A DNA stretch of 64,000 nt from an uncultured Coxiellaceae bacterium (lineage in GTDB: Bacteria; Pseudomonadota; Gammaproteobacteria; DSM-16500), in NCBI GenBank assembly GCA_964597435.1, contig CAZQXH010000007.1, positions 1 through 64,000 on the forward strand. The letters run 5' to 3'. A model generated the notes under the pieces. The model was not told where the DNA came from. It searched no databases and saw only the letters and a list, made by a program, of their open reading frames with translations. A program made the position numbers and the translations under genes. Below are positions 1 through 64,000 of this stretch, in pieces. The first letter of the stretch is position 1. The number at the start of each line of letters is the position of its first letter.

Positions 1-10101: not shown

Positions 10102-11509
10102 ATTAAGGCGTGAATTAAGCGTTAGCATCCTCAGCATGATTGCCATTGGTGGCTCAATTGGCACCGGTGTTTTTTTAGCAAGTGGGCATGCACTTTACAT
10201 TGCAGGTCCCGGCGGCACGTTGCTGGTTTATACATTGACCGGCATCATGGCGTTTTTCTTGATGATGAGTTTAGGCGAAATGGCAGCGTTCATGCCGGTC
10301 AGCGGTTCGTTTGCGGCTTACGCCACGCGCTTTGTTGACCCTGCCTTTGGGTATGCGCTTGCTTGGAATTATTGGTATAGCTGGGCGATTACGGTAGCCG
10401 CTGAAATGGCAGCCGCAGCGCTAATCATGCAATATTGGTTTCCAGACAGCGCAGGCTTATTATGGTCAGCCCTATTTTTATCAGGGATCGTCCTTTGCAA
10501 CGCGCTCTCAACGCATGCGTTTGGTGTCGCTGAATATTGGTTTTCAGTGTTAAAAGTCGCCGTCATTTTAATTTTCATAGCCATTGGTTTTGCCATCGTG
10601 TTTGGTTTCACCTCTCATCCCACGATTGGTTTTAGGCATTGGCGAGAAGGTGATGCACCTTTCCACGGAGGAATAGCGACCCTTTTTCCCGCCTTTTTAA
10701 TTGCTGGTTTTTCTTTCCAAGGCACCGAATTAATTGGCATTGCAGCCGCAGAAAGCGCTAACCCCCATCGCGATGTACCGAAGGCTGTGCAGCAAATTTT
10801 TTGGCGTATTTTATTATTTTTTGTTTTGTCAGTCTTAGTAATTAGTTTAATGATTTCGCACACGGCCGAGCAATTGGCCGGCGAATCGGTTTTATTAAGC
10901 CCGTTCACACTGGCTTTTAAGCAAGTGGGCATTTCATTTGCCGCGAACTTAATGAATACCGTCGTATTAATCGCCATTTTATCCACCGGAAATTCCGGAT
11001 TATATGGTGCAACACGCATGTTATGGCATCTAGCCGAACAGGGCCATCTTCCTCCGTCGTTTGCGAAATTAAGTAAACGCGGCGTACCACTTGCGGCACT
11101 GGGTTTAACTAGCGTAGTCGCCATTTTTGCTTACCTGACTTCGTTTTACAGTAAGGGCAGCCTGTATCTCCTACTACTGAATGCAGCCGCTATTACCGGC
11201 TTTATCGCTTGGATGGGCATTGGTGTTTGCCACTATCGCTTCCGGAAAGCCTATGTGGCACAAGGCAGAGATTTATCCGCATTACCGTTTTTAGCGAAAG
11301 GGTTTCCTTTTAGTACCATTCTGGTCATTGGGTTATGCGCACTTGTCATTGCGGGTCAAAATTATCAAGCCTTTTTAGGGCAAACCATTAATTGGTACGA
11401 TGTTGTTCTGACTTATGCGGGAGTACCGGTTTTCTTTGCTATTTGGTTTGTTTATAAATATGCTAAAAAAACGCGATGGGTGAAGTTACACGAGGCATCG
11501 TTTGAGTAA
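10094..11509 (+). CDS. Amino acid permease (APC/AAT family). It overlaps the Rieske gene by 8 nt.
   Basis: Twelve TM helices and the GIGGSIGTGVFLASG-type N-terminal consensus (IAIGGSIGTGVFLASG). Confidence 0.75.
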   Translation: MPKLRRELSVSILSMIAIGGSIGTGVFLASGHALYIAGPGGTLLVYTLTGIMAFFLMMSLGEMAAFMPVSGSFAAYATRFVDPAFGYALAWNYWYSWAITVAAEMAAAALIMQYWFPDSAGLLWSALFLSGIVLCNALSTHAFGVAEYWFSVLKVAVILIFIAIGFAIVFGFTSHPTIGFRHWREGDAPFHGGIATLFPAFLIAGFSFQGTELIGIAAAESANPHRDVPKAVQQIFWRILLFFVLSVLVISLMISHTAEQLAGESVLLSPFTLAFKQVGISFAANLMNTVVLIAILSTGNSGLYGATRMLWHLAEQGHLPPSFAKLSKRGVPLAALGLTSVVAIFAYLTSFYSKGSLYLLLLNAAAITGFIAWMGIGVCHYRFRKAYVAQGRDLSALPFLAKGFPFSTILVIGLCALVIAGQNYQAFLGQTINWYDVVLTYAGVPVFFAIWFVYKYAKKTRWVKLHEASFE

Positions 11510-11523
11510 CCGCATACTAGTCA

Positions 11524-12849
11524 TCACTCCGCTTCCTGGGCCTCTTTCTTTGTTTTTGGATAAATCGCCACCTGCATAATCCGATGCCCTTGCATTTCCT
11601 TAATCACCGCATCAAATTGTTTAAACGCAATTTTTTCACCCACCACCGGCAAGCGCCCTAACTCTGTTAGAATCAAGCCAAATAAGGTATCAATCGAATC
11701 ATCATCTTCACTCCATTCCAACTCAATATCCAATGCGCGTTCTAATACATAGAGCGAACAATTACCGCTCACCAAATAAGCCCCATCGACCGCCCGCTTC
11801 CATAATTCTTCCGTTTTATGAAATTCATCCCGTACCCGGCCAACCAACACTTGAAATAAATTATCCATGGTTATAAATCCAACCACCGTTTCACGGCCGC
11901 TATAAACTAAGGCAAAGTGCGGAATGCCGCCTTGTAATTTGTTTAGCAAACGCAGGGCTGATAATTGATGAGAAATTTTTAAAACCGGGCGCATGATCAT
12001 CCGTAATTTTTCTTCACCGCGCTGATTATGTAACGCGGCTAAAATATCTTTCACATGCACAATACCAATGATGTTGTTTGGATTTTCTAAATACACGGGA
12101 TAACGACTATATTGATATTCTGACACTTCTTTTAAACAGCCATTAATCGTTTCATCCGTATTTAAAATAATCATCTCATCCAAGGGGCGCATTAAATCTG
12201 CGACCGTCAAATCCGCAAAATCGAGGGTGTGTTTTAGAATTTCTAATTCTTGTTTATTCAGTTTGGTGTGCACGTGGGTGCTTGAAAAAATCACACGTAA
12301 TTCTTCCGCGGTGTAAGCATAATCTCCTTTATTCGCTTTATGCAATTTAGCGCTTTTTAAAATCGCATTCGTGCAGTAATTCAAGCACCAAATTAAAGGA
12401 AACATAAGCCAATAAAATAAATATAACGGAACAGCAGTCCAGACAGACACTTTTTCAGATTGTCGAATAGCGAGGGATTTTGGGAGCAATTCACCGATAA
12501 CAATATGTAAAAAAGATAAAATAGTAAAAGCAATGATAAACGCTAATAAAGCTGTCATTTCCGGTGAAAGATGCTCGCCTAATACGGGTCGTAATAATTG
12601 TGCCAAGGCAGGTTCACCGACCCAACCCAAACCGAGTGACGCTAACGTAATGCCCAATTGACAGGCTGATAAATATGCATCTAAATGCTTATGCACCTCA
12701 GCTAAAATTTTACCGCGAAAACCATAGGTGTTTTTGATGGTGGCGAGTTTTGTGTGGCGCAATTTCACCATGCCAAACTCAGCAGCCACAAAAAAAGCAT
12801 TCACTAAAACGAGTAAGAAACCGATGAATAAAAATACCCAGTGCAACAT
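11524..12849 (-). CDS. CNNM / HlyC-CorC family transporter (DUF21 TM domain, CBS pair, CorC_HlyC C-terminal domain).
   Basis: Domain order and size (441 aa) are typical of TlyC/CorC proteins. Confidence 0.75.
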   Translation of the reverse strand: MLHWVFLFIGFLLVLVNAFFVAAEFGMVKLRHTKLATIKNTYGFRGKILAEVHKHLDAYLSACQLGITLASLGLGWVGEPALAQLLRPVLGEHLSPEMTALLAFIIAFTILSFLHIVIGELLPKSLAIRQSEKVSVWTAVPLYLFYWLMFPLIWCLNYCTNAILKSAKLHKANKGDYAYTAEELRVIFSSTHVHTKLNKQELEILKHTLDFADLTVADLMRPLDEMIILNTDETINGCLKEVSEYQYSRYPVYLENPNNIIGIVHVKDILAALHNQRGEEKLRMIMRPVLKISHQLSALRLLNKLQGGIPHFALVYSGRETVVGFITMDNLFQVLVGRVRDEFHKTEELWKRAVDGAYLVSGNCSLYVLERALDIELEWSEDDDSIDTLFGLILTELGRLPVVGEKIAFKQFDAVIKEMQGHRIMQVAIYPKTKKEAQEAE

Positions 12850-12884
12850 AAATCATCCTTGAAAACGACTGGAATCAGTATAAC

Positions 12885-13865
12885 ATGCTTCCCATACCGG
12901 CACTAAAAAAATCAGGATTGGCTATGTCTCAACTCATCCCTTTAAGACACGATCTGACCATCGTTTCAAACGACTACATCACTGCCGCCACCAGCCATAA
13001 CACCCGCAAAGCGTATCGCAGTGACATTGCACATTATGAAACCTGGGGTGGAAAGTTACCGGCAACACCCGAATATTTATTAGCTTATTTACATGCTTTT
13101 GCTCCAACACTGAATTCCCGCACACTGAACCGGCGTTTAATTGCCCTGAAGCAATGGCATGTGTATCAACAATTCCCTGATCCAACCGAGCATCCCAGTG
13201 TAAAGAAAACCATGGTCGGCATTTTACGCCTCCATGGCAAACCCAAAGCCAAAGCACGCCCCATCACGCCAGATGAATTGATACTGATTGCTCAAACCTT
13301 GAGCCAACAAGCAACACTTGCTGCCGCGCGGGACAATGCTTTACTTCAAATCGGATTTTTAGGCGGATTACGGCGCAGTGAATTAATTGCCATCCGCCAT
13401 GAACATTTACGCTTTGAACCGGCGGGATTGGAAATTTTATTACCCACCTCGAAAACAGACCAACTCAATGCGGGACAATATTGCGCTATTCCACATGGAA
13501 ACAGCAAACTTTGCGCAATTACCGCATTAAAGTATTGGCTGCAAGTCAGTCAAATTACCATGGGGCCCCTTTTTCGTCGCATTGTGGGTCAAGCGCAATT
13601 GGGCCTAGCACCGCTTTCGCCCTTATCCATTAATCATATTTTAAAAAAACGTGCGCAAGAGGCACAAATTACCGATCCCATGACCTTTAGCAGCCATAGT
13701 TTACGCCGCGGGTTAGCCACTTGCGCCGCCCGTGCCGGTTCGCCGCTACAAGCCATCATGCGGGCAGGCCGCTGGAAACAAACCAATACCGTTTTGGAAT
13801 ATATTGAAGCGAGTGATCGTTTCAGCGACAATGCAGCGCAGCGGATCTTGCAGGGGCTTGAATAG
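12885..13865 (+). CDS. Tyrosine site-specific recombinase (phage-integrase family, Xer-sized).
   Basis: Catalytic residues in order: R (GGLRRSEL), K, H-x-x-R (HSLRRGLAT), R (RAGRW), Y (VLEYI). There is an N-terminal core-binding SAM-like domain. Confidence 0.75.
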   Translation: MLPIPALKKSGLAMSQLIPLRHDLTIVSNDYITAATSHNTRKAYRSDIAHYETWGGKLPATPEYLLAYLHAFAPTLNSRTLNRRLIALKQWHVYQQFPDPTEHPSVKKTMVGILRLHGKPKAKARPITPDELILIAQTLSQQATLAAARDNALLQIGFLGGLRRSELIAIRHEHLRFEPAGLEILLPTSKTDQLNAGQYCAIPHGNSKLCAITALKYWLQVSQITMGPLFRRIVGQAQLGLAPLSPLSINHILKKRAQEAQITDPMTFSSHSLRRGLATCAARAGSPLQAIMRAGRWKQTNTVLEYIEASDRFSDNAAQRILQGLE

Positions 13866-13876
13866 GAGAGTCAGCC

Positions 13877-14425
13877 ATGGCGAACACGCGCCACACATCA
13901 CTGTTTAACAAGGAAGCTTCATTTCAAGAGAATCGCTGGGCATTATCCCTCATTATCAGCGATCGCCATCAATTTGTTTGCCCAGAAGAAAAAACACCGA
14001 ATATTTCATTCGTCATTGAAGGCGTTAAAAATACGGGAACTCGTTTTGCTTTCGTTTGTTATTTTACGTTTAAACAAGATACCTTATTCATTCATGGCAG
14101 CGAAGAACGTCGCGATCATCAGCGTAGAAAATTCAGCGAAAAACTGGCCGTTTTAACGTTTGATATTTTTGCGAAAGATGGCCAAAATGTCATGAATGTT
14201 GTTAACGCATTAAAATTTGAAGATAACCCAGAATGGCAATTAAAAAGCGGTAATCTTTTTGCTTCCCACAAAAACTTGCCGGCAGAAATGCTAAATACGT
14301 TTGCTTACCAGGCTTACAAAGACTTACTGAGATCCACCATTTTAGAAAAATTACCTGAATCATACTCCGCATTGAAAACAAAAATACAAAATCCACGCCT
14401 TATCTCACCCACCACTACTCCGTAA
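13877..14425 (+). CDS. Hypothetical protein (182 aa).
   Basis: ORF only. It lies immediately downstream of the recombinase. Confidence 0.4.
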   Translation: MANTRHTSLFNKEASFQENRWALSLIISDRHQFVCPEEKTPNISFVIEGVKNTGTRFAFVCYFTFKQDTLFIHGSEERRDHQRRKFSEKLAVLTFDIFAKDGQNVMNVVNALKFEDNPEWQLKSGNLFASHKNLPAEMLNTFAYQAYKDLLRSTILEKLPESYSALKTKIQNPRLISPTTTP

Positions 14426-14433
14426 GGAAGATT

Positions 14434-14997
14434 ATGAAAAAAAGAAAGCAGCGCAATCATTATGATTTAGTGTTAGATGCGTCTTACGATGTTGATCGTG
14501 AGACGGTCAAGTTATCAGCCCCTAGCTCCTATTGTGAAATAGAACCTGAAGTGGAAGAAGATGAATTAGATGCGGCTTACGATGTTGATCGTGATCCGGT
14601 CAAGTTGTCAGATCCTCGTTCCTATTGTGAAATAGAACTTGAGTTGGAAGAAGATGAGTATGAAGATGAACTGGAATGCACCGAACCAGAACAAGATGAA
14701 TCTGTCTACGCACACGATGTGGAAACAGCGTGTGACGAAACATCGACAGGCTTAGCATCGAGTCAAGGGGAGCGCCCAGAAGATGAGTCTGGCAAAAATT
14801 CTTATACTTCGACTCACGGTTCAGATGAAGAGGCTGAAATTCAAAACCCGGCTTTCTTGCTGCTGAGTTTAAAAGACAATCGTGAAGAGAAATTTTTTCG
14901 TGATAAGAATAGGCATGTTTTTTTTGCAGAAAAGAAAGACAGCGAAAATGTGACCTCAAAAGATCAGCAATATAAAGCACGAAGCAAAGGACTTTAA
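14434..14997 (+). CDS. Highly acidic protein with a 2 x 31-aa tandem repeat (AYDVDRxxVKLSxPxSYCEIExExEEDE).
   Basis: ORF plus a 93-nt DNA tandem duplication; the RBS AAGGAAG precedes the ATG. Confidence 0.45.
   Translation: MKKRKQRNHYDLVLDASYDVDRETVKLSAPSSYCEIEPEVEEDELDAAYDVDRDPVKLSDPRSYCEIELELEEDEYEDELECTEPEQDESVYAHDVETACDETSTGLASSQGERPEDESGKNSYTSTHGSDEEAEIQNPAFLLLSLKDNREEKFFRDKNRHVFFAEKKDSENVTSKDQQYKARSKGL
14479..14664 (+). repeat. Two tandem 93-nt direct repeats (about 90% identical) inside the acidic-protein CDS.
   Basis: gcgtcttacgatgttgatcgtgagacggtcaag... compared with gcggcttacgatgttgatcgtgatccggtcaag... The period is 93 nt. Confidence 0.8.
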
Positions 14998-15009
14998 TCC
15001 TTCCTGCTC

Positions 15010-15035
15010 CCCACTCCCCAACAAAGGAGAGTGGG
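15010..15035. terminator. GC-rich hairpin (CCCACTC...GAGTGGG) followed by a T-rich tract, downstream of 14434..14997.
   Basis: Inverted repeat read from the sequence. Confidence 0.4.
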
Positions 15036-15074
15036 TGTACCATTTTAATTAACCAAAAAAAAGAGAACCCACCC

Positions 15075-16502
15075 ATGGCAGATTGCCGATTATTTTCAGA
15101 TACCGCCCTAACCGAATTGATCACCGAATTCGGCGCCCCGCAATTAGAACCCGCATTACGTCAACTTAAAAACCCAAACCATGTTTTAGAAAAAATGCGG
15201 TTAACTCGGCCGCTTGCCAAAAGTGACAAACCAAACGTACTGCCGCCGTTAGCGCATGGCAATTTAAATTATTTACCGGTGTTTTTCTGCTTTGATAATA
15301 ATTGGCCTGCTTTTTTTAAAGCCTGTCAGGAAGATAACGATCTGGCGTTTCAATATCTACCCCTAGCCATTGCGAGCCACAGCGATCAAATCGTCGCCAA
15401 ATTATTGCCGACGGCACGGGAACCACTCGGATCATGCGGTAACGAATCCTTTTCCTTCATTAAATATTTGCTAGCCGCAGTAATATCATTGCCCCCCCGT
15501 GAAACCACTAAAGACTGGTTTCCTTTAATCCTCGCTTATTCCTTGTTAAACACGCCCAAGGATAATCGTGATGAATTTGACAGTTTAATCGGAATGTATA
15601 GCGTTAAATATAATAATCAGACCGCTTTCAATTTGTATAATTATCAATTAAAAGAAGGAGGCATTCTTCCTTCATTAAGTGTCGTTGAAAAAATGTATGT
15701 TGCAGCGGCTGCATCGGGAAATTTAACACTAATTCATTCTATACAGCATTTATTACGAGCAAGCTTTCAGTCAACGCAAAAAATAATGGCGAAGCAGCAG
15801 CTTAGGTTTAATGACGATCTCTTACTGCAAATTATGCCCCTTTTGTATCAGCAAGCTTTCTTAGCCGCCTATCAAGCTAATCAACCGAATTGCATGAACT
15901 ATTTTGCCACTCTGGAACCCATTATCTTAACTCCAAATTTATTATCAGAGTTGATTAAAATTGGCCAAGCGCCCGCATTGCAGTTTTGCTGCAACAATCT
16001 TCGTACTATTTTTAAAAATGATGCGCAAGCTGTCTTTAGTCAAATATCGATTGCAGAAATTCGATTAGCCGCTGCTAAATCACTGTCGATGTTAGAAATG
16101 GTGCGGGGCTTAACCGTCAGCGCTATAAAATTGGATCAAGCTTGTCTTGAGAATGCCGGCTTGACGGGTCAAATAGCGTGTGTGAATTATGTGCTAGCCG
16201 AACTTAAGGATAAAGCCGTTTTATCGCCGACGTTATTACGCAACGCGAGCCTATCAGGTAATCCGCGTTTAGTGGAACATATTTTACGGTTGGCAAAAGA
16301 AAAAGAAGTGGCGCTTAAAATTGAAGATATAGTTCATTTTACTGAAGAAAGCGCACAGCTTTATTTCTCGAATACAGCGGAAATGGTGCATTTCTTGAAA
16401 GAGCATGTTGAAAAGCATTGCCTGTTAAGGACAGAGGCAGCGGTGATTTTAAGATGCGAGTTGGGAATGGATAATCCGAAATTGCGTGTTTCTAGCCCGT
16501 AA
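15075..16502 (+). CDS. Hypothetical protein (475 aa).
   Basis: Long ORF with no recognisable domain. Confidence 0.45.
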   Translation: MADCRLFSDTALTELITEFGAPQLEPALRQLKNPNHVLEKMRLTRPLAKSDKPNVLPPLAHGNLNYLPVFFCFDNNWPAFFKACQEDNDLAFQYLPLAIASHSDQIVAKLLPTAREPLGSCGNESFSFIKYLLAAVISLPPRETTKDWFPLILAYSLLNTPKDNRDEFDSLIGMYSVKYNNQTAFNLYNYQLKEGGILPSLSVVEKMYVAAAASGNLTLIHSIQHLLRASFQSTQKIMAKQQLRFNDDLLLQIMPLLYQQAFLAAYQANQPNCMNYFATLEPIILTPNLLSELIKIGQAPALQFCCNNLRTIFKNDAQAVFSQISIAEIRLAAAKSLSMLEMVRGLTVSAIKLDQACLENAGLTGQIACVNYVLAELKDKAVLSPTLLRNASLSGNPRLVEHILRLAKEKEVALKIEDIVHFTEESAQLYFSNTAEMVHFLKEHVEKHCLLRTEAAVILRCELGMDNPKLRVSSP

Positions 16503-16553
16503 AAAATTAGAGTCTCCCTCTCCCGCAAGGCGGGAGAAGGAGACTACGTTTTT
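16501..16553. terminator. Bidirectional rho-independent terminator between the convergent genes 15075..16502 and ettA.
   Basis: Stem AGTCTCCCTCTCCCG (16511-16525), loop caagg, stem CGGGAGAAGGAGACT (16531-16545); 14 of 15 positions pair. An A6 tract lies upstream and a T5 tract downstream. Confidence 0.65.
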
Positions 16554-18225
16554 ATGCCTGAAGCTTTTTATACCGCACTCGATGAGGTTGCTTTGCTTCT
16601 TCACCCAAACGACGCTTGCGATCTTCTTCATACTCTGTGTAATTACCCGAGAAGAACGTCACGGTACTATCGCCTTCAAACGCTAAAATATGCGTTGCGA
16701 TACGATCTAAGAACCAGCGATCATGTGAAATAACCAATGCTGAACCCGGGAAGCTCAATAACGCTTCTTCCAAGGCACGTAAGGTTTCAACGTCTAAATC
16801 GTTAGTGGGTTCGTCAAGCAATAACACGTTACCACCACTGCTTAACAACTTTGCCAAATGCACACGATTACGCTCACCGCCTGATAAATCTTTAATGAAC
16901 TTTTGTTGATCAGTCCCTTTAAAGTTAAATTTACCGACATAAGAACGGCTCGGCATTTGGAAGGCGCCAATGGTCATGACATCCAAGCCTTCGGAAACTT
17001 CTTCCCATACGGTTTTAGTAGCACTTAAGCTATCTCGGCTTTGATCGACATAAGCGAGCTTCACGGTATCGCCAATGCGAATATTACCCGCATCTGGCTG
17101 CTCGGCACCCATCACCATTTTAAAGAAAGTAGATTTACCTGCACCGTTTGGCCCAATAATCCCCACAATCGCACCGGCGGGAATGTTGCAAGTTAAGTCT
17201 TCAAATAAGACGCGATCGCCAAAGCTTTTGCTGATGCCTTTTGCATCAATCACGACATCACCCAAACGTGGACCGGGTGGAATATAAAGTTCTTGGGTTT
17301 CACAGCGTTTTTGAGTGTCTTGCGCATTTAACTCTTCAAAGCGGGCAATACGCGCCTTGCTCTTCGCTTGACGTGCTTTAGGATTCGAACGCACCCATTC
17401 CAATTCAGCCTTTAAGGTTTTTTGATGCGATTCTTGTTGGCGCTCTTCTTGTGCTAAGCGCTTTTCTTTTTGCTCAAGCCAAGATGAATAATTACCTTCA
17501 TAAGGAATCCCTTGACCACGGTCTAATTCCAAAATCCAGCTTGCCGCATTGTCTAAAAAGTAACGATCGTGGGTAACGGCCACGACGGTGCCGGGGAAAT
17601 CGTGCAAAAAGTTTTCAAGCCAAGCGACACTTTCCGCATCTAAGTGGTTGGTTGGTTCATCCAGCAAGAGCATATCGGGTTTAGATAACAACAAACGGCA
17701 CAATGCCACACGACGTCTTTCACCACCGGATAATTTGGTGACATCAGCATCCCAAGGGGGTAAACGCAGCGCATCAGCGGCGATGTCTAATTTGCGCTCA
17801 ATTTCCCACAAGCCGCGCGCATCGATTTCATTCTGCAAATCTCCCTGTTCTTCCAACAACTTAGTCATTTCATCTTCAGTCATGGGTTCTGCAAAGCGCA
17901 TGCTGATTTCATTGTAGCGATTCACCAAGGCGATATCATCACCAATGCCCTCTTCCACATTGCCGCGCACGTCTTTATTGGGATCTAATTGCGGCTCTTG
18001 TGGTAAATATCCGACCTTAGTGCCCGGATGTGGCCGTGCTTCGCCGTTAAAATCTTTATCAACACCTGCCATAATTTTTAGCAAACTGGATTTACCCGAA
18101 CCATTTAAACCCAAGACGCCAATTTTCGCGCCAGGATAAAATGATAGCCAAATATTTTTCAAAATCTCGCGTTTGGGTGGAACAATTTTGCCAACGCCTT
18201 GCATGGTGTAAATATAGTGCGCCAT
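16552..18225 (-). CDS. ettA: ABC-F ATPase, energy-dependent translational throttle protein EttA (YjjK).
   Basis: Two ABC cassettes with Walker A/B and LSGGE signatures. Size is 557 aa and there are no TM segments. Confidence 0.85.
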
Positions 18226-18382
18226 GAATAAAGAACCCTGAGAATAAAATACGAAGGGGGCATTATCACGAAAAATGGTAGGTTAAACAACTTTTGCTTG
18301 ATGGAGTTAGAGATGAGGGTGAACTTAAGCCAACCGCTTATCCCCTACCTTTCCCTCATTACTGGTAGAGAAGCGCTTTTTT

Positions 18383-18402
18383 AAATGACAATTTTGTCAT
18401 TT
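18383..18402. promoter_or_regulatory. Perfect palindrome AAATGACAAttTTGTCATTT in the ettA / SPFH-protein divergent intergenic region. Candidate operator.
   Basis: A 9+9 inverted repeat read from the sequence. Its 3' end lies 95 nt upstream of the ATG at 18498. Confidence 0.3.
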
Positions 18403-18497
18403 AACCGTCATCAAAATTTCATGTTCCTGTCAGCTTTCTTTCATGTGCATAAGCTTATATTATCCGTCACAAGATTAACTCAAAGAGGAACACGAGT

Positions 18498-27680: not shown

Positions 27681-29141
27681 CTATTTATTTTCGGTCGACC
27701 AAGCCGGAATGGCCGCACCATCGGGGAAAATTTTTTGTGTTTCATTCACAACCGGTTGTGAATGCATAATCGTAATTAATTTTTTGAAAATGGGTTTATC
27801 TTTATCTTGTTTTCGCACCACAATTAAATTGGCATAAGGTGAATCGACACCTTCTTTAATTAATGCTTGCTTAATCGACAAACCCGCTGGGCCCACAAAA
27901 TCATTCGTGATCGTCACCAAATCCGCATCACGCAACACACGCGGCAATTGTGCGGCATCTAATAATTTAAATTGCAAATGTCGACCATTGCTTATGATGT
28001 CATTAATGGTCGCATACACACCGACATTGGGTTTAAGTTCAATTAAACCTGCCTTTTGTAAAATTAATAAAGCACGCCCGCCATTACTCGGGTCATTGGG
28101 AATGGCAACTAAACCACCCTCTGGAATGTGCCAAACCGATTTCAGTTTTTGCGAATAAAAACCCATTGGGTAAACAAAGGTTTTTGCAATCGGCATGAGT
28201 TTAAAGTGCCGTGCCGCTATCTGACCTTCTAAATACGGCGCATGTTGGAAGATGTTCGCATCAATGCTGCCACTGTCTAAGGCGATATTTGGCTGCACAT
28301 AATCACTGAATGGCACCACTTCTAAATTGATATGATATTGTTCTTTTGCAACGGTACGCGCGACTTGCATGATCACTTCCGGTTCACCCGCCATGACCCC
28401 AACACGCACGGTTTCGGTTTGTGCCCATTTACTTGGCCAAAATTGATAAGCCATACCGCCAATGAAAAACAAAATGGTTGCCGCAATAATCGGTTTTAAT
28501 AACCGATGCTTTGCGCAATAATCACCGGCCATTTGTAGTGCTTGCACAATTAACACTAAGATCACAACGGTTTGCATCATTACCGTTAAATCAAAACGCT
28601 GATAACCATAATTAATGGCAAGTTCACCTAAACCACCGCCACCCACCGCACCGGCCATCGCTGAATACCCAATTAAGGCAATCAATGTTAATGTGCCGCC
28701 GCGAATTAAGGCGGGCAAACTTTCGGGAATTAATACTTTTAATAATAATTGCGAACGTGAAGCACCCATGGCAACCGCCGCCTCACTTAAACCCACCGGC
28801 ACACTCAATAACGCGTTTTCACTGATGCGCGCAAAAAACGGAATGGCGGCAATGGTCAACGGCACAATGGCCGCTAACGTGCCAATCGTTGTTCCCACTA
28901 TCAAGCGTGTTACGGGAATGAGACTGATTAGCAATATGATAAAAGGGATAGAGCGCAGCACGTTCACCAGGATACTCAACCAACGATGGGTTAATTGACT
29001 GCTCCGCGTCGTTTGTTTGGCTGTGATATAAAGTAATGAGCCCAGACCCAACCCGAGCACAATACTAAATAATCCCGCCACAAACACCATGTATAAGGTT
29101 TCCCATGTGGCTTTCAATAAAAATAAATTATTCTCAAACAT
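27681..29141 (-). CDS. Fused methionine ABC transporter permease (MetI) and substrate-binding lipoprotein (MetQ/NlpA), 486 aa.
   Basis: The N-terminal roughly 215 aa have 5 TM helices with the EAA-like loop of MetI. The C-terminal roughly 260 aa form the NlpA/MetQ family fold. Confidence 0.8.
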   Translation of the reverse strand: MFENNLFLLKATWETLYMVFVAGLFSIVLGLGLGSLLYITAKQTTRSSQLTHRWLSILVNVLRSIPFIILLISLIPVTRLIVGTTIGTLAAIVPLTIAAIPFFARISENALLSVPVGLSEAAVAMGASRSQLLLKVLIPESLPALIRGGTLTLIALIGYSAMAGAVGGGGLGELAINYGYQRFDLTVMMQTVVILVLIVQALQMAGDYCAKHRLLKPIIAATILFFIGGMAYQFWPSKWAQTETVRVGVMAGEPEVIMQVARTVAKEQYHINLEVVPFSDYVQPNIALDSGSIDANIFQHAPYLEGQIAARHFKLMPIAKTFVYPMGFYSQKLKSVWHIPEGGLVAIPNDPSNGGRALLILQKAGLIELKPNVGVYATINDIISNGRHLQFKLLDAAQLPRVLRDADLVTITNDFVGPAGLSIKQALIKEGVDSPYANLIVVRKQDKDKPIFKKLITIMHSQPVVNETQKIFPDGAAIPAWSTENK

Positions 29142-30165
29142 AACCTAATACCTCGACCGTCACCGATGTACCACGAATAAATGTTAATGCCGCTTCGATT
29201 TGCTCGGGGTAACCTGCCATCGTGCAAACGGTAAAACCGACCACTGCAGATTGCATGTGTTCGATATTGGCTTGCAAAATATTGATGGTAACTTGATATT
29301 GTTGCACTAACGTTGTTATTAACGGTTGGCCACTTTCATCACCCACAAAGGTTAAACGCACTAAATGGGCTTTGCCTGGCAAAGGCTCGAGACTTAAACG
29401 TTCTTGAATGGATTCTGGCAAAATTAAATGTAACGCTTGTTGCACAAACTCGCGCGTGCGCGGCGCTTTCGGTTTAGCAAATAACGCTAAAATTGGGCCG
29501 TATTCGACTAACTGACCTTGATCTAAAATAGCGGCGCGATCACAAATTTGTTTTAACACATCCATTTCATGCGTAATGAGGACAATGGTCACCGCTAATT
29601 TACGATTAATTTCCTTTAACAATTGCAAGATAGCGCGGGTCGATTGCGGATCTAACGCGGAGGTTGGTTCATCGCACAATAAAATGGGTGGGCGCGTCAC
29701 TAGCGCACGCGCGATTGCCACACGTTGCTTTTGACCGCCGCTTAGCTGCGAGGGATAATGATTTGCGTGATTTTCTAAACGCACTAAGCTTAATAATTCG
29801 GTGACCACCGGCTTAATTTCCGCGCGGGTTTTTCCCATTAATTCTAGCGGCAAGGCAATGTTTTCGTAAGCCGTGCGGGATTCTAACAATTGGAAATGCT
29901 GAAAAATCATCCCGACATGACGCCGGTGCTCTTTCAATGTGTACGCATTCAGTGTTGCAAGATTAGTATTATTGACAATCACCGACCCACTGCTTGGCGT
30001 TTCTAGCCAATTGATTAAGCGCAGCAGGGTACTTTTCCCCGCCCCGCTTTCGCCAAAAATACCGAAAATTTCACTGCGGTGAATGGTGAGATTGATGTTT
30101 TTCAAAGCCGGGTACGGATGACCATTAACCGTATAGGTTTTATTAATGTCTTTAAATTCAATCAT
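29134..30165 (-). CDS. metN: Methionine ABC transporter ATPase with a C-terminal NIL domain.
   Basis: Walker A GESGAGKST, LSGGQKQR, Walker B LLCDEPTSALD. The C-terminal regulatory domain is present. Confidence 0.9.
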   Translation of the reverse strand: MIEFKDINKTYTVNGHPYPALKNINLTIHRSEIFGIFGESGAGKSTLLRLINWLETPSSGSVIVNNTNLATLNAYTLKEHRRHVGMIFQHFQLLESRTAYENIALPLELMGKTRAEIKPVVTELLSLVRLENHANHYPSQLSGGQKQRVAIARALVTRPPILLCDEPTSALDPQSTRAILQLLKEINRKLAVTIVLITHEMDVLKQICDRAAILDQGQLVEYGPILALFAKPKAPRTREFVQQALHLILPESIQERLSLEPLPGKAHLVRLTFVGDESGQPLITTLVQQYQVTINILQANIEHMQSAVVGFTVCTMAGYPEQIEAALTFIRGTSVTVEVLGYV

Positions 30166-30245
30166 TTATTGCTCATTCAATAGGCGGCATTGATCCTTAC
30201 AAGGATCTAGGACTGATTTTGGGTGTCTCGCATTATCGCATGTTC

Positions 30246-30276
30246 AAAAAAAAAGGCCAGCAATGCTGGCCGTTTT
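30246..30276 (-). terminator. Strong rho-independent terminator (A9-GGCCAGCA-a-TGCTGGCC-T4) ending gene 30291..31151. It lies upstream of the metN leader.
   Basis: Perfect 8-bp stem. On the minus strand a T9 tract follows the hairpin. Confidence 0.7.
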
Positions 30277-30290
30277 GATTAAATTAACAA

Positions 30291-31151
30291 TTACGGCTTA
30301 GAACGCCATGCTGCATCGGCCTTTTTGGCAGGGGCAGTTTCAACATGGTGCAATTTACGACGATCAAATAATTTAACCGCTTCGCAAACTTCTTTGTAAA
30401 CCGGTTCTTGTTTAAGCAAAGCATCATAAACTAAACGGTCTTTAGCCACTGGCATCAAACGACGACGATTCGCGTTATATTCGTAATGGCCATCCAAATT
30501 AATAAAATCGCCTTTTTTCAAACCCGTTGGCAATTTTTTTTCTGAGGCATGAACTTTAAATAAATGAGACCGTTTAAAGTGTTTAATTAAATCGGCTGTG
30601 TCCATACCCACATTTTCATTGAATGCTTCGAAATCTTGCACGCCTTGGCGCAAAGCATTTTCATCTTTATTTACCGCTAAAATGGCTTTAGCTTGGCGAA
30701 CAGCGGGGGTTACATGTTTCAAATTCGCTTTATTAAATTCGCGAATACCATCGAAGTGAGCTTGATGTTGCTGTAATTTTTCTGCCGCACAAAGAGCGAT
30801 TTTTTTATCTTCTTCCGATAAAGGATTTTCAGCAGAAACACCTAAAGTGGGATTAATTTGAGAATACATTTCGCTGTTGGTGACACGCGATTTAATGTAA
30901 TAAGAATTATTAATTTCATCTTTAATTTGCAAGAGAATTCCCGACAATGCCAATGCACGATCTGCATCCGTTAATTTGGACATTTTTTTTAAGTCATTGT
31001 AAGCTTTTTCAACGCGATTAATTTGGGCTTGTCGATCAGAGGGTAAATCGTAAAAGCTTTCGGTGTTGTATTTTTTCAAGATGGCAGAAAATGTTTCGTT
31101 TTGGAAATAGTTATATAATTCTTCAAAACCTTTAAATTGAAATGACATCAT
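30291..31151 (-). CDS. Hypothetical protein (286 aa).
   Basis: ORF only. Confidence 0.45.
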   Translation of the reverse strand: MMSFQFKGFEELYNYFQNETFSAILKKYNTESFYDLPSDRQAQINRVEKAYNDLKKMSKLTDADRALALSGILLQIKDEINNSYYIKSRVTNSEMYSQINPTLGVSAENPLSEEDKKIALCAAEKLQQHQAHFDGIREFNKANLKHVTPAVRQAKAILAVNKDENALRQGVQDFEAFNENVGMDTADLIKHFKRSHLFKVHASEKKLPTGLKKGDFINLDGHYEYNANRRRLMPVAKDRLVYDALLKQEPVYKEVCEAVKLFDRRKLHHVETAPAKKADAAWRSKP

Positions 31152-31267
31152 CCTTCTCCTTAATGTCTGATTGCTCAGCTGCCGTGCGCGACATAAATTC
31201 TATCAAAAAGTGTCACAATTTTGACTGTAGCACCCAATGCTTAAGACAATCTTAAGCAAACATTAAG

Positions 31268-33334
31268 CTAATGAGAGCGTCCTTTGCCTAAGACAATATG
31301 TGAAGGTTTATTCTCAGGTTTCCCTTTGGATAAATTAGCAGGCGTGGCCGGATTAAAACTCGCTGACTTTTGTATTTCCCTATTCACAGCGGCCTGGAAA
31401 TTTTGCAGACCTGTTTTATATAAAATCATTTCTTTTGTCTCTGTTTTATTAGAAATCATCCCTTCTAATTCTTTTCTAATCCAGCTGGTCAAACCACCTT
31501 GCACAACGCTGATCTGCTGAGCCCGATTACCTTGATTTGCTTCTATCATCAGCATCTCATATTTAAGGCGCTTTTCTTGGAGGTTATCAATCTTAGCCCC
31601 CCACTCTTTCTTTTCGAGTATTTGATACAAATCGACAAAAGCTTGCTTACCTGCCGCTTTTTGCACCTCTATGTGATTTTTAGGCGTTTCACCGCGCAGG
31701 TCTTGGCTTAAATAATTAGCGCCGCGCTCAATCAAAAGTTGGGCAGTTTTATGTTGTCCGTGCAAAATTGCCCATGCTAAGGCGGTATTACCCTGATGAT
31801 CTTTGATATCCATTTGCACGCCGCGCTTTAAAAGCTCTGCCACCAGTGCCGTTTTTCCCTCAATGGCTGCAAGGCTTAACAACGTACCGCCGTGCGCTTC
31901 AATTTGCCAATTGATATTGGCACCCATATTAATGGCCGCATTCAAATCGCTCACGTTACCCGTTTGCAATGCCTGTAACAAAGCGGCTTCTTGATGCAAC
32001 CTTTGCTCGGTTTTTTCAATGGGTGTAATCACAACGTCTGCTGCTTGAAATGAAACACCGCGCCATTGTTTAGGATTAGCGACGGCACTATTTGTTAAAT
32101 AAACCTGGTCACGGCGCAAAGTGGTATTATTGCCAATGGCAGCTTCCACTGACGCATAACTTTCTTCATTACCGGGCAAAGAAAAGCAATCACCCGGGTT
32201 TGAAACAGCACAATGGTATTTTGCTTGCTCTTCCTCTGTAAAATCTAACACGTCTCTTTTTTTCGGTTGAACAGTAATCGCTTTCGGCTGATTGTTGTCA
32301 AAGGCGGCTTTAAATGCCTCTTCAGACTTTGGCTCAAAAGTAGGGAATTCAATCACAGCGATATTAGAGAATGTGTGGGTTTTTAACACGTCAGCATACG
32401 CTTGAAAAAAAAGCGGCATCAATTGAGGAGTAATACTATATTGATTATCAATTTTGGCGAAAAACCCCAAACCCGATAAAGTGGCTTTGAATAAGCCTTG
32501 CTTTGCCATTTTATCACGCTGATTCATTTCACCTAACATATCATTTTGCGCCGTCAATTCTAACAAAATATCTTCTTTTAATGATTGCAGCAGCGCTTTT
32601 TTATTAAGAATTAATGCGGCATGCTGATTATTACTGAGCGCATATCCCTTCTCAGTGCGCACTAAATATTGATCTCCTACTTTTAAGCGTAACCAATCTT
32701 TTGTTTCATTCTCATTGCCTAATAATTGCTGCACAGCTTGATGGCTAGGAATCATTTGATTTTGTTGATAACGAGACATAAAAACAGGATCGCTCACCAC
32801 TTGCGCATTACGAATGGGGTCCACAATAAAATGCCGATATTCTAAATAATCCATTTCAAATTGAGGTGCTGCGCGAGTAGAAATTAATACAGCGTGTGGC
32901 TTGGCCAGTTCAGTTGCATCCCCTCGGGGGTAACCGCCTTTTTTAAACGCTAATGATTCACTAATAATAATTTTTTTTCGTGCCAGCATGCGTTCTTGCG
33001 GTGATAGGAGTTCAGGGTCACCATCAGCAACATTTTTTAAATCGCGGCGCTTACCTTGGCTGGAAATCGTTCGATCTTGGGAGTAATAAAGCTGATCACC
33101 CATCGTTACTATCCCCATCACCTTGGTTAAAGTGCGTAATAGTGATCCAGCATGGGTTTTGGCGGTCGATTTTAATTGTTCCGGCGTAAAATAAGCACTC
33201 GCCGCATAGACACGTACATTGTCAGCGTGCTTATTTTTAGGCACATTTAATTTTCTCAAAAGATTTTCTTGTTCTTTTTTTGCCTTATCTTCATCAATAC
33301 GTTGCATAACCACTCCTTTTCGCGTCCATATCAA
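31268..33334 (-). CDS. Ankyrin-repeat (eukaryotic-like) protein, 688 aa. Candidate Dot/Icm-type effector.
   Basis: At least three ankyrin repeats near residues 470-560: GGTLLSLAAIEGKTALVAELLKRGVQMDIKDHQGNTALAWAILHGQHKTAQLLIERGAN. Confidence 0.7.
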   Translation of the reverse strand: MIWTRKGVVMQRIDEDKAKKEQENLLRKLNVPKNKHADNVRVYAASAYFTPEQLKSTAKTHAGSLLRTLTKVMGIVTMGDQLYYSQDRTISSQGKRRDLKNVADGDPELLSPQERMLARKKIIISESLAFKKGGYPRGDATELAKPHAVLISTRAAPQFEMDYLEYRHFIVDPIRNAQVVSDPVFMSRYQQNQMIPSHQAVQQLLGNENETKDWLRLKVGDQYLVRTEKGYALSNNQHAALILNKKALLQSLKEDILLELTAQNDMLGEMNQRDKMAKQGLFKATLSGLGFFAKIDNQYSITPQLMPLFFQAYADVLKTHTFSNIAVIEFPTFEPKSEEAFKAAFDNNQPKAITVQPKKRDVLDFTEEEQAKYHCAVSNPGDCFSLPGNEESYASVEAAIGNNTTLRRDQVYLTNSAVANPKQWRGVSFQAADVVITPIEKTEQRLHQEAALLQALQTGNVSDLNAAINMGANINWQIEAHGGTLLSLAAIEGKTALVAELLKRGVQMDIKDHQGNTALAWAILHGQHKTAQLLIERGANYLSQDLRGETPKNHIEVQKAAGKQAFVDLYQILEKKEWGAKIDNLQEKRLKYEMLMIEANQGNRAQQISVVQGGLTSWIRKELEGMISNKTETKEMILYKTGLQNFQAAVNREIQKSASFNPATPANLSKGKPENKPSHIVLGKGRSH

Positions 33335-33472
33335 TTATAGCTGATTTTAAATTTGCTATATGCTTGATTAATAATGTATAAAAAAAATCCATTGGGCGCT
33401 TACTAATGGGTTGATTCCACACAAGAAAAAGCCTATCTTAGTCGACAAAATACCCTCAATAAGGCCAATGAG

Positions 33473-35338
33473 ATGCAACGCACTTCGCAAATGGATGACG
33501 ATAGTTTTAGCGACTCGATGGAACTTTTTTCCATGGCCACGCGAGAAGTTAACTATGAACGCGAATTTTTTTACGATGCGATTATTGGCTATCTTAAATA
33601 CATTTATTTTACGTTGAACCAAAAAGATAAATTTAAAACCCTTTTCAAAGGGGCTGCGCGCTTATTTTTCCGTAAATTTCACGATAAAGATGAATTAATT
33701 GATCCAGAAGATAATTACTTTAGTTTAATTTATCATTCCATCACCCCTGGATTACGGTTGGAAGTGGCGACTGCTTTATCTTCCATTCCTGCTGATTTAA
33801 ACATCGCAACGATTAACGCTGTGCGTAAGGTGGCTACCGCATTTTTTACGCCCATCATGTTGCAGTTTGAATGGAAAAACTTTTGGAATACGGTTGTTGC
33901 CGAACAGTTCCCAACACAAGAAGCCGCGGAAGTTTTATTGGTAAAAATACAAGGTGCATTATTATATCGTTTACTAATGAGCGTTACTGATGTAAGCAAA
34001 CACCAAAATGAAACAAAAAATTTTATTGAACCATTACCGAATTTTAACGTACCACAAATAAAATTAATTTCAAAAGTGTTAGCTTGCGAGGGTAATAACC
34101 TTGAATCATTAAAAAGTATTCAAGATGAATTAGTCAAAACGCAAATCTCCGATCCCTTTACCTATAAAAATCCATCGACCGATGCGGAGAAAAACACCCA
34201 TAAATCTTTCAGCGATTATTTAACCAACTTAAGCGAATCAGCAAAATCAAACTTGCAACTGACTTTAGACAATTTTGAAAATGCACTGAAGTCCACTCTC
34301 GACAAACATGAATTTGTTATTTTAGCCGAATATGGCCACATTGCGTTAAATAATCATTTTTTTGAAATGTTTAAGCACTTCTCCACTTTGCCTAATGCGA
34401 GCAAAAGAGGAATTAAAGAATTTGCAAAAATTGTTTTACGGCATTTAAATGAAACTTATGGCAAACGAAATGAGTATGAACCCATGCTCAAATCAACTTT
34501 CCCTTTATATGATGAGCTCAAAAAAATTGCTGGCAAAAAAGCACTTCATGCTGCAAAGCCTTTAATCGATAAAATCAACAAATTAAATCAAACCGGCACG
34601 CCCATTTTATCCCTCGCTGATCGCGAGCCGAGTAGTGGACAGATTGCTCGCACCAGTAGCTCCGATAAAGCGGTCGTGCTGATTGTAAAAACCAAGGAAG
34701 AGAGTCCGCGGACAACCAAAGAAGAAAGTCCACGCCTTATTGAAGGCTTTCGTGCCAGTAAAGATGGATTATTTAAAAAGGCGCGAGAAAACTCTGCCAA
34801 TAAGTTGCGTGCATTATTAAATAGTGATGCGCCTTTGAAATCCCAAGCGCGTTTAGAAGAACAGACTCCACCCCGTGAGTTACGAAACTCGATTGCAAAA
34901 ATCCCATCATCATCAGCGAAAGAGTCAAAAGACTTATCCATTTCGCCGAAGGCAGAAAACAGCAGAACCGTAGACACTGGCATTGCGCAGCCAGTCCGTA
35001 TCGCCGCAGAAGCCCATGACTTGCGTCAAAGCTCTCCGCGCCTAGATCTTTCAAAGCGTCGTAGCATGCATTTAACGTCAAATCTTACAGCTGCTTATTC
35101 GCCGCGCCCGACAACCCCTCAACCGCAACGACCCAGTGTTACGCTTAAACCACCTACATTACCTGGGCCAGAAGAGAGCATCTCGCCACGCTTAATCGAT
35201 AGCAGGCACGCGGAAGAAGGAGCGACGCATAATCGACGAAACTTTCAGTTATTAGCGGCGCCTTTGCGTGGAGCGGTAAAAAATTTAAAGGCATCGGTAG
35301 CATCGGAGGAAAAACCTGGATTAGTGAAAACATCTTAA
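33473..35338 (+). CDS. Hypothetical protein (621 aa) with an internal KEESPR repeat and a Ser/Pro-rich low-complexity C-terminus.
   Basis: ORF only. The repeat is TKEESPRTTKEESPR. Confidence 0.45.
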   Translation: MQRTSQMDDDSFSDSMELFSMATREVNYEREFFYDAIIGYLKYIYFTLNQKDKFKTLFKGAARLFFRKFHDKDELIDPEDNYFSLIYHSITPGLRLEVATALSSIPADLNIATINAVRKVATAFFTPIMLQFEWKNFWNTVVAEQFPTQEAAEVLLVKIQGALLYRLLMSVTDVSKHQNETKNFIEPLPNFNVPQIKLISKVLACEGNNLESLKSIQDELVKTQISDPFTYKNPSTDAEKNTHKSFSDYLTNLSESAKSNLQLTLDNFENALKSTLDKHEFVILAEYGHIALNNHFFEMFKHFSTLPNASKRGIKEFAKIVLRHLNETYGKRNEYEPMLKSTFPLYDELKKIAGKKALHAAKPLIDKINKLNQTGTPILSLADREPSSGQIARTSSSDKAVVLIVKTKEESPRTTKEESPRLIEGFRASKDGLFKKARENSANKLRALLNSDAPLKSQARLEEQTPPRELRNSIAKIPSSSAKESKDLSISPKAENSRTVDTGIAQPVRIAAEAHDLRQSSPRLDLSKRRSMHLTSNLTAAYSPRPTTPQPQRPSVTLKPPTLPGPEESISPRLIDSRHAEEGATHNRRNFQLLAAPLRGAVKNLKASVASEEKPGLVKTS

Positions 35339-35348
35339 CTTAAGTGGC

Positions 35349-37682
35349 TTAGTCTTTTTCAATTTCATACAACACATCGGCACCCGTATCGATTGAGCTC
35401 GTCTCCGATTGCACGGCAAAATGTTTATTGAATTGATAACGCACATTAAACACTTGTACGGGATCAAAAATACCGATGCTGTAATGAATAAACCATTTCT
35501 TGCCAATTTGTTTGCCGATACTCACCGCTTGCGCACTCGTTGCTGAATTGGTTAACGGATTAAAATAATCTGTATTACTCACCGTAAACTCCGACAAACC
35601 TAATGCCGATTGAAATTTATCTTTCAAATCGAAAATCGGCAAATTGCCCGTGCCGCGATCGGCAGCCAGTGCGTTTAATACGGCCAGACCACTGCCCGTA
35701 CCAATATTGCCACTCGGATAACCGAACATGAGATAAGATAAAATATCGGCTTGATTTAAACCAGCATCTGAAAATAAGGTGGCGCGCGGTTGATTGAGTG
35801 TGCCACTCACGGCAACCCCAACGGTAATCGTATTCGTTCCGGTATAAGCCGATTTTAACGATTCATTTCCATAAAATTGACTGCCACCCGAAAACCCAAC
35901 CGTTTGTAATTGTTTAGTAGCCCGAATATCTAACCCCGGATTACTAATCGGATTGCCCGCATACACTAAACGTCCATTTTGAATTTGCAATTGTTTGCCG
36001 TATGCGCTGTATTCACCTTTTAACGTGTGCAATTCACCGACTGCGGTTAAGATACCACCCGGAATGCGATGCAGCGTGATTTTACCCGCTAAATTTGCTT
36101 GTAAATGCTTATCCGATAAATAAATAGCATCGCCTAATTGAATTTCCAATTGCATACCAATTTGATCAAATAGCTTTGCCTCTTCTGGGCGTGGCTGATC
36201 GACGAAAACCACTTCACTGGGCAAACTCACTACGCCACTGCGGTTTTGTAATAAGAGTGTTGCTTTCGGCACTTGCACACTGCCTTGCAATTGCCAAGCT
36301 CCCGTTTCATTTGACAAGTTAATGCTGGGACTTGCGACAATATCGTATTCTTTGGTTTTCACTAAGGCAAGGTTCGTGCCTGTCACACGCAAGTTAATCT
36401 CAGTTTGCTTTTGTTGCCATTTCAAAGCACCACTTAATTCACCACTGCCTGCACCAACATTAAACGTTCCTCGCCAAGTTAAAGGCGTATCTAATCCACC
36501 TTGCGCCGTCACGTTAATTTGCTTCATTGTCATGCCATAAATCGGTAAAGAAAATTGGCCATTTCTCAGTACCGCTTCTAAATTTATCGCTGGCTTTTGT
36601 AATAATCCACTGACGTTCGCTTTTGCATCAACCACGCCACCTAAGTTGCTAATGTTTGGTATGGTCAATAAACCCGTTAAGGGTTGCGTAGGCAGGGTAA
36701 TTTCGGCAGTAACCGTTTGTTTACTGAAATCCACCAAGAATAATTGCGGTAAATTCGCGCGCACTTTCGCCCGATGATTACGGTTTAAAATAACATCGGC
36801 GAGCACTGCCACATCACTGTCTTTACGCTCGGCCGAGAAATTCATTTGTGCTTGCTGAAATTTCGTGCCATTAACATCAAGCCCAGCTAAATCCACCTTA
36901 CCATGTACTTTTGCTTTCGCATCAGTATTTAATTGCACCGCTGCATGCTTCACTTCATACGTTTGATAATGCAATTTATCAAACGTAATAACACCATCCA
37001 CATTTGGCGCGATAAAAGAACCGTTAACTGTCAACTGCACTTGCCCTTGGCCGCGCGCGGTTTTTATCCACGCAGCCGGCGATGGCACTTGCATTTTAGC
37101 CATTAAATTTAATTTTTCGGCACTAAATTGCCCTTGCACGGTGCCGTAATTGCTGAGCAAATCTAATTGATAACGTTGGTTCGCCTGCTGTTTTAATTCG
37201 ATATGATGAAACTGAATTAACGACTTATCGGCACCCTCAGTCACATTCACATTATTAATGCGCGCAAGATCCAATTGTACGAAGTGTAATTTTTTAATGA
37301 TGTCTGGCACGGTGTTTAGCGTAAACGTGCTCGGCTTATCATTCGGTAATAATTGAATGTTGACATCATTCACGACAAGCGAAGTGATGTGTAAGCGGGA
37401 TTGACGTAATGCCGTTGCATCCCAGTTTAATTGAATTTGTTTAATAACGTTAATTTCATCTTCTTGCTGAACGCGAACATTATTGAACGTAATTGTTGAG
37501 AAAAGATCACCTTGCACGCTACCAATCGTGACTGTACCCGGCAACACTTTTTGCGCTGCAAACCAAGCCAAATGCAAACCAAGCGATGTCGTTGCGCAAA
37601 AATAAATAAATAGCGCGCAAAAGACCATCGCCCAACTTAAGCGATAAACGATCAACGCTAGATAATACACAATCTTCTTCAA
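35349..37682 (-). CDS. tamB: Translocation and assembly module subunit TamB-like (AsmA family, DUF490 C-terminus), 777 aa.
   Basis: N-terminal signal anchor. The C-terminal beta-rich DUF490-like end is ...FNVRYQFNKHFAVQSETSS... The gene overlaps tamA by 4 nt. Confidence 0.6.
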   Translation of the reverse strand: MKKIVYYLALIVYRLSWAMVFCALFIYFCATTSLGLHLAWFAAQKVLPGTVTIGSVQGDLFSTITFNNVRVQQEDEINVIKQIQLNWDATALRQSRLHITSLVVNDVNIQLLPNDKPSTFTLNTVPDIIKKLHFVQLDLARINNVNVTEGADKSLIQFHHIELKQQANQRYQLDLLSNYGTVQGQFSAEKLNLMAKMQVPSPAAWIKTARGQGQVQLTVNGSFIAPNVDGVITFDKLHYQTYEVKHAAVQLNTDAKAKVHGKVDLAGLDVNGTKFQQAQMNFSAERKDSDVAVLADVILNRNHRAKVRANLPQLFLVDFSKQTVTAEITLPTQPLTGLLTIPNISNLGGVVDAKANVSGLLQKPAINLEAVLRNGQFSLPIYGMTMKQINVTAQGGLDTPLTWRGTFNVGAGSGELSGALKWQQKQTEINLRVTGTNLALVKTKEYDIVASPSINLSNETGAWQLQGSVQVPKATLLLQNRSGVVSLPSEVVFVDQPRPEEAKLFDQIGMQLEIQLGDAIYLSDKHLQANLAGKITLHRIPGGILTAVGELHTLKGEYSAYGKQLQIQNGRLVYAGNPISNPGLDIRATKQLQTVGFSGGSQFYGNESLKSAYTGTNTITVGVAVSGTLNQPRATLFSDAGLNQADILSYLMFGYPSGNIGTGSGLAVLNALAADRGTGNLPIFDLKDKFQSALGLSEFTVSNTDYFNPLTNSATSAQAVSIGKQIGKKWFIHYSIGIFDPVQVFNVRYQFNKHFAVQSETSSIDTGADVLYEIEKD

Positions 37683-39361
37683 AAGTTTGGCCCTAAACTG
37701 AATTCAAAAGATAAAGGATGCCCAGATTTATCTAATGCACGTGCCACGTAAACCTTAATGGGCCCAATCACGGAATCATATACGACACCCACGCCATTGC
37801 CGCGATAAATAGGGTTCGCAAAATGATCGGAGGCAGCACCCGCATCATAAAACACAGCGCCATACCAATTTTGATACACCTGATGTTGATATTCTAAACT
37901 GGCCGTCGTGAGATAGCGACCCGGACCAATACCACTATCGGGATAGCCGCGCACGCTATTTACGCCACCCGCAAAATAACGCATCGTTAAGGGTAAATCT
38001 TTTAAATCATGCACAACGGTATAACCGATTTGCGTGCGCATGACAAAACGACTGGGTTTCCAAGGATTTAGTAACCCTTGCACAGCCACATCACCTTGCA
38101 AAAAGCGTGTGGATGAAAATAAATATTCTGATGCGCCTTGTAAATTCGTGTGCACAGAAATACCTTGATGCGGATTAATGAAATCATCCGCTTTGCGCCA
38201 GGTTAAACCCAGATGCGGGTATAACAATTCGCTGCGCTCATCTTGAAAACCCGTGACTTTATAATCTTCAACCAAGTAATTTAAATCCGTATTCACTTCA
38301 ATATCGTGCCACTTGGTTTGATAACCGCCCGTTAAAACCCGCGAGGTACTGTGACCATTTTTCGGTTCAAATTTTTGATAATTGGCGCCAATCGACCAGG
38401 TATCAATGAGTGGGCGACTGCCGGGAATTAAATATTTAACCGCCAAACCTTTTAAGACGGAAGACCATTTTAATTGCGCTTCTAATTGATGACCTCGGTT
38501 ATTCAATTGCCGTAAATTTAAACCCGCCGTAATACGCGGGCCCGTAAAGGTTCCGTAACCCAATCCAAATAAGTAGCGTTTGGCTTTCGGTGGTGTCACT
38601 TGCATTTCAACCGGTACGCGATAATCCCCTGTCTCATTAAAATGGGGGACCGCAATGGCTTGTTGAAAAAAACGACTACTGGCTAATGCTTGTTGCAATG
38701 TAATTAATTCAGTACTGGAAAACGGCGTGTTTTCATCCACGTTGATTAAACTATGTAAAAAACGCGAATTATAGCGACTACCTTTAAACGTGAAACGTCC
38801 AAAATAGTAACGCTCGCCCGTTGCTAATTGTAAAATGATTTGTGCTTGGTTCGTATTGCGATTAATCAATATCGCATTTTTAACCATCCAGGCTTTTATG
38901 TAGCCTTCATTATTCACGACTTGAAAAAGTTTTTCTTTTGCATCCGCATATTGTTCGGCATTAAAAACCATGCCCGCTTGCAAGGGAAAAGCTTGTTTAA
39001 ACGCTAATAGGCGCGGATTATTGCGACCTGGGCCTTCAACTTGCACGGATACTTCCGTGATGCGCACTGGCGCACCCAGGGTGATCCAAAAATCAGCCTG
39101 GTCTTTTATTAATTTCGAGTGCACTTTTGGAGCCAAGTAACCAAAGGGAGCCAAGGCAGTTTTAATGGCCTCGGGAGCGGTTTGCATAAACGCTTGAATG
39201 GCAGCTGGCTGTTTCGCATCACCCAACTGCAATTGCAATTGGCGCGTCACATTTTCTTTCATTTCATCGTTTAAGCCATGCACCACCAACGTTACAGCGT
39301 GCGCCATTGTGAGCGTGCTTAGCAATAAAATACTGGATAATGTTAACAATACTTTTCGCAC
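37679..39361 (-). CDS. tamA: Omp85-family outer membrane protein TamA (POTRA domains plus a 16-strand barrel).
   Basis: Signal peptide, POTRA-like N-terminus, and a C-terminal barrel ending ...FSLGPNF. Confidence 0.75.
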   Translation of the reverse strand: MRKVLLTLSSILLLSTLTMAHAVTLVVHGLNDEMKENVTRQLQLQLGDAKQPAAIQAFMQTAPEAIKTALAPFGYLAPKVHSKLIKDQADFWITLGAPVRITEVSVQVEGPGRNNPRLLAFKQAFPLQAGMVFNAEQYADAKEKLFQVVNNEGYIKAWMVKNAILINRNTNQAQIILQLATGERYYFGRFTFKGSRYNSRFLHSLINVDENTPFSSTELITLQQALASSRFFQQAIAVPHFNETGDYRVPVEMQVTPPKAKRYLFGLGYGTFTGPRITAGLNLRQLNNRGHQLEAQLKWSSVLKGLAVKYLIPGSRPLIDTWSIGANYQKFEPKNGHSTSRVLTGGYQTKWHDIEVNTDLNYLVEDYKVTGFQDERSELLYPHLGLTWRKADDFINPHQGISVHTNLQGASEYLFSSTRFLQGDVAVQGLLNPWKPSRFVMRTQIGYTVVHDLKDLPLTMRYFAGGVNSVRGYPDSGIGPGRYLTTASLEYQHQVYQNWYGAVFYDAGAASDHFANPIYRGNGVGVVYDSVIGPIKVYVARALDKSGHPLSFEFSLGPNF

Positions 39362-39371
39362 GCTATTCCCC

Positions 39372-41381
39372 TTACCGTCTGCTGACTTCTAATACTTGCG
39401 CAATTTGACGCAAACGTTGCATGGCATGTTCGAGTTGTTCGCGATTAGCAATTTGTACGGTTAAATAAACCATATTAATACTAGCTTCACTCGTTGGGAA
39501 GATTTGCACACCCACGACCGTGATTTTATCACCCGCTAATAAAATGGTGATATCGCGTATTAAGCCGGGTTCATCTTGTACTTTTAGCTGTAAATCCGCG
39601 GGATAACTGCCAACGTCGCGCTCGCCCCAATTCACTGACAATAACCGCTTTTGGTGCTGTTCGCTCATGTTACGAATATTATTGCAGGAATTGCGGTGCA
39701 CCGTAATGCCGCGTTGTCTTGAGATATAACCAATAATACCATCACCTGGCAAGGGCTTACAGCATTGCGCGATGTGTGTTAACACATTATTGACGCCTAA
39801 AATTTGAATGTCCGCCGGCCGCACCGTTTGCTGACCCAAGGTTTCAATGAGCGGCTCGGGGATGATTGGCTGGGCCGTTGGCTCAACCGGTTTTGAGGCC
39901 GGCTTCGTTTCCGTAGGCGTGACACTGTCATGTACCCTAAACCAATGCTGAACTTTGGCACGCGCCCGTGGCGTATGCAAATAACCGGCATGCACACTTA
40001 ACCAATCGCGACTCGGTTGCGCCTGTTTTGCCGTCAAAATTTCAATGCGCTCACCGGTTTTTAATTGATAGGTTAAAGGCACAATATTGCCATCCACTTT
40101 TGCACCACGACAACGATGGCCGAGTTCACTGTGAATTTGATAAGCAAAATCCAGCGGTGTTGCGCCTTTTGGTAAATCTAAAATATCGCCTTGCGGCGTA
40201 AAGGCATAAACACGATCTGCAAATAAATCTTGTGCGCTGGTTTCTTTTTCAGCCTCATCACTGACTTCACGCTGCCACGCCATTAACTGTCTTAATAACG
40301 CAATTTTTGCTTCATAGTGCGTTGTTTGCAAAATCCCTTCTTTATAGCGCCAGTGCGCTGCAACGCCTAATTCGCTTTCTTGATGCATTTCACTGGTGCG
40401 GATCTGCACTTCAATTAAGTGTTGGTTTGGTCCTAAAATGACCGTGTGAATGGAGCGATAACCGTTGGGTTTGGGATTTGCAATATAATCATCAAATTCA
40501 CTCGGCACCATTTCCCAAGCATTATGCAATAATGATAATACGCGATAGCATTCTTCAATGTTCGGCAAAATAACCCGCACCGCGGTCATGTCGTAAATTT
40601 TATTTAACGGTAAATTTTTACGCTGCATTTTTTTATAAATGCTGTAAATGTGTTTTACGCGACCGCTAATTTCGTATTGCGCCACTTGCGCACTATCTAA
40701 TTCTTTTTTTAATAAGTCGAGAAACTGATTAATATAGGCTTCACGTTCATCACGACGTGCGCTTAATGATTTGGCAATGTCAGTATATTCTTCGGCATGT
40801 AAATACCGTAAACACCAATCTTCCATTTCCCACTTGATCGACCAAACCCCTAATCGATTGGCAAGCGGCGCATAAAGGTGCAAGGTTTCACTCGCAAAAG
40901 CAGTTTGTTCCGCTTTTTCCGCAGTCCGGTAATTGCGTAGTTCGTATAAACGTTCGGCTAAAATCAAAATAACGGAACGCACATCGGTCACCATCGCGAG
41001 CAATAATTTGCGACGGTTTTCGATTTGTTGCGATTTCGCCGTGCCTTTTTGCTTGATGCGATTTAACGATTGCATGGACAAGGTATCGCGCAATAAACGT
41101 CGCACGGTTTCGCCGTAATGCTGCGTTATTTCATCTAGCGTGATGGTTTCTGCTTGCAGCAAAGGATAAAGTAAGGCAGCCGCAATGGTTTCAGTGTCGA
41201 AACTCAAACGCAGTAAAATATCCGCAATGGATTGGGCTTTTAATAAAATCGCTTCATCACCGAAGGTTTCGTGCCATTGAAAGGCTAACGTGAGCGGCGC
41301 TAAATCTTCAGCCGGTCGCTCCCTTGCCAGGGACGCTAACCACTCTTTAGGCGGTTTTAATTCGTTATAACGCTTATGCAT
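39372..41381 (-). CDS. relA: GTP pyrophosphokinase RelA ((p)ppGpp synthetase I).
   Basis: RelA/SpoT synthetase domain, TGS and ACT domains, and no HD hydrolase motif. The start was moved to the ATG at 41381 (MHKRYNEL), which has GAGG upstream. Confidence 0.85.
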   Translation of the reverse strand: MHKRYNELKPPKEWLASLARERPAEDLAPLTLAFQWHETFGDEAILLKAQSIADILLRLSFDTETIAAALLYPLLQAETITLDEITQHYGETVRRLLRDTLSMQSLNRIKQKGTAKSQQIENRRKLLLAMVTDVRSVILILAERLYELRNYRTAEKAEQTAFASETLHLYAPLANRLGVWSIKWEMEDWCLRYLHAEEYTDIAKSLSARRDEREAYINQFLDLLKKELDSAQVAQYEISGRVKHIYSIYKKMQRKNLPLNKIYDMTAVRVILPNIEECYRVLSLLHNAWEMVPSEFDDYIANPKPNGYRSIHTVILGPNQHLIEVQIRTSEMHQESELGVAAHWRYKEGILQTTHYEAKIALLRQLMAWQREVSDEAEKETSAQDLFADRVYAFTPQGDILDLPKGATPLDFAYQIHSELGHRCRGAKVDGNIVPLTYQLKTGERIEILTAKQAQPSRDWLSVHAGYLHTPRARAKVQHWFRVHDSVTPTETKPASKPVEPTAQPIIPEPLIETLGQQTVRPADIQILGVNNVLTHIAQCCKPLPGDGIIGYISRQRGITVHRNSCNNIRNMSEQHQKRLLSVNWGERDVGSYPADLQLKVQDEPGLIRDITILLAGDKITVVGVQIFPTSEASINMVYLTVQIANREQLEHAMQRLRQIAQVLEVSRR

Positions 41382-41468
41382 AATCGCCTCTCGTTTTTTT
41401 TGCGCGAACGTGACAGTTCTCTCTTCACCCGATATCATAGCTCATATTCAGTCTAAATCGGAGAAATC

Positions 41469-42455
41469 ATGACTCATTTCGGCCAATTTCCGACAATTCG
41501 CCCCCGTCGTTTACGTTACAATGCAAAAATACGCAATTTTATCCGTGAAACAGAACTTAGGGTGGACGATTTAGTGGCGCCGCTTTTTATTCGCCACGGT
41601 CAAAATGTGCGCAACCCGATTAAATCCATGCCGGGACACTTTCAGCTGAGCGTTGATCAATTGTCGGCCGAGCTAGATGCATTGGCTGCCTTAGGCTTAA
41701 GGCAAGTATTGCTATTTGGTATTCCAGAGCAAAAAGATGCTGAGGGTTCAGATAGCTATGCAGAGACCGGTATTATTCAACGTGCTATCGCGAGCATTAA
41801 AGCAAGTCATCCTGATTTTCTGATTATTTCTGATGTGTGTTTTTGTGAATATACTGATCATGGCCATTGCGGTATTTGGCAGGACGATACTGTGCATAAT
41901 GATGCAACGCTTGAAATATTGGGTAAACAAGCGGTGAGTCATGCTAAAGCGGGCGCAGATATTATTGCCCCCAGTGGAAACATGGATGGCATGGTGGGCG
42001 CGATTCGTAAAGCGCTGGATGCCGCTGGTTTTCATGAGCTGCCAATTTTAAGCTATGCCGTTAAGTATGCGAGCAGTCTTTACGGGCCTTTCCGTGAAGC
42101 GGCGGAAGGCGCACCAAAACAAGGCGATAGAAAAAGTTATCAGATGGACCCCGCCAATGCGTTTGAAGCATTGCGTGAATGTGCACTGGATGTCGCGGAA
42201 GGCGCTGATATGTTAATGGTCAAACCGGCGCATGCCTACTTAGATATTTTGCATCAAGTCAAACAAGCTTATCCTGCTTTGCCGCTGGGTGCCTATCATA
42301 CCAGTGGTGAGTTTGCGATGTTAAAAGCCGCCGCTGCCAATGGCTGGCTGGATGAGAGGGCGGCTACGCTTGAAGTGTTAACGGGTATTCGACGGGCGGG
42401 AGCGGACTTTATTATTACGTATTGCGCAAAAGACGTGGCGGGATGGTTACGCTAA
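41469..42455 (+). CDS. hemB: Porphobilinogen synthase (delta-aminolevulinic acid dehydratase).
   Basis: Full-length HemB-like protein of 328 aa with active-site lysines in conserved context. Confidence 0.9.
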   Translation: MTHFGQFPTIRPRRLRYNAKIRNFIRETELRVDDLVAPLFIRHGQNVRNPIKSMPGHFQLSVDQLSAELDALAALGLRQVLLFGIPEQKDAEGSDSYAETGIIQRAIASIKASHPDFLIISDVCFCEYTDHGHCGIWQDDTVHNDATLEILGKQAVSHAKAGADIIAPSGNMDGMVGAIRKALDAAGFHELPILSYAVKYASSLYGPFREAAEGAPKQGDRKSYQMDPANAFEALRECALDVAEGADMLMVKPAHAYLDILHQVKQAYPALPLGAYHTSGEFAMLKAAAANGWLDERAATLEVLTGIRRAGADFIITYCAKDVAGWLR

Positions 42456-42471
42456 TACTATATAGGAATGA

Positions 42472-42537
42472 GGGCGCCTTGTTTAATACGGCGCCCCTTA
42501 TTATCCCCGGCCCTTCTCCCATGACGGGAAGGGGGCC
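42472..42537. repeat. Two GC-rich hairpins after hemB: GGGCGCC...GGCGCCC and GGCCCTTCTCCC...GGGAAGGGGGCC.
   Basis: Read from the sequence. Confidence 0.45.
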
Positions 42538-42543
42538 TTTAAA

Positions 42544-44058
42544 TCAGCGCTTATGACTACCGAGGGGTCGCAACGTCATGGTTGAGGATGAATGTTGAAT
42601 ACCACCAAAAGAACCCGTTAAGGTTAGGCTTGAGTTGGTTCTTGGCATGACTTTCGAACCGCGGCTGACAGGTTGCAATACACAGGCTTTTGTTGGATCT
42701 TGTATATTAAAATCACTACACGTCGCGACAAAATTATTGATTCGCTCAAACAATGTCAGCGCCTCATTAAATACAGTCGGTAATTTATTTTTGTAAGGAC
42801 GCGGGCCAAACAAACCCCTTCGATCTTCTTTAAACTTAAACACGGAAAAATCTTTTTTCGCTTTTAACTTATCAAGACTCTCTTGAACTTGTACTTGCAA
42901 TTGCCCAACGCTATTGGCATTGGTTAAAGGAGCGGCTAAGCTTGCGCGCAAATTTGCAATCAAGACACTGATGCTAAGAATTATCGCTGCTTTGTCCGTA
43001 TTATTTTTATAATGCTCTTTTAATTTAGGCAAAGTTAAATGTAATCTCGCTAATGACTCTTGAAAATCTCGCAAACGAATTAAACCAAATAACTTTTCCA
43101 AGTCACCCGCATTCAGCAAAGGACGATAAAAAACCGGTTGCTCTAAGGGAGATAGCCGCTGAATTACCGGTAACTTCTCTAAACGTGCTTGAATACTTGT
43201 AAACTCAGCCAAGAGTTCTTGTTTGAAAGGATCGGTAAAATATGGGTCTTCTTTGCGTGCTATTTCTTCCTTTTCCGCCAGCGCAGCAAACGTTTGCTTA
43301 AACACTGCAAAATGGGGTACATAAGTCTGATTTTGTTCAGAATGCTTTTTGTAACGAGGCATGTCATAGGAGCAGGTGCCATAATTTTTTCGCTCGAGGT
43401 CTTGCATAAACAGCAATAAATCTTTTGGTAATTCAGTTTGTAAGATTGAAGAAAATTGCAATAGTTTATTATTTAATGCGACCAATATGGCCTTCGTTGC
43501 AAAATAGTTATTCTCATCATGCAACAGTTTCATAACTTGTAACCACAGCGTATAAACACGGATGCGCTCAGCATGCGTGTGTTTAGATAAAATGTCGAGA
43601 TGAACTAAATCTGTTAAGTTACTGAAAATTTTCACGCAATTTTGATGGGAAATAGGTGCTTCTTTTATAATGCGACTATTATCCTTATCGTCATAGGTAA
43701 GCGTTGTTGTATCGTCAATTTTATCCAGTTGGGCCAGCGCTTCTCGACTAACCGCATGGCATCTGTCAACCACCATACGTATACCGGTCTTATAACGGTG
43801 TCCGGCTTGCTCCTTCGTTTTAATATCTTTCGCTTGCTCCATGAGCTCTTGCATTTTACGGACGGGCTCCATCCACTGATTTAACACTTCCATTAAATCT
43901 AAAAAGGTCAAAGGCGTACTCGGTGTAACCGATGCGGGTGTTGTTAAAAGCCCATGCAACGTTAATTGTGGTTCAGTGATTGTTTCTCTCGGTAAAGTTT
44001 CATCGCGCTGCATGTGTCTTCTCGTTTGGGCTTTTTTTGGACGAGCATTGTACAACAA
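42544..44058 (-). CDS. Hypothetical protein (504 aa), effector-like, with a possible Cdc25/RasGEF-like motif (NYFATKAILVALNNKLL).
   Basis: ORF only. The motif resemblance is weak. Confidence 0.45.
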   Translation of the reverse strand: MLYNARPKKAQTRRHMQRDETLPRETITEPQLTLHGLLTTPASVTPSTPLTFLDLMEVLNQWMEPVRKMQELMEQAKDIKTKEQAGHRYKTGIRMVVDRCHAVSREALAQLDKIDDTTTLTYDDKDNSRIIKEAPISHQNCVKIFSNLTDLVHLDILSKHTHAERIRVYTLWLQVMKLLHDENNYFATKAILVALNNKLLQFSSILQTELPKDLLLFMQDLERKNYGTCSYDMPRYKKHSEQNQTYVPHFAVFKQTFAALAEKEEIARKEDPYFTDPFKQELLAEFTSIQARLEKLPVIQRLSPLEQPVFYRPLLNAGDLEKLFGLIRLRDFQESLARLHLTLPKLKEHYKNNTDKAAIILSISVLIANLRASLAAPLTNANSVGQLQVQVQESLDKLKAKKDFSVFKFKEDRRGLFGPRPYKNKLPTVFNEALTLFERINNFVATCSDFNIQDPTKACVLQPVSRGSKVMPRTNSSLTLTGSFGGIQHSSSTMTLRPLGSHKR

Positions 44059-44090
44059 AACGGCGAAGATAGATTAAATTTGTCTTAAAT

Positions 44091-46457
44091 CTATGACGAA
44101 CGAGATAGACGAAGTGCCGAGGGCCCCATGGCATCGGCCGCACCGGAAACGGACGGCGGAGTAGTCACCACACCATTATCTCGTGGCAGAAACGCGGTCA
44201 TGCCGCGGGATAACGAGTTGCGCCTTGCAATGACAGGCTCTTGCGAGTTAGTTAATCCTTGTTTAGGATTTATCGATAAGCGATTGAAAATTTCGCTGGT
44301 TTTCCTCGGCTGCAGCTTATTTACCTGCGCTTTTCGATGCGATGCGACGCAGCGCTCAACACCAATGAACCCGAACACTCCAAAACCTGCAAAAATAGTC
44401 GCGCCAATGACAGCAAAGACAAACGGGGCCGCGCCAAAAGTGACTGGCGCAAAAAACATACCTAACAGGAACCCAAGCGTTGCGCCTGCCACAGCACCAC
44501 TGCCGCCACTGACCAATTCACGCCAATAGCGTTGCAAAAATGACGGTTGTTTTTTAACGTTATCCGAAGCGGCAACCGGTTTAGGTTTAACCGGTCTCGT
44601 TGCGAGCGTTACTCGCTCTACTTCTTCCACTTGCTGTTTTAACGTTCGTTTTGGCTCCGGCAAGGCGACTACCGCTCTCGGTGGCTCACATTTTTTTCTA
44701 ATTTTTTCCAACGACTGTTGCGCTTTGGCAAATTCAGCTTGCATTGGATCAACGGGTAATTCTCTTATTAGATCGAGCTGAAAGGATTGGCCTTGTACCT
44801 GCTGCAGCAAATTGACTAACCGCGCCAAGTAATGCTTTTTAAGCCGCTCAAAATCGTTCCCGGCTGTTTCAAAAGCAGCCTCTTTTTCTTTATTTAATCG
44901 GCGTTCATAATTTTCAAACAACAGCGCATATTGATCTAAAGCGTCTTGCAAGCGTTTGGCGTATTTTTCGCAAAATATTCCACTTTCCAAAAATTCATTG
45001 GCCAATTTCTGCAATGGAGAAATCACGCCATTAATATAATCCAATGCTTTGATAGTTTGAATATACTGAACATCACTCGCAAGACTGGGTAAAAATAACG
45101 AAAATAATTTTTCCAATTCTGTTTTTACGCCGGACCATAAACGATAATATTGAGAACCCAATAGAGTAAATTGATTATCTGCTTCGCGTATAAATAATTC
45201 GCGGGCTTTTTCTAATTCAATGTAATATTGCGAAATAGGATAGGCATACAATATATCTTCAATTTTTTGCAAACCAACGCTAGTGGTATCCTTACAATAT
45301 GCTGCAATCACCTCTTGGCCTTTTTGCGCTTCAATTTGCGCACGCCTAATTTTCACCATTTCCTGTTTTAGTTGGTCTTTCAATTCACGTAAAGTGGCAT
45401 ATTCATTCCGGTTTACCACCTTAACAATTTGTAGTGCGGGCGATAAATGGTTGTCCCGCTTGCTAAGTTCTAAATCATGCATCGCATTCGTAACATTTTT
45501 TTCTACCACTAAGCGTTCTTTTAATAAATCCAACTCTAAATGCGTGCGCGCTGTCACCCGTGCGCTCCGCGCATTGACCAAGCTTTGCCATTCCTCTTGC
45601 CAAGATTCACTTTCATTTTGCAGTAACGCTTCTAAAGCGGTTAATTCTTTTTCATCAAACAAGCCATTCTTTGCTTTGAAATTGGCTTTTAATTGCGTAA
45701 TGCGCTGAGTGATGGTGACAAGCCGCTTGGAACTCGCAGCCAAGGCTGAATCCACCCCATTGCGTAAGGTCATACGCGCCAAGTGTTTATAAAAAGCAGC
45801 ATTCTCCAAATGAAACGTTTTCACATTTACATCGGCACGCTGACTCAATTTTTCTAAACTCTTCCAGATGTCTTCTTGTGCTGCTAAAAATTTATCTAAG
45901 TCCTGATTCAGTTCATTTTTATATGCAACAATCAGCGGGTGTTCGTGTACTTTAAATTCGCAACGACGTAAGTTGCTTAATTGGCTTTCAAATGCTAACA
46001 AGGTGGTATTGTCAGCGGGATTCTTGTAAGCAAAAGTCACTATACCCAACAAATAATTTCGTGCGATTTTTTCCGTTTTTTGACGTGCATCGTTAATTGC
46101 TTGTAATTGCGTCATCATCCAACGCAGCAAAGTCAGCGCTTTAAACAAACGTACACTTGCTTTTAACATGGCAAATTTAGCAGGACTTGCTTTTGCCTCT
46201 ATTAATCCGTGTGCCTTAAGCCAACTTTCTTCTGTTAATTGTTTTTCGTAATGATCAAATAAATCGATAATGATTTTTTGGTCTAAACGATCGGTCGCAA
46301 ATAATTCCAAGGCAATAAAATCCCAGAGAACTTGATAAATTTTGCCTGCAGCCTCTGGTTTGCTCGCATCAACATTAAAAGCGTTGGTTAGTACTTTATT
46401 AAATTGATGTAAAGAAGGATCGAGTAATTCGACACCGAGTGGTTTTCTATTTTCCAT
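44091..46457 (-). CDS. Hypothetical coiled-coil protein (about 788 aa) with a C-terminal glycine-zipper membrane segment.
   Basis: The ATG at 46457 (MENRKPL) is preferred; the track start at 46520 is a GTG. The C-terminus GGSGAVAGATLGFLLGMFFAPVTFGAAPFVFAVIGATIFAGFGVFGFIGV is rich in GxxxG motifs. Confidence 0.5.
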   Translation of the reverse strand: MENRKPLGVELLDPSLHQFNKVLTNAFNVDASKPEAAGKIYQVLWDFIALELFATDRLDQKIIIDLFDHYEKQLTEESWLKAHGLIEAKASPAKFAMLKASVRLFKALTLLRWMMTQLQAINDARQKTEKIARNYLLGIVTFAYKNPADNTTLLAFESQLSNLRRCEFKVHEHPLIVAYKNELNQDLDKFLAAQEDIWKSLEKLSQRADVNVKTFHLENAAFYKHLARMTLRNGVDSALAASSKRLVTITQRITQLKANFKAKNGLFDEKELTALEALLQNESESWQEEWQSLVNARSARVTARTHLELDLLKERLVVEKNVTNAMHDLELSKRDNHLSPALQIVKVVNRNEYATLRELKDQLKQEMVKIRRAQIEAQKGQEVIAAYCKDTTSVGLQKIEDILYAYPISQYYIELEKARELFIREADNQFTLLGSQYYRLWSGVKTELEKLFSLFLPSLASDVQYIQTIKALDYINGVISPLQKLANEFLESGIFCEKYAKRLQDALDQYALLFENYERRLNKEKEAAFETAGNDFERLKKHYLARLVNLLQQVQGQSFQLDLIRELPVDPMQAEFAKAQQSLEKIRKKCEPPRAVVALPEPKRTLKQQVEEVERVTLATRPVKPKPVAASDNVKKQPSFLQRYWRELVSGGSGAVAGATLGFLLGMFFAPVTFGAAPFVFAVIGATIFAGFGVFGFIGVERCVASHRKAQVNKLQPRKTSEIFNRLSINPKQGLTNSQEPVIARRNSLSRGMTAFLPRDNGVVTTPPSVSGAADAMGPSALRLSRSS

Positions 46458-46589
46458 ACAATATGATGACCCTTCTTTTAGTGGCGGTCTGTCTTTGCGA
46501 GGAGACGAAGCAAGCTTCACCCAAAACAGTGTATAGCAAGATTACGGTATTGCTTTAGGGTTCCTCGCAACGACGAATCGCCGCTCGCA

Positions 46590-47075
46590 TTAGTTAGCCA
46601 AACTTGCAAACAAAAACCAGACGCGTTGTTCGCCTTCATCAATATAATTTTCTAATAAACTTGTCGTCGCACAATCACCGCTATCTGCAGCAATCTCATG
46701 CGTTTTCCTAAGCGCAATGACAAACGCTTTATTATCTTCTAATAAATGCTGCAACATTTCATGAGTAGCGGTCGTGTGATTATCATCTTTTATACGCTGT
46801 AAATTCGCGACTTCACCAACAGAACGGAGCGTGATACCGCCTAACTTTCGCACCCTTTCCGCTAACACATCAACCATCGCAAATAGTTGGGTCGCCTGCT
46901 CATCAAACAGCAAATGATAATCCCGAAAATGCGGGCCAGTTACATGCCAATGAAAATTTTTTGTCTTAAGGTAAAGTGCAAACGAATCAGCGATCGTCTG
47001 GTTTAATGCTGCAACCAATGTTTCACGCACCGCCGACTTTAAATTACTCGGAGTTTTCAAACCAGCATCGCTCAT
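46590..47075 (-). CDS. dps: DNA protection during starvation protein (ferritin-like).
   Basis: The Dps ferroxidase residues HW...D...E are in context, and the size is 161 aa. Confidence 0.85.
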   Translation of the reverse strand: MSDAGLKTPSNLKSAVRETLVAALNQTIADSFALYLKTKNFHWHVTGPHFRDYHLLFDEQATQLFAMVDVLAERVRKLGGITLRSVGEVANLQRIKDDNHTTATHEMLQHLLEDNKAFVIALRKTHEIAADSGDCATTSLLENYIDEGEQRVWFLFASLAN

Positions 47076-47097
47076 ACGTTATCCTTCTTAAAATTAA

Positions 47098-47544
47098 TTA
47101 ACCCCCCGAGACATAGCGAGTTAAGGAAGAAATTTCTTCTTGTTGTTGTAACATTGCCCAACGCGTTAAGTCCCCAATGGATATAATACCGATTAGCTCC
47201 CCATTTAGCACTACGGGCAGATGGCGAATACGGTTTTCAGTGACCATTTGCATGGCTTGCCCCACCGTTGTATTAGGCAGCACCGTGACTAACTCCCGCG
47301 TCATAATGGCATTGACTGGAATTTCTTTCGGATCATGCCCTAATGCGACAATTTTGTACAAAATATCTCTCTCGCTAATTATTCCGAGTATTTTTTGATC
47401 TTCGATAACAAGAAGAGCGCCGACATGATGCTCTTTCATTTTTTGTGAACATTCAAAAACAGAAGTGAATGGCAGAACACTGCACACTAGATTACCTTTA
47501 TCACTTAATAACACGCTTAGAAATGTTTCCATAGCCCCTCCCAA
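47098..47544 (-). CDS. CBS-pair domain protein.
   Basis: Two CBS motifs in 148 aa. Confidence 0.7.
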   Translation of the reverse strand: MGGAMETFLSVLLSDKGNLVCSVLPFTSVFECSQKMKEHHVGALLVIEDQKILGIISERDILYKIVALGHDPKEIPVNAIMTRELVTVLPNTTVGQAMQMVTENRIRHLPVVLNGELIGIISIGDLTRWAMLQQQEEISSLTRYVSGG

Positions 47545-47594
47545 ATGCTGCGATGCAATATCTATAGTCTTATTTTAATTATAGAAGGTTCCCA

Positions 47595-47613
47595 TCTCCC
47601 GCGCGCGGGAGAG
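47595..47613. repeat. Palindromic hairpin TCTCCCGCG/CGCGGGAGA downstream of tdk.
   Basis: Read from the sequence. Confidence 0.45.
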
Positions 47614-47633
47614 GTTAGGCTTGAGGGAGCTTT

Positions 47634-48236
47634 TTAAGCGACTTTTGCGTGTGCATTAACCCCTGTGGCCGCTTTAAAATGGCTGCGGCATAACGAAGTA
47701 TAGGTATCATTACCCCCAATCTGCACTTGTGATCCCACCGTAGTCGGTTTACCCTCAGCGTCGATGCGCATGTTCATGATGGCTTTACGTCCGCAATGGC
47801 AAATCGTTTTGATTTCAACCAAATTATCCGCCAACACGAGTAAATATTGACTACCAGGAAACGGTTCACCGCGAAAATCGCTGCGCAATCCGTAAGCTAA
47901 AACGGGTAAATCCAGCTCATCAACAATATTAGTCAATTGCAATACTTGCTCTTTGGAAAGAAATTGCGCTTCATCCACTAATACACAACGCAAGTTCGGC
48001 GTTTGTGCCTGCACAGTTTGTGTGTGCTTAAATAAATCAAAATCATCACGAAACGAAACCGCGTTGGCCGACAAACCAATACGGGAGTGAATTGTTCCGG
48101 CAGCATAACGATCATCTAAAGCGGGAGTGAACAATAATGCCGCCATCCCACGTTCCTCATAATTGTATGCAGACTGCAATAAAACGGTACTTTTCCCAGC
48201 ATTCATTGCAGAATAATAAAAATAAAGTTTTGCCAT
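47634..48236 (-). CDS. tdk: Thymidine kinase.
   Basis: P-loop [10 protein letters not shown] and the C-terminal zinc-ribbon cysteines CHCGRKA...C. Confidence 0.9.
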
Positions 48237-48313
48237 ATCTTCCTCAAGCTAATACGATGGGGGGATCCAGCTTGAATTTAAACAAATTCTTTCCTAGAAT
48301 CGCAAGCGGAATA

Positions 48314-49294
48314 ATGAAGAGGACACTTGCCATGTTCGCTCGTCGAATACAATCTCTGCTGCGGGTTGCTCTCTGTTTATTCTGGGCCGTGCCTGCTTTT
48401 GCAGATTGCCTTGGCACCTTAAGCAGTCCCTGCATCGTCCAAGATACCAATCCGAACAATACGGATCTAAAACATTTCCGTGATATGTATGACATAGCGC
48501 ATGCTTACCCTGGCAACATTAATGGTCTAAATCAAGAATGGGTTTCTGGCAGTGGTGTGCCGCGCGCTGCTGATTTTTTCAAACTAACCGAGATTATTGC
48601 ACACCTTACCCATGGCGTCGCCACCCATATCATCGATATTGATCTACGCCAAGAATCCCATGGTTATTTAAATGGTGAAGCAATCACCTTGGCCGAAAAG
48701 CATGATTGGATCAATCGCGGTAAAAGCAATGCAAAAGCATTAGCCGATGAGGCGAACTGGTTACACGAATTGAGTTCGCAAGCTTTTATTCCTGACGTGT
48801 TGTCCGCAAAAAATTTTAAAGAGGGCCAGCTAGGCGCAGGCAGCAGTATTCTCGTAAAAAGCGTGCAATCGGAAGAAGAAGTGGCAAGCGCTGCCCGTCT
48901 TGATTACGTGCGCTTGATGGTCACTGACCATTTAGCGCCGAACGATTTTACAGCCGATCAATTTGTGGCATTAGTCGATGTCCAAGATAATCACACCTGG
49001 TTCCACATTCATTGTCGCGGCGGTGATGGACGCACCACCACCTTTCTTGCCATGTATGACATGTTAAAAAATGCGAATCGAGTAAGTTTTGCTGATATCT
49101 TACAACGCCAAGCGGCCGTTTCACCTTTTTATGATTTATTTCAAGTGCAACACAGTGACCCTGAGTTAACGCGATATTACAAAGCGCGCTTAATCTTTTT
49201 ACAACAATTTTACCGCTATTCTCAAGCAAAGTTACACGGGTATAGAGGCACTTGGTCGAAATGGAGAACAGCGCATCCGTTTAAAATGAATTAA
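48314..49294 (+). CDS. Secreted CX5R (PTP-like) phosphatase. It could be a phytase or a phosphoinositide phosphatase.
   Basis: Catalytic loop HCRGGDGRTTTF. The preferred start is the ATG at 48314 (MKRTLAMFARRIQSLLRVALCLFWAVPAFA), which is signal-peptide-like. The track start at 48137 would overlap tdk. Confidence 0.65.
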   Translation: MKRTLAMFARRIQSLLRVALCLFWAVPAFADCLGTLSSPCIVQDTNPNNTDLKHFRDMYDIAHAYPGNINGLNQEWVSGSGVPRAADFFKLTEIIAHLTHGVATHIIDIDLRQESHGYLNGEAITLAEKHDWINRGKSNAKALADEANWLHELSSQAFIPDVLSAKNFKEGQLGAGSSILVKSVQSEEEVASAARLDYVRLMVTDHLAPNDFTADQFVALVDVQDNHTWFHIHCRGGDGRTTTFLAMYDMLKNANRVSFADILQRQAAVSPFYDLFQVQHSDPELTRYYKARLIFLQQFYRYSQAKLHGYRGTWSKWRTAHPFKMN

Positions 49295-49316
49295 ATAACA
49301 TGGAGTGTGAGCAACA

Positions 49317-50366
49317 ATGATCAATCCTGCTGGATTAGAAGGTTTTGAATTTTTAGAATATTGCACAGAAAATCCTGAAAAATTGCATGAACAATTTACC
49401 GCTCTGGGTTTTGCAGTAGTTGGCGAACATACAACTCAAGACGTCACGCTATATCGACAAAACGCCATTCGTTTTTTAATCAACACCACAAAAGAGAGTG
49501 CTGCCGCTCAGTTTGCAAAAGAACATGGACCCGCTGTCAGCGCGATGGGCTTTCGTGTTAAAGATGCTGATGTAGCGTTCACTCATGCGCTTAGCAAAGG
49601 GGCAAAACCTTTCACCGAAAAAACCACCATTTATAATTTACCCGCCATTCAAGGCATTGGTGGTAGCGCTATTTATTTTATCGATCATAAAAATTCGGCA
49701 GCAAATTATGCTTCTCAATTTAATTTAGAAACGGCTTCATTGCCTACCGGCCATGGCTTAACTTATATCGATCACGTTACACATAATGTATTTCGTGGCA
49801 ACATGAAAACATGGGCTGATTTTTACACGGACATTTTTAATTTTCATGAAGTGCGTTACTTTGACATTGAAGGCAAATTGACTGGTTTAAAAAGCCAAGC
49901 CATGACAAGTCCCTGTGGCAATATTCGCATTCCACTGAATGAATCTTCTGATGATCATTCGCAGATTGAAGAATTTCTCCGTGACTTTAACGGAGAAGGC
50001 ATTCAGCACATTGCGCTTGGAACCAACGACATTTATCAAAGTGTCAGCACATTAAAAAACGATCGCATTGACTTTTTAGACACATTAGACACCTATTACG
50101 ATTTACTCGATAAACGTTTGCCAAACCATGGTGAGAACACATCTAAATTACGTGAATTACGCATTTTATTGGATGGCGAAACGAAAACGAGCAAACGATT
50201 GCTACTGCAAATTTTCACAAAAACCATGTTAGGCCCCGTTTTCTTTGAAATCATTCAACGTAAAGGTGATGATGGTTTTGGTGAAGGTAATTTTCGTGCC
50301 TTATTTGAATCGATTGAATTAGATCAAATTCGTCGTGGTGTTTTAGCCATTGGAGAAACAAAATGA
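49317..50366 (+). CDS. hpd: 4-hydroxyphenylpyruvate dioxygenase (legiolysin-type).
   Basis: 349 aa, with the HPPD two-VOC-domain pattern and similarity to Legionella Lly. Confidence 0.9.
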   Translation: MINPAGLEGFEFLEYCTENPEKLHEQFTALGFAVVGEHTTQDVTLYRQNAIRFLINTTKESAAAQFAKEHGPAVSAMGFRVKDADVAFTHALSKGAKPFTEKTTIYNLPAIQGIGGSAIYFIDHKNSAANYASQFNLETASLPTGHGLTYIDHVTHNVFRGNMKTWADFYTDIFNFHEVRYFDIEGKLTGLKSQAMTSPCGNIRIPLNESSDDHSQIEEFLRDFNGEGIQHIALGTNDIYQSVSTLKNDRIDFLDTLDTYYDLLDKRLPNHGENTSKLRELRILLDGETKTSKRLLLQIFTKTMLGPVFFEIIQRKGDDGFGEGNFRALFESIELDQIRRGVLAIGETK

Positions 50367-51352
50367 AATTAGCGACCTTAAAAAATCAAACGCGTGATGG
50401 TTCATTGGTGGTCGTTAATCGCGATCTTTCCTTGGCAACGGAAGTCAAAGACATTGCACCGACACTGCAAGCGGCCTTAGATAATTGGGAAACCGTCGCA
50501 CCGCGTTTGCAAACGGTATATGACGCATTAAACGCAGGAAAAGTTGCAAATACCCTTCCTTTCTCGGAACAACCCATTGCAGCCCCGTTACCGCGCTCTT
50601 ATCACTGGGCTGATGGCAGCGCTTATTTAAACCACGTGGAATTAGTGCGTAAAGCACGGGGCGCTGAAATGCCGGCTAATATGTGGGAAGACCCACTGCT
50701 TTATCAAGGGGGTTCCGATACCCTGTTGGGCGCCTACGATGCCATTCATTTAATTGATGAAGCACATGGTTTGGATTTTGAATCGGAAGTTGCCGTCATC
50801 ACGCGCGATGTGCCGATGGGCGTGAGTAAAGAAAAAGCGACTGACTATATTTGTTTAGTAATGTTAGTAAACGATGTGTCACTCCGTAATCTTATTCCCG
50901 CCGAACTAGCAAAAGGGTTTGGTTTTTATCAAAGCAAACCCTCGAGTGCCTTTTCTTCCGTTGCTGTCACACCGGATGAATTTGGCGACAAATGGGATGG
51001 TGGCAAAGTGCACTTGCCGCTAGAAACCTATTTAAACGGTAATTTATTCGGCAAACCGAACGCAGGCATTGACATGGTGTTTGATTTCCCGGCACTCATT
51101 GCGCACGCTGCTAAAACACGCGCATTATCGGCAGGCACGATTGTCGGCTCGGGTACCGTTTCAAATTACGATCGCTCCTTGGGATCATCGTGCTTGATGG
51201 AAAAACGCATGCTAGAAATTTTAGCGGATGGCAAAGCAAGCACACCTTTCATGACCTTCGGAGATGAATTACGCATTACCATGCATAATGAAAAAGGTGA
51301 ACCTGTATGCGGTGAAATTCGCCAAACCGTAAAAAAATATCAAGCGGCTTAA
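50363..51352 (+). CDS. Fumarylacetoacetate hydrolase family protein.
   Basis: FAH-fold motifs. It sits between hpd and maiA. Confidence 0.75.
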   Translation: MKLATLKNQTRDGSLVVVNRDLSLATEVKDIAPTLQAALDNWETVAPRLQTVYDALNAGKVANTLPFSEQPIAAPLPRSYHWADGSAYLNHVELVRKARGAEMPANMWEDPLLYQGGSDTLLGAYDAIHLIDEAHGLDFESEVAVITRDVPMGVSKEKATDYICLVMLVNDVSLRNLIPAELAKGFGFYQSKPSSAFSSVAVTPDEFGDKWDGGKVHLPLETYLNGNLFGKPNAGIDMVFDFPALIAHAAKTRALSAGTIVGSGTVSNYDRSLGSSCLMEKRMLEILADGKASTPFMTFGDELRITMHNEKGEPVCGEIRQTVKKYQAA

Positions 51353-51367
51353 CGAAAAGGAAATCCC

Positions 51368-52012
51368 ATGCTCAAATTGTATGATTATTTCCGCTCTAGC
51401 GCCTCATTTCGCGTGCGCATTGCGCTGCACTATAAAAATTTGCCGTTTGAAACAATCCCGGTGCATTTAGTCAATGATGGCGGTGAACAGCATACCGCAG
51501 CGTATCAAGCCATTAATCCGCAAGCATTAGTGCCAAGCTTAGTCATTGAAAATCAGGTACTCACACAATCACTGGCCATTATTGAGTACTTGGAAGAAAC
51601 GCATCCGGAACCGGCACTTTTACCTAAAAACCCGCTTGATCGCGCTTATGTGCGCAGCATCGCTTGCAGCATCGCAGCCGACATGCATCCACTCAATAAC
51701 TTACGCGTTTTAAATTTTTTATCACAGGAAATGGAAGTGGGTGATGAGAAAAAATCACAATGGTATCAACATTGGATGCGCATCGGCTTAGTCAGCTTGG
51801 AGCGTTTGTTAAAAGAACGTAAACGCAGTGGTCAATTTTGCTTGGGCGATACCTTTACGTTGGCGGATGCTTTCTTAACACCTCAACTCTTTAACGCACG
51901 CCGCTTTAATTGTAAACTGGATGACCTGTCAACCTTGGTAGCCATCGATGCGAATTGCCAAAAACTTATTGCCGTACAACAAGCGTGGCCGAAAGAATGG
52001 GAGTCTGCATAA
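51368..52012 (+). CDS. maiA: Maleylacetoacetate isomerase (GST zeta).
   Basis: N-terminal GST thioredoxin fold with the SSASFRVR motif (zeta-class signature SSCSWRVRIAL). Confidence 0.8.
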   Translation: MLKLYDYFRSSASFRVRIALHYKNLPFETIPVHLVNDGGEQHTAAYQAINPQALVPSLVIENQVLTQSLAIIEYLEETHPEPALLPKNPLDRAYVRSIACSIAADMHPLNNLRVLNFLSQEMEVGDEKKSQWYQHWMRIGLVSLERLLKERKRSGQFCLGDTFTLADAFLTPQLFNARRFNCKLDDLSTLVAIDANCQKLIAVQQAWPKEWESA

Positions 52013-53124
52013 TGATAAGCCATGATTTTCGTGAATTAGCGAATGGCTTTATTCGTCAATTAACGCCGTATCAACCCGGCAAACCGTTAGAAGAATTACA
52101 ACGCGAATTGGGTATTGATGATGCTATCAAATTAGCCAGCAATGAAAATCCGCTAGGCGCGAGCCCTGCCGCAATCGCCGCAGGAATGAACGCACTCAAT
52201 CATGCCCACATTTATCCCGATGGGGGTTGCTTTGAATTAAAGCACGCCTTAGCCAACCATTTGCATGTAAAACCTGAACAATTAACCATGGGTAATGGTT
52301 CAGAAAATATCTTAGAATTAATTATTAAATCTTATCTGCATGCTGGCGATGAAGCAGTCATTTCGCAATATGCGTTTTTAACGATTCCCCTGTTATTACA
52401 AAGTTATGGTACTAACGTGCGTGTGACGCCTGCCAAAGAGTACGGCCATGATTTGAAAGCGATGCTCGCTGCCATTACCGATAAAACCCGCGTCATCTTT
52501 TTAGTTAATCCTAACAATCCAACCGGCACTTACACCCGTATTGAAGAATTTGAATCGTTTATGCAAGCTGTGCCAAAACACATTGTGGTAGTAGTGGATG
52601 AAGCGTATTCAGAATATATTGAAGCAGAAAACTATCCCAACACATTAAGTTATCTGCCGCATTATCCCAACTTAATCATCACGCGCACTTTTTCTAAAGT
52701 GTATGGACTCGCTGCTGTGCGCTTGGGTTTTTCCATTTCCTCATCTGAAATTGCGGATATTTTAAATCGCTCACGCCTACCCTTTAATGTTAACAGCATT
52801 GCCGCCGCCATGGGCATTGCGGCTTTATCCGATGACGAACACATTAAAAAAACCGTTGCATTGAATCGTTTAGGATTAATGGAATTAGCGCAAGGATTAA
52901 ATGCCTTAGCCATCCCGTTCATTCCTTCTATTTGTAATTTTATGACGGTAGATGTTGGCGATGGTAAAGCGGTTTATGAAACATTGTTACAAGCAGGCGT
53001 CATCGTGCGCCCCTTAAATGCGTATGGTTTACCCCGTCACATTCGTGTCACCACCGGTACTAGTGCACAAAATCAGCGTTTTTTAACAACGTTAAGTGCC
53101 ATTAAACAATCAGGGATGTTATGA
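52012..53124 (+). CDS. Histidinol-phosphate / aromatic amino acid aminotransferase (HisC family). It probably supplies 4-hydroxyphenylpyruvate.
   Basis: PLP class II fold; the lysine motif lies in TFSKVYGLAAVRLGF. The start ATG at 52012 overlaps the maiA stop (TAATG). Confidence 0.8.
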   Translation: MISHDFRELANGFIRQLTPYQPGKPLEELQRELGIDDAIKLASNENPLGASPAAIAAGMNALNHAHIYPDGGCFELKHALANHLHVKPEQLTMGNGSENILELIIKSYLHAGDEAVISQYAFLTIPLLLQSYGTNVRVTPAKEYGHDLKAMLAAITDKTRVIFLVNPNNPTGTYTRIEEFESFMQAVPKHIVVVVDEAYSEYIEAENYPNTLSYLPHYPNLIITRTFSKVYGLAAVRLGFSISSSEIADILNRSRLPFNVNSIAAAMGIAALSDDEHIKKTVALNRLGLMELAQGLNALAIPFIPSICNFMTVDVGDGKAVYETLLQAGVIVRPLNAYGLPRHIRVTTGTSAQNQRFLTTLSAIKQSGML

Positions 53125-54440
53125 CAATAACGTATCTACATGGCTTAGGAAATCACCACGAATCCAGTGCAATCAATGGTGCGTTGGTAGAAGGTTGTAA
53201 TTCACCGCAAAAAGTTCCATTTGGTTTATATGCGGAACAAATCAGCGGCTCAGCCTTTACGGTATCGCGTGCGAATAATTTACGTAGCTGGGTTTACCGC
53301 ATTCGCCCATCCGTTTTACACGGCGAATACCGCCCCCTTTCGCATCCTAATTTTCGTGGTGCACCCTTTAGCACAGACTATACGCCGCCCAATCCCATGC
53401 GCTGGAACCCCATGCCCTATTCAGAAAAAAAGCATGACTTGATCGATGGGTTATTCACTCTTGCAGGTCATGGTGACAACGCCCAGCAGACTGCAACCAG
53501 CATTCATTTTTACACTGCCACTTGCTCCATGCAGCGCTATTTTTCCAGTAGCGATGGCGAATGGTTAGTGGTACCGCAAGAAGGTGCATTACTGTTTCAC
53601 ACTGAATTCGGTTTGCTGGATGTTAAACCCGGTGAAATCATTGTTATTCCGCGCGGCATTAAATTTCGCGTCACGCTATTAGATGAAAAAGCCCGCGGGT
53701 ACATTTGTGAAAATGGTGGTTTACCGTTTCGTTTGCCGGATTTGGGATTAATTGGTGCCAATGGGCTTGCCAATCCACGTGATTTTAAAATTCCAACTGC
53801 TGCGTTTGAAACGACGGAAGGCGAGCTTGTGCACATCCAACATTATCAAGGTCGGTTATGGCAAACCGAGTTAACGCATTCGCCATTAGACGTGGTTGCT
53901 TGGCACGGCAATTATGTTCCCTACAAATATGATTTAAGTTTGTTTAATACCGTTAACACCGTGAGTTATGATCATCCCGATCCTTCTATTTTCACAGTAT
54001 TGACCTCTCCCTCTGCCCATCCTGGTATTGCACACGTGGATTTTGTGATTTTTCCACCACGCTGGATGGTTGCCGCGGATACCTTTCGCCCACCTTATTA
54101 TCACCGCAATGTCATGAGTGAATTCATGGGTTTGATTTACGGTGAATATGACGCAAAACCCACTGGTTTTACGCCAGGCGGAGCCAGCTTACATAATGCG
54201 ATGGTTGCACATGGGCCGGATGCTGAAGCTTATGAAAAAGCGATCCAATCGAACCTTGCGCCCCATTATTTAGATAAGACCTTAGCCTTTATGTTTGAAG
54301 CCCGCTCGCCCTGGTATATGACACAAAATGCCTATGAAGCACCCTTCAGACAAAATAATTATCAATCCTGCTGGCAAGGCTTATCTTCGCACTTTAAGGC
54401 CCAGGGCACGGAAGGGGCGACCCACAATTTGTCGGTCTAA
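53121..54440 (+). CDS. hmgA: Homogentisate 1,2-dioxygenase.
   Basis: 439 aa with HGD family similarity throughout. Confidence 0.9.
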   Translation: MTITYLHGLGNHHESSAINGALVEGCNSPQKVPFGLYAEQISGSAFTVSRANNLRSWVYRIRPSVLHGEYRPLSHPNFRGAPFSTDYTPPNPMRWNPMPYSEKKHDLIDGLFTLAGHGDNAQQTATSIHFYTATCSMQRYFSSSDGEWLVVPQEGALLFHTEFGLLDVKPGEIIVIPRGIKFRVTLLDEKARGYICENGGLPFRLPDLGLIGANGLANPRDFKIPTAAFETTEGELVHIQHYQGRLWQTELTHSPLDVVAWHGNYVPYKYDLSLFNTVNTVSYDHPDPSIFTVLTSPSAHPGIAHVDFVIFPPRWMVAADTFRPPYYHRNVMSEFMGLIYGEYDAKPTGFTPGGASLHNAMVAHGPDAEAYEKAIQSNLAPHYLDKTLAFMFEARSPWYMTQNAYEAPFRQNNYQSCWQGLSSHFKAQGTEGATHNLSV

Positions 54441-54449
54441 TTCGTAATT

Positions 54450-55142
54450 TCATGGCCGACAACGAAGAACATTTTCCTCTCTGTTTTCATTCTTCGCTGA
54501 GTGTTGAATATCCAGTATCCTGGCTAGTTCGGTCGCATTCTTATCTGCCACACCCAGGTTATTTATAAATCTGATAAAGGGAATGCAGTTCTCCCGCGCG
54601 TAACGTTCGGCGCTGTCAGCCATAAGCTTTTTTTGCGTATCATATTGCCTGACGCTTTCAGAATCATTGTCATCGCTGCGACCGCGCTTTTCCATGTAGC
54701 TCAGCCAGGTCGCCTTATCTGTTTCAACTAGCACCAATACATCGGGCCGGCACGATTCATCAACCCAGTTTCGTTCGGATAATGTTTGCAATTGTGACTT
54801 TTCCTGGGTGTTTATGAGGCCATACCACCACTGCATACTGGTTGCATTAATCAATTCTTTATTTACTAAAAATATACCAGCATCAGCCACGGTTTTATGG
54901 CCTTGTTTTGCTAGCGCGCGGGCTTCGCGGAATTTACTGACATTGGAGCGACATACCCAGTTTTCTATTCTGCCGACCTGCTCCCTCCAATCTTTATTAC
55001 GATCAATGTCCCATTCGTCTTCACCTGGTTCAATGAATACTTTTGCACCGATCTGCTCCGCCAGGGATTTGGCCAGCGTGGATTTACCTACGCCGGGGAG
55101 GCCGATTAATCCGATAAACATGCCTTCCGTTCTATTCTGCAT
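54450..55142 (-). CDS. Deoxynucleoside kinase family (dNK, dGK/dAK-like) P-loop kinase.
   Basis: P-loop GLPGVGKST plus the dNK motif LVLVETDKATWLSYMEKRGRSDDNDSE, compared with B. subtilis dGK FIIYIKASLPTLLHRIEKRGRPFE. Confidence 0.6.
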   Translation of the reverse strand: MQNRTEGMFIGLIGLPGVGKSTLAKSLAEQIGAKVFIEPGEDEWDIDRNKDWREQVGRIENWVCRSNVSKFREARALAKQGHKTVADAGIFLVNKELINATSMQWWYGLINTQEKSQLQTLSERNWVDESCRPDVLVLVETDKATWLSYMEKRGRSDDNDSESVRQYDTQKKLMADSAERYARENCIPFIRFINNLGVADKNATELARILDIQHSAKNENREENVLRCRP

Positions 55143-55450
55143 TTAAGGTTTCACTCCAATTAATTTGGTAAAAGAAACGACCTGGACTACCTGTAAAGTG
55201 AAGCCTAATTTTTAAGTAGCAAACCATGCAAGGCTAACGTCAATATCAGCAACAATTATTTTGATATCGTATCGTTAATTACACCGTTAAGTTTTCGGTA
55301 TGTGAAGCACTTCCATCACGCGGCGCGAAACAACCGTTATCAGTGCTTGTTGGTGGAAAAGCATCGGTCGATATTGTATTTCTACTGACTTACCGGCCCT
55401 TTACTTGTTTAAGTTTAGTGCAATAGGTGTATATTCGTCTAGAAAGTTCA

Positions 55451-55549
55451 TTGAGTTTTGGTCGAATACCACCTATACTACATTTAGCTCATCTACCATG
55501 TGTAGAAGGAGTAACGAAGCCGTTCGCAAGGGCGGCTTTAGCTTTTTTT
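55451..55549 (+). ncRNA. Candidate small RNA of about 64 nt. A near-consensus sigma70 promoter (TTGAGT-17-TATACT) is followed about 40 nt later by an intrinsic terminator. The RNA is convergent with, and overlaps, the 3' end of gene 55538..56041.
   Basis: -35 at 55451-55456 and -10 at 55474-55479. The terminator stem AAGCCG/CGGCTT spans 55517-55538, followed by a T7 tract at 55543-55549. The transcript carries a 5-bp hairpin TCTAC/GTAGA and an AAGGAG with no start codon after it. Confidence 0.35.
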
Positions 55550-56041
55550 GGTACCATTGGCTTTACAATAATCCTCATATTCTTTTAATAATTTTCTCTG
55601 ACGATGAGGTTGCTCTACTGGGTATGCAGTCCAGGGAAGTATATAATTATTACGTTCTGCCAAGATAACCAGATAGCTTTCTTTAGCGAACCACAGACAA
55701 ATTCTCCGCTCTCCATTGCGTTCATTTTGCCAAATTTTAATATTTGAGTTGTCGTTACTTTCAATAATTGGGCGTGGCCAGCGTATACGCTCACATCGCC
55801 TTATATCAGGAATTCGCTCGCTTTCTATCGCCCCCTCCTGAATCATGTGCCAAAAAGTTGCTTCCTTTCCATTTATCTCAGGATGGCGCTTTAAACCTAA
55901 TCGTCTTCCTTGAAATACTGGCTTTGTATCAACGAAATCATTCTTAAACCATGAATAAAGAGCATTTAGATATGCATCCCAATCTCCGCTATGATCCGTG
56001 AACAGAACAAGTGGCGGCAATACAAATGATGAACTATTCAT
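55538..56041 (-). CDS. Hypothetical protein (about 167 aa), translationally coupled 2 nt downstream of the DUF3800-like gene.
   Basis: The ATG at 56041 (MNSSSFVLPP) is preferred; the track start at 56065 is a TTG. No recognisable domain. Confidence 0.45.
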   Translation of the reverse strand: MNSSSFVLPPLVLFTDHSGDWDAYLNALYSWFKNDFVDTKPVFQGRRLGLKRHPEINGKEATFWHMIQEGAIESERIPDIRRCERIRWPRPIIESNDNSNIKIWQNERNGERRICLWFAKESYLVILAERNNYILPWTAYPVEQPHRQRKLLKEYEDYCKANGTKKS

Positions 56042-56043
56042 TA

Positions 56044-56751
56044 TTAAATCTCCGTCGCATGCCAACGGAAAAGATTAATCTTTTCTTCTCTTAATAAGGT
56101 TGTTTTTGTCAAGCTATAACCTGATCTTTGCCGTATTCGATTAATAATTGCCACTTTTCCAGTATTAGTATGTAATTCTCTATTAACATATGAAATAGCA
56201 CCAATTAATAAATCCGCTAATTGCAATTGTTCAATTTCATTAGAATGCACCAACTGCAAGCGTTCAATTATCTGTCGTGAAAAATCGTACATGTTGTTGC
56301 ATAGCACTTCATGCAACTTATGAACCTTTTGAGCACCTCGTGTATCTTTAATATCTAAATAAATTCGATAACAGTTATGTGGCCAAAGAATAGCTTTCAA
56401 CATATCAAAGTACATTTTGTAGTACCAACTGTCATGATCTTGGCCAAGAAAAGCGTCATGGCGTAATAAGGTTTTATCGGGAACAATTAAGGCGCGGAAA
56501 CGTACATCATCGTTATCAAAAAAATAATCAATAATATCCAAATAGAGATCAGTTTTAGCAGGAGATACTTTCACCCATTTAATTTCAAAATTGGGTGATA
56601 ATCCATGTTTCTGCTTGATTTCGCGAACACGGGTCGCAATTTCTCGAGTTTTATCTAATGGACACCAGATAGCACCCAGCACCATTACCTTCTGGCTATC
56701 GTTTTGCAAATGACAAGATTCATCGCAATAAACATTCATAATCTGCGCCAT
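56044..56751 (-). CDS. DUF3800-like protein (235 aa).
   Basis: The N-terminal M(AQI)MNVYCDES motif resembles the DUF3800 start (xIYIDESG). The ATG at 56751 has GAGAGG 6 nt upstream; the track start at 56754 is a GTG. Confidence 0.5.
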   Translation of the reverse strand: MAQIMNVYCDESCHLQNDSQKVMVLGAIWCPLDKTREIATRVREIKQKHGLSPNFEIKWVKVSPAKTDLYLDIIDYFFDNDDVRFRALIVPDKTLLRHDAFLGQDHDSWYYKMYFDMLKAILWPHNCYRIYLDIKDTRGAQKVHKLHEVLCNNMYDFSRQIIERLQLVHSNEIEQLQLADLLIGAISYVNRELHTNTGKVAIINRIRQRSGYSLTKTTLLREEKINLFRWHATEI

Positions 56752-56965
56752 CACACCTCTCTATCTGGCCTTGAGCCACTTCCATTAAATGGGCAATAAT
56801 TTCAGGCAAATAAACCAAAAAAGCAAGCTAATATACAGCAAAATCCTAGCCCACTCAGATTAAGCTTTTTAAGAGCGAAATGCTTTCTATCGGCTAGAAT
56901 ATAAGTATAGTATTTAGGAACTAAATGATTAATTATTTGCCAAATTTATGAAAAGGGGGGAGATT

Positions 56966-57760
56966 ATGGCACTAAAAAAAGTATCTAAATACGTTGCCAA
57001 GCCCGTGGACGACAATGGTTACACGCAATATACACCAGAAGAAGATGCCGTTTGGCAGGAATTAATTACCCGTCAAATTCCCATTGTGACGGGGCGTGCT
57101 TGTGATGAATACATGCGTGGCATTGAATTATTGAACCTTTCGCACGATCGGATTCCGCAATGCCCTGATGTGTCTAACGTGTTACGCGAAACAACGGGGT
57201 GGGCATTAGCTCCCGTCCCTGCCTTGATCCCATTTGATCGCTTTTTTGAATTACTAGCGAATCGCCAATTCCCGGCAGCTACCTTCATTCGTACCCGCGA
57301 AGAGTTAGATTATTTGCAAGAACCTGATATTTTCCACGAAATTTTTGGCCATTGTCCCATGTTGACCAACCCCGCGTGTGCGGATTTTACCCACACGTAC
57401 GGCCAACTCGGGGTCAAGGCAAAACATGAAGATCAAGTGATGCTTGCGAAGCTTTATTGGTTTACCATTGAATTTGGCCTGATTCAAACAAGGCAAGGTC
57501 CGCGTGTGTACGGTGGTGGTATTTTATCTTCCAAAAATGAAACACAATATTGCTTGGAAGATCCCCGCGTCATTCGCAAACCGTTTGATGTGCTGGATGT
57601 CTTACGGACCCCGTATCGCATCGACATCATGCAGCCTGTTTATTTTATGATTAGCGATTTTAATGATTTGTACCGATTAATTGACATGGATTTAATCGGT
57701 TTAATTAATGAAGCTCGGAAAATGGGCATGCATACCCCACTTTATCCGAAAAAAACATGA
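56966..57760 (+). CDS. phhA: Phenylalanine 4-hydroxylase.
   Basis: Biopterin-dependent aromatic amino acid hydroxylase catalytic domain, 264 aa. The ATG at 56966 has the RBS AAAGGGGGGA. Confidence 0.9.
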   Translation: MALKKVSKYVAKPVDDNGYTQYTPEEDAVWQELITRQIPIVTGRACDEYMRGIELLNLSHDRIPQCPDVSNVLRETTGWALAPVPALIPFDRFFELLANRQFPAATFIRTREELDYLQEPDIFHEIFGHCPMLTNPACADFTHTYGQLGVKAKHEDQVMLAKLYWFTIEFGLIQTRQGPRVYGGGILSSKNETQYCLEDPRVIRKPFDVLDVLRTPYRIDIMQPVYFMISDFNDLYRLIDMDLIGLINEARKMGMHTPLYPKKT

Positions 57761-57769
57761 GGACCCAAC

Positions 57770-58105
57770 ATGACAGAAGAATTACATCAAATCCGTTGCG
57801 TTGGCTGTGAAGGCGGGATTCCCGCGATGACCAGCGATGAGATTACCGCGCTACTTCCTAAAATTCCCGGTTGGGAAGTGAGTGCGGATAAAAAGCAATT
57901 GAGCCGCCGTTATACCTTTAAGGGCTTTTATAAGACCATGGCCTTTGTCAATGCAATCGCATGGATTGCCAATCAAGAAAATCACCACCCGGATTTAGAG
58001 GTAGGTTATAATTATTGCTTGGTGAAATATACCACCCATGCGGTCGATGGGTTGACCCAAAATGATTTCATTTGCGCCGCGAAAGTGAACCAGCTAGACG
58101 CTTAA
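57770..58105 (+). CDS. phhB: Pterin-4a-carbinolamine dehydratase.
   Basis: 111 aa with the PCD motif E...HHPD...Y...L..H. Confidence 0.85.
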   Translation: MTEELHQIRCVGCEGGIPAMTSDEITALLPKIPGWEVSADKKQLSRRYTFKGFYKTMAFVNAIAWIANQENHHPDLEVGYNYCLVKYTTHAVDGLTQNDFICAAKVNQLDA

Positions 58106-58161
58106 CGTTTCATCTACATGGATGATGGCTTTAGCCTTAAATAGCAAATCAAAGGATTGAT

Positions 58162-59292
58162 ATGTTAACAATTGGCATCCCCAAAGAAACCGCAGCAGGC
58201 GAAACACGAGTCGCTGCGGTTCCCGATTCCATTCAAAAACTCATTAAAGCGGGCATGGCTGTAACGGTTGAGGCCGGTGCGGGCCTGAAAGCGCATTTAA
58301 GTGATGCCCAGTTTGAACAAGCCGGAGCAAAAATTGCGGCGGACGCGAAAGCAGTGTATTCCGCCAATATCATCATGAAAGTGGTGCGGCCAGAAGGCAA
58401 TGAATGGGATTTATTAAATCCTGAGACCATTTTAATTGCACCGCTTTATGCCAATCGTGATCCGGCCATTGTCGAGCACTGCATAAAACGCCGCCTGAGT
58501 GCGTTTTCGCTTGATTTAATTCCCCGCATTGCACGTGCACAATCCATGGATATTTTAAGTTCCATGAGTAATTTAGCCGGCTACAAAAGTGTTTTATTAG
58601 CGGCTGACCATCTCGATAAAATCTTTCCCATGTTAACCACGGCAGCTGGCACCATTATTCCTGCGCGAGTGATGGTGATTGGTGCCGGTGTTGCCGGGTT
58701 GCAAGCGATTGCAACGGCAAGGCGCTTGGGCGCGGTGGTTATTGCATGTGATACTAGGCCAGCCGCTGCAGAACAAGTAAAAAGTTTAGGTGCCGAATTT
58801 TTTTCACTCGAAACCACGCATGAAGCGCAAGATGCGGGCGGGTATGCTAAAGAACAAACGGCTGCATTTTATCAACACGAACAAGATATCATTCAAAAAC
58901 AGTTAGCAAACGTGGATGTTGTGATCACAACCGCACTTATTCCAGGTAAACGCGCGCCGATATTAATTACGAAGGCAATGCTGAAAACCATGCGCCCGGG
59001 TGCGGTGATTGTTGATTTAGCGACAGAACAATCTGGCAACTGTGAAGCAACGCAGCCTGGAAAAATCGTGCAAGAGGACGGGGTGACCCTGATTGGTTTA
59101 CTGAATTTACCCAGCCTCTTACCTGTCCATGCTAGTCAATTATATGCACGCAATTTACAAACGTTTGTCACGTATCTCGCGCCACAACTTAATGCCGCTG
59201 AACCAGACAATAGCGATGAAATTATTAAACACTCATTAATCACATGGCGCGGTGCGGTGGTAAACCCGCAATTTGCCGCGAAAAAGGAGTAA
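58162..59292 (+). CDS. pntAA: NAD(P) transhydrogenase alpha subunit, part 1 (AlaDH/PNT domain).
   Basis: NAD-binding motif GAGVAGL. 376 aa. Confidence 0.9.
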   Translation: MLTIGIPKETAAGETRVAAVPDSIQKLIKAGMAVTVEAGAGLKAHLSDAQFEQAGAKIAADAKAVYSANIIMKVVRPEGNEWDLLNPETILIAPLYANRDPAIVEHCIKRRLSAFSLDLIPRIARAQSMDILSSMSNLAGYKSVLLAADHLDKIFPMLTTAAGTIIPARVMVIGAGVAGLQAIATARRLGAVVIACDTRPAAAEQVKSLGAEFFSLETTHEAQDAGGYAKEQTAAFYQHEQDIIQKQLANVDVVITTALIPGKRAPILITKAMLKTMRPGAVIVDLATEQSGNCEATQPGKIVQEDGVTLIGLLNLPSLLPVHASQLYARNLQTFVTYLAPQLNAAEPDNSDEIIKHSLITWRGAVVNPQFAAKKE

Positions 59293-59295
59293 GTC

Positions 59296-59601
59296 ATGCC
59301 AGAACAAGTCGGCTTGCTTGATATTTATATTTTTATTCTCGCCGGTTTTTTAGGATTTCAGCTAATCTCGCGCATCCCTGCGTTGTTGCACACACCCCTC
59401 ATGGCAGCAACGAATGCCATTTCTGGGATTGCACTCGTTGGCTCGATTGTCGTTGCCGGGGAAAATTACGATTTACTGACTAACGTCTTAGCCTGTATTG
59501 CTGTCGTTTGCTCAACCATTAACGTGGTCGGCGGTTTTTTAATTACCGATCGTATTTTGCAAATGTTTAAGAAAGATAAACCAACGAGTAAACAATCATG
59601 A
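59296..59601 (+). CDS. pntAB: NAD(P) transhydrogenase alpha subunit, part 2 (membrane).
   Basis: 101 aa with 3 TM helices. Its end overlaps the start of pntB. Confidence 0.85.
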   Translation: MPEQVGLLDIYIFILAGFLGFQLISRIPALLHTPLMAATNAISGIALVGSIVVAGENYDLLTNVLACIAVVCSTINVVGGFLITDRILQMFKKDKPTSKQS

Positions 59602-60986
59602 GCATTATTGATATTGCGTATCTTCTTGCGACGGTTTTTTTTATTTTGGGGATTAAATCGTTAAATTCGCCAGAAACAGCGCGTCGCGGCATGAATTTAG
59701 CGGCGCTCGGTATGTTAATTGCGATTGTGGGAACGCTCTTTAATCATCACATTGTTACTTATACGTGGATTATCGTCGGTTTAATTCTTGGCACGTTATT
59801 AAGTTTACCGATTTCACTTAACATTCCCATGACCAAAATTCCACAGCGGATTGCTTTATCGCACGCAGGGGGAGCGCTCGCTGCCTGTTTAATTGGTATT
59901 GCGGAATACCATCGCTACAACGGGGTTTTAACGGCAGGCAGCATGGGTGTGGTCGCCATTGAAGTCATGTTGGGTGCGCTGACTTTTACGGGTAGTTTAA
60001 TGGTGGCAGGCAAATTACACGGGGTTTTGCCCGCGCAACCGATTACCTATAAAGGCCAAAATTTCGTTAACATTTCCCTTTTTATCGCCATGGTTGGCAT
60101 GGTGGTGTGGCTGAGTTTCCATCCAACATTGAACGCTTTATTTTATGTGATATTAAGTTTAGCCTTTTTCTTTGGGGTCTTTTTAGTGACACCCATTGGT
60201 GCTGCTGATATGCCGGTCGTCATTGCCATTTTTAATTCTTACGGCGGTTTGACCGGCGCCGTAATGGGTTTTATGTTAGCCAATCGCATTCAAATCATTA
60301 CCGGTGCCTTAGACGGCGCATCCGGTTTTATTTTATCGATGATTATGTGCCGAGCGATGAATCGTTCATTAACGAACGTTTTATTCGGTGCCTTTGGTAA
60401 AGCAGAACCTGATAGCCCGGACGCAAAAGCAGCCGGCGGTGATCAAGCGGTACAATCGTTAACCGTTGAAGAAGCATTGCCGTTTTTTGAAGAAGCGCGC
60501 TCGGTTATTATCGCACCGGGTTATGGCATGGCCGCTTCACAAGCCCATCATGCCTTACGCGAATTCGTTGATAAATTAAAAGCAAATGGCGTGAATGTAA
60601 AATATGCGATTCACCCTGTAGCGGGACGAATGCCAGGACACATGAATGTGTTATTGGCCGAAGCCAATGTGCCTTACACGGATTTATTTGACATGGATGA
60701 GGTTAATTCCGAATTCCCCAATGCAGATATTGCCTTGGTGGTTGGCGCTAACGATGTCACCAATCCGTCTGCTCGCCATGTGAAATCAAGCCCCATTTAT
60801 GGCATGCCGATTTTAGACGTGGACAAAGCAAAACGGGTGATTGTTTTAAAACGCAGTATGAACCCGGGTTTTTCTGGCGTTGAAAATGAATTATATACGC
60901 ATGACAATACCTGGCTATTATTTGGTGATGCGAAAGATACTCTGACCAAATTAGCGTACGGATTTAAACGCGCTTGGAGCGGTTAG
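59598..60986 (+). CDS. pntB: NAD(P) transhydrogenase beta subunit.
   Basis: 462 aa with an N-terminal TM domain and a C-terminal NADP(H)-binding domain. Confidence 0.9.
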   Translation: MSIIDIAYLLATVFFILGIKSLNSPETARRGMNLAALGMLIAIVGTLFNHHIVTYTWIIVGLILGTLLSLPISLNIPMTKIPQRIALSHAGGALAACLIGIAEYHRYNGVLTAGSMGVVAIEVMLGALTFTGSLMVAGKLHGVLPAQPITYKGQNFVNISLFIAMVGMVVWLSFHPTLNALFYVILSLAFFFGVFLVTPIGAADMPVVIAIFNSYGGLTGAVMGFMLANRIQIITGALDGASGFILSMIMCRAMNRSLTNVLFGAFGKAEPDSPDAKAAGGDQAVQSLTVEEALPFFEEARSVIIAPGYGMAASQAHHALREFVDKLKANGVNVKYAIHPVAGRMPGHMNVLLAEANVPYTDLFDMDEVNSEFPNADIALVVGANDVTNPSARHVKSSPIYGMPILDVDKAKRVIVLKRSMNPGFSGVENELYTHDNTWLLFGDAKDTLTKLAYGFKRAWSG

Positions 60987-61069
60987 CTTAATTGGTTGAC
61001 CACCGCATTTTTAAATTCTTTTGGACGACCATAGTTTTTCAATAGCAACAAATCAGCAATCACAAGGAA

Positions 61070-61798
61070 GTGGCTCACGTGCTTAAATATAAAATGCTTC
61101 TAGCTACCACTAGCTTATTGGTTTTAACTCATCTGACACACGCTGCGGTGGTAACACTCTCTCCCGGCTTTGGGTATGCCAAAAACAGCCATAAACAAAC
61201 ATTACAGCTGCAAACCTCTCCGCAAGATTTAAGTAATCAATATGTTGCTAACAATAACTGGAATGGCACTTTTTCTCCGACAGTATTTATTGGAAAAGAA
61301 TTTAATCGGGAATGGCTAAAACTTCACCTAGGATTAACGCTAGGCTATGTTGATGATGCTGGGGGAGACGGCATAATTAATCAATTTTCATTACCTGACT
61401 TTGATAATTTGAATTATCAATATGACATACAAAGTTTTTCTGCAATGGCCACTTTGAAACTATTTTTTTTAGCGAGTCAACGGTGGCAACCCTATATCGA
61501 TGGTAGTATGGGACTTTCAAATAACTATGCTGCAAATTATCAGGAATTACCTCGTATACTCGGCGCTGAACCCATGAGTCCCTACCGCAATCATAGTGTG
61601 AATAGTTTTGCCTATAGCGTTGGTGCAGGACTTATGTATACCCTTAATCCATCGGTCGCAGCAGGATTAGGTTATCAATTTGCAGATCTTGGTAGAGCGA
61701 AGCTAGGTGTATCAGACGCACAACAAACTAGGCAAACTCCCAGTATCAATCATCTATTCTTGCATCAGTTACTAATCAATATTACCTGGAACACCTAA
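61070..61798 (+). CDS. Putative outer-membrane beta-barrel protein with a signal peptide.
   Basis: The track start at 61070 is a GTG. The GTG at 61079 and the ATG at 61094 are alternatives. Hydrophobic leader LLATTSLLVLTHLTHAAV; amphipathic beta pattern; aromatic-rich C-terminus. Confidence 0.5.
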   Translation: MAHVLKYKMLLATTSLLVLTHLTHAAVVTLSPGFGYAKNSHKQTLQLQTSPQDLSNQYVANNNWNGTFSPTVFIGKEFNREWLKLHLGLTLGYVDDAGGDGIINQFSLPDFDNLNYQYDIQSFSAMATLKLFFLASQRWQPYIDGSMGLSNNYAANYQELPRILGAEPMSPYRNHSVNSFAYSVGAGLMYTLNPSVAAGLGYQFADLGRAKLGVSDAQQTRQTPSINHLFLHQLLINITWNT

Positions 61799-61809
61799 AA
61801 AGGATTGTC

Positions 61810-63801
61810 ATGAAATTAAAATACCTGCTGCTGTGTGCTGGAGTATTTGTTTCACCTGCATTTTGCGCTAAAAATATTTTTAAGTTAGTGCCTATCGTGA
61901 AAGCACCAAACATTATTTATGCTGGGCAGACTGCCGTTGCCTCTTATAAATTAACTAATAATTCACCATTAAATTTGCAAAATATTGGCGTTCACAATTT
62001 GCCAGCCGGTGTAAGACAAGATCCCGTTGGTGCAGGTCTTTCAAATGGATTAATTACGTGTCGTGCAACTTTTAGTTTGGCGCCGTCTGCCAGCTGTTTA
62101 TTGAAATTGGTTATTAATGCCGATCAAATGTCCGCCCCTATACTATCAGGCCCCACCGTTTGCCAAAATGCTTCTTCTCCTCATCCTACTTATTGTTCCA
62201 CGCCGGATAGTACCGACAATGTACTAAATATCATTAAACAAAATTCCATACCCAGCACAGCGCCCACACTTAGTCTCAGCGCTAATAATCTTTCGTTAGT
62301 GACGGGCGGTTTGGAAACGATTACTGTCACCAATACTTCCCATTCAGTAACCGTGAATAATATTCGTGCCGATTTTTCGGACACGCCTTTAGCCAATAAA
62401 GTGCAAACGATCACGCCTAATCCTGGCGGCGGTAATGAATGCACATCGGTGGCACCTGGTGAGAGTTGCGTTCTATCACTAGTCAGTTATAGTCAGGCAC
62501 CTTTGTTACCTTTATCCACTTTTACTATTCAAGGTGCTAATAGTAAAAAAGCGTTAGCCTCAGCTTCCGTGGCCTTTGCCTCTCCCAGCGTTATTTATCA
62601 ACAATTACAAAACAACCCAGTAACAAATGCCGATGTTTGGGATAATACACCTAAAATCATGTCTGCTAATTATGCATTTGAAGGTATTCAAGCTGCACCC
62701 AATGGAAGCAATTATGTCATCAACGCAGGTGGTGCCTGGAATATTATCTCAACACCTGGTGCTGCTTATGCGGCATTTACTGCCACAGGCGATACCGCAA
62801 CCATCGCGAATGCTTATGGCTATACTGTGTATTATGACGATGCGATGCCTATCTGTTTTAGCCAACCTATTTTACCCAGCACAGTCAACCCCACTGATTT
62901 TCAACTGACGTTAAATACAGGAGCGGTGGTTACACCAAATGTTGCTTCATTGTCTCCTAATTTTTTCTTTAATGAAAATAGTTGTGTCGTTATCTTTGGT
63001 CCATTTGGTAATCGCATTCCACCCGGTGAAGAAGGCGCTGTTTATCCAACGACTGTTAGTATCGTGCAAGGTTCATCGAACGGTACAGCGATCAACTTAA
63101 CACTGATTGGCCCGGGCAATGTACTAACCAATATGGTGGGCGCAAGTATTAAGAGCGGCAATCCATATTTAGCCAATGGCGGCCCCAGCTTATTGGCAGC
63201 AAAAATTAGTGTCATGTCAGACGCCGGACAAAATACTTTGCCAGCCTTGAATGGCAATGTACCGAATGACGGTATCGCATTATATGGCGCATCCAATGCG
63301 CAATATCGTTTGCGCATGTATACCTCGGGTGGTTTTGCGCTAGGCAATTTTACACCTTCTAGCAATCGGCCCATGAGTTTAATGCCAAGTGACTACAGTA
63401 ATTTTTTTCGTGTACAAGTGGGGCCAGATAACAATCCTATCTATCTTTATAAAACCGGAGTGGTATATACGATTCCTGGGTATGGCACCATTCAAGTGGT
63501 AGGTTTAGCGAGCTTGGGTAAAGCCGGAACTGCAGAGAATGATGCTTACGTTGCCGATAACAATAATTATATTGATGTTATATTGAAAGGAGATGAGGCC
63601 GCTATGCGCCAAATTACTTATCTCGATATTCCCGCTGGCGGAGTCAATCCCGCGACTAACACACCTTATTTAAAGCTGTATAATCCTGGCGGCCCTGGTA
63701 ATAATCCAACCCCGGGAATTTTCTATTCGCAGCCCGGCCCCGCTGTACATATGCAAGTAACACAAGCTATCGATGATCCTAATACGGTAACGTATCCATA
63801 G
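61810..63801 (+). CDS. Large secreted or surface protein (663 aa) with a signal peptide and a Thr/Ser/Asn/Gly-rich beta structure.
   Basis: Signal peptide MKLKYLLLCAGVFVSPAFCA. No recognisable catalytic motif. Confidence 0.5.
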   Translation: MKLKYLLLCAGVFVSPAFCAKNIFKLVPIVKAPNIIYAGQTAVASYKLTNNSPLNLQNIGVHNLPAGVRQDPVGAGLSNGLITCRATFSLAPSASCLLKLVINADQMSAPILSGPTVCQNASSPHPTYCSTPDSTDNVLNIIKQNSIPSTAPTLSLSANNLSLVTGGLETITVTNTSHSVTVNNIRADFSDTPLANKVQTITPNPGGGNECTSVAPGESCVLSLVSYSQAPLLPLSTFTIQGANSKKALASASVAFASPSVIYQQLQNNPVTNADVWDNTPKIMSANYAFEGIQAAPNGSNYVINAGGAWNIISTPGAAYAAFTATGDTATIANAYGYTVYYDDAMPICFSQPILPSTVNPTDFQLTLNTGAVVTPNVASLSPNFFFNENSCVVIFGPFGNRIPPGEEGAVYPTTVSIVQGSSNGTAINLTLIGPGNVLTNMVGASIKSGNPYLANGGPSLLAAKISVMSDAGQNTLPALNGNVPNDGIALYGASNAQYRLRMYTSGGFALGNFTPSSNRPMSLMPSDYSNFFRVQVGPDNNPIYLYKTGVVYTIPGYGTIQVVGLASLGKAGTAENDAYVADNNNYIDVILKGDEAAMRQITYLDIPAGGVNPATNTPYLKLYNPGGPGNNPTPGIFYSQPGPAVHMQVTQAIDDPNTVTYP

Positions 63802-64000
63802 TTTGGTTTTGTTGCAAAAATCGGCTTCTGCCAATCGCACTGATGGAGGCGGTTGGTGAAGCCATGTTGTAATGTTTTGTGGTAATAAAACTGCCGCAAT
63901 GACACGCTTACCTAACCTTCGATACTTTATACGGGCGCAGGTAATGAAGTTTCTCGACCTCAGAGAAAAATTTAACTAATTCTCCTAATCGACCATCGAT

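Follow-up and report, generated by a model that had tools for sequence, protein, structure and literature searches.

In the 64-kb window, the whole stretch of DNA analysed here (64,000 nt), three minus-strand genes split the operon hpd-fah-maiA-aminotransferase-hmgA-phhA-phhB, which is uninterrupted in three of the closest relatives found. An initial reading of this DNA from its letters only (the sequence-only reading) had reported three minus-strand open reading frames here, a translational coupling and a 395-nt gap, all of which are present. The genes are:
54450..55142, minus strand: dNK-like P-loop kinase, 230 aa, with a Pfam AAA_33 match and a weak dNK match
55538..56041, minus strand: rlfB / PDC-M04B, 167 aa from ATG, assigned via PDC-M04B, PHROG 16230 and P1 RlfB
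56044..56751, minus strand: rlfA / PDC-M04A, DUF3800 protein, 235 aa from ATG, assigned via PF12686, PDC-M04A and P1 RlfA

In L001, L002 and L006, Coxiellaceae MAGs among the nearest relatives found (PhhA 67-74% identical), hmgA leads directly to phhA with a gap of ~8-70 nt, confirming the proposal of an accessory insertion between housekeeping blocks. Homologues of the kinase, rlfA or rlfB were found at 0 of 80 related loci (the 80 best PhhA loci). No Legionella genome occurs among these 80; the organism looks Coxiellaceae-like, and its former attribution to Legionella found no support. A close relative, L218, lacks rlfAB and has only the kinase at its hmgA-phhA junction. Its sequence aligns with window positions 57800-56884 at 91% and 55159-54000 at 87% identity, the two aligned blocks being separated in L218 by ~140 unrelated nt. 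Two segments were delimited:
55160..56873, unstranded: segment missing from L218, marking the boundaries of a later insertion or replacement
55435..56848, unstranded: core cassette of rlfA upstream region, rlfA, rlfB and small RNA (sRNA) gene, DNA shared with unrelated genomes

The occurrence of the kinase without rlfAB at the hmgA-phhA junction of L218 indicates that the kinase arrived earlier and separately. The insert is thus a composite of two events, an older kinase and a later rlfAB cassette: the insertion described by the sequence-only reading is real, but its three genes are not one unit. Direct or inverted repeats and target-site duplications around the insert were limited to chance-level matches, and no tandem repeats were found in 54200-57200.

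The kinase matches the Pfam AAA_33 profile above cut-off, whereas its match to dNK (PF01712) reaches 26.3 bits, just below the cut-off of 27. Among solved structures in the PDB, the deoxyguanosine kinases 2jaq and 2jas are closest to it, with full-length alignment at an E-value of 2e-6. The gene is rare: a search of 5.8 billion proteins gave no more than 20 homologues, and in L221 a homologue lies among transposase and resolvase genes. We conclude that the kinase is a separate, older accessory insertion, unrelated to the rlfAB module.

The DNA of the cassette recurs in unrelated genomes. Blastn alignments gave 83% identity over 1417 nt with L094 and 68-79% identity with L084, L086, L087, L088, L089 and L096; in every relative they extend ~50-100 nt beyond the rlfB stop, and the L094 alignment also begins ~100 nt upstream of rlfA. 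The GC content of the cassette (0.355 and 0.393) is lower than that of the flanking genes (0.445-0.466). The cassette is a horizontally acquired, self-contained unit of three parts. It landed beside the older kinase insertion, splitting the hmgA-phhA junction.

RlfA, whose 235-aa start agrees with that of the gene callers, matches PF12686 over profile positions 1-148 of 149 (60.1 bits, cut-off 21, E-value 5.2e-16), in line with the initial DUF3800 call. It furthermore matches the PADLOC profile PDC-M04A (323 bits, E-value 2.2e-97) and is 53% identical to RlfA of phage P1 (BLASTP, E-value 1e-92). The sequence-only reading had named conservation at this locus and a failed DUF3800 search as what would speak against an accessory module; the genes are not conserved there, and the profile is supported. 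RlfA carries the motif YCDES (D10, E11), the conserved residues D133/D136 and the motif QLAD (Q177, D180), of which the DE motif (D10-E11) and the QxxD motif (Q177-L-A-D180) are invariant in an alignment of 43 homologues, corresponding to the N-terminal DE and C-terminal QxxD motifs described for DUF3800 (PMC7736814). With these carboxylate motifs intact and a fold assignment taken from the literature, RlfA is predicted to be an RNase H-like nuclease. The AF2 model of RlfA is poor (pLDDT 51.6), and an RlfA profile found no match among PDB sequences. More than 7850 homologues exist, the best 120 of them being 73-91% identical.

The rlfA stop codon TAA (56046-56044) lies 2 nt ahead of the rlfB ATG (56041), with a GGAG 8 nt upstream, and rlfB is translationally coupled to rlfA. 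RlfB has no match in Pfam or NCBIfam; it is nevertheless not the protein of no recognisable family that it had been taken for, as it matches PADLOC PDC-M04B (237 bits, E-value 2e-71), falls in PHROG 16230 and is homologous to P1 RlfB (37% identity, BLASTP E-value 9e-34). His65 and Arg82 are invariant. Neither a comparison of the RlfB profile with PDB sequences nor one of the RlfB model with solved and viral structures gave an informative match. RlfB matched 1520 clusters (50% identity), and nearly all of the best 150 representatives have no fusion partner, so fusions offer no functional hint. The best 120 homologues each of RlfA and RlfB are 65-91% identical and stem from several phyla.

The M04A and M04B profiles match adjacent genes on the same strand, as PADLOC requires, and P1 RlfA and RlfB match the same profiles. 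The PADLOC check suggested by the sequence-only reading accordingly identified rlfAB as PDC-M04, a phage-defence candidate of two genes and one of 145 such candidates (bioRxiv 10.1101/2024.01.29.577857); a literature search found no paper naming PDC-M04. Taking protein identity and three-part architecture together, the cassette is very probably a chromosomal equivalent of rlfA-rlfB in phage P1 and of PADLOC PDC-M04.

The third part is an sRNA gene of ~65 nt on the plus strand, convergent with rlfB, with the following features:
55451..55479, plus strand: sigma-70-type promoter TTGAGT-17 nt-TATACT, from promoter scan
55484..55515, plus strand: near-invariant 5' hairpin GCUC-A-UCUAC-CAUGU-GUAGA-AG-GAGU, from covariance model R1
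55516..55549, plus strand: intrinsic terminator GAAGCCG...CGGCUUU plus U-run, from terminator scan

The -35 and -10 elements with their 17-nt spacer occur at the same position in L084, L086, L087, L088, L094, L096 and P1, and end 5-8 nt before the hairpin in these seven loci, with unrelated spacer sequences. Across the 64-kb window, covariance model R1 matches strongly at the sRNA hairpin alone (54.5 bits, E-value 1e-11), and there is one match just 3' of rlfB in every related locus, a Bifidobacterium phage and a Bacteroides plasmid among them. Hairpin pairing amounts to 96.9%, with compensatory changes at three pairs; G-U wobbles at two stem pairs (28/71 and 4/71 distinct sequences) fit the plus strand only. 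Pair counts and strand-specific wobbles support the conserved element being an RNA read from the plus strand. In P1, 23 of 24 nt are identical to those of the window. The terminator overlaps the rlfB stop and last codons on the opposite strand, and its stem displays compensatory changes in P1 and L086. Minimum free energy folding of 55484-55547 yields two hairpins (-23.6 kcal/mol, z -3.3).

The hairpin was located within ~100 nt of the rlfB stop in 11 of 12 loci fetched by protein similarity, spanning Bacteroidota, an Actinobacteria phage and Proteobacteria; it is co-directional with rlfB in 2/31 loci. The sRNA is therefore a conserved third part of the rlfAB cassette, and not the separate finding as which it had been reported. 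It has no Rfam match in 55440-55600 at E-values up to 10, none at gathering score at the motif positions of 14 related loci, no annotation in the P1 and JL22 records, and a full-text literature search for its sequence found no paper. Following up the pair brought out this third component, an sRNA gene listed neither in Rfam nor in the P1 annotation. On the rlfAB mRNA, no position stood out as a conserved trans-pairing site, and type I-like antisense control was hence set aside; we infer that the sRNA would act via protein binding rather than antisense pairing. The hairpin also occurs without a rlfAB or DUF3800 neighbour at 76 unique viral loci, so the RNA may function independently. A tRNA gene lies within 300 nt at 24 of these 76, and some are near ROOL, abiF or DUF3800-VIII RNAs.

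Genomic contexts favour a defence or toxin-antitoxin-like module. In L088-L091, rlfAB is flanked by hsdS and hsdR, with toxin-antitoxin genes and an AAA_15/21 ATPase close by; in L094-L096 a type I restriction-modification system stands next to it within integrase/AlpA/primase islands; and in L087 its neighbours are MmeI-like, T5orf172 and reverse-transcriptase genes, with an integrase at smpB. Embedding of this kind within defence loci is what defines PDC systems (bioRxiv 10.1101/2024.01.29.577857). The neighbours of rlfAB in L084 are of housekeeping type, and what surrounds the window pair is a metabolic operon rather than a defence island. P1-like phage-plasmids carry rlfAB in 102 plasmid and 9 phage records. 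In P1, rlfA and rlfB are both non-essential for lytic growth by CRISPRi (PMC10695390), and IS insertions removed rlfAB from P1-like elements without apparent harm (PMC6906374).

As a whole explanation, to which we assign a rough probability of 50%, rlfAB-sRNA would be a horizontally acquired anti-phage or exclusion module of toxin-antitoxin-like type with a protein-bound RNA. RlfA, RlfB and the sRNA would form one unit, in which the sRNA would be made constitutively and bound by RlfA/RlfB, serving the nuclease as cofactor or inhibitor; on infection, the RNA-to-protein balance would be upset and nuclease activity unleashed. A defence or toxin-antitoxin-like role, drawn from genomic context, is for its part an evenly balanced call, whereas the specific RNA-protein mechanism is tentative. 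Which component would be toxic we infer only. The atypical conservation of RlfA and RlfB compared with fast-evolving immune genes counts against a defence role. In L086, moreover, rlfA contains at least three frameshifts while rlfB and sRNA are intact; this state speaks against a simple model with RlfA as antitoxin to RlfB, unless assembly errors account for the frameshifts. Copies of the RNA without the proteins are widespread among phages, often in tRNA arrays, raising the idea of a decoy. A further-reaching version, which we regard as doubtful, sees in rlfAB-sRNA a previously unrecognised RNA-dependent three-part immune module with P1 rlfAB as its founding member: the hairpin RNA would restrain RlfA or RlfB, akin to a type III antitoxin or cofactor, and the orphan RNAs of phage tRNA clusters would be anti-defence decoys.

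The orphan hairpins can also be read the other way round, with the sRNA as core of a mobile-element module and a phage-useful role of its own, for instance related to tRNA or translation, while RlfA and RlfB process, stabilise or turn over the sRNA and chromosomal copies are mobile-element remnants. The near-invariance of the hairpin across phyla, its viral loci without rlfAB and next to tRNA genes, the carriage of rlfAB by P1-like phage-plasmids and the general link of structured RNAs to DUF3800 genes (PMC5737381) are consistent with such a role. We nonetheless consider it improbable, given that the pair is found within type I restriction-modification operons and, outside phage DNA, in islands rich in defence genes, and that P1 lytic growth does not need it; RNA maturation moreover leaves the strong purifying selection on a phage-free chromosomal copy unexplained.

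A purely selfish addiction (toxin-antitoxin) cassette, stabilising itself and neighbouring DNA without an anti-phage role, would fit two small, translationally coupled genes, a tiny autonomous 1.4-kb unit moving between genomes and carriage on low-copy P1 plasmid prophages. An essential-gene signature from Tn-seq may point the same way, and is equally a hint at the toxin-antitoxin-like logic of the favoured module: L. pneumophila HL77S has a strain-specific DUF3800 gene beside an integrase that scored essential, unlike the two unannotated genes that follow it (PMC7811196). However, searches of Pfam, NCBIfam and PADLOC placed neither RlfA nor RlfB in a known toxin or antitoxin family, P1-like elements lost the pair to IS insertions harmlessly, and L086 combines a broken rlfA with an intact rlfB. 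Such a cassette is thus unlikely, and since many toxin-antitoxin systems also defend, it is not cleanly separable from the anti-phage or exclusion module favoured above.

Two further proposals fare worse. That rlfAB are replication-related genes is very unlikely: in P1, repL/oriL does immediately precede the pair, which stands behind the C1 operator Orlf, and PHROG 16230 bears the label 'replication protein', but this label is based on position only, CRISPRi shows that P1 lytic growth requires neither gene, and no replicon adjoins the pair in the window or in L084-L096. That kinase, rlfA and rlfB constitute one functional system, such as a nucleotide-modifying defence, as their adjacency on one strand and the weak, P-loop-level matches of the kinase to PADLOC PDC-M51B and VakA might suggest, is scarcely credible, because these matches cover little beyond the Walker A region, the kinase is absent from all other rlfAB loci examined, a 395-nt spacer (55143-55537) with the convergent sRNA gene and terminator separates it from rlfB, its GC content (0.466) is unequal to that of the cassette (0.355-0.393), and L218, with the kinase alone at the same site, contradicts its membership.

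The cassette differs in several features from the classical toxin-antitoxin types. As to type II, neither protein contains a recognisable toxin or antitoxin domain, and the hints on whether one product is toxic and neutralised by the other are indirect, the L. pneumophila signature in favour and the broken rlfA of L086 against. Type I was set aside: only the terminator stem and the final codons of rlfB overlap, and the sRNA is sometimes co-directional; furthermore, type I toxins are small and hydrophobic, whereas RlfB is a 167-aa protein of soluble type. Type III systems (ToxIN, AbiEi-like logic) resemble the cassette in combining a protein module with a small structured non-coding RNA, and in their mobile elements and defence-type context, where the phage RNA copies could be decoys. 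However, the type III RNA consists of upstream tandem repeats processed by the toxin, while that of the window is a single hairpin gene located downstream and convergent, and RlfA and RlfB share no homology with ToxN or AbiQ. The DUF3800 domain of RlfA, for which an RNase H-like fold is predicted, recurs in the RNA-linked immune loci of retron type VII, Cas12a2/Cas12a3 (TPR-DUF3800) and Cas13 CASK (Csx32), but their DUF3800 proteins are fused or adjacent to a reverse transcriptase, a TPR domain or a Cas gene, whereas RlfA of the window is stand-alone with RlfB and sRNA.

A closer parallel is found in the 11 RNA motifs associated with DUF3800 genes, DUF3800-I to -XI (Weinberg et al. 2017; PMC5737381), which are represented in Rfam by RF02969, RF02968, RF03075 and others. 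As in the window, a small structured RNA lies beside a DUF3800 gene, often with a Rho-independent terminator and in either orientation; unlike these motifs, the window sRNA matches no Rfam family and often occurs without a DUF3800 neighbour. The spread of this RNA among phages offers a foothold on why DUF3800 proteins so often adjoin structured RNAs, a question since 2017. With PDC-M04 (Payne et al., guilt-by-embedding), both profiles and adjacency agree, and the window copy is another member of this catalogued family, that of the P1 rlfAB pair. Relatives of the pair sit within type I restriction-modification operons, the kind of embedding by which the candidates were defined, whereas the window copy lies in no defence system; PDC-M04 is also defined as two proteins, which leaves the conserved RNA gene outside the definition. 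As the pair nearly always occurs with an ultra-conserved sRNA, constructs lacking the sRNA may fail or be toxic.

The counterpart in P1, rlfA-rlfB (rapA-rapB in P7), shares with the window two homologous proteins in the same gene order, tight coupling, the end of P1 rlfA being the start of rlfB, and a hairpin-plus-terminator RNA gene convergent to rlfB. P1 RlfB is 13 aa shorter than that of the window. The phage-plasmid P1 has its pair after repL and behind a C1 operator, whereas the window pair occupies a tyrosine-catabolism operon of the chromosome, bordered by kinase and hmgA at one end and by phhA at the other, and no replicon or phage genes are nearby. Since PDC-M04 thus corresponds to two genes of the model phage P1, it is directly testable in E. 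coli.

Three minus-strand genes, one of them (rlfB) overlapped at its stop codon by the terminator of a convergent small-RNA gene, lie between hmgA and phhA (54450-56751), the arrangement that the sequence-only reading had described. The locus comprises the following features:

53121-54440, plus strand, hmgA, one flank of the insert
54450-55142, minus strand, P-loop kinase, ORF of 230 aa
55451-55479, plus strand, sigma-70 promoter TTGAGT-17 nt-TATACT, from a promoter scan
55484-55515, plus strand, hairpin GCUC-A-UCUAC-CAUGU-GUAGA-AG-GAGU
55516-55549, plus strand, intrinsic terminator overlapping the rlfB stop codon
55538-56041, minus strand, rlfB, ORF of 167 aa counted from the ATG
56044-56751, minus strand, rlfA, ORF of 235 aa
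56948-57760, plus strand, phhA, the other flank

The coupling proposed for rlfA and rlfB is tight indeed, with 2 nt between the rlfA stop codon and the rlfB ATG and a GGAG 8 nt upstream of that ATG, and a 395-nt spacer parts rlfB from the kinase. GC content is 0.35-0.39 in rlfA and rlfB versus 0.445-0.466 in hmgA, kinase and phhA. Pfam identifies the 235-aa protein as DUF3800 (PF12686, 60.1 bits, E 5.2e-16), as had been supposed, and the alignment of homologues shows no variation at D133/D136 or in the D10-E11 and Q177xxD180 motifs. The RNase H-like fold of DUF3800 is a prediction taken from the literature, our own RlfA structure model being of poor quality. RlfB has no match in Pfam or NCBIfam, and a structure search with an AF2 model of moderate quality returned no informative neighbour. 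The 167-aa protein can nevertheless no longer be regarded as lacking a recognisable family, as it matches phage P1 RlfB and PADLOC profile PDC-M04B (237 bits, E 2e-71), with RlfA matching PDC-M04A (323 bits, E 2e-97).

PhhA was searched in a single genome for each GTDB species, yielding 80 loci. The best of these belong to uncultured Coxiellaceae MAGs (63-74% identity) and none to Legionella; the source organism is therefore Coxiellaceae-like, and the former attribution to Legionella finds no support. Related loci L001, L002 and L006 carry phhA directly after hmgA (gaps of ~8-70 nt) in an unbroken hpd-fah-maiA-aminotransferase-hmgA-phhA-phhB block, and homologues of the kinase, RlfA and RlfB are absent from all 80 PhhA loci, in line with an insert between linked blocks. 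The closest relative of the kinase (86% identity) was found in L218, a Logan assembly 87-91% identical to the window at the DNA level. Here the order is phhA, 268 nt, kinase, hmgA, with rlfAB absent, and window positions 55160-56873 stand where L218 has ~140 nt. Kinase insertion is thus the older event, and the rlfAB segment arrived later and separately. No kinase neighbours any other rlfAB locus examined. Since both insertions part phhA-phhB from the hmg operon, contiguous in relatives, phhA must by now depend on a promoter of its own. In the interval 56752-56947 the sequence TTGAGC-18 nt-AATAAT (56771-56800, plus strand) resembles a promoter; it lies ~150 nt before phhA, inside the upstream region of the cassette. 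Compared with window 56874-56896, L218:946-990 displays a ~19-nt tandem duplication with TTTTAGCCGATAGAAA shortly before phhA, at the very point where homology to the window stops, which may be the footprint of an insertion or replacement event. The ~275 nt between the small-RNA promoter and the kinase start (55160-55434), missing in L218 and common to no other rlfAB locus, may include the present kinase promoter.

The kinase itself had been assigned to the dNK family. Its Pfam dNK score of 26.3 bits stays under the cut-off of 27, solved deoxyguanosine kinases align full length (E 2e-6), and by sequence it is distantly dNK-like. The family is very rare, with 20 homologues among 5.8 billion proteins. 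A more distant homologue lies amid transposase and resolvase genes (L221), so the kinase gene appears to be accessory and mobile independently of rlfAB.

Homologues of the other two proteins are widespread, with 2045 detectable for RlfB and more than 7850 for RlfA. Sequence conservation is unusually strong: the best 120 homologues of each are 65-91% identical, named members among them coming from Gammaproteobacteria, Deltaproteobacteria-type lineages and Chloroflexi. A profile run against 1.84 billion cluster representatives gave 1520 RlfB clusters at 50% identity, almost all of them stand-alone proteins of 155-180 aa, with P9, H65 and R82 invariant. In L088-L091, rlfAB sits inside a type I restriction-modification (RM) operon, flanked by hsdS and hsdR, with toxin-antitoxin genes and an AAA_15/21 ATPase alongside. 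It adjoins MmeI-like, DEAD, T5orf172 and reverse-transcriptase genes in L087, with an integrase at smpB, and lies on an island where integrase, type I RM, AlpA and primase-like genes are also found in the closest relatives (L094-L096, RlfA identity 84-91%); its neighbours in L084 look ordinary. In a transposase-rich region of the 764-kb contig L086 (7286-8000), rlfA contains at least three frameshifts, which could reflect real decay or long-read assembly error, and rlfB, with all invariant residues, and the RNA gene are intact. An E. coli plasmid carries a lambdoid element with a solo DUF3800 gene (L225:2971-3774) between Q antiterminator and holin genes; this gene is distantly related (26% identical) to RlfA and represents a different subfamily, and RlfB and hairpin RNA are both absent there.

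In every related locus, DNA similarity to the window extends ~50-100 nt past the rlfB stop codon; in P1, 23 of 24 nt of this block are identical, though RlfB is only 37% identical. Read on the plus strand, this block holds the promoter, hairpin and terminator of the convergent small-RNA candidate noted earlier at the 3' end of the module. The promoter hexamers and their 17-nt distance recur in L084, L086, L087, L088, L094, L096 and P1, with a spacer of varying sequence. A hairpin covariance model yields a single strong match in the 64-kb window (54.5 bits) and one match per related locus, just 3' of rlfB, Bifidobacterium phage Bbif-1 (30.8 bits) and a Bacteroides finegoldii plasmid (19.3 bits, 4-nt loop) being among these loci. 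The hairpin lies within ~100 nt of the rlfB stop in 31 of 32 non-identical rlfB genes (29 convergent, 2 co-directional) and is present in 11 of 12 loci fetched by protein similarity alone. Of the stem positions counted across the alignment, 96.9% are paired, with compensatory changes at three pairs; as most aligned sequences were gathered by sequence pattern, visible variation is limited and covariation evidence modest. G-U wobbles at two stem pairs (28/71 and 4/71 distinct sequences) would be C-A mismatches on the opposite strand, so the element is an RNA and its coding strand is the plus strand. Rfam has no match to it, not even among the eleven DUF3800-associated motifs that Weinberg et al. 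described (PMC5737381); the P1 and JL22 records leave it unannotated, and a full-text literature search for its sequence found no paper.

The RNA also occurs alone. A 24-nt pattern matches 118 IMG/VR contigs (L100-L217), at least 28 of which have rlfAB adjoining. The remaining 76 unique viral loci (for example L126:7204-7235, L128:10577-10608 and L114:348-379) have no RlfB neighbour and, with 118 flanking ORFs scanned against Pfam, none with DUF3800 either. These orphan loci span GC contents of 0.29 to 0.59, have a hairpin covered by no Rfam family, and carry a second, variable hairpin after the near-invariant 24-nt one. A tRNA gene lies within 300 nt in 24 of the 76, some hairpins sitting directly between two tRNA genes, and ROOL, abiF or DUF3800-VIII RNAs occur near some of them. 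Tandem hairpin-plus-terminator pairs are seen at L124:749-843 and in L130, L154, L192, L201 and L210, the second copy having diverged (CUCAUGUAC...GUACAAAGAG), one C-G pair having become G-C by compensatory change; in L124 a DUF3800-VIII RNA (RF03075, 45.5 bits) follows after ~90 nt in the same orientation. On viral contig L112, an abiF RNA motif (RF03085, 10230-10266) precedes the hairpin RNA (10400-10431) by ~135 nt on the same strand, which suggests that phages carry clusters of defence-linked small RNAs.

The identity of the rlfAB-RNA cassette, its horizontal acquisition and its three-part architecture are established by these comparisons. From its RM-embedded and island contexts, we infer that it is most likely a candidate module for phage defence or exclusion, built on toxin-antitoxin-like logic. 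The RNA would act by binding proteins, as cofactor or inhibitor; this is predicted to be more likely than antisense pairing because the hairpin is invariant, its orientation to rlfB varies and no conserved pairing site was found on rlfAB mRNA. Hints on the toxic part point different ways: a DUF3800 gene specific to L. pneumophila strain HL77S, beside an integrase and of unassigned subfamily, scored essential and the two unannotated genes downstream did not (PMC7811196), whereas rlfA is frameshifted in L086, possibly through assembly error. The orphan RNA copies favour an RNA-centred phage module unrelated to defence, which we consider improbable but the strongest competitor; speculatively, these copies could be decoys. 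A purely selfish addiction cassette is somewhat less probable still. A role in replication, which the P1 annotation 'possibly associated with lytic replication' draws from position alone (repL, C1 operator Orlf, then rlfA-rlfB), is very unlikely, as CRISPRi found rlfA and rlfB both non-essential for P1 lytic growth (PMC10695390) and no replicon exists at this locus. A single system including the kinase is contradicted by L218 and hardly credible. Of the interpretation first proposed, an accessory, defence-candidate module is upheld for the pair, and a unit of all three genes is not.

PDC systems are 145 predicted candidates, drawn from genes found inside BREX, DISARM or type I RM operons (bioRxiv 10.1101/2024.01.29.577857), and PDC-M04 was mentioned in no paper of the literature searched. 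Tblastn against phage and plasmid records revealed the 167-aa protein as the homologue of P1 RlfB and P7 RapB (E ~1e-24), and 102 plasmids, almost all of E. coli or Salmonella origin, carry it. Direct comparison with the P1 proteins gave 53% identity for RlfA (E 1e-92) and 37% for RlfB (E 9e-34), and the same PADLOC profiles match both P1 proteins; IS insertion has removed rlfAB from P1-like elements (PMC6906374). New here are the accompanying RNA gene, apparently not described in any source searched, its wide orphan distribution in phages, and the link between PDC-M04 and phage P1 rlfAB, the catalogued, uncharacterised kind to which the window copy belongs.

Follow-up and report, generated by a model that had tools for sequence, protein, structure and literature searches.

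The window analysed here, a 64,000-nt stretch of DNA from an uncultured Coxiellaceae bacterium (GCA_964597435.1 CAZQXH010000007.1:1-64000), contains a run of minus-strand genes flanked by two plus-strand genes, hmgA (53121-54440) on one side and a phenylalanine-hydroxylase-like gene (56948-57760) on the other. The run comprises a dNK/AAA-like kinase gene (54450-55142), a gene for a protein of 167 aa (55538-56041) and a DUF3800 gene (56044-56754). The DUF3800 gene product matched the Pfam family DUF3800 (5e-16) and the PADLOC model PDC-M04A (2e-97); its 167-aa partner matched PDC-M04B (2e-71) and no Pfam or NCBIfam family. Judged from these profiles, the gene pair is the PADLOC candidate defence system PDC-M04, in which "defence" is a candidate label only. 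A tblastn search of 50,697 phage records further identified the two proteins as homologues of RlfA (53% identity) and RlfB (34% identity) of phage P1, and also of RapA and RapB of phage P7. An AlphaFold2 model of the partner, built from 26 sequences, reached a pLDDT of 66, and a Foldseek search with it against the PDB returned no match at E <= 1e-3. The cassette was seen to be isolated in the window, sitting between chromosomal metabolic genes.

On the plus strand, convergent with the partner gene, lies a compact unit with the features of a small RNA gene. A consensus scan placed a -35 hexamer TTGAGT at 55451-55456 and a -10 hexamer TATACT at 55474-55479, separated by a 17-nt spacer (55457-55473), exactly as the original prediction had read the segment 55451-55479. 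The predicted transcription start is the A at 55486, 7 nt past the -10 hexamer, and the predicted transcript, referred to below as the RlfAB/PDC-M04-associated RNA, spans about 64 nt (55486-55549). Its 5' domain (55487-55512), delineated by RNAalifold and covariation, would consist of helix P1 (55487-55490 with 55509-55512) and helix P2 (55492-55496 with 55502-55506), the latter closed by a CAUGU loop (55497-55501), with an internal loop formed by A 55491 opposite A 55507 and G 55508. The single-stranded linker AAC (55513-55515), which belongs to the UAAC of the near-invariant GAGUAACG, leads to the terminator hairpin P3, whose ten base pairs (55516-55525 with 55530-55539) include three G-U pairs and enclose a GCAA loop. 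The 3' tail of AGC and U7 (55540-55549) runs into the final codons of the convergent gene, the stop codon of which (55538-55540) shares the final two bases of the P3 stem.

This architecture upheld most of the original prediction and revised two of its details. The overlap of the RNA with the stop codon and 3' end of the minus-strand gene at 55538-56041 was borne out, the 87-aa open reading frame at 55405-55668 does exist, accompanied by another of 53 aa that likewise crosses the RNA unit, and the run of seven T residues, ending at 55549, is where it had been placed; the hairpin in front of it, however, has ten pairs rather than six. Similarly, the AAGGAG noted earlier is present at 55507-55512, but it makes up the 3' side of helix P1 together with the internal loop, and thus is part of a conserved structure and not an orphan ribosome-binding site.

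Within the window, the promoter and terminator motifs by themselves showed no excess over chance. In 5 kb of it, promoter-like sites found by the consensus scan numbered 9, against 12.6 expected from shuffled sequence, and terminator-like sites numbered 2, against 5.2 expected. The unit was rated above this background because it is conserved in unrelated genomes, as described below. The 64-nt RNA folded at -23.6 kcal/mol (z = -3.3), and none of 200 shuffled sequences was equally stable. A covariance model of the family (R1) recognised the window RNA at 84.8 bits (E 6e-21), and this was its sole copy in the window. Rfam 15 held no family that matched the RNA at the gathering score in the window and 20 homologous loci, nor at E values up to 10 in permissive scans of the window, phage P1 and one further homologous locus (L013); ARAGORN found neither tRNA nor tmRNA in the window.

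The conservation of the unit was assessed in other genomes carrying the partner gene. The contigs encoding an identical protein (L001-L003) are of the same strain and carry no comparative information. The four closest relatives of the 167-aa protein, sharing 73-78% identity with it, reside in unrelated gene contexts, with neighbours such as a type I restriction system or an aminotransferase regulator; in all, the unit was seen after the partner gene of five close relatives in such contexts. In each of the four, a block of about 100 bp directly follows the stop codon and comprises the hairpin, a near-identical core and, in reverse complement, the -10 and -35 hexamers, and similarity among these loci ends just upstream of the -35 hexamer. 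A scan with the protein alignment, taking one genome per species, returned 80 loci distributed over Gammaproteobacteria, Desulfobacterota, Chlorobiota, Nitrospirota, Chloroflexota, Planctomycetota, Bacteroidota, Spirochaetes, Acidobacteriota and others. With an RNA profile made from five sequences, the block was detected in 85 of 88 loci, the three misses being contigs that end at the gene. The RNA unit was thus present in all 77 assessable genome loci (counted by species), directly 3' of the partner gene, on the opposite strand and always convergent with it, so that the conservation with neighbouring genes that had been proposed as a check was observed throughout. The DUF3800 gene and its partner were both present in 69 of the 71 aligned loci.

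The metagenome hits, collected with a degenerate 31-nt core of the RNA rather than with the proteins, gave a similar picture. A convergent partner gene was found at 95 of 115 assessable hits, at a distance of 0-36 nt from the 3' end of the RNA, except for two partial matches that are 56 and 73 nt away. The stop codon of the partner overlaps the stem exactly as in the window in 33 of 58 loci and reaches 2-8 nt deeper into the tail in 23 of the 58; the overlap with the coding sequence accordingly comprises the stop codon and at most about 12 nt of tail. These data showed a consistent genomic association of the RNA with DUF3800-encoding genes.

Alignment of the promoter regions of 81 distinct homologous loci, anchored on the conserved core, revealed two conserved hexamers around a free spacer. 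The -35 columns (-36 to -31) follow the consensus TTGACT, with T in 64, T in 69, G in 49, A in 49, C in 31 and T in 47 of the 81 loci, and the -10 columns (-13 to -8) are TATAAT-like, the A, T, A and T of the motif being found in 67, 61, 60 and 70 loci, respectively. The distance between the hexamers is always 17 nt, whereas the columns of the spacer are unconserved; an A-rich patch lies at -45 to -41, and the A at the predicted start is invariant in all 81 loci. Two hexamers, a fixed and free spacer and an invariant purine at the expected start are the signature of a sigma-70 promoter, and of neither coding nor recombination sequence. The strand was indicated independently by the G-U pairs. 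The helices contain 210 G-U cells, and 99.0% of pairs can form on the plus strand versus 84.1% on the opposite one; the fold is therefore strand-specific, in agreement with the orientation of the promoter. Transcription of the plus strand from a predicted start at 55486 is thus strongly supported by comparative sequence data.

The structure was evaluated in 71 distinct sequences aligned with MAFFT (alignment A2) and scored on the three helices P1 (RNA positions 2-5 with 24-27), P2 (7-11 with 17-21) and P3 (ten pairs). Standard pairs accounted for 99.0% of 1349 pair cells, and double changes that keep the pairing occurred in 12 of the 19 pairs. None of 500 shuffles did as well, pairing fell to only 36-56% when the partners were shifted by 1-3 columns, and RNAalifold independently predicted the identical three-helix structure. 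In P3, nine of the ten pairs show compensatory double changes across the 71 sequences; P2 shows C-G/U-A and U-A/C-G exchanges along with 36 G-U cells, and P1 a single double change. The first 31 nt of the RNA, AGCUCAUCUACCAUGUGUAGAAGGAGUAACG, are near-invariant across phyla despite a divergence of the proteins to 55-78% identity, and the roughly 30 most conserved nucleotides fall outside the coding overlap. A6 and A21-A22 of the 5' domain are invariant, as is, in the linker, A29 of the RNA (55514), which is followed by a nearly invariant C30 (55515), and the GC of the AGC in the tail is invariant or almost invariant as well.

The P3 stem is present in all family members. Between the stem and the U-run lies the conserved AGC, and the U-run usually measures 3-5 nt, compared with 7 in the window; the terminator of this RNA family is thus atypical, and the U7 of the window lies at the long end of the range. 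The hairpin differs in length by non-multiples of three in 29 of the 71 sequences. Since such changes break any reading frame, and since neither of the crossing open reading frames matches a Pfam family above threshold, the block was concluded not to be coding. Considering the conserved hexamers, the invariant start, the covarying helices and the strand-specific G-U pairs, the compact non-coding plus-strand unit of the original prediction proved well founded: it is very probably a gene for a structured RNA of about 64 nt, with its own promoter, a pair of stacked helices at the 5' end, a conserved UAAC linker and a putative terminator hairpin. That it is a real sRNA gene and the third conserved component of the RlfA/RlfB cassette (PDC-M04) can be held with high confidence.

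The same arrangement was found in phage P1. A covariance model derived from A2 detected the RNA there with 47.7 bits (E 3e-12), at about 52902-52976 of the complement of NC_005856.1, where it overlaps the final 7 nt of rlfB and occupies the gap before pmgF. The site carries no annotation in the P1 records. In P1, the rlfA-rlfB pair adjoins the lytic replicon kilA-repL, and a C1 operator is found upstream, in the promoter region of rlfA. The names stand for "replication-linked function", and the passages of the P1 papers that concern the two genes describe them as possibly associated with lytic replication and as non-essential; the same passages treat rlfA and rlfB as genes only. Both genes were dispensable in a CRISPRi screen of P1. 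The P1 locus and that of the window are thus alike in having homologous proteins with the same RNA directly after rlfB, and they differ in that the P1 pair adjoins a lytic replicon and has a C1 operator, whereas the window cassette stands isolated in a chromosome. A complete three-part cassette was also found in Bifidobacterium phage Bbif-1.

In addition to these complete cassettes, there are full-length copies of the RNA without the proteins: Bacillus phage phi3T with its relatives, Vibrio phage 1.084.O and eight IMG/VR contigs carry such copies, which score 47-87 bits. For the metagenomic and IMG/VR copies, the inspection covered flanks of about 5 kb to either side, and "protein-less" refers to those flanks. 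At 20 of the 115 assessable metagenome hits the partner gene was absent, and about half of these 20 keep the promoter and the terminator. The promoter-keeping orphans adjoin decayed remnants or other genes: one has beside it an RlfA remnant of 37 codons (L101), three have traces of the 3' end of the partner gene (L105, L130, L175), and another is convergent with a different DUF3800 gene in a locus devoid of RlfB (L156). The remaining metagenome orphans resemble phage DNA. Among viral contigs, all eight IMG/VR hits (six distinct) lacked both proteins within about ±5 kb, and the sole viral contig encoding a close relative of RlfB also has the RNA.

The phage-type copies lack a dedicated promoter and share the strand of neighbouring tRNA genes. 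One is embedded in an array of 31 tRNAs that also includes a tmRNA gene (L091, a 133-kb contig), another in an array of ten tRNAs (L198); a third begins 5 nt after a tRNA (L089), and three more adjoin tRNAs (L118, L180, L169). In a further contig (L143), the RNA falls within the span of a match to the permuted tmRNA family and seems to occupy the spacer that separates the two pieces of that gene. Other neighbours include a P22-type portal protein, a ClpP-type protease and a family A DNA polymerase. In the model-fitted alignment, the phage-type copies keep all three helices (97.5% pairs) and often lose the U-tract; P3 therefore belongs to the RNA itself and is more than a terminator. In phi3T and its relatives, the RNA (56 bits) lies in a non-coding gap of 700 nt. 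In phi3T (KY030782.1, complement of 49022-49084), a DUF3800-VIII RNA of the same orientation (44.7 bits, against a gathering score of 40.2) follows after 55 nt, and a DUF3800 domain was found in none of the nine flanking proteins. In Vibrio phage 1.084.O, the RNA (58.5 bits) shares with a tRNA a stretch of about 1 kb that carries no annotation; further tRNA-like elements were noticed in this stretch by eye. Geobacillus phage PT9.1 gave a partial blastn match covering about half of the RNA. By tblastn, phi3T, Vibrio phage 1.084.O and Geobacillus phage PT9.1 contain no homologue of RlfA or RlfB. These observations showed that the RNA unit can exist and be maintained without the cassette proteins.

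DUF3800 proteins have an RNase H-like fold and have been linked to putative non-coding RNAs (PMC10910872, PMC5737381). Eleven structurally unrelated RNA motifs, several with terminators and a common UAA, were described beside DUF3800 genes without an assigned function (Weinberg et al., 2017, PMC5737381), and are represented in Rfam by RF02964, RF02968, RF02969, RF03075 and others. In the literature library searched, there was no report on PDC-M04, and for the DUF3800 RNAs no functional study later than 2017 was found, subsequent papers only citing them. The RNA of the present study matched none of the DUF3800-I to -XI models, either at the gathering score (window and 20 loci) or at E values up to 10 (window, P1 and L013). 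The models were evidently working, because the same scans detected DUF3800-V near the RNA in one locus (L047) and DUF3800-VIII in phi3T. As far as such scans can tell, the RNA thus looks like a further class of DUF3800-associated RNAs, outside the described motifs. It resembles these motifs in being a small structured RNA next to DUF3800 genes of several phyla, with its own putative Rho-independent terminator and a UAA. Unlike the motifs, which occur on either side of the gene and in either orientation, it has a fixed position, convergent on the RlfB stop codon, and it has protein-less copies in phage tRNA arrays, which the passages describing the motifs do not report.

Several other systems were compared with the cassette. 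DUF3800 is also a gene or domain associated with type VII retrons, which combine a reverse transcriptase, DUF3800 and an msr/msd RNA (PMC7736814). Such retrons likewise pair a DUF3800 protein with a dedicated structured nucleic acid in a module of the defence type; here, in contrast, no reverse transcriptase was present among the neighbouring genes, and the 64-nt RNA is devoid of retron-like inverted repeats. The 3'-overlapping type I and cis-antisense sRNAs share with our unit the convergent sRNA gene and the overlapping 3' ends. They differ from it in that type I toxins have fewer than about 60 aa and are usually hydrophobic, whereas the protein here has 167 aa with no sign of a membrane peptide, and in that the overlap here is confined to the stop codon and a few codons, the core of the RNA lies outside it, and the RNA also occurs without the gene.

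To type III toxin-antitoxin systems (ToxIN) there may be a likeness of principle, in that an abundant RNA would neutralise the protein effector of a candidate abortive-infection module and phages would carry RNA-only copies. Phages are known to escape ToxIN by means of a pseudo-ToxI. The differences are nevertheless substantial: the RNA here is single-copy, convergent and downstream, whereas the type III antitoxin is a tandem repeat array located upstream and co-transcribed with its toxin, and the cassette proteins are unrelated to ToxN.

We propose that the RNA, made constitutively, would act in trans as a specific ligand of RlfA and/or RlfB, which would bind it through its folded, sequence-invariant 5' domain. 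Bound in this way, the RNA would keep the DUF3800 module inactive, in the manner of a type III RNA antitoxin or of retron msDNA, and its loss or alteration during infection would release the activity of the module. The protein-less phage copies, often co-transcribed with tRNAs, would then be decoys that keep the module silenced, and the convergent overlap with the partner stop codon would be secondary, reflecting compaction or a coupling of the two transcription units. Action in trans was inferred because antisense pairing can explain neither the invariance of the RNA nor its orphan copies. A toxin-antitoxin-like logic was suggested by the RNase H-like fold together with the link to type VII retrons and an accessory DUF3800 gene of Legionella (HL77S_00079), which scored as essential in Tn-seq and was discussed alongside antitoxin genes. 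The full statement, namely a real sRNA gene that is a component of the cassette and a restraining ligand of it, with decoys in phages, is given a probability of roughly 0.5; the part that concerns restraint and decoys is offered as tentative, at even odds or a little below. Several considerations weigh against it. The Legionella result would fit a DUF3800 protein that is a neutraliser rather than a toxin. The C1 operator of P1 rlfA implies that the proteins may be expressed mainly in the lytic phase, which is a poor fit to a resident defence or toxin-antitoxin module. In P1, moreover, rlfA and rlfB are dispensable, and "defence" is a candidate label; the modelled fold of the partner gives no hint of its role; and the metagenomic and IMG/VR orphans, inspected over about 5 kb to either side, may come from phages with a DUF3800 gene farther away.

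A trans-acting antisense target within the operon's own mRNA was considered and rejected: outside the overlap, the best duplexes of the RNA with this mRNA were no stronger than those of shuffled RNA, with mean energies of -22.2 and -22.5 kcal/mol, respectively.

Instead of restraining the cassette, the RNA might be a positive cofactor that the RlfA/RlfB complex needs for its activity as a scaffold, a specificity determinant or a processed substrate, in which case the phage copies would be of use to the phage itself or would be dominant-negative mimics. DUF3800 proteins do accompany RNA-guided systems such as Cas12a2/a3 and Cas13, the eleven other structured RNAs are associated with DUF3800 genes, the extreme conservation of unpaired nucleotides is consistent with a ribonucleoprotein, and the placement of rlfAB in the lytic replication module of P1 points in the same direction. 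A phage without RlfA and RlfB, however, would have no obvious gain from supplying an activator of a host system, and no segment of the RNA varies as a guide would, variation being confined to the terminator stem, where it is compensatory. We therefore consider this role unlikely.

The original prediction had taken the RNA for a cis-antisense RNA and likened it to type I antitoxins and 3'-overlapping regulators. Such an RNA would pair with the 3' end of the partner mRNA or with its read-through 3' UTR and set the protein level of the operon by RNase III cleavage or by interference between convergent transcription, as in 3'-overlapping type I pairs. The geometry is favourable, since the two genes are always convergent and the tail of the RNA always overlaps the partner stop or last codons; moreover, the window scan found no good minus-strand terminator in the operon ahead of the RNA gene, so that transcripts reading through would be complementary to the sRNA along its whole length. 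Against this stand the coding overlap of at most about 12 nt and the fact that pairing in cis requires no conservation, yet about 30 nt outside the coding sequence are near-invariant across phyla. The covariation is that of a folded RNA, orphan copies occur without the partner gene, notably in phages, and the partner is not a small membrane peptide. The type-I-like proposal was thus weakly supported, and regulation of this kind appears distinctly improbable.

It was also considered that the RNA itself might be a toxin, as in type VIII systems, harming a conserved cellular target and being neutralised by the DUF3800 protein, with the phage orphans as weapons of host shutoff. The near-invariance across phyla would fit a universal target, and the accessory DUF3800 gene of Legionella, which behaves as essential in Tn-seq and is discussed together with antitoxin genes, would fit a neutraliser. 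The AAGGAG and the AUG-UGU-AGA-AGG stretch of the RNA, moreover, loosely recall CreT. The AUG, however, is lost in at least 5 of the 71 sequences and in insertion variants, and the AGA becomes GGA or AAA by helix covariation; with neither AUG nor AGA conserved, a CreT-like mini-ORF was rejected. Mimicry of rRNA, suggested by a likeness seen by eye between the RNA and the 16S decoding site and 23S H81 (AAAGAGUAACGGAG), was rejected too, the similarity in local alignment being no better than that of shuffled sequences, 324 of 500 of which reached its score against an E. coli rrn operon. Host-type orphans with a strong promoter beside decayed protein genes (L101, L105 and L175) furthermore appear to be tolerated. 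A toxic RNA is accordingly regarded as very unlikely.

Finally, although the block lies exactly at the cassette boundary, with similarity ending just upstream of the -35 hexamer, and is overlapped by the 87- and 53-aa open reading frames, it is extremely unlikely to be a mere 3' UTR or terminator of the operon, a recombination or attachment site, or a small coding region, given the promoter-like conservation of hexamers around a free 17-nt spacer, the strand-specific fold (99% versus 84%), the copies that lie within phage tRNA operons in the same orientation as the tRNAs, and reading frames that fall below the Pfam threshold, cross unconserved sequence and are broken by the changes in hairpin length.

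Returning to the restraining ligand, the proposal might be extended to DUF3800 modules in general, which would be nucleic-acid-gated effectors, each restrained by an RNA of its own and countered by phages with decoys in tRNA operons. The tandem arrangement with DUF3800-VIII in phi3T, the copies in arrays of 10-31 tRNAs and the copy in the spacer of a two-piece tmRNA can be cited for it; we nevertheless regard this generalisation as somewhat doubtful. If true, it would amount to a previously unrecognised and widespread RNA-based arms race and would explain the DUF3800 RNA motifs.

Several consequences follow from the cassette as described. The RNA adds a class to the DUF3800-associated RNAs, which have been without a function since their description in 2017, and PDC-M04 would have three parts, not two, which matters for any cloning intended to test it for defence. 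The protein-less copies in phage tRNA arrays provide a concrete hypothesis, that of RNA decoys directed against a DUF3800 module, and would broaden the notion of phage tRNA clusters as carriers of counter-defence cargo. The RNA is also unusually tractable, with its length of about 64 nt and its near-invariance over about 30 nt in many phyla. Because it occurs in phage P1, in E. coli genomes and in phi3T, its role is open to standard genetics in both E. coli and B. subtilis. At the E. coli site, none of the 12 records listed, among 123 RefSeq records, has an annotated feature; of 5426 complete E. coli genomes, 121 contain the same 141 bp as P1, for the most part on plasmids.

The connection between the sRNA and the two proteins of the cassette was informed by two loci with incomplete gene sets. 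In locus L156 (8447-9294), RlfB was absent, and the sRNA was convergent with a DUF3800-family gene other than rlfA, which seems to be broken into two ORFs. In locus L101 (1177-1390), the sRNA gene was intact and the adjoining RlfA was reduced to a remnant of 37 N-terminal codons. These two arrangements thus suggested that the association of the sRNA is with the DUF3800 protein and that its gene persists longer than the proteins. As for DUF3800 genes themselves, the accessory gene HL77S_00079 of Legionella pneumophila HL77S has been reported as essential by Tn-seq and was treated together with antitoxin genes (bioRxiv 10.1101/2020.10.01.323287).

In phage P1, the sRNA copy (L221 2903-2977, minus strand; NC_005856.1, complement of about 52902-52976) was located, unannotated, between rlfB and pmgF. 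Its sequence was present in 121 of 5426 complete E. coli genomes, plasmid-borne in most, and none of the 12 E. coli records listed carried an annotated feature beneath the match.

In Bacillus phage phi3T, the sRNA copy (L217 3001-3067; KY030782.1, complement of about 49084-49018) and an RNA of the Rfam motif DUF3800-VIII (L217 3122-3187; complement of about 48963-48898 of the same record) were arranged in tandem on the same strand, within a 700-nt non-coding gap having repeated promoter-like sequences. No DUF3800 protein was encoded among the nine genes flanking the pair, and the two RNAs resemble a short array of orphan RNAs from DUF3800 systems. Paired neighbouring DUF3800-type RNAs were seen a second time in an Anammoxibacter MAG (L047), in which a DUF3800-V RNA (RF02964, 40.7 bits; 3921-4016, minus strand) lies approximately 340 nt from the sRNA within some 1.5 kb of non-coding sequence.

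In a viral contig, an orphan sRNA (L096, neighbourhood 1124-3533) was flanked by a putative DnaB-like helicase gene, as read from its sequence, and a gene for a 777-aa protein. The latter protein gave a weak match to an RNA-ligase domain (Pfam 2.8e-5, under the family cut-off), and an RNA-repair context is hinted at for this copy. In L143, a phage-like metagenome contig, the permuted tmRNA family (RF04321) matched a gene at 1409-1721 with 75.8 bits, and an sRNA copy (1472-1534) is located inside this interval; by eye, the copy is bordered by an acceptor-piece-like 3' end on one side and a coding-piece-like 5' end on the other. tmRNA genes also lie near the sRNA in L091 and L216.

In the window, the cassette neighbours a dNK/AAA-like kinase gene (54450-55142, minus strand). 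Since this gene showed weak PADLOC matches (PDC-M51B, 1e-8; VakA, 1e-8), the stretch from hmgA to the hydroxylase gene may be a small defence island, not a single cassette. Neither a convincing ORF nor an Rfam match was found in the approximately 300 nt between the kinase gene start and the sRNA promoter (55143-55450), which resemble none of the other loci and presumably house the promoter of the kinase gene.

In the sRNA 5' domain, an extra stem-loop of 10-17 nt was inserted into the P2 loop in L072, L085, L087 and L044. This insertion eliminates CAUG, and the P2 loop sequence is therefore not required in every lineage. Pseudomonas and Marinobacter MAGs are among the members carrying the insertion.
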